Shown here piece after piece: positions 1 through 46,318 of a DNA stretch of 46,318 nt (the stretch's first letter is position 1; every line of letters starts with the position of its first letter). Made by a program: the position numbers and the translations under genes. The DNA is from an uncultured Clostridia bacterium (GTDB lineage: Bacteria; Bacillota; Clostridia; Oscillospirales; Acutalibacteraceae): positions 1 through 46,318 of the forward strand of contig CAMJHI010000001.1 of the NCBI GenBank assembly GCA_946405475.1, given 5' to 3'. The notes below the pieces were generated by a model. The model was not told where the DNA came from, ran no database searches, and was given only the letters and a program-made list of their open reading frames with translations.

Positions 1-25
1 TCTTTTTATGAAAAAGATTGTATAA

Positions 26-562
26 TTATTTATTCTGCTCGATTTCTTTTTTCTGACCGCGGCTGCGGAACGCCCAGAATTTGTTGAGCACGAAATTGAG
101 CGGAATGGACACGATCAGCGGCACGATGCTCAAAATCCAGTAGGGCATTTTGCCGCCTTCGGCCACCAGAAACGACGGCAGACGGCTGACCAGCGAAGCC
201 GGCAGGGTCACGTCGCTCAGCCAGATCTTGATGGCGGGCGACAGCACCAGCCCGGTGAGCGCGTAGCAGATCACGGTTTTGAAATAGGCGTAAAGATGCT
301 GCCCGACGCTCTTGCGGTTTTCGCTTTTGAACACGAACCGGTTGTTCCAGAAATAGGAATTGGTCACGCTGACAAAAAACGCCAGCGCCGACACGATGGT
401 GATCTTCAGCTTTTCCTCCATGGCGGAATGGCGGAACACCACGTAATAAAACAGCTGATCGATGCCGTAGGAGATCGCCGTGTTGGACACGCCGACCAGA
501 CCGAACTTGATGAATTGGATCAAGGTTGCCCCGAGCCCTTTTTTCTCTGTTTTTTCAGCCAT
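26..562 (-). CDS. GtrA family membrane protein
   Basis: ORF 26..622. The best start is ATG at 562 (MAEKTEKK...), preceded by a GGAGAAG SD. The motif FIKFGLVGVSNTAISYGIDQ and about 4 hydrophobic helices are typical of GtrA-like proteins. Confidence 0.8.
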   Translation of the reverse strand: MAEKTEKKGLGATLIQFIKFGLVGVSNTAISYGIDQLFYYVVFRHSAMEEKLKITIVSALAFFVSVTNSYFWNNRFVFKSENRKSVGQHLYAYFKTVICYALTGLVLSPAIKIWLSDVTLPASLVSRLPSFLVAEGGKMPYWILSIVPLIVSIPLNFVLNKFWAFRSRGQKKEIEQNK

Positions 563-593
563 TGTTCTTCTCCAAACCTGTGTTGTCAGCAGT

Positions 594-622
594 ATTATAG
601 CAGATGGCGGCCGACTTTTCAA
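594..622 (-). promoter_or_regulatory. sigma-A type promoter for the gtrA-like gene
   Basis: The minus strand reads TTGAAA-17 nt-TATAAT, about 30 nt upstream of the ATG at 562. Confidence 0.55.
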
Positions 623-763
623 ATGCTTTTACGGCTTTCTGTAACCGTTTTGCAACCAACGCCGGATGGAATGACAGAACTGTAGCCTTTTGTCACCGCT
701 TTGTGGTAATCTTTGCGATGAAAACGGGGTAAAATACGCACAAAGGAAAGAGGAGTGAGGGCC

Positions 764-889
764 ATGAGAAACTATGTGAAGAAGAACCGGGACACGATCC
801 TGCCGCTGGGCATCGCTTCGGCGGTGATGAGCCTGATCGTTGCCGTTGCCGCCGTGTTGAGTGAGATCTCACCCGCCGCCGTGCTTTAA
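764..889 (+). CDS. hypothetical 41-aa single-pass membrane peptide
   Basis: Not in the ORF track because it is under 60 aa. ATG at 764 lies 8 nt after an AGGAG SD. Translation is MRNYVKKNRDTILPLGIASAVMSLIVAVAAVLSEISPAAVL: a basic N-terminus followed by one hydrophobic helix. A strong hairpin terminator follows at 912..941. Confidence 0.4.
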   Translation: MRNYVKKNRDTILPLGIASAVMSLIVAVAAVLSEISPAAVL

Positions 890-911
890 CGGAAACCGCT
901 CCTGTGAAAAA

Positions 912-941
912 GGCGCTGTGAAGCCAAAGCTTCGCGGCGCC
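912..941. terminator. bidirectional rho-independent terminator
   Basis: 13-bp GC-rich stem (GGCGCTGTGAAGC / GCTTCGCGGCGCC) with a CAAA loop. It is flanked by an A-run (906-911) and a T-run (942-946). It sits between the small + strand ORF and the DUF4097 stop codon at 950. Confidence 0.7.
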
Positions 942-949
942 TTTTTGGT

Positions 950-1927
950 TCAGATTTGCGAAACAGTGAACTTGATATTGCCCGTATCGGTAACGATCTT
1001 GCATTTGCCGCCGGTCGTCGTCTCGGGCACGTCGATGCGCCCCGTATCGCTTTGTGCCACAAAGACTTTCGGCGTAAGCAGGGAACCGGTCACGTCACCC
1101 GTGTTCGTTGTGATCAGCAATTCGGCGGCGTCGCACCGATCCAGATCCACGTCGCCCGTGCTGCGCTCAACCGTGATCGTTTCCGCGGCGACGACGTGAT
1201 CCAGAAGCAGCTCGCCCGTGCTTCCTTTTGAAAGAAGGCTTTGGCAGGAAACGTCTTTCAGGTGCGTTTCGCCGGTGCTGACGCTGACCTGAACGGCGCC
1301 CTCGCAGACGACGGAATGAACGTCCACCCGCCCCGTTGAAGCGGCAAGTTCGAGCGCCGAGGCCGAGATATTCTTACAGCAAATCTCACCCGTATCGGTT
1401 TCAATGCGGATCGGTCCGGAAGAAGAGGCAAAGCAGTTCACGTTTCCGGTGTAGGAACCCATTTCAATGCTCTCAAATGAAAAATCCTTCGGCAGCATCG
1501 TATTCCCTGCTTCTGCATAAAGAGAGCCGTATGACGTCTTCGGCAGATAAACCGTGACCCGCGGCGTATGAGAAGAGAAGAGCGTGATGTGTTCATACCA
1601 TTCTCTTATATCGGCCAGCGTGATGAAAAGTGTTTCGTCGTCCACCTCCACGATATTCAGCAGCTTTTCCTCTTCTTCATAAAACGCAACGCTGCATTGT
1701 TCGTCCGTGGTCGGAAGAAAGGAGACGTCTTCTGTTTCGCAGTGGATCACAATATTCTGAAAATCTTCGTTTACGACGATTGTGCGGGTCTCACGCGCTT
1801 CGTAATGCGGCCCGGAAAGGGCGGCAAAATCCCAATGGATCTGCGACATGGCGGCGCAGAAGACCGCGCCCCCGACGACGATGAGAAAAGCTGCTGTGAT
1901 CAGCCAGATTTTAGTTGCCCGCTTCAT
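950..1927 (-). CDS. DUF4097 family beta-strand repeat protein (LiaG/YvlB-like, N-terminal membrane anchor)
   Basis: ORF 950..1948. ATG at 1927 (MKRATKIWLITAAFLIVVGG...) lies 7 nt after an AAGGAGG SD. It has an N-terminal TM helix and repetitive TGD/TGR...V beta-strand repeats. It is the last gene of a PadR-DUF1700-DUF4097 operon. Confidence 0.8.
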   Translation of the reverse strand: MKRATKIWLITAAFLIVVGGAVFCAAMSQIHWDFAALSGPHYEARETRTIVVNEDFQNIVIHCETEDVSFLPTTDEQCSVAFYEEEEKLLNIVEVDDETLFITLADIREWYEHITLFSSHTPRVTVYLPKTSYGSLYAEAGNTMLPKDFSFESIEMGSYTGNVNCFASSSGPIRIETDTGEICCKNISASALELAASTGRVDVHSVVCEGAVQVSVSTGETHLKDVSCQSLLSKGSTGELLLDHVVAAETITVERSTGDVDLDRCDAAELLITTNTGDVTGSLLTPKVFVAQSDTGRIDVPETTTGGKCKIVTDTGNIKFTVSQI

Positions 1928-2513
1928 GCTGCATCCTCCTTTCTGCAAACCATGATTTGATGTACCGCGTGATTCGTTTCGTCAAAGCGCAGCCGCCTTT
2001 GGTGGCGGCCCGGCAGCCGAAAAACAGGAAAACCGCCAAGCCGGCCAGAACCAGCCCCGCGCCGAACAGCACCAGTTTGCGCACGCCGCCGTGCATCAAA
2101 AACAAAACGCCCGCGGCTGCGCCGATCAGGAAGCCGCCGATCAGCGCGAGCTCAACCACCCACAGCGAAAGGATCACGACCCAGACCGTCAGGAAAGCGG
2201 TGAGAACGGCGGCAAACGCCGCCGCCAGAACGGAAAGCCACAAGGGCGAACCCAGCACCAACAGAACGACCTCCCACGCCCGCAAACGACGCTTCGGCCG
2301 AGACTTATCCTCGTCGGGCGGCGTTTCCTCAATCAACTGCGCCGCGATGGCGTCGACGGAGCCTATCTCGGCCACGGCTTCTTCCTCCGAAAGCCCGTCT
2401 TCCATTCTGTCATCGATCATTTCGCTGTAAAACGTCAGCCGTTCCTCGACGTCCTCCCGCGGCAAGCCGGATAACCCGTCTCTGAGCCGGTCAAGAAAAG
2501 CCTGTTTATTCAT
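1911..2513 (-). CDS. DUF1700 domain membrane protein (LftS-like PadR partner)
   Basis: Start ATG at 2513 (MNKQAFLDRLRDGLSGLPREDVEERLTFYSEMIDD...), which is the DUF1700 signature N-terminus. The C-terminal part contains TM helices. It overlaps both neighbouring genes. Confidence 0.8.
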   Translation of the reverse strand: MNKQAFLDRLRDGLSGLPREDVEERLTFYSEMIDDRMEDGLSEEEAVAEIGSVDAIAAQLIEETPPDEDKSRPKRRLRAWEVVLLVLGSPLWLSVLAAAFAAVLTAFLTVWVVILSLWVVELALIGGFLIGAAAGVLFLMHGGVRKLVLFGAGLVLAGLAVFLFFGCRAATKGGCALTKRITRYIKSWFAERRMQHEAGN

Positions 2514-2826
2514 GACTGTGATCCTCCTTTGTAACAAACCGATAAATGGACTCGATCTCCTTCCAATCCCGCTTGAAATCTTCGATCCGCCGCAAACCCG
2601 CATCCGTGATGTGATAATACTTTCTCAGCCTGCCGCCGTGTTCGGCGCTGTGAACGGTCAGCATACCCGCCGTTTCCAGCCGCTTGAGGATCGTGTAAAG
2701 CGTCGATTCGGAAAGCTCCAGATAAGGCTTCATATCCTTGATGATCTGATAGCCGTAGGAATCCTCGCTCTTGATCGCGGCCAGCACGCAGACGTCCAGC
2801 AGACCGCGCTTGAGTTGAATATCCAT
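2506..2826 (-). CDS. PadR family transcriptional regulator
   Basis: 106 aa. The winged-helix signature reads LDVCVLAAIKSEDSYGYQIIKDM...STLYTILKRLETAGML...RKYYHITDAG. Confidence 0.9.
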   Translation of the reverse strand: MDIQLKRGLLDVCVLAAIKSEDSYGYQIIKDMKPYLELSESTLYTILKRLETAGMLTVHSAEHGGRLRKYYHITDAGLRRIEDFKRDWKEIESIYRFVTKEDHSHE

Positions 2827-2850
2827 CCTATACCTCCCCTCGCGTTATAC

Positions 2851-2879
2851 ATCGTAACACGAAGTATTAAAGCTGTCAA
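2851..2879 (-). promoter_or_regulatory. sigma-A type promoter of the PadR operon
   Basis: The minus strand reads TTGACA-17 nt-TACGAT with a TGn extended -10 element, about 25 nt upstream of the padR ATG. Confidence 0.55.
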
Positions 2880-2902
2880 GAGGGAAATTGGATAATCCGA
2901 AC

Positions 2903-2940
2903 AAAAAAGAGGGGACGGCTTCTTAACGAAGCGCCCCCTC
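2903..2940 (-). terminator. rho-independent terminator after glmS
   Basis: Imperfect GC-rich hairpin GAGGGGGCGCTTCGTTAAGAAGCCGTCCCCTC followed by TTTTTT on the minus strand, 14 nt after the glmS stop codon. Confidence 0.7.
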
Positions 2941-2953
2941 AGGAGTATCGTTG

Positions 2954-4726
2954 CTATTCCACGGTCACGGATTTGGCTAAATTGCGCGGTTTGTCGATGT
3001 CGCAGCCCAGACGGCGGGCGGCGTAATAGCTGAGCAATTGCATCGGGATGACCGCGACGCTCACGGCGAACAGCTCGGGCACCTGCGGCAGCCGGAGCAG
3101 CGACTGCGCCCGGATATCGTCGGTCAGCGAAACCGCCGTCACCGCCGCTCCCCTTGCCCGCAGCTCGTCGATATTGCTCTGCATTCTGGCGTTGAGCGCT
3201 TCGTTCAGGCAGAAAGCGAACACCGGCGTTCCCGCGTGGATGAGTGAGATCGTGCCGTGCTTCATTTCCCCCGCCGGAACGCTCTGCGCCGGCAGATAGC
3301 TGACCTCCTTGAGCTTGAGCGCAGCCTCCATCGCCGCCGCGGCGCCCTGCCCCCGCCCGACGAAAAAGACCGGTTCCCCCGCCGGCAGCGTTTCGGCCAG
3401 TTCCCGCATCCGCCTTTCGCATGGCAGCGCCTCCTCGACGGCGGCAGGCAGGCGGCTGAGTTCTTTTTTCAGCCTTTCGATCCGCTGCCCGGGCGCGGTC
3501 TGCCACCGTTCGGCCAGCGCCAGCCCGATGGCATAGACCGCCGCGAGCTGCGCCACATACGCCTTGGTGGTGGCGACCGCCACTTCAACGCCCGCTTTGG
3601 TGTAAAACACATGATCGCTTTCCGCCGCGATAGTGCTGTGCGGCACGTTGACGATCGACAGCACCGGCACACCCTGCCGTTTGCTTTCGCGCAGCGCCGC
3701 GAGCGTGTCGGCCGTTTCGCCGCTCTGGCTGACGGTCACGACCAACGAGCCTTCGGGCAGCGGCAGGGTGCGGCTGCGGAATTCCGAGGCGATGCCAACC
3801 TCGACCGGCACGCCGAGCAGCTCCTCCCAGACGAATTTGGCCGCTTCGCCCACGTGATAGGCAGAACCGCACGCCGTGATAAAAATGCGGCTTGGCTTGT
3901 CAAACGCCGCCGCATCAAACGCCCCGGCCGCCTGCACCGTGCGGCGCACGGCGGACGGCGTTTCGTGGATCTCTTTGAGCATGAAGTGCTCGTACCCGCC
4001 TTTTTCCGCCGTCGCCTGCACCCGGTCGAAGGGCTCCGGCTGCTTGTCGACCGGCGACAAATCAAACGTATAGAAGTCGACCGAGTTCCGGTGAACGGCC
4101 GCGATCTCACCGTCCGCCAGCCGGTAAAGCGTCTGTATGCGGTCGGCAAACGCCGACAGATCCGACGCGGCCAGACCGCCGTCCTCCCCGAGCCCCACTA
4201 GAAGCGGGCTCGACCGGCGCACGCAAAAGAGCGTGTCGGGCGCATCCGCGCACAAAACGGCAAGAGCAAACGAGCCCGCCAGCAGATCGGCCGTTTTCGC
4301 CACGGTCTGAAGCGGATCGCCGTTATAAAGGCGGTTGAGAAGCTGCGCGATCACCTCGCTGTCGGTCTCGCTCGAAAACGGGCACAGGCGCAGATATTTA
4401 TCCCGCAGCGCGCCGTCGTTTTCCAGAATGCCGTTATGCACCACGGAAAACCGGCCGCAGGTGTGCGGGTGGGCGTTTTCGTCGCTCGGCTCGCCTTTTG
4501 TTGCCCAGCGGGTGTGACCGATCCCGAGCGTGCCTGTGAACGGCGGCAGGCGGTCAAGCTTTTCGATGAGCGCGTCCACCCGGCCGCGGCATTTGACGGT
4601 TCTGATGCCGTCTGATTCCAGCACAGCCACACCCGCCGAATCATAGCCCCGGTATTCCAGCCGTTTCAATCCGTCAAGCAGCACGGGCGCCGCCATGCAG
4701 CCGTTGACGCCGATAATTCCGCACAT
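2954..4726 (-). CDS. glmS: glutamine--fructose-6-phosphate aminotransferase (isomerizing)
   Basis: The start is the canonical MCGIIG (Cys2 nucleophile) at 4726, after a GAGGTGAT SD. Two SIS domains follow, and the protein ends ...LAKSVTVE. The 824-aa ORF in the track is an upstream read-through artefact. Confidence 0.95.
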   Translation of the reverse strand: MCGIIGVNGCMAAPVLLDGLKRLEYRGYDSAGVAVLESDGIRTVKCRGRVDALIEKLDRLPPFTGTLGIGHTRWATKGEPSDENAHPHTCGRFSVVHNGILENDGALRDKYLRLCPFSSETDSEVIAQLLNRLYNGDPLQTVAKTADLLAGSFALAVLCADAPDTLFCVRRSSPLLVGLGEDGGLAASDLSAFADRIQTLYRLADGEIAAVHRNSVDFYTFDLSPVDKQPEPFDRVQATAEKGGYEHFMLKEIHETPSAVRRTVQAAGAFDAAAFDKPSRIFITACGSAYHVGEAAKFVWEELLGVPVEVGIASEFRSRTLPLPEGSLVVTVSQSGETADTLAALRESKRQGVPVLSIVNVPHSTIAAESDHVFYTKAGVEVAVATTKAYVAQLAAVYAIGLALAERWQTAPGQRIERLKKELSRLPAAVEEALPCERRMRELAETLPAGEPVFFVGRGQGAAAAMEAALKLKEVSYLPAQSVPAGEMKHGTISLIHAGTPVFAFCLNEALNARMQSNIDELRARGAAVTAVSLTDDIRAQSLLRLPQVPELFAVSVAVIPMQLLSYYAARRLGCDIDKPRNLAKSVTVE

Positions 4727-4831
4727 GACCATCACCTCAAAAAGAATTTCTGATTTATTTTGCGTCGGTTTGATTAAATTTATGCCCGGCGGCGTATAAA
4801 TAGAAGGAAGCGTGAGAAAAGAGGTCATTGC

Positions 4832-5614
4832 ATGAAAATCGTAACCGAACCGATGGATTACACCCTGCTGCGCCGCCGCGTTTACCGCTGCCGCGAGCTG
4901 TTCCCTTTCGCCGGGTTTTCCGCCGTGGGGCGAAGCTGGAACGGGCGGGCGCTGTTTGCGCTCAGGCTGGGCGAGCCGACCGACGCCGTGCTGATGCTCG
5001 GCGGCTTTGACGGGCGGGACGATCTGACGCCGCGGCTGCTGCTGAACTTTTTTGAAAAGCTCTGCCGCCGCTACGCCGAGGACGCCGCGCTGGCGGATAT
5101 CCGGATCCGCTCGCTGTTGGCGGACAGGGGCGTGACGATCCTTCCCTGCGTCAACCCCGACGGGCTGGCGCAAAAGCAGACAGGCAACGCGCACGGGGTG
5201 AATCTGGCCGAAAACTTCAAGCCGCACTGGGCCGAGCGAAGGCGGCTGACGCAGGACGATGAAACCCTGTTCGCGGGCAGCGTGCCGGAAAGCGAGCCGG
5301 AAACGAGAGCCCTGCTCGGCGCGTGCCGCCGCGGCGATTTCCGGCATATGCTGGTATTGGGGCGGGGCGACAACACGGTGAGCGCCTATGCGCCGGACAG
5401 CCCGCATCAAACGGCGCAGCTGATGCAAAAGGTGTTTTGCGCCGTGGGCGGACTGACCGCGCAGCCGCCTTGCTTTTCACCCGGCCGGTTCTGCGGCGCG
5501 GCCGAACAGTTTGAGGCGGAATTCGGCCGCCCCGCCTTCTGCTGGGGGCTGAACGAAGCCGACGGCGCCGCCGCGGCCCGGGAGGAGGCGCTGATTCTGT
5601 CCTGCCTGATGTAG
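4832..5614 (+). CDS. M14 family (gamma-D-glutamyl-meso-diaminopimelate peptidase-like) protein, variant metal site
   Basis: Matches M14 blocks: GRSWNGRALFALRLG, ILPCVNPDG, GVNLAENF and PESEPETRAL. The HxxE block reads GGFDGRDDLT where GGxHxxExxT is expected. Confidence 0.7.
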   Translation: MKIVTEPMDYTLLRRRVYRCRELFPFAGFSAVGRSWNGRALFALRLGEPTDAVLMLGGFDGRDDLTPRLLLNFFEKLCRRYAEDAALADIRIRSLLADRGVTILPCVNPDGLAQKQTGNAHGVNLAENFKPHWAERRRLTQDDETLFAGSVPESEPETRALLGACRRGDFRHMLVLGRGDNTVSAYAPDSPHQTAQLMQKVFCAVGGLTAQPPCFSPGRFCGAAEQFEAEFGRPAFCWGLNEADGAAAAREEALILSCLM

Positions 5615-5721
5615 CACGCCTCATTTTTGGTGATTTGAAACAAAAATGTTAGTTATTTTAATAAAATTTAAGAAACAATTTCGTCAGAGTGCCCAAACTT
5701 TTCCGGTCAGGCCGAAACAAC

Positions 5722-5750
5722 TTGAAAACGCGCGCGAAATCTATTATAAT
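5722..5750 (+). promoter_or_regulatory. consensus sigma-A promoter of the secreted-protein gene
   Basis: TTGAAA (5722-5727), a 17-nt spacer, then TATAAT (5745-5750). This leaves a roughly 60-nt leader with a hairpin and a GAAGGGAG SD before the ATG at 5818. Confidence 0.65.
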
Positions 5751-5817
5751 AATGGTGCATATTGGTGAGGTTGCGCATCTTACCAATGGCAAAATATTAT
5801 GAAGGGAGCGATCCTCT

Positions 5818-7392
5818 ATGCAGAAGATCATTGCTGCGCTCTTGGCATTCATCATGTCATTCCTGGGCATTCTTCCGGCTGTACAGCCCGCCGACGCATA
5901 CACCCAGGCAGAGTGGTACGCAAAAGTAGCAGAGGAATTCGGACTCGTCACCGCTGAAAACGGCGATGCGATCCAGGCCTGCTATGATCAAGGTGTTCTG
6001 GTCGGTGAATACGACGCGGATGCTGCTGTTACGAATTTCGTCGTTGGCGAATCTCTGGCAGTTGCCGCCGGTCTGATCACTGACGCCGCAACCGCCGAGG
6101 ATAAACTCGAGGTTGCTGTCGACGCCGGCATTGTTACCGTTAAGGTATCTCTGTTCGGCAAAGCAAAGGAAGTCGTCATTGACAAAGCCGCTGCTGACGC
6201 TGCTTTCGCCGTTGCCCTCAAGGCACGCGAAGCCAGATTCAGCAACATCAACCCCGACAACAATGTTGTGGTTGACCAGCAGGGCAATGAAGGCAACCTG
6301 AACAGCATGAGCATCAGCGCTGACGGTCTCGGCCTTATGGCTACTGACGGCAGCGTCATCGCTCAGGATGACATCGGCTATCTCCACTATGAAGCGAACG
6401 TTAAGCCGTTTGCCGACACCGAGAAAGCCAACGTCACCCTCAACGGTCAGTCTCTCCTTGAGAAAATCAAGGGCAGCTTCAACCTTGGCCCCGTCAAGGT
6501 CAGCTTTGCTGTGAAAGACGACGGTTTTGACGTTTCTGTCGGCGGAAACATCAAGGGCGTCAACCTGACCAAGAAGTACGAAGTCCGCAACTTTGACGTC
6601 ACCACCAAGTTCGACGGCGATCTTGCCAAAAAGCAGATCAACGAAGCCTTCCTGCTTCTGGATTACGACGTCACCGATCGCACCACCGTTTCCGGCTCCT
6701 ATGCCGCTTCTCTGGCCGAAAAGGCTCTGAGAGATATGGAACCCGGTGAAGACGATCACGATTTCTTCACCCGCGTGAAGAACGGTATGTCCACGGTTGC
6801 TCTTACCTCCGGCGCTGACTCCGTCATCCCGGTGTTCACCATGGATATTCCGATCCCGAACTGCCCGGCCATCACCGTCGGCATCACCGCTGCTGTGGTG
6901 ATCCGCTTCGACGGCAGCATCGAGCTTGTTCTCACCTCTTCTCAGCAGAAGGGTATCGAAATCATCAACAACAAAGTCAGAACCATCAGCAACGAAGATG
7001 CTACCGGTTCTCAGCTTAACGCTCAGGCTCGCGTTGAAGCGACTCTTCGCGTCGGCGCCAGCGTCAAAGTCGTTAAGATCGTTGTGATCGATATCGCTGT
7101 GGAAGCTGGTCTCGGCGTTAAGGTTACTGTGAATGTGACCAGCGGCGCTGACAAGTACACCATCGATATCCCGGTTGACTTCCTGATGGATCCCACCGTC
7201 GTTTACCCGACGCTGGAAGGCATCACCGCAGTCGGCAACGTCAAGATGTACGGCATTGTTAAGATCTCTGTCGGTCTTGAATCCCCGCTGCTGAAGGTCC
7301 TCAACCTGCACAAGACCTGGACCCTCGTTGATGAAAGCAACGGCACGTTCCTTGACAAAGACTTCACCATCTACGGCGGTCAGGCTGCGTAA
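5818..7392 (+). CDS. secreted acidic beta-rich protein of unknown function (candidate cell-surface/S-layer-like protein)
   Basis: Signal peptide MQKIIAALLAFIMSFLGILPAVQPADA|YT. 524 aa, rich in V/A/D/G/T/K, with only 2 Cys after the signal. Monocistronic, lying between a consensus promoter and a strong terminator. I recognise no family. Confidence 0.75.
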   Translation: MQKIIAALLAFIMSFLGILPAVQPADAYTQAEWYAKVAEEFGLVTAENGDAIQACYDQGVLVGEYDADAAVTNFVVGESLAVAAGLITDAATAEDKLEVAVDAGIVTVKVSLFGKAKEVVIDKAAADAAFAVALKAREARFSNINPDNNVVVDQQGNEGNLNSMSISADGLGLMATDGSVIAQDDIGYLHYEANVKPFADTEKANVTLNGQSLLEKIKGSFNLGPVKVSFAVKDDGFDVSVGGNIKGVNLTKKYEVRNFDVTTKFDGDLAKKQINEAFLLLDYDVTDRTTVSGSYAASLAEKALRDMEPGEDDHDFFTRVKNGMSTVALTSGADSVIPVFTMDIPIPNCPAITVGITAAVVIRFDGSIELVLTSSQQKGIEIINNKVRTISNEDATGSQLNAQARVEATLRVGASVKVVKIVVIDIAVEAGLGVKVTVNVTSGADKYTIDIPVDFLMDPTVVYPTLEGITAVGNVKMYGIVKISVGLESPLLKVLNLHKTWTLVDESNGTFLDKDFTIYGGQAA

Positions 7393-7410
7393 TTTCAGCT
7401 AAACCAACGG

Positions 7411-7445
7411 GAGGCGCCCTTCGTGAGAAGGACGCCTCTTTTTTT
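7411..7445 (+). terminator. rho-independent terminator
   Basis: GAGGCGCCCTTC-GTGA-GAAGGACGCCTC hairpin followed by 7 T, 19 nt after the stop codon. Confidence 0.85.
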
Positions 7446-7510
7446 ATGAAGCCGATAGCCGAAGTCAGAAGTCAGTTGTCAGCGGATTTTCGGGCCGCTT
7501 TGCTGCGATC

Positions 7511-7546
7511 AAAAAGGCAGCGCCTCAACAAATGCAAGGCGCTGCC
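7511..7546 (-). terminator. rho-independent terminator after the flavin reductase gene
   Basis: GGCAGCGCCT...AGGCGCTGCC 10-bp stem (7516-7546) followed by TTTTT on the minus strand, 14 nt after the stop codon at 7560. Confidence 0.65.
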
Positions 7547-7559
7547 TGATTTTCTTTCT

Positions 7560-8063
7560 TCACGCTTTGACGTAGGTGCTGACGATCTGCACCACGTAGA
7601 CTCTGTGGTAATCCTTCGCGGGGTAATCGCCGTGAATGCTCTCATCCAGAAAGCCTGCGGGGTCAATGGTCTGCACCGCGAGCTTTTTGCAGATGAGGTT
7701 GACCTGCGCTTCGGCCACGCACGGCACCCCGTCCAGCTCCGTCACGGTCAGACCGGTCGCTTCAAATTTGTCAACGTCCCGCCCGCTGTTGCGACCGCAG
7801 AACATCAGCTCCTGCTTGTGTTCGCCGCCGAAAAAGCTGACGGAAAGCCGGTCGCTCTCATCGAGCAGCTCGCGGGTATAGCGCTGCGGGCGGATGAACA
7901 AAAACGCCACGTCGCGCCCCCAAAGCTCGCCCAGACCGCCCCAGCTGACGGTCATGGTGTTGGTTTTGCCCCCGGCGGAAGCGGTCACCAGCGCCCAGTC
8001 GTCACTGATGAGCTTCACGGCGGAAGCCTCGATCGAACGGATATCGGTTGGTTGGAATGCCAT
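7560..8063 (-). CDS. flavin reductase family protein (FMN-binding split barrel)
   Basis: 167 aa. LISDDWALVTA..GKTNTMTVSWGGLGELWGRDVAFLFIRPQRYT is typical of the flavin reductase-like domain. Confidence 0.8.
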   Translation of the reverse strand: MAFQPTDIRSIEASAVKLISDDWALVTASAGGKTNTMTVSWGGLGELWGRDVAFLFIRPQRYTRELLDESDRLSVSFFGGEHKQELMFCGRNSGRDVDKFEATGLTVTELDGVPCVAEAQVNLICKKLAVQTIDPAGFLDESIHGDYPAKDYHRVYVVQIVSTYVKA

Positions 8064-8090
8064 GCTACTCTCCCCTTTTGTTTTTCATCA

Positions 8091-8669
8091 TTATATTCCG
8101 GATGAGCTGCTCATATTCAGGATCAGTTCGTTGTAACAGGCCACGCTGTCCGGGTGGATGGCGCGGCGCTTTTTGAGCAGATCGCGGATGGTGTAATCCA
8201 GCGTGTAGAGCATGGTTTTTTCCAGCCCCTGCTCCGCCAGCTCGCGCACCACAGCCACATCGTCATACACGCGGTCGGCCGAAATAAAATCGGCAATGTA
8301 CAAAATCTTTTCCATCCGGCTCATGCCCGCCCGCGCGGTCGTGTGATAGCGGATCGCCGTCAGAATCTCTTCATCCGTGATATTCAGCTTTTCTTTCAGG
8401 AAGATCGGCGCGCTCATGGCGTGCCACAGCTTGGGGTTGCGCCGTTCCGCTTCGCTCAGTTCCACCCCGCCCAGCCGGAACAGCTCGAACTGCTCCGCTT
8501 CATCGGCTTCCTTGGTGATATCGTGCAGAAGCCCGGCCACGTAAGCCTTTTCGGGGTCGGCACCGTACCGTTCCGCCAGCTCGGCGGCCGCCTGCGCCAC
8601 ACAGAAGGAATGCTTACAGCGGTAATCGGACAAACGGCTTTGCAGCAGCGTTTTATACGTTTCGATCAC
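8091..8669 (-). CDS. yqeK: bis(5'-nucleosyl)-tetraphosphatase (symmetrical) YqeK, HD domain
   Basis: HD motif HSFCVAQ...GLLHDITKE. Lies in the conserved position downstream of and overlapping nadD. Confidence 0.85.
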   Translation of the reverse strand: MIETYKTLLQSRLSDYRCKHSFCVAQAAAELAERYGADPEKAYVAGLLHDITKEADEAEQFELFRLGGVELSEAERRNPKLWHAMSAPIFLKEKLNITDEEILTAIRYHTTARAGMSRMEKILYIADFISADRVYDDVAVVRELAEQGLEKTMLYTLDYTIRDLLKKRRAIHPDSVACYNELILNMSSSSGI

Positions 8670-9255
8670 GGTACAGTCCCCTTTCGTCGATATAGGCGCG
8701 CACCGCCGGCAGCAGCAGCCCGTCGGTGGGCAGCCCCTGATGAATGAGCGCGCGCACCTGCGTGGAGCTGACCTCGAACGGCGGCAGCGTCGAGCGCAGC
8801 AGCGGATACTGCTGAAAAACGGCGGGCGTTTTTTCGGCGGAAAGGTCGGCCGTATCCTCGTAGCGGGAGGTCACGCAGACCGTGCAGAGCTTGAGGATAT
8901 CCTCACAGCGGTACCACTGATCGAAGGTCTGCATCATGTCAGACCCCATGAGCAGGATCAGTTCATCCTGCGGATATTCGGCCTTGAGCGTCGTGAGCGT
9001 GTCAAAGGTGTAGCTTTTGCCGCCGCGGCGGATCTCATAATCGCTCACCTCGCACCAGCTCGGGAACGCCAGGCGGCACATGGCCAGCCGGTCTTCACCG
9101 CTGGCCAGATCGTGCGAGATTTTATGCGGGGGCAAAAAGGTCGGAATGACAAGAAGCCTGTCGAGCAAAACCGTCTGACGGATATGCTCGACAAGCCTGC
9201 TGTGTCCGATATGCGGCGGATTGAACGTGCCGCCGAAAACGCCGATTCGTTTCAT
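8653..9255 (-). CDS. nadD: nicotinate-nucleotide adenylyltransferase
   Basis: MKRIGVFGGTFNPPHIGH nucleotidyltransferase motif. 200 aa, in a yhbY-nadD-yqeK arrangement. Confidence 0.93.
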   Translation of the reverse strand: MKRIGVFGGTFNPPHIGHSRLVEHIRQTVLLDRLLVIPTFLPPHKISHDLASGEDRLAMCRLAFPSWCEVSDYEIRRGGKSYTFDTLTTLKAEYPQDELILLMGSDMMQTFDQWYRCEDILKLCTVCVTSRYEDTADLSAEKTPAVFQQYPLLRSTLPPFEVSSTQVRALIHQGLPTDGLLLPAVRAYIDERGLYRDRNV

Positions 9256-9632
9256 CTTTCCTGATCCCTGCGGAATTTCCGAACGGGCCTGACCTTGTAG
9301 CCCATTTTGCGCGCCTGCTGTTTGGTGGCGGGGCGCTTTTTTTCTTCTTTCTTTTCGGTGTGGAGCTCTTCACTGTAGCGGTAAAGCACCACCACGCCGC
9401 CGATGACCTGCACCACGTCAGCCCCCGTGGCGGCGGCGAGCTTGTCGGCCGCTTCCCGCGTAGTGTCGGGGCAGGTTTCGGTGAGCACCTTCACTTTGAT
9501 CAGTTCTTTGGCACGCAGCGCGTCGTCGGTCTGGGCGATGACGGCTTCGGTCACGCCGCCCTTGCCCACCTGAAACAGGGCGTCCAATCCGTTGGCCTGC
9601 CCGCGCAGCGCGGCTCGTTCTTTACTGGTCAT
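9252..9632 (-). CDS. yhbY: ribosome assembly RNA-binding protein YhbY (CRM domain) with a basic C-terminal tail
   Basis: LRGQANGLDALFQVGKGGVTEAVIAQTDDALRAKELIKVKVL matches the YhbY/CRS1 fold. The C-terminus carries about 35 extra Lys/Arg-rich residues. Confidence 0.85.
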   Translation of the reverse strand: MTSKERAALRGQANGLDALFQVGKGGVTEAVIAQTDDALRAKELIKVKVLTETCPDTTREAADKLAAATGADVVQVIGGVVVLYRYSEELHTEKKEEKKRPATKQQARKMGYKVRPVRKFRRDQER

Positions 9633-10224
9633 GGTTTTTGTTCCTTTCGGCCAGCTCCCGGGCCAAGGCGCGCAGCGCGTTGCCCCGGTGGCTGATTTTG
9701 TCTTTTTCTTCCGCCGTCATTTCGGCAAAGCTTTTGCCGCCGACCATGAACAGCGGGTCGTAGCCGAAGCCACCCTCGCCCTTCGGCGCATAGCCAATCC
9801 TGCCCTCGCACACGCCGGTGACAAGGATCTCTTCGCCGTTGGGGTAGGTGCAGCAAACGGTGCTGACAAAGCGCGCCGTGCGCTTGTCCTCCGGCACGTC
9901 GGCCAGCTTTTGAAGCAGCAGCTCGTTATTCTTCGCGTCATTGCCGTGTTCCCCGGCAAAGCGCGCCGAATAAACGCCGGGCGCGCCGCCCAGCGCATCG
10001 ACCTGCAAGCCGGAATCGTCGGCAATGCAGGGCAGACCGCTTTCCGCACAGCCGCTGCGGCTTTTCAGCCGCGCGTTTTCGGCGAAGGTTTCGCCGGTTT
10101 CTTCCACGTCGGTGAGCGTCAGCCCAAGCTGATCGGCGGTGAACACGCGCAGCCCGAGCGGCTCTAAAATGCGAGCCAGCTCGTTGCGCTTTTTCATATT
10201 ATGAGTGGCAATGATATAATCCAT
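9622..10224 (-). CDS. rdgB: XTP/dITP diphosphatase (Ham1/RdgB family)
   Basis: IIATHNMKKRNEL...EETGETFAENARLKS...DDSGLQVDALGGAPGVYSARF...GFGYDP are the family motifs. Confidence 0.92.
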   Translation of the reverse strand: MDYIIATHNMKKRNELARILEPLGLRVFTADQLGLTLTDVEETGETFAENARLKSRSGCAESGLPCIADDSGLQVDALGGAPGVYSARFAGEHGNDAKNNELLLQKLADVPEDKRTARFVSTVCCTYPNGEEILVTGVCEGRIGYAPKGEGGFGYDPLFMVGGKSFAEMTAEEKDKISHRGNALRALARELAERNKNHDQ

Positions 10225-10225
10225 C

Positions 10226-11182
10226 TTACTCGGTTTCTTCCTTGTTCTCTTCCGGTTCTTCGTCTTCGTCAGGGGTCACGTCAAACAGCCCCTCGGCAAA
10301 CGCCGCCGGGTTGAAGGGCTGCAGGTCGTCCATCCCCTCGCCCACGCCGACGAATTTGACCGGCACATTCAGATCGTGCTTGATGGCCAGCACCACGCCG
10401 CCGCGCGCCGTGCCGTCAAGCTTGGTGAGCACGATGCCGGTGATCTCGGCCACGTTTTTGAATTCTCTGGCCTGATTCACGGCGTTCTGCCCCGTGGTGG
10501 CGTCGAGCACCAGCAGGCTCTCACGGTCGGAATAAGGCAGCTCGCGGTCGATGACGCGGTAGATCTTGGCCAGCTCATCCATCAGGTTGCGCTTGTTGTG
10601 CAGGCGGCCGGCGGTGTCGATGATGATGATATCCGCGTCGCGCGCCTTGCCGGCGTTGATGGTGTCAAACACCACGGCGGCCGGATCGGCGCCCTCTTTT
10701 TGCTTGATGATATCCACACCGGCACGATCCGCCCAGATCTCAAGCTGGTCGATCGCCGCGGCGCGGAACGTATCCGCCGCGCCCAGAATGACCTTTTTGC
10801 CCTGTTCGCGGAACATATTGGCCATTTTGCCGATGGTCGTGGTTTTGCCCACGCCGTTGACGCCGATGACGAGAATGATGGAGGGAATGGTGATCATCTC
10901 GAGCTGTTCGCCGCCGTCGAGCATTTCGGCGACGATCTGCTTGATCGCCTTGCGCACCTGCTCGCCGTTGCGCAGATTGTCGCTGGCGACCTTGGCACGC
11001 AGGCGGTCGACGATTTCGGCGGCGGTCGGCACGCCGACGTCGCCCATGACGAGGATATCCTCCAGATTGTCAAACAGATCGTCCGTGATCTCGTTGACGC
11101 CGTACAGAATGTTGTCAATGGCGCCCGCCATGGAGATGCGGGTCTTTTGAAGGCCTTTGCTTAGCTTTTGAAAAATGCCCAC
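10226..11182 (-). CDS. ftsY: signal recognition particle-docking protein FtsY
   Basis: GTG start after a GGAGGAAACACC SD. NG domain with [19 protein letters not shown] and [10 protein letters not shown]. Acidic C-terminal tail. Confidence 0.95.
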
Positions 11183-11201
11183 GGTGTTTCCTCCGTTACG
11201 G

Positions 11202-12989
<1,788 letters not shown>

Positions 12990-13031
12990 AATCTATCATC
13001 CTTTCGGTTACGATCTTTTGTTTTACCTGGC

Positions 13032-14342
13032 TTAAAAGCTGATTTCTTCGTCGGCGAGCCGGCCGAGCTCCGCTTGGATCAGATATTGTTCAAACGCGTC
13101 CTCAAAGCCGTCCAGCGGCAATTGAGCGCCGTCGCCGCCGTCCATGTTCTTCACGGTCACCTCGCCGCTTTCCAGCTCGCTGTCGCCGATGACGACGGTG
13201 TTGCGCGCGCCTGTCTTGTTGGCGTATTTCATCTGCGCCTTGACCGAGCGGCCGAGGATATCATACTGAACGGCCAGACCGTTTTCGCGCATGGAATAAG
13301 CAAGCTGCGCCGCCTTGCAGTTGGCGGCGTCCCCCATGGTGACAAAGAACAGGTCGGCTCGTTCTTCTTCGGGCAGGGGCGTGTTCTGCGCCGCAAGCAG
13401 CAGCATCAGCCGCTCGATGCCCAGCGCAAATCCAAGCGACGGCGTTGCGCTGCCGCCGAGCTCTTCCGCCAGGCCGTCATACCGGCCGCCGCCGCAGACC
13501 GTGCCCTGCGCGCCGATCTGCGTGGAAACGAACTCAAACACCGTGCGGGTGTAATAATCAAGCCCGCGCACGATGGTCGGGTTGACGACGTAGGGAATGT
13601 TCATGGCGTCAAGATGGCTCTTGACCGCGGCAAAATGCGCGGCGCAGTCGTCGCAGATATAATCAAGCACCTTCGGTGCGTTTTTGGCAATTTCCTGACA
13701 TTCGGGGTTTTTGCAGTCGAGAATGCGCATGGGGTTGCGCTCAAGCCGGTCGAGGCAGGTGGGGCAAAGCTGTGCCTTCCGGCTTTCAAAGTATTCCCGC
13801 AGCGCCTTGTGGTAGTTTTTGCGGCAGGTCGGGCAGCCGATGGAGTTGAGCTCCAGCGTCAGCCCCTCTACGCCCAGAAAGCTGAAGATCTGGTGCGCCA
13901 GACTGATCAGCTCCGCATCCGCCGCGGGCGCAGCGGTGCCGAAGCATTCCACGCCGAACTGGTGAAATTCACGCAGGCGGCCGGCCTGCGGCTTTTCATA
14001 GCGATAGCACGAGGTCAGATAGCTGACCTTTTGCGGCAGCGGCTCGTTGAACAGGCCGTGCTCCAGAAACGCGCGCATCGCGCCCGCCGTGCCCTCCGGC
14101 CTCAGCGTGATGGAACGCCCGCCCTTATCGTCGAAGGTGTACATTTCTTTCTGCACCACGTCGGTGGTGTCGCCCACGCCGCGGCTGAACAGCTCGGTGT
14201 GCTCAAAAACCGGCGTGCGGATCTCTTTGAAGCCGAATTTTTCGGCGATGCTGAGCATGGTCTGCTCCACGTAGCGGTTTTTGTGGCTGTCGCACGGCAG
14301 CAGATCCTGCGTGCCTTTGATCGCTTTGGTTACCAGTGCCAT
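13032..14342 (-). CDS. hisS: histidine--tRNA ligase
   Basis: 436 aa. GTQDLLP, LRPEGTA, YRYEKPQAGRLREFHQ and GGGRYD motifs. Lies immediately upstream of aspS. Confidence 0.96.
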   Translation of the reverse strand: MALVTKAIKGTQDLLPCDSHKNRYVEQTMLSIAEKFGFKEIRTPVFEHTELFSRGVGDTTDVVQKEMYTFDDKGGRSITLRPEGTAGAMRAFLEHGLFNEPLPQKVSYLTSCYRYEKPQAGRLREFHQFGVECFGTAAPAADAELISLAHQIFSFLGVEGLTLELNSIGCPTCRKNYHKALREYFESRKAQLCPTCLDRLERNPMRILDCKNPECQEIAKNAPKVLDYICDDCAAHFAAVKSHLDAMNIPYVVNPTIVRGLDYYTRTVFEFVSTQIGAQGTVCGGGRYDGLAEELGGSATPSLGFALGIERLMLLLAAQNTPLPEEERADLFFVTMGDAANCKAAQLAYSMRENGLAVQYDILGRSVKAQMKYANKTGARNTVVIGDSELESGEVTVKNMDGGDGAQLPLDGFEDAFEQYLIQAELGRLADEEISF

Positions 14343-14370
14343 AAATCAGGTTCCTCTCAATAAACAGAGA

Positions 14371-14391
14371 GGCGGACAGAAGTTGTCCGCC
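14371..14391 (-). terminator. hairpin between mgsA and hisS (weak or partial terminator)
   Basis: GGCGGACA-GAAGT-TGTCCGCC stem-loop 18 nt after the mgsA stop codon. On the minus strand it is followed only by the weakly T-rich TCTCTGTTTATT. Confidence 0.35.
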
Positions 14392-14408
14392 CCAAAAATG
14401 CAGATAAA

Positions 14409-14810
14409 TTATTTCGGGTTTACGATATCGCGCCAATCCAGATCGCCGCGTTCAAGGCTGTGGATGATTGCCTCGGCGGTCGCGATGTTGGTGGCAACCG
14501 GAATGTTGTGCACGTCGCACAGGCGAAGGAGCGTGGACTCGTTCGGCTCATGCGGCTTGGGATTGAGCGGATCGCGGAACAGCAGAAGAAGGTCGATCTC
14601 GTTGCAGGCAATGCGCGCGGCGATTTGCTGATCGCCGCCCTGCGAGCCGCCGAGGAAGCTTTGAATCTGCAAGCCGGTCGCTTCGCTGACCATTTTGCCG
14701 GTCGTGCCCGTGGCGCAAAGCGAATGGCGGCTGAGAATGCCGCAATAAGCGATGCAGAACTGAGTCATCAGCTCTTTTTTTGCGTCGTGTGCGATTAAAG
14801 CAATGTTCAT
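14409..14810 (-). CDS. mgsA: methylglyoxal synthase
   Basis: ALIAHDAKK...ATGTTG...GGDQQI...[11 protein letters not shown]...NIPVATN are canonical MGS motifs. 133 aa. Confidence 0.93.
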
Positions 14811-14897
14811 AAGATTCCCCTTTCCGCTGTCAGTCGAATTTGTGTTGCGCGCGGTAAACGGTCCGCCTTTGTGCCAAAAAAGATTTCGCTAAATAAT

Positions 14898-14926
14898 ATA
14901 TTAGCAAATAATTTCCTATAAGTCAA
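14898..14926 (-). promoter_or_regulatory. sigma-A type promoter for mgsA
   Basis: The minus strand reads TTGACT-17 nt-TAATAT within the AT-rich 144-bp spacer upstream of mgsA. Confidence 0.55.
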
Positions 14927-14954
14927 AGATTTTTCAAAAATTATTGAAAAGCGG

Positions 14955-15683
14955 TCAATCAATCTCCAACAGGATGCGCTTGCCGTTGAGCCGGCCGGCG
15001 ATGCGGGCAAACGCCTTCATGGCCTTGCTTTTTTCCGCCACGGCCTGCCCCCGGCTCATGCCGAACGTCACGGCCGGATCCGCCGGCACAACGCCGAGCA
15101 GGCGCAGGTGCGTGCAGTCGATCACCTCGTCGATGTTCAGCAGCTTGCTTTTGGCGACCGCTTTGGAATCGAAGCGGTTGATGATCAGGCGGCTTTCAGC
15201 CACGCCCAGTTGGGCCAGCCGATCCGCCGCGACCTGACCGCTGCGCACGCAGACCTCGTCGGGTGTGGCGACAATCAGCGCCAGATCGGCCGCCGCAGCG
15301 GCAAGCTCCAGCCCGAAGCCGACGCCCGCCGGAGAATCGAACAGGATGTAATCGAACGAAGCGTCGTAAGTCAGCGCCAGTTTTTCCATGGCTTCCGGCG
15401 TGTAAGCCGGGTCAAAATCGGTCGGCGCGCTGAGCAGGGACAGATCGCCCGCCACCGCGGTGATCGCCTGTTCGGGCGTGCAGCGCTTCTGGATCACGTC
15501 GCCCCAGTGGAACAGCAGTTCGGCGCCCGCGCCCAGAATCAGATCAAGACTGCGCAGACCGATATCGCAATCCACCAATAGGACCCGATAGCCGCTGTGC
15601 CGCAGCGCCAGAGCAAGCCCCGCCGAAACCGAGGATTTGCCCACGCCGCCCTTGCCGGATGCGATCACGATATGCTTTGCCAT
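14955..15683 (-). CDS. MinD/ParA family P-loop ATPase (orphan)
   Basis: Deviant Walker A SGKGGVGKSS, then LLVDCDIGLRSLDL and FDSPAG. 242 aa. No minC or minE is nearby. Confidence 0.8.
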   Translation of the reverse strand: MAKHIVIASGKGGVGKSSVSAGLALALRHSGYRVLLVDCDIGLRSLDLILGAGAELLFHWGDVIQKRCTPEQAITAVAGDLSLLSAPTDFDPAYTPEAMEKLALTYDASFDYILFDSPAGVGFGLELAAAAADLALIVATPDEVCVRSGQVAADRLAQLGVAESRLIINRFDSKAVAKSKLLNIDEVIDCTHLRLLGVVPADPAVTFGMSRGQAVAEKSKAMKAFARIAGRLNGKRILLEID

Positions 15684-15733
15684 GGTTGGGACGCCTCACT
15701 TACTCAGTTTTAGTCAATGCGGTCGGATACCGC

Positions 15734-16165
15734 TTACATAGCCTCCAGCTCTTCCTGCGAGAGCAGACGGATGCCGTGGTCACTCAGCGCGTCGATCGCC
15801 TTGTCGTTATCGGCAACGCGGAAGATCATGTAGGCGGCGTTCTTTTTGCGCGCGGTGAAGGCGTAGATATATTCCACGTTGATCTCCGCTTCGCGCAGGG
15901 TGCAGAGAATTTTATAGAGCGAGCCCGGGGTGTCGGGCAGCTCCACGGCCAGCACGGGCGTGATGGAGAAGACGTAGCCCTCGTCCTTGAGCACACAGGC
16001 GGCTTTGTAGGAATCGTTGACAATGACGCGCACGATGCCGAAGCTTTCGGTTTCCGCCAGAGAAAGCGCGCGCATATCGATCTGATTGCGGTTGAGCACC
16101 TCGGTGAATTTTTCAAGCGAGCCGGGGGTATTTTCGACAAAGGCCGAAATTTGTTTCACGGTCAT
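15734..16165 (-). CDS. ACT domain-containing protein
   Basis: 143 aa with two ACT-like repeats (ENTPGSLEKFTEVL, PDTPGSLYKILCTL). This is the usual partner downstream of anaerobic PaaK-like ligases. Confidence 0.85.
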   Translation of the reverse strand: MTVKQISAFVENTPGSLEKFTEVLNRNQIDMRALSLAETESFGIVRVIVNDSYKAACVLKDEGYVFSITPVLAVELPDTPGSLYKILCTLREAEINVEYIYAFTARKKNAAYMIFRVADNDKAIDALSDHGIRLLSQEELEAM

Positions 16166-16180
16166 AAGAGGGCCTCCTTT

Positions 16181-17482
16181 TTAATACAGGTTGCGTTTGT
16201 CAATGACACGGACGGCTTTGCCTTCGCTGCGCTGAATGGTCTTGGGCGCAACCAGGCGGACTTTTGCGTAAATGCCGATCATGGCCTTCATGGCTTCGAC
16301 CAGCTCTTTTTCCTTCACGGAGATGGCGCTGAGCGAATCGGAGAACATTTCCGGCGTCATTTCCACGTTGACCTCGAGCACGTCGCTGTTGCGCTCGCGG
16401 CTGACGATGATCTGATAATTGGCGGGATAGCCCTTGTTGATGAGCACCGCCTCGATCTGGGACGGGAAGACGTTGACGCCCTTGACGATGAGCATATCGT
16501 CGCTGCGGCCCATCGGCTTGGACATTTTGCGGAACGTGCGGCCGCAGGGGCAGGGTTCACTGTTGATCACGCAGATATCCTTGGTGCGGTAGCGCAGCAG
16601 CGGGAACGCTTCTTTGGTGATGCTGGTGAACACCAGTTCGCCCTTTTCGCCGTCGGGCAGCACCTCGCCGGTTTTGGGGTTGATGATCTCGGCGATGAAG
16701 TGATCCTCGTTGATGTGCATGCCGGTCTGATTGGAGCATTCATAGGAAACGCCGGGGCCAGAAATTTCGGTCAGGCCGTAAATGTCGTAAGCCTTGATGC
16801 CCAGCTTGCTTTCGATGTCGCGGCGCATTTCCTGCGTCCACGCCTCAGCGCCGAAGATGCCCGCCTTGAGCTTGATCTGATCGCGCACGCCGCGCTCGTG
16901 GATGCTTTCGGCCAGATAGGCGGCGTAAGAGGGCGTGCAGCACAGAACGGTCGCGCCCAGATCGCACATGAACTGGATCTGACGGTCGGTGCTGCCCGAG
17001 GACATGGGCAGCGTGAGCGAACCGATCTTGTGCGAGCCGCCGTTGAGTCCGGCGCCGCCGGTGAACAGACCGTAGCCGTAGCTGACCTGCACCACGTCAT
17101 CCTTGGTGCAGCCGGCCGCCGTGAGCGCACGGGCGCAGCACTCATCCCACAGGTCGATGTCGTGCTGGGTGTAGAACGCCACCACGCGCTTGCCGGTGGT
17201 GCCGCTGGTGGAATGGATGCGCACGGCGTCGCGCATCGGCACGGCGAGCAGCCCCGTCGGATACGCTTCGCGCAGATCGTCCTTGGTCAGGAACGGCAGC
17301 TTGTGCAGATCGTCAACGCCCTTGATATCGCCGGGCTCCAGCCCTTTTTCTTTGAGCAGATCGCGGTAATACGGCACGTTGTCGTAAACGTGATGCACGG
17401 TTTTGACCAGGCGCTCATCCTGCCACGCGCGGATCTGATCCCGCGACGCGCATTCAATTTCGGGAGCGAAATACTTTTCCAT
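16181..17482 (-). CDS. paaK: phenylacetate--CoA ligase family protein
   Basis: 433 aa. N-terminal YYRDLL...LPFLTKDDLR, then the AMP-binding core STSGTTGKRVV and YGLTE. Confidence 0.9.
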   Translation of the reverse strand: MEKYFAPEIECASRDQIRAWQDERLVKTVHHVYDNVPYYRDLLKEKGLEPGDIKGVDDLHKLPFLTKDDLREAYPTGLLAVPMRDAVRIHSTSGTTGKRVVAFYTQHDIDLWDECCARALTAAGCTKDDVVQVSYGYGLFTGGAGLNGGSHKIGSLTLPMSSGSTDRQIQFMCDLGATVLCCTPSYAAYLAESIHERGVRDQIKLKAGIFGAEAWTQEMRRDIESKLGIKAYDIYGLTEISGPGVSYECSNQTGMHINEDHFIAEIINPKTGEVLPDGEKGELVFTSITKEAFPLLRYRTKDICVINSEPCPCGRTFRKMSKPMGRSDDMLIVKGVNVFPSQIEAVLINKGYPANYQIIVSRERNSDVLEVNVEMTPEMFSDSLSAISVKEKELVEAMKAMIGIYAKVRLVAPKTIQRSEGKAVRVIDKRNLY

Positions 17483-17577
17483 AGGTTCTCATCCTTTCTG
17501 CCTTTTGATTTGACCCATGGTAACACGAATCAAACAACAAGTAAATAACACAGAAGCATTAAACAAAATAAAATATT

Positions 17578-20500
17578 TTATTTTCTCTCGCCCGCTTTTT
17601 TGTAGCGATCCAGATGGAAATCAAAATCGATGCGGTTGAGCTTGAACTCTTTTTGGAAGCGGAACTCGCCCAGCGAACGCTCAAAACGGTTGAGGTGCGC
17701 GTAGGCTTCCTCCCGCTCGTCATAGACAAAGTCGAACGGGCGTTTTTCAAGGGAGTCGTACAGCTCGCCTGCCGTCCGGCAATCGACCCGGCCTTTCACG
17801 GCGGTCGCCGCCAGAATGATCACGTCGCGGTCATGCGGCAGCGTGATCTGCGCCGCGCCCTTTGCGGGCAGATAATATCGGAAGAAGCAGGCGGTCGCGC
17901 CGTAAACGTCGCCGCCGGTTTTGTGCAGGTGCGTCATGACCAGCCCGACGGTCTCCTTTTTGATGTAACCCGTTTCGCCCAGCGCGTAAAGATCCCACGC
18001 GCCGACGGCTTCGCGGGCGGACAAGACGTTCAGGGCCATATCGCTGTCACCGACCGTAAAATAAGCGCGCTTGTCGCCGCCGGCCGACGCGGCCAGCAGA
18101 TAAACGCCGTCGGCTTCCGGGTCGATCGCAACGGTCTGCCCGGCGCAGCGCACAGCGTTCACGCCGCTTTTGGCGATTTCAAACGGCACGCCGCCGCAGA
18201 GCAGATGCTCCGGCAGCAGCCGTTCGGACAGGCTGCACCCGTCGAAAATGCCGTCGCTGCGGTCATCATCCGGGCTGGCGACAGCGGTATCAAAGGGCAG
18301 CGCCACCGGCTCATAGACCGGCTGAACGGTCTGCGCCGCAAGTGCCTTGGGCGTAACGGCGAAGGTGCGCACGGCATAGGGCGAGAGGTCGAACGTCAGC
18401 TTGCCGTTTTCAACGACCGCTTCGCCGAGCGGCCGCTCATCGCCCGTCGTTTCTTCAGCCGCCTCGATACCGGCGGCAAAGGAAAGCTGAACGTCCTGAC
18501 ACGCATGGGGCGTTCCGTTGTTGACGCGGATCACGATCCGGTCGCTGTCCTGCGCTTTTTTGACGCAGCGCACCAGAACGGCCTCGTTGCTGACCGACAA
18601 AAGCGACGCCCTTTCGCCCCACGCGCCGGGGTGCGAATCGGTGAGGAACACCGCCATGGGCTGATTGAATTCATTCGCCTGCCGCTGGGTCTGCGCCTCG
18701 CTCCAATCGCCGCCGTGCGGATAAACGGAATAGCCGAAGCGGTTCAGACCGAGGTCGAGCATGTTCATTTTGCTCTCTTCGCGGTATTGGTTGCGGGGCG
18801 TGTGGACGCAGGTCAGGCGCAGGGTCGAATCGTTCGGCTTATCCCAGCCCACGCGGCTGTCGCTGAACACGCTCACGCCGAAGGCTCCGTCCGGCTGCGT
18901 GATATCCGCCCACATCTGCGCCGGCACTTCGTAAAGGCGGCGGGTGCTGTTGCCGCGCTCGATCGCGCCCAGCCCCAGATCGAAGGAGGCCTTCGGGTTC
19001 GCGGCGGCCAGCGGGAAGGCGGCCTTGAGCAGGGTGCGCGGGCTGCGCCACTCCACTTCATTTTGAACGTTGACGCGATTTGCGCCGGCGTCGAGCGACA
19101 CGATCTGCGTGAACGTGCTGCCGCGCGCGGTGCGGACAATTTTCAGAGAAACGCGCGCCTGCCCGTAATCCTCGAGCACAAACTTCGGATGCGCCGCACG
19201 GCAGACCGGGTCGGCCGTGACTTCCTTGTAATTCAGCTCCCACGCCGGCCAGGCCAGGCTGCCGTCGTAGGCGAACAGATCGAGCGTCATCGGCGCGCTG
19301 AGCGCCTCCCGCCCGGTGGCTTTTTCGATGATCGAGCAGATATCGCCCTGCGCGTTGAAGCGAACGATCAGGTTTTCGTTTTCGAGCATCCGCTCGGTGG
19401 CCTTGAGCGCGCCGTTGACGGAACAGGCGGTATCGCTCGGGCGGATATCGTAGACCGCATAGCCGACCGACGGCACGCGGGCGGAAAACAAAACGGTGAG
19501 CCTGCCGCCGTCCCGTCTGACCTGCGCGGGCACCTCGCGGCCCTGTGCGTCGAACACGCGGGCAAACGGCTTTTTCCAGCCGGTCAGCGCCGCGCTGACG
19601 GTTTCCACCCGCTCGGAACCGTTCTGAACGGGGTTGAACACCACGGCGGCCGTGCCCTGCACGAACGAGGTGTCGATCGCCTTCACCACGTGCGAGGCGC
19701 CGGCGCGGTATTCTTCGGCAAAGCGGTTGAGCGCCAGGCAATAATCATTCCAGTTGCGCTTGTAGCATACATTCATAGAGGTGCCGGTGATGTCGTCGTG
19801 GAACTGATGCGCGATGGTGCGCTTCCACGCTTCGTCGAGCGCGGTCTGCGGGTATTCCGCCCCCAGCAGCATGGCGGCGACGTTGACACGCTCGGCCGCG
19901 TCCGCCAGCATTTCACAGCGGCGGTTGAAGCGCTTGCCCTGCGCGCGGGAGGTGTAGCCGCCCACGGCATGATCGGAAAAGACCAGCTCGTTGTTCCACA
20001 CCGGCATTTTGTCAAGCTGCTCCGGCGTGAGCTCTTCGTCCATATCGCGGAAGATCTGATCGGTGGAGGCGCAGACGACGTCCTCCTCGCAATAGGGATT
20101 CTGGCGCTCGTCCATGCAGGCGGTCAGCACCGAATCGGTTTTCGGCGCGCCGCCGCAATCGCCCACACCGTGCAGGATTTCGGAAAACGGCAGATCATAG
20201 CGTTTGAGATTGTCGCGCACCTTTTTGCGCACGACCGGGATCTCGCGCACGGGCTTTTTGAACACCCGGGTGTAATCGCCCGCGTCGAGCTCGGCATAGA
20301 TCCATTTGCCGTCCACCCCGACCCAGCGGCCCAGATCAAAGGGAATGCCGTAGGCCGAGCTCCACATGAGCTTTTGCGTGGTGAACCCGCGCAGGCCGCA
20401 GTGCGCCGCCACGCTGGGCAGCGCCCAGCCGAAGCCGAAGCAGTCAGGCAGATAAATATCAAGGCTTTCCTTGCCGAAGGTCTTGCGGAAATAACCGTTG

Positions 20501-20817
20501 CCGTAGAGGATGTTGCGAAACAGCGCCTCGGGCGAGGGCGCGTTGACGTCGCCGTTTTCGTAGCAGCTGCCGGACACGAACCATCTGCCCTGCGCGACAA
20601 GTTCCTTGAGCGTTTCAAATTCCGCCGGATAGTATTCCTCCATCAGCTCATACCGGTAGCTGCCCTCAAAGCTGAAGCGGTATTCGGGGAACCGCCGGAA
20701 CAGGGCGAAATTATCCTTGAGCGTTTTCGGAATGTGTTCCCGCAGCGTCGTTTCAAAGTCCCAGTTCCAGGACGTATCAAGGTGAGCGGTCGCAACGGTG
20801 TAGATTCTTGCGCGCAT
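17578..20817 (-). CDS. alpha-mannosidase, glycoside hydrolase family 38
   Basis: ATG at 20817 (MRARIYTVATAHLDTSWNW...) after a GGAGGAAG SD. GH38 N-terminal motifs are present (HLDxxW, GRWxxSG, LPDCFGF). No signal peptide. Confidence 0.9.
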   Translation of the reverse strand: MRARIYTVATAHLDTSWNWDFETTLREHIPKTLKDNFALFRRFPEYRFSFEGSYRYELMEEYYPAEFETLKELVAQGRWFVSGSCYENGDVNAPSPEALFRNILYGNGYFRKTFGKESLDIYLPDCFGFGWALPSVAAHCGLRGFTTQKLMWSSAYGIPFDLGRWVGVDGKWIYAELDAGDYTRVFKKPVREIPVVRKKVRDNLKRYDLPFSEILHGVGDCGGAPKTDSVLTACMDERQNPYCEEDVVCASTDQIFRDMDEELTPEQLDKMPVWNNELVFSDHAVGGYTSRAQGKRFNRRCEMLADAAERVNVAAMLLGAEYPQTALDEAWKRTIAHQFHDDITGTSMNVCYKRNWNDYCLALNRFAEEYRAGASHVVKAIDTSFVQGTAAVVFNPVQNGSERVETVSAALTGWKKPFARVFDAQGREVPAQVRRDGGRLTVLFSARVPSVGYAVYDIRPSDTACSVNGALKATERMLENENLIVRFNAQGDICSIIEKATGREALSAPMTLDLFAYDGSLAWPAWELNYKEVTADPVCRAAHPKFVLEDYGQARVSLKIVRTARGSTFTQIVSLDAGANRVNVQNEVEWRSPRTLLKAAFPLAAANPKASFDLGLGAIERGNSTRRLYEVPAQMWADITQPDGAFGVSVFSDSRVGWDKPNDSTLRLTCVHTPRNQYREESKMNMLDLGLNRFGYSVYPHGGDWSEAQTQRQANEFNQPMAVFLTDSHPGAWGERASLLSVSNEAVLVRCVKKAQDSDRIVIRVNNGTPHACQDVQLSFAAGIEAAEETTGDERPLGEAVVENGKLTFDLSPYAVRTFAVTPKALAAQTVQPVYEPVALPFDTAVASPDDDRSDGIFDGCSLSERLLPEHLLCGGVPFEIAKSGVNAVRCAGQTVAIDPEADGVYLLAASAGGDKRAYFTVGDSDMALNVLSAREAVGAWDLYALGETGYIKKETVGLVMTHLHKTGGDVYGATACFFRYYLPAKGAAQITLPHDRDVIILAATAVKGRVDCRTAGELYDSLEKRPFDFVYDEREEAYAHLNRFERSLGEFRFQKEFKLNRIDFDFHLDRYKKAGERK

Positions 20818-20937
20818 AGCAGCTTCCTCCGGTTTGGCATTGGCATAAAGGACTATAATCAAAGTTATTATAATACACTTTTTTGCCAATAGTAAAGTAC
20901 AATCAGAAAATAATTAAAAAAAGTGGTGATGCGGCTC

Positions 20938-22251
20938 ATGGCGGCCTTCTGTCAGGCGTTGATGTGGAACCCGTTGTTTCTGGGGCTGTTTCTGTTTACG
21001 GGCGCTTTTTTCACGCTGCGCTCGCGCTGTTTCGTGTTCCGCCGCCCGCTGACGGTGCTGCGCGCGACGTTCGGGCAGATGCTTCGCCCAAACAAGGGCG
21101 GCATCTCGCCTTTCCGGGCGCTGAGCTGCTCGCTGGCGGCGTGCCTGGGCACGGGCAACATCGTGGGCGTGGCGAGCGCGCTGCTGCTTGGCGGCGCGGG
21201 CAGCGTGTTCTGGATGGTGCTTTCCGCTCTGCTCGGTATGGCCACCGCCTGTGCGGAAAACACGCTCGGCATCCTCTACCGCAAAAAAGACGAAACCGGC
21301 GCGTGGTCGGGCGGCTCGATGGCCTACATCGAAGCGGCGTTCGGCAGCCGTAAGGTCGCCTCGTTTTTTGCGCTTTGCTGTGTGGCGGTTTCACTGGGCA
21401 TGGGCTGCATGGCGCAGGTCAACGCCGCCGCACAGGCAATCCGGGAACAGCGGCCGGTTTCGCCGCTCGTTTGCGGGCTTGTGTTTGCCGCGCTGGCGGC
21501 GCCGGTCATTTTCGGCGGCGCGAAGCGCATCACCGCGCTGACGGAAAAGCTGATCCCGCCGCTGTGCGTCCTGTTTTTGCTGGCCTGCTGCGCCGTGCTG
21601 GTCAAATGCCGCGCCGAAGTGCTGCCGAGCCTTCGGCTGATCCTGCGGCAGGCGTTTACCCTGCGCAGCGCTGGGGCGGGGCTGACGGGCTTCACCTTGG
21701 CGCAGGCGATCCGCGTCGGCGTGGCGCGGGGCGTGTTTTCCAACGAGGCGGGACTCGGCTCCGCGCCGCTCATCCACGCCGCGGCCGAAGCGGCTTCGCC
21801 GTTTCAGCAGGGGCTCTGGGGCAGCGTCGAGGTGTTTCTCGACACGGTGCTTCTGGGCGCGGTCACAGCGCTGGTGTTTTTATGTTCCGGCGCGGCGCAG
21901 GCAGCCAAAACGCCGACCGAGATGACCGTGCTGGCGTTTTCCGCTGTGTTCGGGCGATTCGGCGGGACGTTCGTCAGCGTGACGCTCGCCGTGTTCGCGT
22001 TCGCCACGCTCGCCGGCTGGGCGTGCTACGGCGAAAAGGGCGCGGTGTATTGCTTCGGCAGGCGGAGCACGCTCCCCTACCGGCTCTCGTTTCTGGCGTG
22101 CGTCGTGCTGGGCGCGTGCGTCAAAGCCGAAGCCGTCTGGGCGCTGGCGGACGTATGCAACGCGCTCATGGCGCTGCCCAACCTGACCGCGCTGCTGTTT
22201 TTGCGGGAAGAGATCACGGAGCAAATGAAAAGGCCCCGTTTGCCAATCTGA
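20938..22251 (+). CDS. alanine/glycine:cation symporter (AGCS) family transporter
   Basis: ISPFRALSCSLAACLGTGNIVGVASALLLGGAGSVFWM is the AGCS signature, and the protein is multi-pass. Start uncertain: ATG at 20938 follows a GGTGAT SD, while the ORF track begins at GTG 20923. Confidence 0.88.
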   Translation: MAAFCQALMWNPLFLGLFLFTGAFFTLRSRCFVFRRPLTVLRATFGQMLRPNKGGISPFRALSCSLAACLGTGNIVGVASALLLGGAGSVFWMVLSALLGMATACAENTLGILYRKKDETGAWSGGSMAYIEAAFGSRKVASFFALCCVAVSLGMGCMAQVNAAAQAIREQRPVSPLVCGLVFAALAAPVIFGGAKRITALTEKLIPPLCVLFLLACCAVLVKCRAEVLPSLRLILRQAFTLRSAGAGLTGFTLAQAIRVGVARGVFSNEAGLGSAPLIHAAAEAASPFQQGLWGSVEVFLDTVLLGAVTALVFLCSGAAQAAKTPTEMTVLAFSAVFGRFGGTFVSVTLAVFAFATLAGWACYGEKGAVYCFGRRSTLPYRLSFLACVVLGACVKAEAVWALADVCNALMALPNLTALLFLREEITEQMKRPRLPI

Positions 22252-22268
22252 CAAACGGGGCCGATCAT

Positions 22269-22435
22269 TAGGTAACCACTGATTCAATCGCAGGCACGCA
22301 TCTTGACGGAGTATTTTTCGCCATATTTCACAAAAATACTCGTTAATGCAACCAGCATTGCCTGCGTTTTTTGCTTCATCTGACGAAAAATCTTCTCGCC
22401 AATCTGCATACCCCGATTGAATCAGCGGTTACTTA
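22269..22435 (-). repeat. MITE-like TIR-bounded repeat, copy 1 (diverged; inverted relative to copies 2 and 3)
   Basis: Terminal inverted repeats GTAACCACTGATTCAATCG (22272-22290) and CGATTGAATCAGCGGTTAC (22414-22432) match 18/19. TA lies on both flanks. The reverse complement aligns with 38203..38370 and 45471..45637. Confidence 0.85.
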
Positions 22436-22442
22436 GGTTTGA

Positions 22443-24164
22443 TTACGCCTTTTGACTCTTGCCGGTGACGGCTTTGATCACGGCCAGAACGCCGACGGTC
22501 ACGACCACCATGACGGGGGTAACGACGTACCAGTGCTGCAGTGCCGGGATGGCAACGAGCAGGTAGCCCACGAAGGAGATGCCCGCGACGGTGAGCGCAT
22601 AGGGCAGCTGGGTGGACACGTGGCTGACATGGTCACACTGCGCACCGGCCGAGGACATGATGGTGGTGTCGGAAATGGGCGAGCAGTGGTCGCCGCACAC
22701 GGCGCCCGCCAGGCAGGCGGACATGCCGATGATGTACAGTTCCGAAGACGGATTGAAGATGCTGGTCACGATCGGGATAAGGATGCCGAAGGTGCCCCAG
22801 GAGGTGCCGGTGGCAAAGGACAGACCGCAGGCCACCAGGAAGATGATGGCGGGCAGGAAGGAGGCAAGGCCGGAAGCGGCGCCTTCCATCAGGCCGGCCA
22901 CGTAATACTTCGCGCCGAGCAGACCGGTCATGTTCTTCAGAGCGGTCGCAAAGGTGAGGATCAGAATGGCGGGAACCATGGCCACAAAGCCCTTGGGGAT
23001 GGCTTCCATCGCTTCCTTCACGCTGACCACGCGGCGCGCAATGAGGAAGATGATGGCGAAGACCAGCGCGATCAGACCGCCCCACGGCAGGCCGACGGTC
23101 GCGTCGGTGTCGGAGAACGCCTGAACAAAGCTGGCGCCGCTGAGGATGCCGCCGTTATAAACAAGCGCGAACACGCACACGCCGATGAGCACGACGATGG
23201 GCAGCAGCAGGTCAATGACCTTGCCCTTCGGGTTGCCTTCTTCAGCGTCCTTGGCCTGATTCGCATCGGCCGCAACGGTGAAGAGATCGCCCTTGAGCGC
23301 GTTGGCTTCAAAGCGCTTCATCGGGCCGTAGTTGACCTTCATGATGCTCATGGCCAGAACAAACGCGAGGGTGAGCAGCGAATAGAAGTTGTAGGGAATG
23401 GCGCGCACGAACAGCGCGATGCCCTGCCCTTCATCCGCGTAGGAGGCCACGGCGGCCGCCCAGGAGGAGATGGGAGCGATCATGCAGATGGGCGCGGCGG
23501 TCGCGTCGATGAGGTAGGCCAGCTTGGCGCGGCTGATCTTGTGCGAATCGGTGACCGGACGCATGACCGAGCCGACGGTGAGGCAGTTGAAATAGTCGTC
23601 AATGAAAATCAGAACGCCCAGCGCAAAGGTGGCCACCTGCGCGCCCACGCGCGTTTTGATGTGCTTTTGCGCCCAGCGGCCGAACGCCGCCGAACCGCCC
23701 GCGCGGTTGACCAGCGCGACAAGAATGCCGAGCTGAACGAGGAACACGAAAATGCCGGCGTTGTCGGCCACCGCGCCGATCAGACCGTCGCTGACGATGT
23801 GATTGACCGTGCCGAGCGCGGAAAAGCCGGAAGCGAACAGGCCGCCCGCCAGGATGCCGATGAACAGCGAGGAATAAACCTCTTTGGTGATCAGCGCAAG
23901 GCCGATGGCGATGAGCGGCGGCACCAGCGCCATGAAGGTGGAATAATAAGCGCCGGACTGCACCGTGCCCTTGCCTTCGCAGTCCTCACAGGGGACGGTT
24001 TCGTACTGGTTGGTTTCTTCGTTGAATTCCGCGATCACGCCGCTGCCTTCGCAGGCGTCGCAGTCGATCTGCTTGCCGTCGCCGTGCATGGTGAAGCCGA
24101 GCACGACCACCAGAACCAGAGCGACCGCAATGGCAACGATCTTACCGATCAGGCTTTTTTTCAT
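22443..24164 (-). CDS. nhaC: Na+/H+ antiporter NhaC family protein with an N-terminal TM anchor and a CxxCxGxG zinc-finger module
   Basis: 573 aa. The core is NhaC-like and multi-pass (ALVPPLIAIGLALITKEVYSSLFIGILAGG...). The N-terminal 70 aa contain one TM helix plus CDACEGSG...CEDCEGKG. Confidence 0.85.
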   Translation of the reverse strand: MKKSLIGKIVAIAVALVLVVVLGFTMHGDGKQIDCDACEGSGVIAEFNEETNQYETVPCEDCEGKGTVQSGAYYSTFMALVPPLIAIGLALITKEVYSSLFIGILAGGLFASGFSALGTVNHIVSDGLIGAVADNAGIFVFLVQLGILVALVNRAGGSAAFGRWAQKHIKTRVGAQVATFALGVLIFIDDYFNCLTVGSVMRPVTDSHKISRAKLAYLIDATAAPICMIAPISSWAAAVASYADEGQGIALFVRAIPYNFYSLLTLAFVLAMSIMKVNYGPMKRFEANALKGDLFTVAADANQAKDAEEGNPKGKVIDLLLPIVVLIGVCVFALVYNGGILSGASFVQAFSDTDATVGLPWGGLIALVFAIIFLIARRVVSVKEAMEAIPKGFVAMVPAILILTFATALKNMTGLLGAKYYVAGLMEGAASGLASFLPAIIFLVACGLSFATGTSWGTFGILIPIVTSIFNPSSELYIIGMSACLAGAVCGDHCSPISDTTIMSSAGAQCDHVSHVSTQLPYALTVAGISFVGYLLVAIPALQHWYVVTPVMVVVTVGVLAVIKAVTGKSQKA

Positions 24165-24209
24165 GTGTCTTTCTCCTTTTTGAAAAGATATTCGGTTTTA
24201 ATGCAAAAT

Positions 24210-24238
24210 ATTGTAACGCTATTTTGCGAAAAGAGCAA
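24210..24238 (-). promoter_or_regulatory. sigma-A type promoter for the nhaC-like gene
   Basis: The minus strand reads TTGCTC-17 nt-TACAAT, about 45 nt upstream of the ATG at 24164. Confidence 0.45.
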
Positions 24239-24261
24239 GTGCTTTTTAAGAAAAAAGTCGA

Positions 24262-26403
24262 TTACAGCAGAATTTTCGTTTCGCCTGCTCCGATCTCCCG
24301 CACCATGTCGCCGATTTCGACCGTGGCGGTGCAGCCCGCGGGCACGACGAAGGTGTAGCAGATCTTGTCGCCCTCGACCTGCCAGCCGCTTTCGATGCGG
24401 CCATGGCGGCTTTCCAGCGCGGCCTTGGCGTAGGAAAGGCGTTTGTCGGCATAGGGTCGGAAGAGGATGTGCTTGTAGCCGGGGGCAGCCGGGTCGGGGT
24501 TGATGCCCGCCACGCCGCCGAAGAGCCAGTCGCACACCGCGCCGTAGGCGTAATGGTTGAACGAGTTCATGTCCTTGCTCCACATGGTGCCGTCGGGCTT
24601 GATGCCGTCCCAATGCTCCCAGATGGTCGTCGCGCCCTGCGTGATCGGGTAGAGCCAGCCGGGGTATTCGCGGCGCAGCAGGATGGTGTAGGCGGTTTCA
24701 CTGTAGCCGTAACGGCACAGAACGTGGTTGAGGTAAGGCGTGCCGACAAAGCCGGTTTTGAGATGGCCGCATTCGCTCACCAGCCGGTTGAGCTGGGCGG
24801 CGACCTTCGGGCGATCCTCTTCGGGGCAGAGCTCAAACGCGAGGCAGAGCACGCAGCCGGTCTGCGCGTCGACCTTCATCACGCCGTTTTCCATATAGGC
24901 GCGGCAGAACGCCGCCTTGATCTGCGGCAGACGGGCTTCATAATAAGACACGTCCAGCCCGAGCACGTGACCGGCGTTGATGAGAAGCTGGGTCGAATAG
25001 GCAAAGAACGCCGTGGCGAGCACGTCGTTTTTCGTCTTGTCGTCGTCGAGGTTGAGCCAGTCGCCGAAATGCCATTCGCCCTGCCATAGGTCGTCCGTGG
25101 AATGCTGGTCGATGTAATCGACCCATTTTTTCATGCTGCGGAACTGACGCAGCAGCAGCGTCTTGCTGCCGTAAGCCAGATACATCTGCCACGGAATGAT
25201 GGTGGCGCAATCCGCCCACGCGGCCGAGCCGCCGCCGCGATCGGAGAAGGTGTTGGGAATGACGTTGGGCACCTGACCGTTGGCGTACTGATCGTAGATC
25301 AGATCCTCCAGCCATTTGTCAAAGAATTTTTCCACGTCGAAGATCAGCGCGGCCGTGCGGGCAAAGGCCTGCGCGTCGCCCGTCCAGCCCAGGCGCTCGT
25401 CGCGCTGCGGGCAATCGGTGGGCACGTCGAGGAAGTTGCCCTTCTGCCCCCAGACCGTGTTTTTGAAAAGCTGATTGACCATGGGGTCGGAGCACTCGAA
25501 CCAGCCGGTGCGTTTGAGATCGGAATGGACCACCACGGCGGTGAAGTTTTCAAGTCTGACTTCCTCCGGCCAGTTTTCCAGCCGGATGAAGCGGAAGCCG
25601 TAGAAGGTATGCGTCGGCTTGTGGGTATGGGGCTTGCCGTCACAGATGAAGCGCATTTCCTGCTTGGCGGAACGCAGGTTTTCGGTGTAGAAATTGCCGG
25701 CGGCGTCGAGCACCTCGGCGTGCTTGATGCAGCATTCGTCGCCCGGTTTGCCGCAGATATGGAATTCCACATAACCCGTCACTTCCTGACCGAAATCGAT
25801 CACGGTTTCGCCCAGCGGCGTGGTGATGAGCTTTTGCGCGGGGAAGCGCTCGTGGGTGACCACGTCTTCGCCCTGCTGCGGCACCAGATAGTTGGCCGCC
25901 AGCGAAGATTTGACGGCGTGGCGGTCAAACGAGGGCGTAAAGTTCGCGTCGTAGATCTCGCCGTCATAAATGGTACTGAAACGGATCGGGCTTTCGGAAA
26001 CCAGCCACGATTCGTCAGTCCGGACGTACTCGACCGAGCCGTCCGTTTTGGTGATGGCCAGCGAAGCGATCACCGGCAGGGCGCTGGAACCGTTGGCCTG
26101 AAAGCTGTTGAACTTCGTCCAGCCGAGGCCGACGGAGATCTCCAGCACGTTTTTGCCGGGCTTCAATGCGACATCATAATTCTGGAACTGGATGCGGTTG
26201 CTGTAGCTCGTCCAGCCCGGCGCCATGACCCAGCGGCCGACCTCTTCGCCGTTGAGGAACGGCTTGTAGGCGCCGTAGGCCGACACGGACCAGACCGCCG
26301 AACGAACGTCGCTGCACTCGATCTCCTTGCGGTACAGGGCAACGCCGTTTTCCAGCGGTTCGGGGAATTCGATGAAACGCGCGCGGTAAATGTGCTCTTT
26401 CAC
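24262..26403 (-). CDS. alpha-L-rhamnosidase, glycoside hydrolase family 78
   Basis: 713 aa. It has the rhamnosidase N-terminal domain and the GH78 hallmark DCPQRDERLGWTGDAQAF. The start codon overlaps the ABC-F stop codon (ATGA). Confidence 0.9.
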   Translation of the reverse strand: MKEHIYRARFIEFPEPLENGVALYRKEIECSDVRSAVWSVSAYGAYKPFLNGEEVGRWVMAPGWTSYSNRIQFQNYDVALKPGKNVLEISVGLGWTKFNSFQANGSSALPVIASLAITKTDGSVEYVRTDESWLVSESPIRFSTIYDGEIYDANFTPSFDRHAVKSSLAANYLVPQQGEDVVTHERFPAQKLITTPLGETVIDFGQEVTGYVEFHICGKPGDECCIKHAEVLDAAGNFYTENLRSAKQEMRFICDGKPHTHKPTHTFYGFRFIRLENWPEEVRLENFTAVVVHSDLKRTGWFECSDPMVNQLFKNTVWGQKGNFLDVPTDCPQRDERLGWTGDAQAFARTAALIFDVEKFFDKWLEDLIYDQYANGQVPNVIPNTFSDRGGGSAAWADCATIIPWQMYLAYGSKTLLLRQFRSMKKWVDYIDQHSTDDLWQGEWHFGDWLNLDDDKTKNDVLATAFFAYSTQLLINAGHVLGLDVSYYEARLPQIKAAFCRAYMENGVMKVDAQTGCVLCLAFELCPEEDRPKVAAQLNRLVSECGHLKTGFVGTPYLNHVLCRYGYSETAYTILLRREYPGWLYPITQGATTIWEHWDGIKPDGTMWSKDMNSFNHYAYGAVCDWLFGGVAGINPDPAAPGYKHILFRPYADKRLSYAKAALESRHGRIESGWQVEGDKICYTFVVPAGCTATVEIGDMVREIGAGETKILL

Positions 26404-28319
26404 GATAATGCCTCCTCTATTTCATTCAACCGTTGGGTTGATTCTTCCCAGGTTTCCATCAGTTGTTCCACGCGCCGGTCAAGCTGAGAGATCTCTTCGG
26501 TGAGCGCGAGAACCTTTTCATAATCGGCCGATACGGCCGGATCCTGCAATTCTGCGTTGGCCTGTGTGATGCGTTCCTCGCAGGCGCTGATCTCCTGTTC
26601 GGTTCTTTGCAGCAGCGTTTTCAGCTTGCGGCGTTCGCTTTCCCGCTCTTTATTGAGCTTGTAGGCGTTCACCTTCGGCGCCGCTTTTTCCTGCCTGACG
26701 GCGTCCTGCTTCCGTTCCTCCATGCGGCGCAGATAATCGTCGTAATCGTTGCCGAAGGGCTCGACGCCGCCGGGGTTCAGGCGCAGGATGCGGGTGGAGA
26801 TCTTGTTGATAAAATAACGGTCGTGCGAAACGATGAGCATGGTGCCGTCATAATCAAGCAGCGCCTGCTCGAGCGCCTCGCGCGAGGTGATGTCCAGATG
26901 GTTGGTCGGTTCGTCGAGCAGCAGCAGATTGTAGCCGCCGAGCATGAGCTTGAGCAGCGCGACGCGCGCCTTTTCGCCGCCGCTGAGGTCGCCGACCCTG
27001 GCAAACACGTCGTCGCCCGTGAACAAAAACGCCGCCAAGGCGCTGCGCACCTGGGTCTGGCTCAGGCGCCGGTAAGAATCCCACACCTCATCCAGCACGG
27101 TCTTTTCGTCGTGCAGGCCCTCCAGACTCTGGTCAAAATAGCCCACGCGCACGTTTTCGCCGAATTTGCGCACGCCGCAATCGGGCTGATACTGCCCGAT
27201 GAGCACGCGCAGCAGCGTCGTTTTGCCGCAGCCGTTCGGGCCGAGCAGAAACGCGCGGTCGCCTTTTTTGAGCAGCAGGTCGACGCCGCTGAACAGCGGC
27301 TTGCCGCCGAAGCCCTTGGTCAGATCCTGACAGATCAGCACGTCGTTGCCGGTCTCCACCGCGGTTTCAAAATGAAAGCGCAGCGTTTTTTCCGGCGCGT
27401 CGGGCTTTTCCAGCCCGTCGAGCAGGCGGTCGATGGATTTCTGCTTGCTCTCGGCCGTGCGGATGTTGCGCTCGCGGTTCCACTGCTTTTGCTGTTCAAT
27501 GATCTTCTCAATGCGGCGGACTTCCTCCATCGTGTTGTCGTAATGCCGCTGCGCGATGACGCGGTCGCGCTCCTTTTGTTTGAGATATTCGGTGTAGCCG
27601 CCCTTGTAGGGGGTGATTTTTTTGTGATCGATCTCCAGCGTGCGGGTGGTCACGCGGTCAAGGAAATAACGGTCGTGCGAAATGATCAGCGCCGCGCCCT
27701 TATAATCGCGCAGGAAATTTTCAAGCCACTCGACCGAATCGATGTCGAGGTGGTTGGTCGGCTCATCCAACAGGATCAGATCCGGCTCGGACAGCAGCAG
27801 CTTCCCCAGACTCAGCTTGGAACGCTGACCGCCGCTGAGCTGATCGCAGCGCAGATCGTGCCGTTCCTGCGGAAAGCCCAGCCCGATGAGCGTGGCGCGC
27901 GCGCGGCTGCGGCAGGTGAGCCCCCCGCGGCGCTCGAACTGCTCCGTGAGGAACAGCATTTCTTCGATCAGCTCGGTCGAATCGCTGCCGCCGTTGATCA
28001 GCCGGCTCAATTCCCCCAGCCGCCGTTCCATGGCGAACAGGTCGGAGAAAACGGTGAGGATCTCTTCATAGATCGTCTTGGTCGAACCGGCGCAGGCGTG
28101 CTGCTCCATATAACCCACCACGGTGTTTTTGCCGGGGTGGATCTCGCCCGAGGTCGGCTCGAGCGAACGGAGCACGAGCTTGAACAGCGTCGTTTTGCCG
28201 GTGCCGTTGGCGCCGATGAGACCGACGCGCTCACCGGGCGCAATATCAAAAGAAGCGCCCTGAAACAGCACCCGCTCGCCGAACGACATGGTTAAATTTT
28301 GCGCAGAGAGAACAGCCAT
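26400..28319 (-). CDS. ABC-F family ATPase (two ABC domains, C-terminal coiled coil)
   Basis: ATG at 28319 (MAVLSAQNLTMSFGER...). Two Walker A motifs (GANGTGKTT, GPNGCGKTT) and two LSGG signatures. No TM domain. Charged helical C-terminus. Confidence 0.9.
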   Translation of the reverse strand: MAVLSAQNLTMSFGERVLFQGASFDIAPGERVGLIGANGTGKTTLFKLVLRSLEPTSGEIHPGKNTVVGYMEQHACAGSTKTIYEEILTVFSDLFAMERRLGELSRLINGGSDSTELIEEMLFLTEQFERRGGLTCRSRARATLIGLGFPQERHDLRCDQLSGGQRSKLSLGKLLLSEPDLILLDEPTNHLDIDSVEWLENFLRDYKGAALIISHDRYFLDRVTTRTLEIDHKKITPYKGGYTEYLKQKERDRVIAQRHYDNTMEEVRRIEKIIEQQKQWNRERNIRTAESKQKSIDRLLDGLEKPDAPEKTLRFHFETAVETGNDVLICQDLTKGFGGKPLFSGVDLLLKKGDRAFLLGPNGCGKTTLLRVLIGQYQPDCGVRKFGENVRVGYFDQSLEGLHDEKTVLDEVWDSYRRLSQTQVRSALAAFLFTGDDVFARVGDLSGGEKARVALLKLMLGGYNLLLLDEPTNHLDITSREALEQALLDYDGTMLIVSHDRYFINKISTRILRLNPGGVEPFGNDYDDYLRRMEERKQDAVRQEKAAPKVNAYKLNKERESERRKLKTLLQRTEQEISACEERITQANAELQDPAVSADYEKVLALTEEISQLDRRVEQLMETWEESTQRLNEIEEALS

Positions 28320-28339
28320 TTGGGTTTCCCTTTCGTGGT

Positions 28340-29305
28340 TTACAGTCTGCTTTCCAGCAGCGTAAGGCTGCCGGAAACGGTGAAAGCGCCGGAAGCAGCC
28401 GGCACGAACACGCCGTCGCCCTTCGTCAGGGGGATCGTCGTATCGCCGCACGCGATCTGCCCCTCGCCTTCCAGCACCATGAGGTGCGCAAAGGAGGTTT
28501 CGTCGGTTTCGGCGGTGTACCGCGCGGTGATCTCCGCTTTTTTGACGCGGAACAGGTCGCAGGTAAGCAGCTCGGTCACCGTTGCACCGTCAAGCTGTTC
28601 CACTTTACAGCACGTGGGCAGCGACGGACAGGGCGGCTCGCAGCGGGTCACGTCGAGCGTTTCCTTGATATGAAGCGGCCGCGGGCCGTTGCAGCGCACG
28701 TCAAAGCGGTTGTAATCGTAGGCTCTGAATGTGATATTGGAATTTTGCTGCACTTCGGCAAGTAATATCCCTTTACAGATCGCGTGCAGCGTTCCCGCCT
28801 CGATGAGGAAGAAATCGCCTTTTTTGACCTCGACATAATTCACCACGTCCTCCACGCGGTTGTCCGCGATGGCTTTGGCAAATTCTTCGGTGGTGATTTT
28901 GTTTTTGAAGCCGTAGATGATGCGCGCGCCGGGCTCGCAATCCATGATATACCAGCACTCGGTCTTGCCGAAGCCGCCGTTGTACTGTTTGGCGTAGGCG
29001 TCGTCCGGGTGGACCTGAACGGAAAGATCGTCCGCCGCGTCGATGAATTTGATGAGCACGGGGAAATCGTCGAACGCTTCGGCACGGGTGCCTAAAATGC
29101 CCTTGCCGCAGGTTTCGATGAGCTGTGACAGCGTCAGACCGTCGTATTCGCCGCCGTCGACGCAGCATTCATGATCGGGAAAGCAGGAAAGCATCCACGC
29201 CTCGGCGCAGTTTTCCAGCTCGGTTTTCACGCCGTAGAACTGCTTGAGCTTCTGACCGCCCCAGATGGTGGAAACCGCAAAGGGTTTGAGCTTGGTGATT
29301 TTCAT
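28340..29305 (-). CDS. manA: mannose-6-phosphate isomerase, class I
   Basis: ATG at 29305 (MKITKLKPF...) after a GGAGG SD. Motifs: WGG, FPVLIKFIDA...LSVQVHPDD, KTECWYI, AGTLHA. Confidence 0.9.
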   Translation of the reverse strand: MKITKLKPFAVSTIWGGQKLKQFYGVKTELENCAEAWMLSCFPDHECCVDGGEYDGLTLSQLIETCGKGILGTRAEAFDDFPVLIKFIDAADDLSVQVHPDDAYAKQYNGGFGKTECWYIMDCEPGARIIYGFKNKITTEEFAKAIADNRVEDVVNYVEVKKGDFFLIEAGTLHAICKGILLAEVQQNSNITFRAYDYNRFDVRCNGPRPLHIKETLDVTRCEPPCPSLPTCCKVEQLDGATVTELLTCDLFRVKKAEITARYTAETDETSFAHLMVLEGEGQIACGDTTIPLTKGDGVFVPAASGAFTVSGSLTLLESRL

Positions 29306-29381
29306 GGTAGCCTCCGAAGATTGAATAAAATCTGTCATATTTGCCCATCCTCCCGACATACTTATCATCAGGAGGACGCTT

Positions 29382-29633
29382 ATGACGGTCACGGAAATCA
29401 GATTCAGGAAGAAAAACGAAAAAAGTGAAGATGAGATTCTTTTGGAACAGCTGCACCGCCTGCACAAAGACCTCGACCGCGCCTACGCCTGTTTTGAGCT
29501 GCTCAGCGACAGCGACCTGGTGGAAGCCACCATTTACGAAATCGAGGCGCTCAAGGCGCGGTACCGCCATTTGCTTTGTCTGGCCCGGCAGCGAAATATT
29601 CGGTCGGAAACGAGGGATCTTTATGGGCGTTGA
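29382..29633 (+). CDS. yaaL: YaaL family protein (DUF2508)
   Basis: 83 aa after an AGGAGG SD. The C-terminal ...EATIYEIEALKARYRHLLCLARQRNIR resembles B. subtilis YaaL. It lies directly upstream of bofA, as in Bacillus. Confidence 0.75.
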   Translation: MTVTEIRFRKKNEKSEDEILLEQLHRLHKDLDRAYACFELLSDSDLVEATIYEIEALKARYRHLLCLARQRNIRSETRDLYGR

Positions 29634-29898
29634 AGCTTTGCCCGTTGTCTACGCCGCCCTGTGCGTGGGCGTGCTGCTGTGCGTGAGCATCAAAAACCGC
29701 TGCCTGATCAAAGGCCTGCTGGCCGGCGCCGTGCAGGGCGTCGCCGCGCTGTATGCGGTGCGGCTGCTCGGCTATGCCATCGGCATTGCCATGCCGGTGA
29801 ACCTGTATACCCTCGGCACGGGGGTGGTGCTTGGTTCGCCGGGCATTGCGCTCATCTTGGCGGCGCAGACGATCTTTCGTTTGCGTCAGGCGTTGTAA
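29623..29898 (+). CDS. bofA: pro-sigmaK processing inhibitor BofA family protein
   Basis: ATG at 29623 after a GAGGGA SD. 91 aa with two TM helices. ...NLYTLGTGVVLGSPGIALILA matches the BofA C-terminal motif. Confidence 0.8.
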   Translation: MGVEALPVVYAALCVGVLLCVSIKNRCLIKGLLAGAVQGVAALYAVRLLGYAIGIAMPVNLYTLGTGVVLGSPGIALILAAQTIFRLRQAL

Positions 29899-32084
29899 AC
29901 ATAGGCTTTGCCGGCTTCCAGCGGGCATTCGACAAAGCTGCCGTTGACCTCGACCTTCACGGTCTGCGCAACGGGCGAAAGCAGGGTGAACGACGTGACC
30001 GCGCCGTTTTGGAACGAAGCGGAAACAGTCAGCTCTCCCCTCGCCCGCAGGCCGGTAAACGAGCCGCTCATGGTTTTGGGCAGAGCGGGCAGGAACGACA
30101 GAAAGCCCTCGTGGCTTTGCAGCAGCATTTCGCCGATGCCGGCGGCGCCGCCGAAGTTGCCGTCGATCTGGAACGGCGGGTGCGTGTCGAACAGGTTGGG
30201 CAGGGTCGATTTGGTGAACAGCGCCCGCAGGTTCTCATACGCCCGGTCGCCGTCATGCAGGCGGGCGAACAGGTTGATCAGCCACGCGCGGCTCCAGCCG
30301 GTGTGACCGCCGCCGTTGGCCAGCCGCCGGTCAAGCGTGGTGCGGATGGCCTTATAAAGCTCGGGCATATCGCGCGTGATGGTGTTGCCGGGGTACAGGC
30401 CGAACGCATGGGAAATGTGGCGGTGGCCGGGCTCCGCCTCGTCATAATCTTCTATCCACTCCATGAGCTGACCGTGCTTGCCGACCCGCAGGGGCGGCAG
30501 CTTCTGCCGCGCCGCCTTCGCTTTTTCGGCGAGCTCGGGGTCAAGCTTGAGCAGTTCCTCGGTCTGAATATAAGAATCAAACAGCCCAGATAATATTTCG
30601 ATATCCATGGTCGGCATCATGCTCATGCTGACCTTTTTGCCGTTGAGCAGGTATTCGTTTTCGGGTGAAATGGACGGACCGGTGAGCAGAGTGCCCTCCT
30701 TCGATTCCTCCAGATAGTCCAGGAAGAATTCGACGCTGGCCTTGAAGAATTCATAGGCGGTGTTTTTCAAAAAATCAAGGTCGCGCGAATAAAGATAATG
30801 TTCCCACATATGCGAAGCCAGCCACGCGCCGCCCATCGGCCACAGGCCGCAGAAGCCGTCCGCCGGGGCGTTGAAGCCGTAAATGTCGCTCACGTGGTGC
30901 GTGACCGTGCCGCCGCAGTCGTAAAAATCCTTCGCCGCCTTGCGGCCGGGTCCGAGCAGGTTCTTGTTCATGTAATCGAACAGCGGCTGCGTGCATTCGG
31001 GCAGGTTCGCCTGCTCCGCCTGCCAGTAATTCATTTGCAGGTTGATGTTGACGTGATAATCCGAATCCCACGGGTTGCGCATGCGCTCCGCCCAAACGCC
31101 CTGCAGGTTGGCGGGCAGCGAGCCCGGGCGGCTGGAGGAAACCAGCAGATAACGGCCGAACTGCCAGTAGAGCGAGATCAGCGAATCGTCCCGCGCGGCT
31201 TTGCGGAATTTCAGGCGGCTCAGGCGTTTGCCCACGGGCAGCGCGTCGACGGCTTCCTCCGACTCGAACACCACGTCGGAGCGCTCCATCAGCGCGCGGA
31301 AATCCGCGATATGCTCCTCTTTGATCGCGTCGAAATCGGCAAGCGTCTTGTTCAGGCGGCTTAGGCAGTCCGCTTCAAAGTCTTCACAGCGGTTGTCGGT
31401 GGAAATGCTGACGTACAGCACGGCGCGCGTCGCCGCTTCCACGCGGAGTCGATCGGCTGCGGCGCTGACCGTGCCGTCACAGACCGCTTTCGTGCCCACG
31501 CAGAAATGATGCGTGCCGTGCGCCGTATGGCAGCGCGCGAGCAGCACGCCGTTTTCGGCCGTCACGCCGTCGCAGCATTCGCGCTCAAAGTTCAGCGTGA
31601 AGGACTGCGGTTCGCTGAAGGTGTAAGACACCGCGATCACATTCTGCGGGTAAGACACAAAGCTTTCCTGCTCAAAACCGACCTTGCCCTTGCGGCAGGT
31701 CACGCGGCTGAGGCCGACGTTGAGCAGCAGATCGCGGCTGTAAAGGGTCGCGCGCTTTTTGTTGTCAAAATCGACGAGCAGATTGCCCGCCACTTCATAA
31801 GAGCTGATGCTCTGAAAATCGTCAACGATGTTCTCTTCCGCCCATTTGGCGGCTTCGGCGTTTTTGCCCTGAGCAAACAGCTCGCGGATGTGCCGCACCT
31901 TTTCGGGGTAGTTTTCGGGCACGCGGTATGCGCCGCTTTCATCCCACACGGTCTCTTCATTGAGCACAAGCTTTTCGGCGTTCGGCCGCCCGAACACGGA
32001 CAAGCCCAGAAAGCCGTTGCCCACGGGCGAAGAGTTTTCCCACGTTTTGGCGGGGTTTTCCAGATGAATGACGTAATCTTTCAT
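29886..32084 (-). CDS. glycoside hydrolase family 95 (alpha-L-fucosidase-like)
   Basis: 732 aa. N-terminal WENSSPVGNGFLG and the GH95 block NLQGVWAERMRNPWDSDYHVNINLQMNYW. No signal peptide. Confidence 0.88.
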   Translation of the reverse strand: MKDYVIHLENPAKTWENSSPVGNGFLGLSVFGRPNAEKLVLNEETVWDESGAYRVPENYPEKVRHIRELFAQGKNAEAAKWAEENIVDDFQSISSYEVAGNLLVDFDNKKRATLYSRDLLLNVGLSRVTCRKGKVGFEQESFVSYPQNVIAVSYTFSEPQSFTLNFERECCDGVTAENGVLLARCHTAHGTHHFCVGTKAVCDGTVSAAADRLRVEAATRAVLYVSISTDNRCEDFEADCLSRLNKTLADFDAIKEEHIADFRALMERSDVVFESEEAVDALPVGKRLSRLKFRKAARDDSLISLYWQFGRYLLVSSSRPGSLPANLQGVWAERMRNPWDSDYHVNINLQMNYWQAEQANLPECTQPLFDYMNKNLLGPGRKAAKDFYDCGGTVTHHVSDIYGFNAPADGFCGLWPMGGAWLASHMWEHYLYSRDLDFLKNTAYEFFKASVEFFLDYLEESKEGTLLTGPSISPENEYLLNGKKVSMSMMPTMDIEILSGLFDSYIQTEELLKLDPELAEKAKAARQKLPPLRVGKHGQLMEWIEDYDEAEPGHRHISHAFGLYPGNTITRDMPELYKAIRTTLDRRLANGGGHTGWSRAWLINLFARLHDGDRAYENLRALFTKSTLPNLFDTHPPFQIDGNFGGAAGIGEMLLQSHEGFLSFLPALPKTMSGSFTGLRARGELTVSASFQNGAVTSFTLLSPVAQTVKVEVNGSFVECPLEAGKAYVYNA

Positions 32085-32102
32085 AGCCGTTCCTTTCTTG
32101 CT

Positions 32103-33179
32103 TCAGCGCTTGACGCGGGCGTTGCCGCTCCACACGCTCCAGACCTGTTCCTCGTCGGCAGGCTGCGCGTAATCGGTGAGGAAGGTGGTGGCCAGCGCGC
32201 CGGTCGCCCAGCCGAACTGGATCCATTTTTCACTCTCCCACCCCTTGAGGATGGCGTAGAGCAAACCGCCCACAAAGCCGTCGCCGCCGCCGATGCGGTC
32301 AAGCACATGGATCTCACGCGGCTCGACCACGTGCCACGTGCCGTTTTCAAGCATGATGGCGCCCCACAGGTGGGTGTTGGCGTTGATGACCTGACGCAGG
32401 GTCGTGGCGTAAACGGACGCGTTCGGATACTGTTCGCGCACCACTTCGATCATGCCCTTGAAGCTTTCGATCTTGGCGGCAAGGTCTTTGCCGCCCGCCT
32501 CCGGCCCCTGAACGCCGAGGCAGAGCTGGAAATCCTCCTCATTGCCGACGAGGATGTCGGCCACGCCAGCGATCTCTTTGAAAATGGCGCTCAGCTCCAC
32601 CTCACGCCCCTTCCAGAACGTGGCGCGGTAGTTGAGGTCGAACGAAATGAGCGTGCCGGTTTTTTTGGCGGCGCGGGCCAGCTCCAGACAGAACACGCCC
32701 GTATCCGGCGAAAGCGCGGCGATCAGCCCGGACAGGTGCAGCACGGCGACGCCCTCTTGCCCGAAAATGCGGTCAAGGTCAAAATCCTTGATGTTCAGCG
32801 TGCGCCCCACTTCACCGGCGCGGTCGTTGAGCACGCGCGGGCCGCGGGAGCCGTAGCCGCTGTCGGCAATATTGAACTGATGGCGGTAACCCCACGGGCC
32901 GCCCTGTTCGACCTCGGCGCCCTCAAACACCATGCCGCGGGCGCGCAGGTTGCTTTTGATGAAGGACGCGATCGGGCTGCCCTTGACGAAGGTGGTCAGC
33001 ACCTTGACGGGCAGGCCAAGATAAGACGCGATGGAAGCGACGTTGGTTTCAGCGCTGGTGGCCTGCATGGTGAAGGTATCGCTCGCGGCCACGGGCTGAC
33101 CCGCCGCCGGGCAGATGCGCACGCCCATGCTCGTGGGCACGACCAGGGACCACATGGCGTTTTGCTTGATCGGTTTCAT
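32103..33179 (-). CDS. PfkB family sugar/sugar-acid kinase (2-dehydro-3-deoxygluconokinase-like)
   Basis: 358 aa. Ribokinase-fold motifs, including the C-terminal DRIGGGDGFVGGLLYAIL anion-hole/ATP motif. Confidence 0.8.
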   Translation of the reverse strand: MKPIKQNAMWSLVVPTSMGVRICPAAGQPVAASDTFTMQATSAETNVASIASYLGLPVKVLTTFVKGSPIASFIKSNLRARGMVFEGAEVEQGGPWGYRHQFNIADSGYGSRGPRVLNDRAGEVGRTLNIKDFDLDRIFGQEGVAVLHLSGLIAALSPDTGVFCLELARAAKKTGTLISFDLNYRATFWKGREVELSAIFKEIAGVADILVGNEEDFQLCLGVQGPEAGGKDLAAKIESFKGMIEVVREQYPNASVYATTLRQVINANTHLWGAIMLENGTWHVVEPREIHVLDRIGGGDGFVGGLLYAILKGWESEKWIQFGWATGALATTFLTDYAQPADEEQVWSVWSGNARVKR

Positions 33180-33202
33180 ATTCGTTCCCTCCTGCTTGTT
33201 GG

Positions 33203-34650
<1,448 letters not shown>

Positions 34651-34654
<4 letters not shown>

Positions 34655-35511
34655 TGTTCTTCAAACACCTTTCTGCGTAATTCTTTGATGCCGTCCAGCA
34701 CGCTGTAGGGAATGGCCATGTTGCCAAGCCCCCTGCCGATGCTGATATGCGGTTTCATTTTGGCGTGGAAATCCGTGCCGCCGGAAATGCCAAGCCCCAG
34801 CCGTTTGGCCATAGCCTGATAGCGTGCCTGCATGTCGGGCGTGTAATCGGTGTAATAGCCCTCCACGCCGTTGAGGCCGTACCCGATGAATTCCTTCAGC
34901 CGCTCTTCAAGCTTGTCGTCGTCCAGCTTGATCAGGTGAAGATGCGCCACGTAGGACAGCCCGCCGCACTCATGAATGAGCTCGATGGCGCCTTTGGCGG
35001 TCATGCACTGCACCTCGCAGTAGGCCGGCTTGCCCACGCTCATGTATTTTTCAAACCCCTCTTTGACGGATGAGGTGTAGCCTTTATCCATGAGGATGCG
35101 GGCGAAATGTGCGCGCCCGATCATGCCGGAGGGCGCGATGGCCAGCGCTTCGTCGATGGTGACGTCAAAGCCCAGCTTGTTGAGCGCCGCGCAGGTTTTT
35201 TCGTTGCGCACGCGCCGGATGGCGACCACCTCTTCCATGGCTTTGGCCAGCGCCGGATGATCCACGTCGAGGTAATAGCCCAGAATATGGGTCTCGGTTT
35301 CGGACTGAACGGAAAACTCGATGGCGGGCACGACCTCCACGCCGACCTTTTCGCCCTCGTCCATCGCTTCCTTCACGCCGTCCACCGTGTCGTGGTCGGA
35401 CAGGGCGATGGCCGTCAGCCCGCATTCCGCCGCGTGGCGCACGACCTCGCGCGGGAACATGGAACCATCCGATTTGTTGGAGTGGGTGTGTAAATCAATC
35501 AATCGTTCCAT
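34651..35511 (-). CDS. PHP domain metal-dependent phosphoesterase (TrpH/YciV-like)
   Basis: [13 protein letters not shown]...ALSDHDT motifs. ATG at 35511 follows an AGGTGAT SD; the track starts 3 codons earlier at GTG 35520. The stop codon overlaps the gnd start (ATGA). Confidence 0.85.
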
Positions 35512-35524
35512 CAAAATCACCTGC

Positions 35525-36778
35525 TTATCGTTTCACATCCCACAGCCCCAGAGCGGGGTTGGAAATGTAGTAGATTTCTTCGCCGTCGGGCAGGGTGTTG
35601 AACCCGTCCTTCAGCACGGCCGGGTCGTAGCGCCGCACCGCCTCGGCGTAGGGCATATAGTTGAAATTGGCTTTTCGCACCTCGTCCTCGCTTAAATGCT
35701 GCGTGCAGTACGTGATGGAAAAGCGGCCGTCGGACGAGCCGTGGATCAGGTGCGCCGCCACGGAAAGATTCTCTTTCAGGTCGTCGTTCGCCTCGGTCAG
35801 CTCCAGCACTTTTTTGCGCCCGACGTAGCCGTATTGGCGAATGAGGCGGTCGTTGGCGTCGTCCTCGCCGAATTTGCGCACGCCGGGCGCGAGCACGATC
35901 AGCTCGCCGCCGTCGGCAATGGCCATGCGGGTGCGGTAAACTGCCTTGTTGCCCAGCCACGTGCTTTTGAATTCGCGCTCATCCAGATAAACGACCACCT
36001 TTTGCAGGGGCTTGTCGACGTAGTTGAGATTGAGCTTCTGGCTCAGCGCGACCGCCTGCTCGAACAATTCACGCTTATCGCCGATGAACAGCCCGTGGAT
36101 GTTGGTTTTGTCGCCCTCGTTGGTGGTGACGGTGAGGACGTAAACCAGCGGCAGCTCGCTCAGGTAATGCTCCTGCGCATAATCGAACACGCGGCGCACG
36201 GGCGAATGATCCCGGCCCATGATGCGCTCCAGCCCGTAAAATGCGCCGAGCATGTGGGAGGAATTGATCATGCTGCTGCCGCCGCAGCCGACGAAAATAT
36301 TTTTGGAATAGTTCGCCATGCCGACCACTTCATGCGGCACGACCTGCCCGACGGACAGGATGAGATCATAGCCCGGATCGACGATGTGCTTGTTGACCTC
36401 CACGTCGATGGGCGTGTTGACCAGCCCCTCGGACACCTCGCTGACGAACGCCGCGGGCACCTCGCCCAGCTTGACGACGTCGGTGCGCCAGTTGTGCACG
36501 ATCAGCTTTTCAAAGGGCACGACGCCCAGAAAAAACGCCTCGCATTCCTGCCGCGTCATCGGCTCATGCGTGCCCAGCGCGGGCATCACGTCGACCTCGC
36601 AGCCCATGGCGGTGAGCATGGAATAATATTCGGCGGTGATGATCCCCGCCCCGGAATATAACCGGGTGTAATCCGGCGGCAGAATGAGCACTTTTTTCAG
36701 CGCCCTGCCGTCGAGTGACTGCCGCAAGGCCGCGGCCAGCTCATCCCGCTCCAGCCCTGTGTCGGAAAAGAAAACCAT
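35525..36778 (-). CDS. LarA-like (DUF2088) nickel-pincer cofactor-dependent hydroxyacid racemase/epimerase family protein
   Basis: 417 aa. PALGTHEPMT resembles the LarA GxH motif, and GQVVPHEVVGMANYSKNIFVGCGG resembles the LarA pH...G...K...G catalytic His / cofactor-tethering Lys block. Assignment by eye only. Confidence 0.65.
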   Translation of the reverse strand: MVFFSDTGLERDELAAALRQSLDGRALKKVLILPPDYTRLYSGAGIITAEYYSMLTAMGCEVDVMPALGTHEPMTRQECEAFFLGVVPFEKLIVHNWRTDVVKLGEVPAAFVSEVSEGLVNTPIDVEVNKHIVDPGYDLILSVGQVVPHEVVGMANYSKNIFVGCGGSSMINSSHMLGAFYGLERIMGRDHSPVRRVFDYAQEHYLSELPLVYVLTVTTNEGDKTNIHGLFIGDKRELFEQAVALSQKLNLNYVDKPLQKVVVYLDEREFKSTWLGNKAVYRTRMAIADGGELIVLAPGVRKFGEDDANDRLIRQYGYVGRKKVLELTEANDDLKENLSVAAHLIHGSSDGRFSITYCTQHLSEDEVRKANFNYMPYAEAVRRYDPAVLKDGFNTLPDGEEIYYISNPALGLWDVKR

Positions 36779-36822
36779 ACGCTGTTTTCCGCCTTTCCCA
36801 AAATAGGCTAATCGGGTTTATG

Positions 36823-36841
36823 AATCTTGATTTTCAAGATT
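36823..36841. promoter_or_regulatory. perfect palindrome, candidate operator upstream of the LarA-like operon
   Basis: AATCTTGA-TTT-TCAAGATT (8-3-8, no mismatch), 45-63 nt upstream of the start codon at 36778. Confidence 0.4.
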
Positions 36842-36928
36842 TTGTAATAAAAGAATCGAGATTTATTGATAAAAGTTTTGGCGGCACGCCATCATGCGCA
36901 TTCTGCGGAATCATCCGATCAAAAGCTG

Positions 36929-36959
36929 AGCGCGCCCGGACGGGCTGTCCGGGCGCGCT
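36929..36959 (-). terminator. rho-independent terminator (structurally bidirectional)
   Basis: 13-bp GC stem AGCGCGCCCGGAC / GTCCGGGCGCGCT with T-runs on both strands, 17 nt after the stop codon at 36976. Confidence 0.8.
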
Positions 36960-36975
36960 TTTTATGAAAAAATGT

Positions 36976-37932
36976 TCAGATTTTGTTCCACGTTTCCGTC
37001 AGAGGAATATACGGCATGAGATCATACTCTGAAGGAGCTTCTCCGAAGAGATCTAGAACTTCCCTTGAGAACAACTGCCGCGCAAACGTGATGAAGTATT
37101 CCGCCTGCAGCAGGAACACCACCCAGCCGGCCGGCAGCCCCCAGGCCGCCGTCGGGATGAAGAAGCCGACGATGCCCAGCGGAATGTTCCGCCCAAACCG
37201 GAACCCCTCTTGAAGAAGCAGCTTCAGATTATCCCGGCGCATCGTTTCCTTGCTGACAACGACAAATTCAAATTTTTCATAGACAAATTCATTTGCTTTG
37301 GCCAGCAAAACGTGCCTGCCGAGCGACGGCGTATATGTGTAGGATTTTTCCTCCGAAACCTCACCGTCGTTGCTGTAAACAACGTCAGAGCGCCAGGCGG
37401 AACGGAATTGCACCACCTTCATTTCGGTTCCCTCCAAAAGCTCCGGCGTCTTTGCCGTATAGAACACATAGGGCATCACACCTCTCACGCTGAGCAGAGA
37501 CCATGTTCCGCCCCAGTTCAGATACCGCGCGTCGCGGCTGATGGCGTCACAAGGCTCGCCTTCGGCTGTGAGATATGCGCCGGAAGCAATTTTCACAACG
37601 GTTTCTTCCGCATAGCCCTTATGTTCATCATCCGCCAGAAAGCCGGGCAGACAAATATACAGCAAAGACAGCGGGGCGTTTTCAGAAAAGACGATCTTAT
37701 CCGGCGAAATCGTAACGGACTTGCCGTCCGTCACCAGCGACACGGCCGGTTTTTCACCGCGAACGGGAAAGGCCTGAGGATCGTATGCCACGATCAAAAC
37801 AGTGCATTTCAAATCCTCATTGTTGAAACGATAAAACTCCGCCTGAGGCTCCTCCTCCGCGGCAAAAGCACACAGACTCAGGGAACAGACGAGAAGTATC
37901 GCTAAAAAGATAGATAAAACCCGTTTGAACAT
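36976..37932 (-). CDS. hypothetical exported/membrane protein
   Basis: 318 aa after an AGGAG SD. Signal peptide MFKRVLSIFLAILLVCSLSLCAFAAEE. C-terminal hydrophobic helices (IPLGIVGFFIPTAAWGLPAGWVVFLL). No recognisable family. Visibly lower GC than its neighbours. Confidence 0.7.
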   Translation of the reverse strand: MFKRVLSIFLAILLVCSLSLCAFAAEEEPQAEFYRFNNEDLKCTVLIVAYDPQAFPVRGEKPAVSLVTDGKSVTISPDKIVFSENAPLSLLYICLPGFLADDEHKGYAEETVVKIASGAYLTAEGEPCDAISRDARYLNWGGTWSLLSVRGVMPYVFYTAKTPELLEGTEMKVVQFRSAWRSDVVYSNDGEVSEEKSYTYTPSLGRHVLLAKANEFVYEKFEFVVVSKETMRRDNLKLLLQEGFRFGRNIPLGIVGFFIPTAAWGLPAGWVVFLLQAEYFITFARQLFSREVLDLFGEAPSEYDLMPYIPLTETWNKI

Positions 37933-38012
37933 GATGATTTACTCCTTTCTTTTTTCTTCTGCATAACGCTAACGATCGTCGTTTTTAACAGATATTCCCT
38001 CCTTTCTTTCTA

Positions 38013-38041
38013 ATGTTAACATTTTATTCATGAAATGTCAA
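38013..38041 (-). promoter_or_regulatory. sigma-A type promoter for the hypothetical membrane protein gene
   Basis: The minus strand reads TTGACA-17 nt-TAACAT with a TGn extended -10 element, about 80 nt upstream of the ATG at 37932. Confidence 0.5.
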
Positions 38042-38165
38042 TATTTTGTTTAAGAAAGTCAAAAAAGCCACTCATCCGTCTGCTCCCATGAAAACAGAGA
38101 CAGCAAACGGCGCAGCCCCGCAGGACTGCACCGTTTCATACGCTTCTTGATAAAAGAACTGCGTT

Positions 38166-38202
38166 TAGGAAACGCTGATTCAATCAGAGTGTGCGAGGGA
38201 GC
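38166..38202 (+). repeat. solo duplicated left terminus of the MITE-like repeat
   Basis: TAGGAAACGCTGATTCAATCAGAGTGTGCGAGGGAGC, in tandem with the left end of copy 2. In sequence it matches the copy 3 terminus (C at the position where copy 2 has A). Confidence 0.85.
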
Positions 38203-38370
38203 TAGGGAAACGCTGATTAAATCAGAGTGTGCGAGGGAGCGAGAGATTTTTTCGTCAGATTGTGCAAAAAAGCCGCCGCTTTGCTGACGCAAAACAAGGA
38301 TTTTTGGTGCAATATGACGGAAAATGATCCGCTCCCTCGTGCGCTTGTGATTTATTCAGTGTTTCCTTTA
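38203..38370 (+). repeat. MITE-like TIR-bounded repeat, copy 2
   Basis: Differs from 45474..45634 at 3 positions by eye. The imperfect roughly 37-nt terminal inverted arms include a perfect CGAGGGAGCG/CGCTCCCTCG pairing. The right end overlaps the ntpD TAA stop codon. Confidence 0.9.
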
Positions 38371-38973
38371 TTCTTCATTTTTAATGACCTTCAATCGGGC
38401 AAAATCCTCACGCTCTTTTTCTTCGAGCGAATCGGAAATGAATTTGATCTGTGAGGTGAACCGGGGAATGACGATGTTGCCCAGCGCGTTGGAGCGCTTG
38501 CCGGTTTTGACCACCGCCTCCTGCAGACGGAACAGCGCGGTTTCCAGCGTGGCCGCCTTCACCGCCAGCACCTTCAGGTCGAGGAAGCGGCTGTAGGCGT
38601 CGTCGAGCTGCAGGCCGGTGAACGCCAGACCGTAGTAGATCTTGCGCTCGGGCGGCTGAACGTGCGCCTCAGGCACCTCCACGCCCATAACCGAGCGCGT
38701 CACGACGGTGACGCTGTCGTCGACCGGCACGCTCTGCGCCTGCGTGAGCGGCAGCCCGTCGGCCACGGTGGCCATGCGCAACGAATAAAACGCATCGCGG
38801 CACAGGCGTTCCATCTCTTTTTCGGTCTGTTCATATTCCTCGGTTCGTTTTGCAATCTCGCGCATCAGAAACTTCCGCTTGCGCTCCATCAGATCGTAAC
38901 CGACCTTCGCCAGCTCCAGCGAACGGCGCGCGTTCATCAGGTTGCCCTTGGTCGGCGCCACGTTTTCAGCCAT
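38368..38973 (-). CDS. ntpD: V-type ATP synthase subunit D
   Basis: ATG at 38973 ([34 protein letters not shown]...) after a GGAGG SD. It overlaps the ntpB stop codon and is the last gene of the operon. Confidence 0.92.
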
Positions 38974-40360
38974 TGTTGGCCTCCTTCTCACGGAACGGTT
39001 CGATGTATTCCTCGATCTCTTCCCGCTTGAGACGGTCGAGCAGTTCATCGGGCAATTGCGCCAGCAGGCGGCAGCCCAGATCGAGCGACTGCGTCACGGT
39101 GCGGTTTTCGGTCTGGCTCTGGGTCAGGAACTGCGCTTCAAAATCACGCCCGAAGCCGAGGAGCAGCCGATCCTGCTCGCTGAGTTCATCCTCGCCCACC
39201 ACGCTGGCCAGCGAACGCGCCTCCTGCACCTTGGAATAACAGGCGAACAGCTGATTGCTCACCGCCTTATGGTCCTTGCGGGTGTAACCTTCGCCGATGC
39301 CGTCCTTCATCAAACGCGAAAGCGACGGCAGCACGCTGATGGGCGGGTAAACGCCCTTGGCCTCAAGCGCGCGGTCGAGCACGATCTGCCCTTCGGTGAT
39401 AAAGCCGGTCAGGTCGGGGATGGGGTGCGTGATATCGTCGTTGGGCATGGTCAGGATCGGGAGCTGCGTGACCGAGCCGCGGCTGCCCTGGATGATGCCG
39501 GCGCGCTCATACAGCGACGCCAGATCGGAATAGAGATAACCGGGGAAGCCCTTTCGGCCCGGGATCTCGCCCTTGGAGGAGGAGAACTCGCGCAGGGCTT
39601 CGCAGTAGGCAGTCATGTCGGTCATGATGACCAGCACGTTCATGCCCAGATCGAACGCCAGATATTCCGCCGCCGTGAGCGCGCAGCGCGGCGTGATGAT
39701 GCGCTCGATGATGGGATCGTTGGAAAGGTTGAGGAACATGACGACCTTGCTCATCACGTTCGATTCTTCAAAGCTGGTGCGGAACTGCTCCGCCACGTCG
39801 TTCTTCACGCCCATGGCGGCAAAGACGATGGCAAAGCGTTCGTCATCCGCCACGCTCGCCTGCCGCACGATCTGCATGGCCAGCTCGTTGTGGCGCATGC
39901 CCGAACCCGAAAAGATGGGCAGCTTCTGCCCGCGGATGAGCGTGGAAAGCGTGTCGATGGAGGAAATGCCCGTCTGCACAAAATTGCGCGGATAGACGCG
40001 CTGCACGGGGTTGATGGCGCTGCCGTTGATGTCGCGCCGCGTCAGCGGATAAATCTCGCCCAGCCCGTCCTTCGGGCGGCCGAGCCCGTCGAACACGCGC
40101 CCGACGATTTCGGGCGAAAGCTTGAGCTCCATGGGGCGGCCGGTCATGCGGGTGCGGGTGTTGACCATGGACACGCCGCGCGTGCCTTCAAACACCTGAA
40201 TGACCACGCGCCTGCCCTCGATCATCACGATGCGCCCGGCGCGGACCGAACCGTCCTCCAGCCGGATCTCGACCATTTCCTCGTTGAACACGTTGTCGAC
40301 GTTTTCCAGCACCACCAGCGAACCGCTGATTTTATCCAGCCCGAGATGTTCCAGAATCAA
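38966..40360 (-). CDS. ntpB: V-type ATP synthase subunit B
   Basis: TTG start after an AGGTGA SD. 464 aa. [16 protein letters not shown], the non-catalytic P-loop-like region, and [14 protein letters not shown]. Confidence 0.95.
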
Positions 40361-40376
40361 AACCTGTCACCTGCCT

Positions 40377-42128
40377 TTAACCGACGGCCGAAAGCGCCTT
40401 TTCGTTTTCGGCGTCCAATTCGTCAAACCGGCCGAGCTCATCGTTCGGCACGGAAAATTTCATTTTGATCAGGCGCTCCAGGCAGCCTGTTTTGATGATT
40501 TCGGAAACGGGGATCTGCCGCTCGATCAGGCTCACGCTCTGATCATAGACCTTGAGAATGCTCTTCATCATGCGGTAATGCTTTTCGGGCGGCGCGTAGG
40601 AATCCGTTTCGTTCAGCGCGTCCTGCTGCAAAAAGCCGGTGCGGATGACCCGCGCGATCTCGATGACGAGCTTCTGCTCATCCGGCAAGACCTGCGAGCC
40701 GATGAGCTTGACGATCTCCATCAGCCGCGCTTCCTCCGCCAGCAGGGCGCTGATGCGGCTGCGGCACGCCATAAAATCGGGCGCGATGTGTTCGGCATAC
40801 CATGCGCCCAGCGTGTCGGCGTATTCGCTGTAGCTGGTGTTCCAGTTCACGGACGGGAAATGGCGGGCATAGGCCAGCGCTTTATCCAGCCCCCAGAAGC
40901 AGCGGGTGAAGCGCTTGGAATTCTGCGTGACCGGCTCGGAAAAATCGGAGCCCTGCGGGGACACGGCGCCGATGACAGTGACCGAGCCCTCCGCTCCGCC
41001 AAGCGTGATGCAGCGGCCGGCGCGTTCATAAAATTCGGACAAACGGCTCGGCAGATAGGCGGGGTAGCCCTCATCCGCCGGCATTTCTTCTAATCGGCCG
41101 GAGATCTCGCGCAGCGCCTCCGCCCAGCGGGAGGTGGAATCCGCCATCATCGCCACGTGATAGCCCATGTCGCGGTAATATTCCGCAAAGGTGATGCCGG
41201 TGTAGATCGACGCTTCACGCGCCGCCACGGGCATGTTGGAGGTGTTGGCGATGAGCACCGTGCGTTCCAGCAGCGGGCGGCCGGTGCGCGGGTCTTTCAG
41301 TTCACTGAATTCGGTGAGCGCCTGCGTCATTTCGTTGCCGCGCTCGCCGCAGCCGACGTAGACGATGATGTCGGCGTCGCACCACTTGGCAAGCTGATGC
41401 TGCAGCACGGTCTTGCCCGTGCCGAACCCGCCCGGGATCACCGCCGCGCCGCCCTTGGCAATGGGGAACATGGCGTCGATGATGCGCTGCCCGCTGAGCA
41501 GCGGCACCAACGGCAGCAGCCGTTCCCGCATCGGCCGCGCGGTGCGGATCGGCCAGCGCTGGCAAAGCGTCAATTCAAAGAGATTGCCGAAATCGTCCTC
41601 AAGCCTGACGATGCAGTCGTTCAGGCGGTAGGCGCCGCCCGGCACGGCAAACACGACCCTGCCGTGCTGCTGCGGCGGCACGAGGAGCCTGTGCCGCACG
41701 GCCTGCGTTTCATCGCATTCGGCATAGACCTCGCCGCCCGACAAAACGTCGCCCGGCTTGACCGTAACGGTAACGTCCCACTGCTTTTTTTCATCAAGCG
41801 GCGGCACGCTGACGCCCTTGGTGATGAAGGCGCCCGCCTGCTCGGCAAAGCTGCTCAACGGCTTTTCGATGCCGTCGAAAATATTGCCCAGAATGCCGGG
41901 ACCCAGCGCAATGGACATGGGGGAACCGGTCGCCTCGACCGGCTCGCGCGGGTAAAGCCCCGCGGTATCTTCATAGACCTGAATGGTCGTTTTTTCGCTG
42001 TCAACGCCGATGACCTCGCCCACGAGCCGCTTCACGCCGACGTAGACCATTTCCATGATCTGCAGTTCGGTCGCGCCGCGCACGGTGACGATCGGCCCGT
42101 TGATGCCGTCGATCCGATAACTGTTCAA
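40377..42128 (-). CDS. ntpA: V-type ATP synthase catalytic subunit A
   Basis: Walker A GGFGTGKTV, PGREASIYTG-like AAREASIYTGITFAEYYRDMG and the non-homologous insert. The start is uncertain: TTG 42128 lies about 10 nt after GGAG, and the alternatives are GTG 42137 or TTG 42161 as in the ORF track. Confidence 0.93.
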   Translation of the reverse strand: MNSYRIDGINGPIVTVRGATELQIMEMVYVGVKRLVGEVIGVDSEKTTIQVYEDTAGLYPREPVEATGSPMSIALGPGILGNIFDGIEKPLSSFAEQAGAFITKGVSVPPLDEKKQWDVTVTVKPGDVLSGGEVYAECDETQAVRHRLLVPPQQHGRVVFAVPGGAYRLNDCIVRLEDDFGNLFELTLCQRWPIRTARPMRERLLPLVPLLSGQRIIDAMFPIAKGGAAVIPGGFGTGKTVLQHQLAKWCDADIIVYVGCGERGNEMTQALTEFSELKDPRTGRPLLERTVLIANTSNMPVAAREASIYTGITFAEYYRDMGYHVAMMADSTSRWAEALREISGRLEEMPADEGYPAYLPSRLSEFYERAGRCITLGGAEGSVTVIGAVSPQGSDFSEPVTQNSKRFTRCFWGLDKALAYARHFPSVNWNTSYSEYADTLGAWYAEHIAPDFMACRSRISALLAEEARLMEIVKLIGSQVLPDEQKLVIEIARVIRTGFLQQDALNETDSYAPPEKHYRMMKSILKVYDQSVSLIERQIPVSEIIKTGCLERLIKMKFSVPNDELGRFDELDAENEKALSAVG

Positions 42129-42133
42129 ATCGT

Positions 42134-42742
42134 TCACTCTCCTGTCGCGTCCTTCTCGCAAAGACCGGAATGCTCGCCGAACCAGGCGCGCTGGCTTTCC
42201 AGCCTCGCGTCCAGCGTGTCATCCGCGCTCAGGCGCGATGCCTCGCTCACGGCGCGGCAGCCGCCGATGCGAATGGAAGCATCCGTTTCAAACCGGCAGG
42301 GCTGCGGCACGGCGCCGTCGATTTTTTCGGCGTATTTTTCATCGGCGGGGCGCAGGGTAAACACGATCTCGCCGCCGTTGAAATGCGCCGCCATGCGCTG
42401 CGCGCTCACCAGCAGAAACGCCTCGTAATCGGGCGTTTCGGTGAAGGCGGCCAGCTTTTGCGCCGCCCTGTCGAACGCCTGCTGTTCCAGCTCGGCGCGC
42501 CGCTCCAGCCATTCCTGCTTGGCTCTGGCGCGTGCGGCGGCCACACGGCGGCCGTTGCTGTGCGCCATGTTGGCCAATTCGGTGCGCAGGTACGCGTCGG
42601 TCTGCTTTTTGGCGCTGCGCTTGGCTTTTTTGATCTGAGCCGCCTTGAGGCGGTTGGCTTCATCGGTGATCTCGTTGACCTGCCGCTGCAGGTCCTCGTT
42701 GATCGCATTGAAAAACTCGAGCACTTTATTGTCGGTCGGCAT
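42134..42742 (-). CDS. ntpE: V-type ATP synthase subunit E
   Basis: About 200 aa. Long charged N-terminal helix (QRQVNEITDEANRLKAAQIKKAKRSAKK...) and a globular C-terminus. ATG at 42742 lies 8 nt after an AAGGAG SD; the track starts at GTG 42751. Confidence 0.8.
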   Translation of the reverse strand: MPTDNKVLEFFNAINEDLQRQVNEITDEANRLKAAQIKKAKRSAKKQTDAYLRTELANMAHSNGRRVAAARARAKQEWLERRAELEQQAFDRAAQKLAAFTETPDYEAFLLVSAQRMAAHFNGGEIVFTLRPADEKYAEKIDGAVPQPCRFETDASIRIGGCRAVSEASRLSADDTLDARLESQRAWFGEHSGLCEKDATGE

Positions 42743-42747
42743 GCTGC

Positions 42748-43008
42748 TCACTCCTTCGCTTCTTCTGCGCGGTCGGGCAGGGTCACGATCAGGGGCAGAC
42801 TGCGGCTGCGCCGGATCGCCTCGATCCTGTCACGGTAAAACTCCGCCACGCGGTGCGACACCATCAGAACGCCGACGTCATCCTCGCGCAGCACATCGTC
42901 AAACGCCTGCTGCCCCTGTGACAATTCGTGCAGCACCCGGCTTTCGACGCCCGCTAAACGCAGGCCGACCGAGGTGTCGACGTCATCGGTGATCAAAAAC
43001 AGTTTCAA
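42748..43008 (-). CDS. ntpF: V-type ATP synthase subunit F
   Basis: 86 aa. MKLFLITDDVDTSVGLRLAGV...VGVLMVS...PLIVTLPD matches the subunit F pattern. Confidence 0.85.
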   Translation of the reverse strand: MKLFLITDDVDTSVGLRLAGVESRVLHELSQGQQAFDDVLREDDVGVLMVSHRVAEFYRDRIEAIRRSRSLPLIVTLPDRAEEAKE

Positions 43009-43027
43009 GGAGAACCCCTCCCCTGTC

Positions 43028-43495
43028 TTACAGCTTGTTCAGGATCAGAATCGAGATGACCACGCCGTAAAGCGCGATGGATTCGCCCAGCGCGACGAAG
43101 ATCAGCGATTTACCGAAGCTCTTGGGATCCTCGCTCGTGGCGGCGATGGCGGCCGGTGCGCCGGCTGCCACGGCGATGCCGCCGCCGATGCCGGCCAGAC
43201 CGGTGACCAGACCCGCGGCAAGCAGCCCGAGCCCCTTGTCGCCGTTCGATTCGGCTGCCTGTTCAGTCTGCGCCGCCTGTTCAACAGACGCGTCAGGCGT
43301 GTCGGCGTCGACCGCGGAAGCCGAAAAGGCCAGCGAAGCGGTGATGACCAGCACGAGCGCAAAGGCGAGCAGATTGGTTTTGAGGATGCGCTTGCCGCTG
43401 ACGCCGCGCAGATGCTTTTGGAACGAAAAAACCATCAGAGCCGTCAGGGCGGCAGCCGGGAAAAGGACCGCAAGGGTGATAAGAACCGTTGACAT
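43028..43495 (-). CDS. ntpK: V-type ATP synthase subunit K (c-ring proteolipid) with an atypical N-terminal half
   Basis: ATG at 43495 after a GGAGGAA SD. The C-terminal hairpin GLAGIGGGIAVAAGAPAAIAA ... FVALGESIALYGVVISILIL carries the ion-binding Glu. The N-terminal 85 aa form two other TM helices plus an acidic linker. Confidence 0.85.
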   Translation of the reverse strand: MSTVLITLAVLFPAAALTALMVFSFQKHLRGVSGKRILKTNLLAFALVLVITASLAFSASAVDADTPDASVEQAAQTEQAAESNGDKGLGLLAAGLVTGLAGIGGGIAVAAGAPAAIAATSEDPKSFGKSLIFVALGESIALYGVVISILILNKL

Positions 43496-43527
43496 AAGAA
43501 TTCCTCCGTCTATCAAAATGAAATTGG

Positions 43528-45444
43528 TTATTGGTTGACCGCAACGGTGCGGAACGGCTTGCCGCTGCCTTCAAAGCAACGGCTGAACATTTCATAAAAC
43601 TCAAGGCGCAGCGCCTGAATGCCCGTGAGCAGGCCCTCCAGCGCGATGACGAGCACGTTGCCCAGAATGATCACGACAATGTTTTCGCTTTCGCCCGCCA
43701 ACGAGAAGACCACCATCATCATGCCCGCGTGCACCAGCACGAACGCGCCCACGCGCAGGAACGAAACGGTGTTGCTGAAATAGCTGAGCACGTATTCGAG
43801 CATTTCAAACACGTTTTGCAGCAAAAAGTCCGTTACGCTGTCGGGCTTGCGTTCCGGCTCATGATCCACCAGCGCGATGAGCAGCTCCTTGAAGAACAGG
43901 ATCACGGCGCACACGATGATGACCGGCACGCACACGGCGTTGGGGATGAGGCGCGGACCGTTCATGAACGCGACCGCTAAATTGACCAGCGACAGATAAA
44001 GCAGGATGCCGGCGACGCCGTTGTTGCTGAACAGCGCTTCCCCGATTTTTTTCTCGCGCAGGCTGGACACGACGTTGAGCAGCATGGACACGGCCACCAG
44101 CCCCACGCCGATGGCAATGGCAAACAGCAGAACGGTGTTGATGCTGTCCATGACCTCCAGCGGTTTTCCGCTCAGCCCCACCGCGTGATACAGCGGGTCG
44201 AGCAGATGCTCATAACCGAAAAACGACCCGAACACCAGCCCGAAGCACATGGACGACACGCCGCAGGGAATGAGGATCTTGCCCAGCGCCATCTTTTTGA
44301 GCTTCCACATCAGAAAGCCCGCGAGCATCAGCACGAAGCCCTGACCCAGATCGCCGAACATCATGCCGAAGATGACAGTATAGGTGACGGCGACAAAGGC
44401 GGTGATATCCAGCGACCCGTAATCCGGCAGACCGTACATTTCCACGTAGTATTCAAACGGCCGGAACAGGAAAAAGTTTTTGAGCTTGGTGGGCGGCACG
44501 TGCTTGTCGGTTTTGTTGGGCGCGCTCACGTCGAGCGAAACGCCCTTCAGGCCGGAGACGCATTGGCTGAAGTACTCCACCTGCCGCGCCGGTACCCAGC
44601 CCACGCAGTAAAACTCATTGTTGTGCCGCGCGGCGTAACGGCGCATGGCGTTGCTTTCGTTTTTGAGGCACAGGCGGGAATACAGCTCGTTGAGCCGCTC
44701 GCTGTTATCTTCCGCCAGTCGGCTCAGCTCCAGATCGAGCTGCTCGATCTGCTGCTTGAGGATCGTCACGTTTTCTTCGATGGCGGCAATGATCTCTTCC
44801 ACCGTGCCCCAGGCGTTGTTGATGACGAGCTGCTCAAAATAGAGCGAGGCAAAGATCGCGTCGACGTCGTCGATTTTTTCACGCGGGGCGCAGTAAACGC
44901 CCCAGTAGTGCAGATCGTCCGACGAGCAGGGCGTGAACAGCAGATAAGGGTTGTTTTCGTAAGCGCTGAGCTTGGGGTAGCAATCCTTCGGGATGCTGCC
45001 GAAGCGCACCACAAGAAACTCGCAGGCGAGAAGATCGTCCACGCGGACGTCCAGCCCTGTAAAGTGAGATATCTTGTCAATATAGTCTTCACATTCCTGC
45101 TTTTGGTCGAGCAGGGCCTTTCGCTTGACGGAATCCTGTTCGATGCGGTTTTTCAAGCCGGTCAGGTATTCCTGCATGGTTTCGTCATCGAGCTGCTGTA
45201 AAGCCAAATCACTTTCCACCCGGTCAAGCGTCAGACCGCCCAGACGGGCGACCTCCTCCACCGATTCGATCAGCGGCGCCACGTCGTTTTCGCCGCCGAC
45301 CGCCGTATAGCCCAGCGACGCCGACAGATATTCCAGCGCCGGCTCCGGGTGATAGACCATGCTGCCCGCCGCCCGCGCCGAGAAGTTATTGAGCTGCTCC
45401 ATCGGGCCGGTCGCGCGCACGAGCTTCATTTTTTCAATCGCCAA
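43528..45444 (-). CDS. ntpI: V-type ATP synthase subunit I
   Basis: 638 aa. TTG start 6 nt after a GAGGTGA SD. Soluble coiled-coil N-terminal half and a multi-TM C-terminal half ending ...LRLEFYEMFSRCFEGSGKPF. Confidence 0.92.
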   Translation of the reverse strand: MAIEKMKLVRATGPMEQLNNFSARAAGSMVYHPEPALEYLSASLGYTAVGGENDVAPLIESVEEVARLGGLTLDRVESDLALQQLDDETMQEYLTGLKNRIEQDSVKRKALLDQKQECEDYIDKISHFTGLDVRVDDLLACEFLVVRFGSIPKDCYPKLSAYENNPYLLFTPCSSDDLHYWGVYCAPREKIDDVDAIFASLYFEQLVINNAWGTVEEIIAAIEENVTILKQQIEQLDLELSRLAEDNSERLNELYSRLCLKNESNAMRRYAARHNNEFYCVGWVPARQVEYFSQCVSGLKGVSLDVSAPNKTDKHVPPTKLKNFFLFRPFEYYVEMYGLPDYGSLDITAFVAVTYTVIFGMMFGDLGQGFVLMLAGFLMWKLKKMALGKILIPCGVSSMCFGLVFGSFFGYEHLLDPLYHAVGLSGKPLEVMDSINTVLLFAIAIGVGLVAVSMLLNVVSSLREKKIGEALFSNNGVAGILLYLSLVNLAVAFMNGPRLIPNAVCVPVIIVCAVILFFKELLIALVDHEPERKPDSVTDFLLQNVFEMLEYVLSYFSNTVSFLRVGAFVLVHAGMMMVVFSLAGESENIVVIILGNVLVIALEGLLTGIQALRLEFYEMFSRCFEGSGKPFRTVAVNQ

Positions 45445-45470
45445 AAAGCATCACCTCGCTGTCAAAACAC

Positions 45471-45637
45471 TAAGGGAACGCTGATTCAATCAGAGTGTGC
45501 GAGGGAGCGAGAGATTTTTTCGTCAGATTGTGCAAAAAAGCCGCCGCTTTGCTGACGCAAAACAAGGATTTTTGGTGCAATATGACGGAAAAAGATCCGC
45601 TCCCTCGTGCGCTTGTGATTTATTCAGTGTTTCCTTA
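45471..45637 (+). repeat. MITE-like TIR-bounded repeat, copy 3 (inside the ntp operon)
   Basis: Lies between the ntpC stop codon (45635-45637) and the ntpI start codon (45444). About 98% identical to copy 2. Arms at 45473-45509 and 45598-45635. TA lies on both flanks. Confidence 0.9.
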
Positions 45638-46318
45638 AATACAATAGATATATCGATTGATCTGTTCGGGAGTCGCGTGACAGCGCACCCCCTCAAAGAT
45701 GTTGCACACGTCGTTGATTTCAAGCTCACGCAGCTTGACGAAGCACCACAGCGTCTGCGCGGCGTCGTTGGCATAGCGCATGGCCTTTTGCAGCCGCCGG
45801 GCGATCATGCGCATGGCGCAGGCCTGCGCGTCTTCACCGTGGAACATGGCGGCGTAGGGCGTCTGCTCCACCTGCCGCACCAGCTCCTCGGTCGTTTCAG
45901 CGGCCGCGATCGCGTTGAGCTGCCGCGGGGTCAGCAGCGTGAAATCCGGCTGAATGAAGCGGCGCAGGGTCGATTCGTCGGCGCCGGTGAGGCGCTTGAC
46001 ACGATAAAGAGAAAGCAGCATGCGGATATCGTTTTCATACCTTGCCAGCTCCAGCAAAGCGGCGGCCTGTTTTCTGCCGCAATCCTTCTTGACCGCTTTC
46101 ACCAGCCGCCGGTTGCAGAACGCCTGCACGTGCGCTTCGGTAAAAATCAGGTTTTCACGTGCGAACCCATCCTGCTGCGTTGAGCCGAACAGCGTGCGGT
46201 AGTCGGTTTCAGCCAGACAGTCCAGCACCTCCGGCCACGTCTGCGCCTTCATCAGCCGCACCAGATCGAGCTGCGAAAACCGTTCAAAGCTCAAAGGCAT
46301 GAGCGCCACGTATTCCTC
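45635..46318 (-). CDS. ntpC: V-type ATP synthase subunit C (d/AC39 family), 5' end outside the window
   Basis: The reading frame is open to the window edge. The C-terminal region ...LSLYRVKRL...LRELEINDVCNIFEGVRCH fits the AC39/subunit C family and the operon context. Confidence 0.8.
   Translation of the reverse strand, partial: EEYVALMPLSFERFSQLDLVRLMKAQTWPEVLDCLAETDYRTLFGSTQQDGFARENLIFTEAHVQAFCNRRLVKAVKKDCGRKQAAALLELARYENDIRMLLSLYRVKRLTGADESTLRRFIQPDFTLLTPRQLNAIAAAETTEELVRQVEQTPYAAMFHGEDAQACAMRMIARRLQKAMRYANDAAQTLWCFVKLRELEINDVCNIFEGVRCHATPEQINRYIYCI

Follow-up and report, generated by a model that had tools for sequence, protein, structure and literature searches.

The 161-bp repeat in the ntpC–ntpI spacer of the V-type ATPase operon of the window, by which term we mean the whole 46,318-nt stretch analyzed here, is very probably a non-coding miniature transposon of the IS5 type, which element targets the tetranucleotide YTAR and was recently inserted on the stop codon of ntpC. 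The repeat displays what is expected of a MITE: it is short and non-coding, has terminal inverted repeats (TIRs), is flanked by a target duplication at a site exhibiting presence/absence polymorphism, and occurs as dispersed copies. An earlier note on this DNA had described a mobile, non-autonomous, TIR-bounded element located on a stop codon, which description is corroborated by empty sites in relatives of 99% and 91% identity. The IS630/Tc1-mariner-style class proposed in that note was in turn not sustained, the target duplication being the 4-bp YTAR and the termini those of IS5-family elements whose transposases match NCBIfam NF033581.

The operon lies on the minus strand at the right-hand end of the window, whose G+C content is 59.3% and in which no tRNA or tmRNA was detected. 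A repeat search of the window recovered direct copies of 167 nt at 38202–38368 and 45470–45636 with 98% identity, thus confirming the location claimed for the repeat in the ntpC–ntpI spacer, along with an inverted match at 22367–22436 of about 74% complementarity. We accordingly distinguish three 161-bp copies: copy A (45474–45634), on the plus strand, that being its better-folding or "top" strand, and supported by the repeat search, folding, and the empty sites of six related loci; copy B (38206–38366, plus strand), in the 3' untranslated region downstream from ntpD; and copy C (22272–22432), between convergent genes and with the minus strand as its better-folding one. With the ends so refined, 3 of the 161 positions distinguish A from B, the same number of differences as was counted earlier, and copy C—the third, inverted copy already reported—is about 70% identical to both. 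Given these orientations, the V-ATPase mRNA carries the complement of the copy A top strand. The TIRs of copy A, both read on the plus strand, are GGGAACGCTGATTCAATC on the left (45474–45491), which 18-nt terminus is common to the family and to full-length IS5-family elements, and GATTTATTCAGTGTTTCC on the right (45617–45634), the same conserved family terminus. The arms of about 37 nt containing CGAGGGAGCG and CGCTCCCTCG that had been recognized before are indeed present, but their description understated the symmetry, because the entire element constitutes one long hairpin. The repeat as such greatly exceeds chance expectation.

The left target-site duplication of copy A (45470–45473), CTAA on the plus strand and TTAG on the gene strand, equals the single copy found in the empty site, while the right one (45635–45638), TTAA on the plus strand, is one position off the left copy and includes the stop codon of the partial ntpC gene. 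That stop codon, TAA at 45637–45635 of the minus strand, directly abuts copy A, and the coordinates also agree with a spacer of 190 bp, both as previously stated. Three other features had gone unremarked. First, copy B abuts the ntpD stop in the same manner: its right duplication (38367–38370), TTTA on the plus strand and TAAA on the gene strand, includes the ntpD stop codon TAA at 38370–38368. Second, on the left side of copy B the left arm recurs as a further 35-nt stretch (38168–38202, plus strand) followed by TAG, which stretch carries the A-type variant GATTCAATC and is a partial tandem duplication that is missing from the relative L121; the original left duplication of copy B, a TTTA matching the one on the right, is found on the far side of this extra arm at 38164–38167. 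Third, the flanking duplication has 4 bp, not 2; around copy C it consists of a perfect direct repeat of TTAG at 22268–22271 and 22433–22436.

An exact look-up of the NtpI sequence of the window returned no match on record, and a homology search with NtpI plus the look-up of the encoding contigs provided six related loci. In the closest of these, L120, which matches the window with 99% identity in NtpI and 98.4% in the flanking DNA, the junction reads TGT ATT TAG TGCTTTGACAGCGAGGTGATGC TTTTTGG, with a spacer of 25 bp and without the element; in the window the same junction reads TGT ATT TAA, then the element (GGAAACACTG...CAGCGTTCCC), then TTAG TGTTTTGACAGCGAGGTG. The five relatives of 91% identity (L121–L125) are also empty at this position, with spacers of 17–32 bp, so that empty sites, for which a search in relatives had been suggested, exist in all six loci. 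The real empty site has TAG precisely where a conceptual excision had been expected to leave an in-frame TAG and an unchanged protein. After ntpD, in turn, L121 contains copy B with a perfect TAAA duplication and no extra arm, and L125 is devoid of copy B. Two additional copies, each with 98% identity to A and B, are located at unrelated sites in the metagenome contigs L170 and L171, the former having both ends present and a TTAG duplication. These nearly identical copies at unrelated sites, together with the empty sites, show that the A/B lineage transposed recently. As judged from the sequence comparisons, copy B is older than copy A, which arose very recently within the young lineage that comprises both. 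That the empty strains instead represent precise deletions of an ancestral element is unlikely since the 91% relatives are empty as well. This difference in presence between strains with 99%-identical NtpI marks recent transposase activity and is usable for strain typing.

In order to find further copies in other genomes, as had also been suggested, species-representative genomes were scanned with a pattern constructed from both termini, which scan led to at least 119 loci (L001–L119); from these plus the window we extracted at least 128 copies. Most loci among the matches listed belong to Dialister, with at least 10–17 loci in a single Dialister genome, and the further hosts among those matches are Ruminococcus, Oscillospiraceae, Acutalibacteraceae, "Ruminiclostridium", Agathobacter, and Fusicatenibacter; related ends were also seen on a few elements from Gallionella, Mariprofundus, and a Chthoniobacteraceae MAG. 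Two subfamilies can be recognized: a Dialister-type of 148 bp (77 copies among the matches listed) and a Clostridia-type of 150–160 bp (42 copies among the matches listed, with A, B, and C included). The interiors of the two are unalignable, the common part being some 18–25 nt at each end, in which the 18-nt terminus GGAAnCnCTGATTMAATC is conserved in 128 copies among the matches listed. There are, moreover, 43-bp "mini" derivatives consisting of the two termini, which share a common deletion junction at different sites, as well as a 90-bp form and a 255-bp form (L033, 2737–2992). Ends that stay constant around a changing cargo are the hallmark of elements recognized in trans by a transposase. 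Within the alignment of 28 Clostridia-type copies no small reading frame is conserved, indels breaking the frame. No Rfam covariance model matched the window, where the interval 45400–45700 gave nothing beyond microRNA noise (E about 1), nor did any match 10 loci carrying both subfamilies under either gathering or E-value thresholds, which outcome agrees with the earlier note, whose author recognized the element as none of the described families; a full-text literature search likewise retrieved no paper describing the present family. The family is therefore large, but apparently undescribed as judged by Rfam and the full-text literature.

The folding of these elements deserves separate consideration. 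The plus strand of copy A folds at −89.7 kcal/mol (z = −10.8, with 0 of 200 shuffles as good) versus −67.6 kcal/mol (z = −7.2) for the minus or mRNA strand, and copy C in the equivalent orientation gave −83.3 versus −58.2 kcal/mol. In the 28 Clostridia-type copies, compensatory double changes occurred in 34 of the 55 predicted pairs; 95.8% of the cells were paired, versus 82.3% in shuffles; and the covariation score of 0.426 contrasted with a shuffled value of 0.170, was reached by 0 of 500 shuffles, and lay beyond slid controls of 0.06–0.10. The consensus folds of the favored versus the other strand were −61.6 versus −20.4 kcal/mol for those 28 copies, −53.9 versus −18.5 kcal/mol for 38 unique Clostridia-type copies, and −60.0 versus −35.7 kcal/mol for 65 unique Dialister-type copies; every copy folds better on one and the same sequence strand, with the pairwise BLAST orientations amounting to 6874 "+" versus 4 "−". 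We counted substitution events by parsimony on neighbor-joining trees, restricting the counts to pairs common to the structures of both strands, and observed 18 changes from Watson–Crick to G.U against 3 from Watson–Crick to A.C in the Clostridia-type (p = 0.0015) and 31 against 15 in the Dialister-type (p = 0.026), which figures are to be read in the knowledge that copies sharing an alignment lack independence and that the trees are based on about 150 nt. The G.U excess drew on C>T as well as on A>G changes, and changes keeping the favored strand paired were 2–6 times commoner than the reverse. When fold-back pairs were counted more crudely, from a purine/pyrimidine alignment, G.U was not in excess in the Dialister-type and the singletons were symmetric; we judged the pairing used there to be partly out of register, with 9–12 columns being mostly non-pairs, and replaced this count by the structure-based, tree-aware counts. 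Since the two counts disagree, the strand bias has to be viewed with caution.

A plain selfish-DNA picture does not predict an interior unlike that of the insertion sequences that we fetched, or a covarying hairpin with a strand bias. In one possible reading the interior, which compensatory substitutions maintain in both subfamilies, would be more than filler. The hairpin might have a further function tied to one strand, whether in the form of RNA or of single-stranded DNA, which function would be added to the MITE explanation rather than replace it; the roles possible for it are those of an RNase III substrate, a stabilizer of mRNA ends, a small-RNA precursor, or a fold-back joining the ends of the element. 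The covariation beyond all shuffles in the Clostridia-type copies, the stronger top-strand consensus fold in both subfamilies despite their unrelated interiors, and the excess of G.U over A.C events speak for such a function; but the 43-bp minis have spread to many sites without any interior, which part is thus not needed for mobility, and a scan of all the copies disclosed no conserved sigma-70-like promoter on the favored strand, a weak sigma-70-like site occurring on the other strand in 16 of 65 Dialister-type copies. In addition, the orientation with respect to the upstream gene is nearly random at 43:30, which ratio, like that of 13:5 for stop-codon landings, is not significant; the symmetry of the singletons in the cruder count and the dependence among the copies weigh in the same direction; and an arm-to-arm templated repair could mimic compensation. 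On balance we regard the added function as possible, though improbable, and consider it rather doubtful that selection acts, in the proliferating lineages, on a single-stranded form (RNA or DNA) of the favored strand. If that were nonetheless true, this would be an IS5-type MITE family whose life cycle includes a phase as structured RNA or as a single strand, or else one with an RNA function at the level of the host. In the course of this examination an AAGGAG(G) Shine–Dalgarno-like sequence followed by a frame of 16–18 codons on the favored strand was also considered and was rejected, since the starts differ and indels break the frame.

To return to the MITE itself, its target duplication of 4 bp with the consensus YTAR was deduced from 124 copies among the matches listed and from about 15 filled/empty comparisons. 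The flanking 4-mers were identical in 60 of the 124 copies versus 15.4 expected (a maximum of 32 being attained in 2000 permutations); position 1 matched between the flanks in 86 copies and position 4 in 96, the expectation being 56 for either; position 2 was T in 105–111 and position 3 was A in 97–108 of them. In the filled/empty comparisons the 4-mer (CTAA, TTAG, TTAA, or CTTG) was present once in the empty and twice in the filled site. About half of the copies have non-identical flanking 4-mers, copy A with its CTAA/TTAA among them, which proportion fits the 5–15% divergence of most copies when acting over eight duplicated positions.

If, alternatively, the repeat were a TA-targeting MITE of the IS630/Tc1-mariner style, it would have generated a 2-bp TA duplication in the manner of RUP or Correia elements. 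TA duplications are linked with Correia, ERIC, and RUP elements, the last of which are also linked with a parent of the IS630 type. The junction of copy A taken alone is compatible with that possibility, for the empty ATT-TA-GTG and the filled ATT-TA-[A..T]-TA-GTG are interconverted with no mutation being needed, so that the earlier deduction was a reasonable one; and its observation of TA at both ends can be extended to nearly every end of the family. What fails is the reading of that TA as the whole duplication, because the bases outside it co-vary between the flanks across the family, with the 86 and 96 matches given above. Furthermore, TTAG...TTAG and CTAA...CTAA are direct, not inverted, repeats; certain duplications, such as CTTG/CTTG and the TAAA/TAAA of copy B in L121, lack the central TA; and, within an IS630 search that was non-exhaustive, all the full-length elements recovered with such ends code for transposases of the IS5 family. 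We thus consider an IS630-style origin to be highly improbable.

The latter elements were encountered by several routes. When plasmids were searched by blastn with the terminus, full-length elements bounded by identical ends came to light: in Caballeronia plasmid p3 an element of 1210 bp (L155) reads GGAAACGCTGATTAATGAG...CTCATTAATCAGTGTTTCC between two CTAA flanks, and pBVIE04 of Burkholderia vietnamiensis contains a full-length element (L153) with the same termini and CTAG flanks. A scan of viral contigs for the terminus yielded two others, L130, with 1213 bp and a TTAA duplication, and L141, with 1263 bp and a TTAG duplication. By a homology search and contig look-up, the insertion sequences carrying the proteins P0128 and P0184 were found to have the same termini with YTAR-type duplications, and a tblastn against plasmids revealed in Subdoligranulum variabile (Oscillospiraceae) a 1068-bp copy with those termini and ATAA flanks. 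The transposases of L130, L141, L153, and L155 have 328–333 amino acids, score 301–359 bits on NCBIfam NF033581 ("IS5 family transposase", cut-off 140), and also carry the Pfam domains DDE_Tnp_1 and DUF772; the L130 transposase is about 46% identical to that of Escherichia coli IS5. The full-length insertion sequence with the same termini that had been sought accordingly exists, though in other genomes and within the IS5 family, not IS630. In the window and in L001–L125, a tblastn with three IS5 transposases was empty, which result upholds the earlier statement that the window has no transposase and on which basis we consider the element as non-autonomous; and, when termini paired at 0.8–4 kb were sought in the at least 119 genome loci, no full-length insertion sequence emerged, the apparent pairs being neighboring MITEs.

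IS5 itself targets 5'-YTAR-3' and duplicates those 4 bp (PMC5009759). The present element resembles IS5 and its group in the 4-bp YTAR duplication and in termini starting with GGAA, and IS5-group relatives having its exact 18-nt termini encode NF033581 transposases. From E. coli IS5 the element differs in having 161 bp, no transposase, and an unrelated hairpin interior, which interior was not derived from any insertion sequence examined; its termini match those of the canonical E. coli IS5 (GGAAGGTGCGAAYAAG) only modestly, at about 8–9 of 16 positions, or roughly half of them, the canonical IS5 starting with GGAAGGTGCGAA (GGAAGG) and being flanked by CTAA. Considering the termini and duplications, the parentage very probably lies in the IS5 group of the IS5 family and not in IS630. 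In the mechanism that we propose, an IS5-type DDE transposase encoded elsewhere would move the element in trans by way of its 18-nt TIRs, inserting it at YTAR and duplicating the 4 bp in the process; the cognate parent insertion sequence would then be expected to end in GGAAnCnCTGATT and to have YTAR flanks.

This target specificity bears directly on the position of the element. Because YTAR contains TAA or TAG, and because such AT-rich tetramers are scarce at 59% G+C, stop codons are natural targets. Copies A and B are both stop-codon landings, and a stop codon overlaps the duplication in 26 of 120 copies among the matches listed, where stops were counted for open frames of at least 100 codons, these being raw ORFs of which some are spurious in G+C-rich genomes. 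The protein remains unchanged since the target duplication regenerates the stop. Copy A landed on the ntpC stop at TTAG, of which the upstream duplicate now reads TTAA, so that the stop changed from TAG to TAA. A YTAR-targeting transposase that hits TAA and TAG stops in G+C-rich genomes while leaving the proteins intact explains harmless insertions within operons.

With respect to the operon, the insertion stretches the ntpC–ntpI spacer from 25 to 190 nt. The ntpI gene, whose product has 638 amino acids and in whose relatives Pfam V_ATPase_I is found, conserves its translation signals (45442–45457, minus strand): the RBS GAGGTG (45452–45457) lies 7 nt upstream from the TTG start, which occupies 45442–45444 and begins at 45444, the sequence being the same in the empty-site strain. 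Both signals are intact 16 nt past copy A plus its duplication, and the RBS is predicted to be unpaired in the fold of the mRNA strand. Consensus-based scans for promoters and terminators around A and B furnished nothing above the shuffle expectation; there was one terminator-like site versus 0.7 expected, this being a weak one inside the element with only 3 G–C pairs. The insertion is likely to remove any stop/start coupling between ntpC and ntpI, and the polycistronic mRNA likely gains a hairpin of about −68 kcal/mol, according to the folding model, directly after the ntpC stop, which hairpin, by analogy with other systems, could be an RNase III substrate or modify mRNA stability. Since it is polymorphic between near-identical strains, copy A likely represents a tolerated selfish insertion and not an adaptation.

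The opposite postulation, that the sequence provides the V-ATPase operon with a regulatory RNA of its own, for instance an attenuator or a processing site conserved at ntpC–ntpI, would be in line with the strong hairpin of −67.6 kcal/mol on the mRNA strand and with the two copies in the same orientation within one operon. The junctions of 17–32 bp without the element in the related loci, the strain with 99%-identical NtpI included, are at odds with that idea, as are the occurrence of the same sequence at unrelated loci in many genera, the missing promoter-like site, and the terminator-like sites at the level of shuffles; we therefore give it next to no credence. The filled strain (the window) and the empty strain (the ENA ERZ27280420 contig) offer a natural experiment on the effect of a hairpin in a co-translated V-ATPase operon.

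Long imperfect palindromes with a strand-biased fold, as seen here, are typical of elements handled as single-stranded DNA, and the REP/RAYT and IS200/IS605-type PATE elements among them insert beside a fixed motif with no target duplication; that our repeat should be one of these single-strand-transposing palindromes instead of a DDE-type MITE is exceedingly improbable in view of the target 4-mer present once in empty and twice in filled sites and of termini that are those of DDE-type IS5 elements. Integron attC sites have the cores RYYYAAC ... GTTRRRY within a cassette array; this candidate was rejected, as the ends GGGAAC/GTTTCC misfit those cores and the context is that of a V-ATPase operon with no cassette array.

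The element works as other bacterial MITEs do and is otherwise ordinary. BrickBuilt, MITEPgRS (Porphyromonas gingivalis), and ATR (Neisseria meningitidis, with ISNme1 as the proposed parent) are MITEs derived from the IS5 family (PMC4596501), and the present elements are similar to them in being non-autonomous, intergenic, and multi-copy, with an IS5-family parent recognized by common TIRs (PMC4596501). Those three have GAGAC-type termini, variable or unclear duplications, and Bacteroidota and Neisseria as hosts, whereas termini of the GGAAAC type and a clean duplication of YTAR characterize our family, whose hosts are Clostridia and Negativicutes. The Correia elements of Neisseria, the ERIC of enterobacteria, and the RUP of pneumococcus form transcribed hairpins that RNase III can cleave or that influence mRNA levels (PMC10969869); they resemble our repeat as imperfect palindromes of 100–170 bp situated in operons and at 3' ends, although the latter has no sequence in common with them, a 4-bp duplication, and an IS5-type parent. 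Correia and ERIC provide the best functional analogy for copy A. The added interest of this family resides in its breadth in gut Firmicutes, in the mechanism of landing on stop codons, and in the strand-biased covarying hairpin, which last feature could go beyond the routine biology of mobile elements. The repeat also accounts for many puzzling intergenic palindromes of 150–170 bp in gut Clostridia (Oscillospiraceae, Ruminococcus, Acutalibacteraceae) and in Dialister.

The element family, whose 161-bp MITE occurs three times in the window, also includes members of other sizes. Among these are "mini" elements of approximately 43 bp (L015 406–448, L036 2816–2858, L048 7769–7811, L105 4932–4974, and L113 at 5932, among others), which are built from the two termini only, share one common internal deletion junction, and lie at different loci, each with YTAR-like flanks; this deletion derivative has apparently spread in its own right. 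The family termini likewise enclose different interiors in a longer element of 255 bp (L033 2737–2992) and in a shorter one of 90 bp (L032 3536–3624), and adjacent or nested copies are also present (e.g., L091 4557–4837).

For many of the Dialister copies (e.g., L009 7232–7390, L051 2859–3017, L085 4579–4737, and L086 2030–2188) the flanking sequence itself recurs at many other loci, which recurrence indicates that the MITE was inserted there into another dispersed repeat family. At L036, short tandem units (CTAGGGA/TAGTCCC) were observed near the MITE site.

Outside the Firmicutes, elements of 135–150 bp whose termini are related (GCTGATTAAATC) and whose flanks contain TA were found in Gallionella (L010 3597–3731, L014 7518–7652, L044 1368–1502, and L119 1693–1832), where fold strength was about equal on both strands, as well as in Mariprofundus (L072 58–206), in Chthoniobacteraceae (L004 3082–3231), and on a Nitrosomonas plasmid (L154 2504–2646). 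The Burkholderia vietnamiensis plasmid pBVIE04 carries a lone terminus, CTAA GGAATCGCTGATTAAATCAGTG (L153 2501–2530), which sequence is 80 bp away from a complete IS5-family element and adjoins a toluene/phenol hydroxylase gene that appears truncated.

Within the window, an additional left arm of 35 nt (38168–38202), followed by TAG, separates copy B, the copy after ntpD, from its original TTTA duplication, the whole feature spanning 38164–38205. The orthologous copy B of the 91% relative (L121) lacks this arm. The extra arm has the variant GATTCAATC, as in copy A at the ntpC stop, and copy B itself has GATTAAATC; the presence of the copy-A-type variant suggests that the arm arose by slippage or by unequal exchange between copies.

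Directly before the inverted copy C, and between two convergent reading frames, is a G+C-rich hairpin (GGCCCCGTTTG...CAAACGGGGCC; 22233–22262), which has the appearance of the upstream gene's native terminator. Copy C itself is positioned between this hairpin and the opposing gene's stop codon.

In the window, ntpC ends with the stop codon TAA (45635–45637), compared to TAG in the empty-site strain of 99% NtpI identity (L120 2409–2411), which change is located within one of the two duplicated 4-mers; in the 91% relative L121 the stop is TGA.

In the homology search with the window NtpI, many homologues from related Clostridia were of ~940 aa (e.g., P0010, P0015, and P0018) versus ~640 aa, and the alignments to the former covered only 84% of the query's own length, which length and coverage together suggest an extended or fused subunit I.
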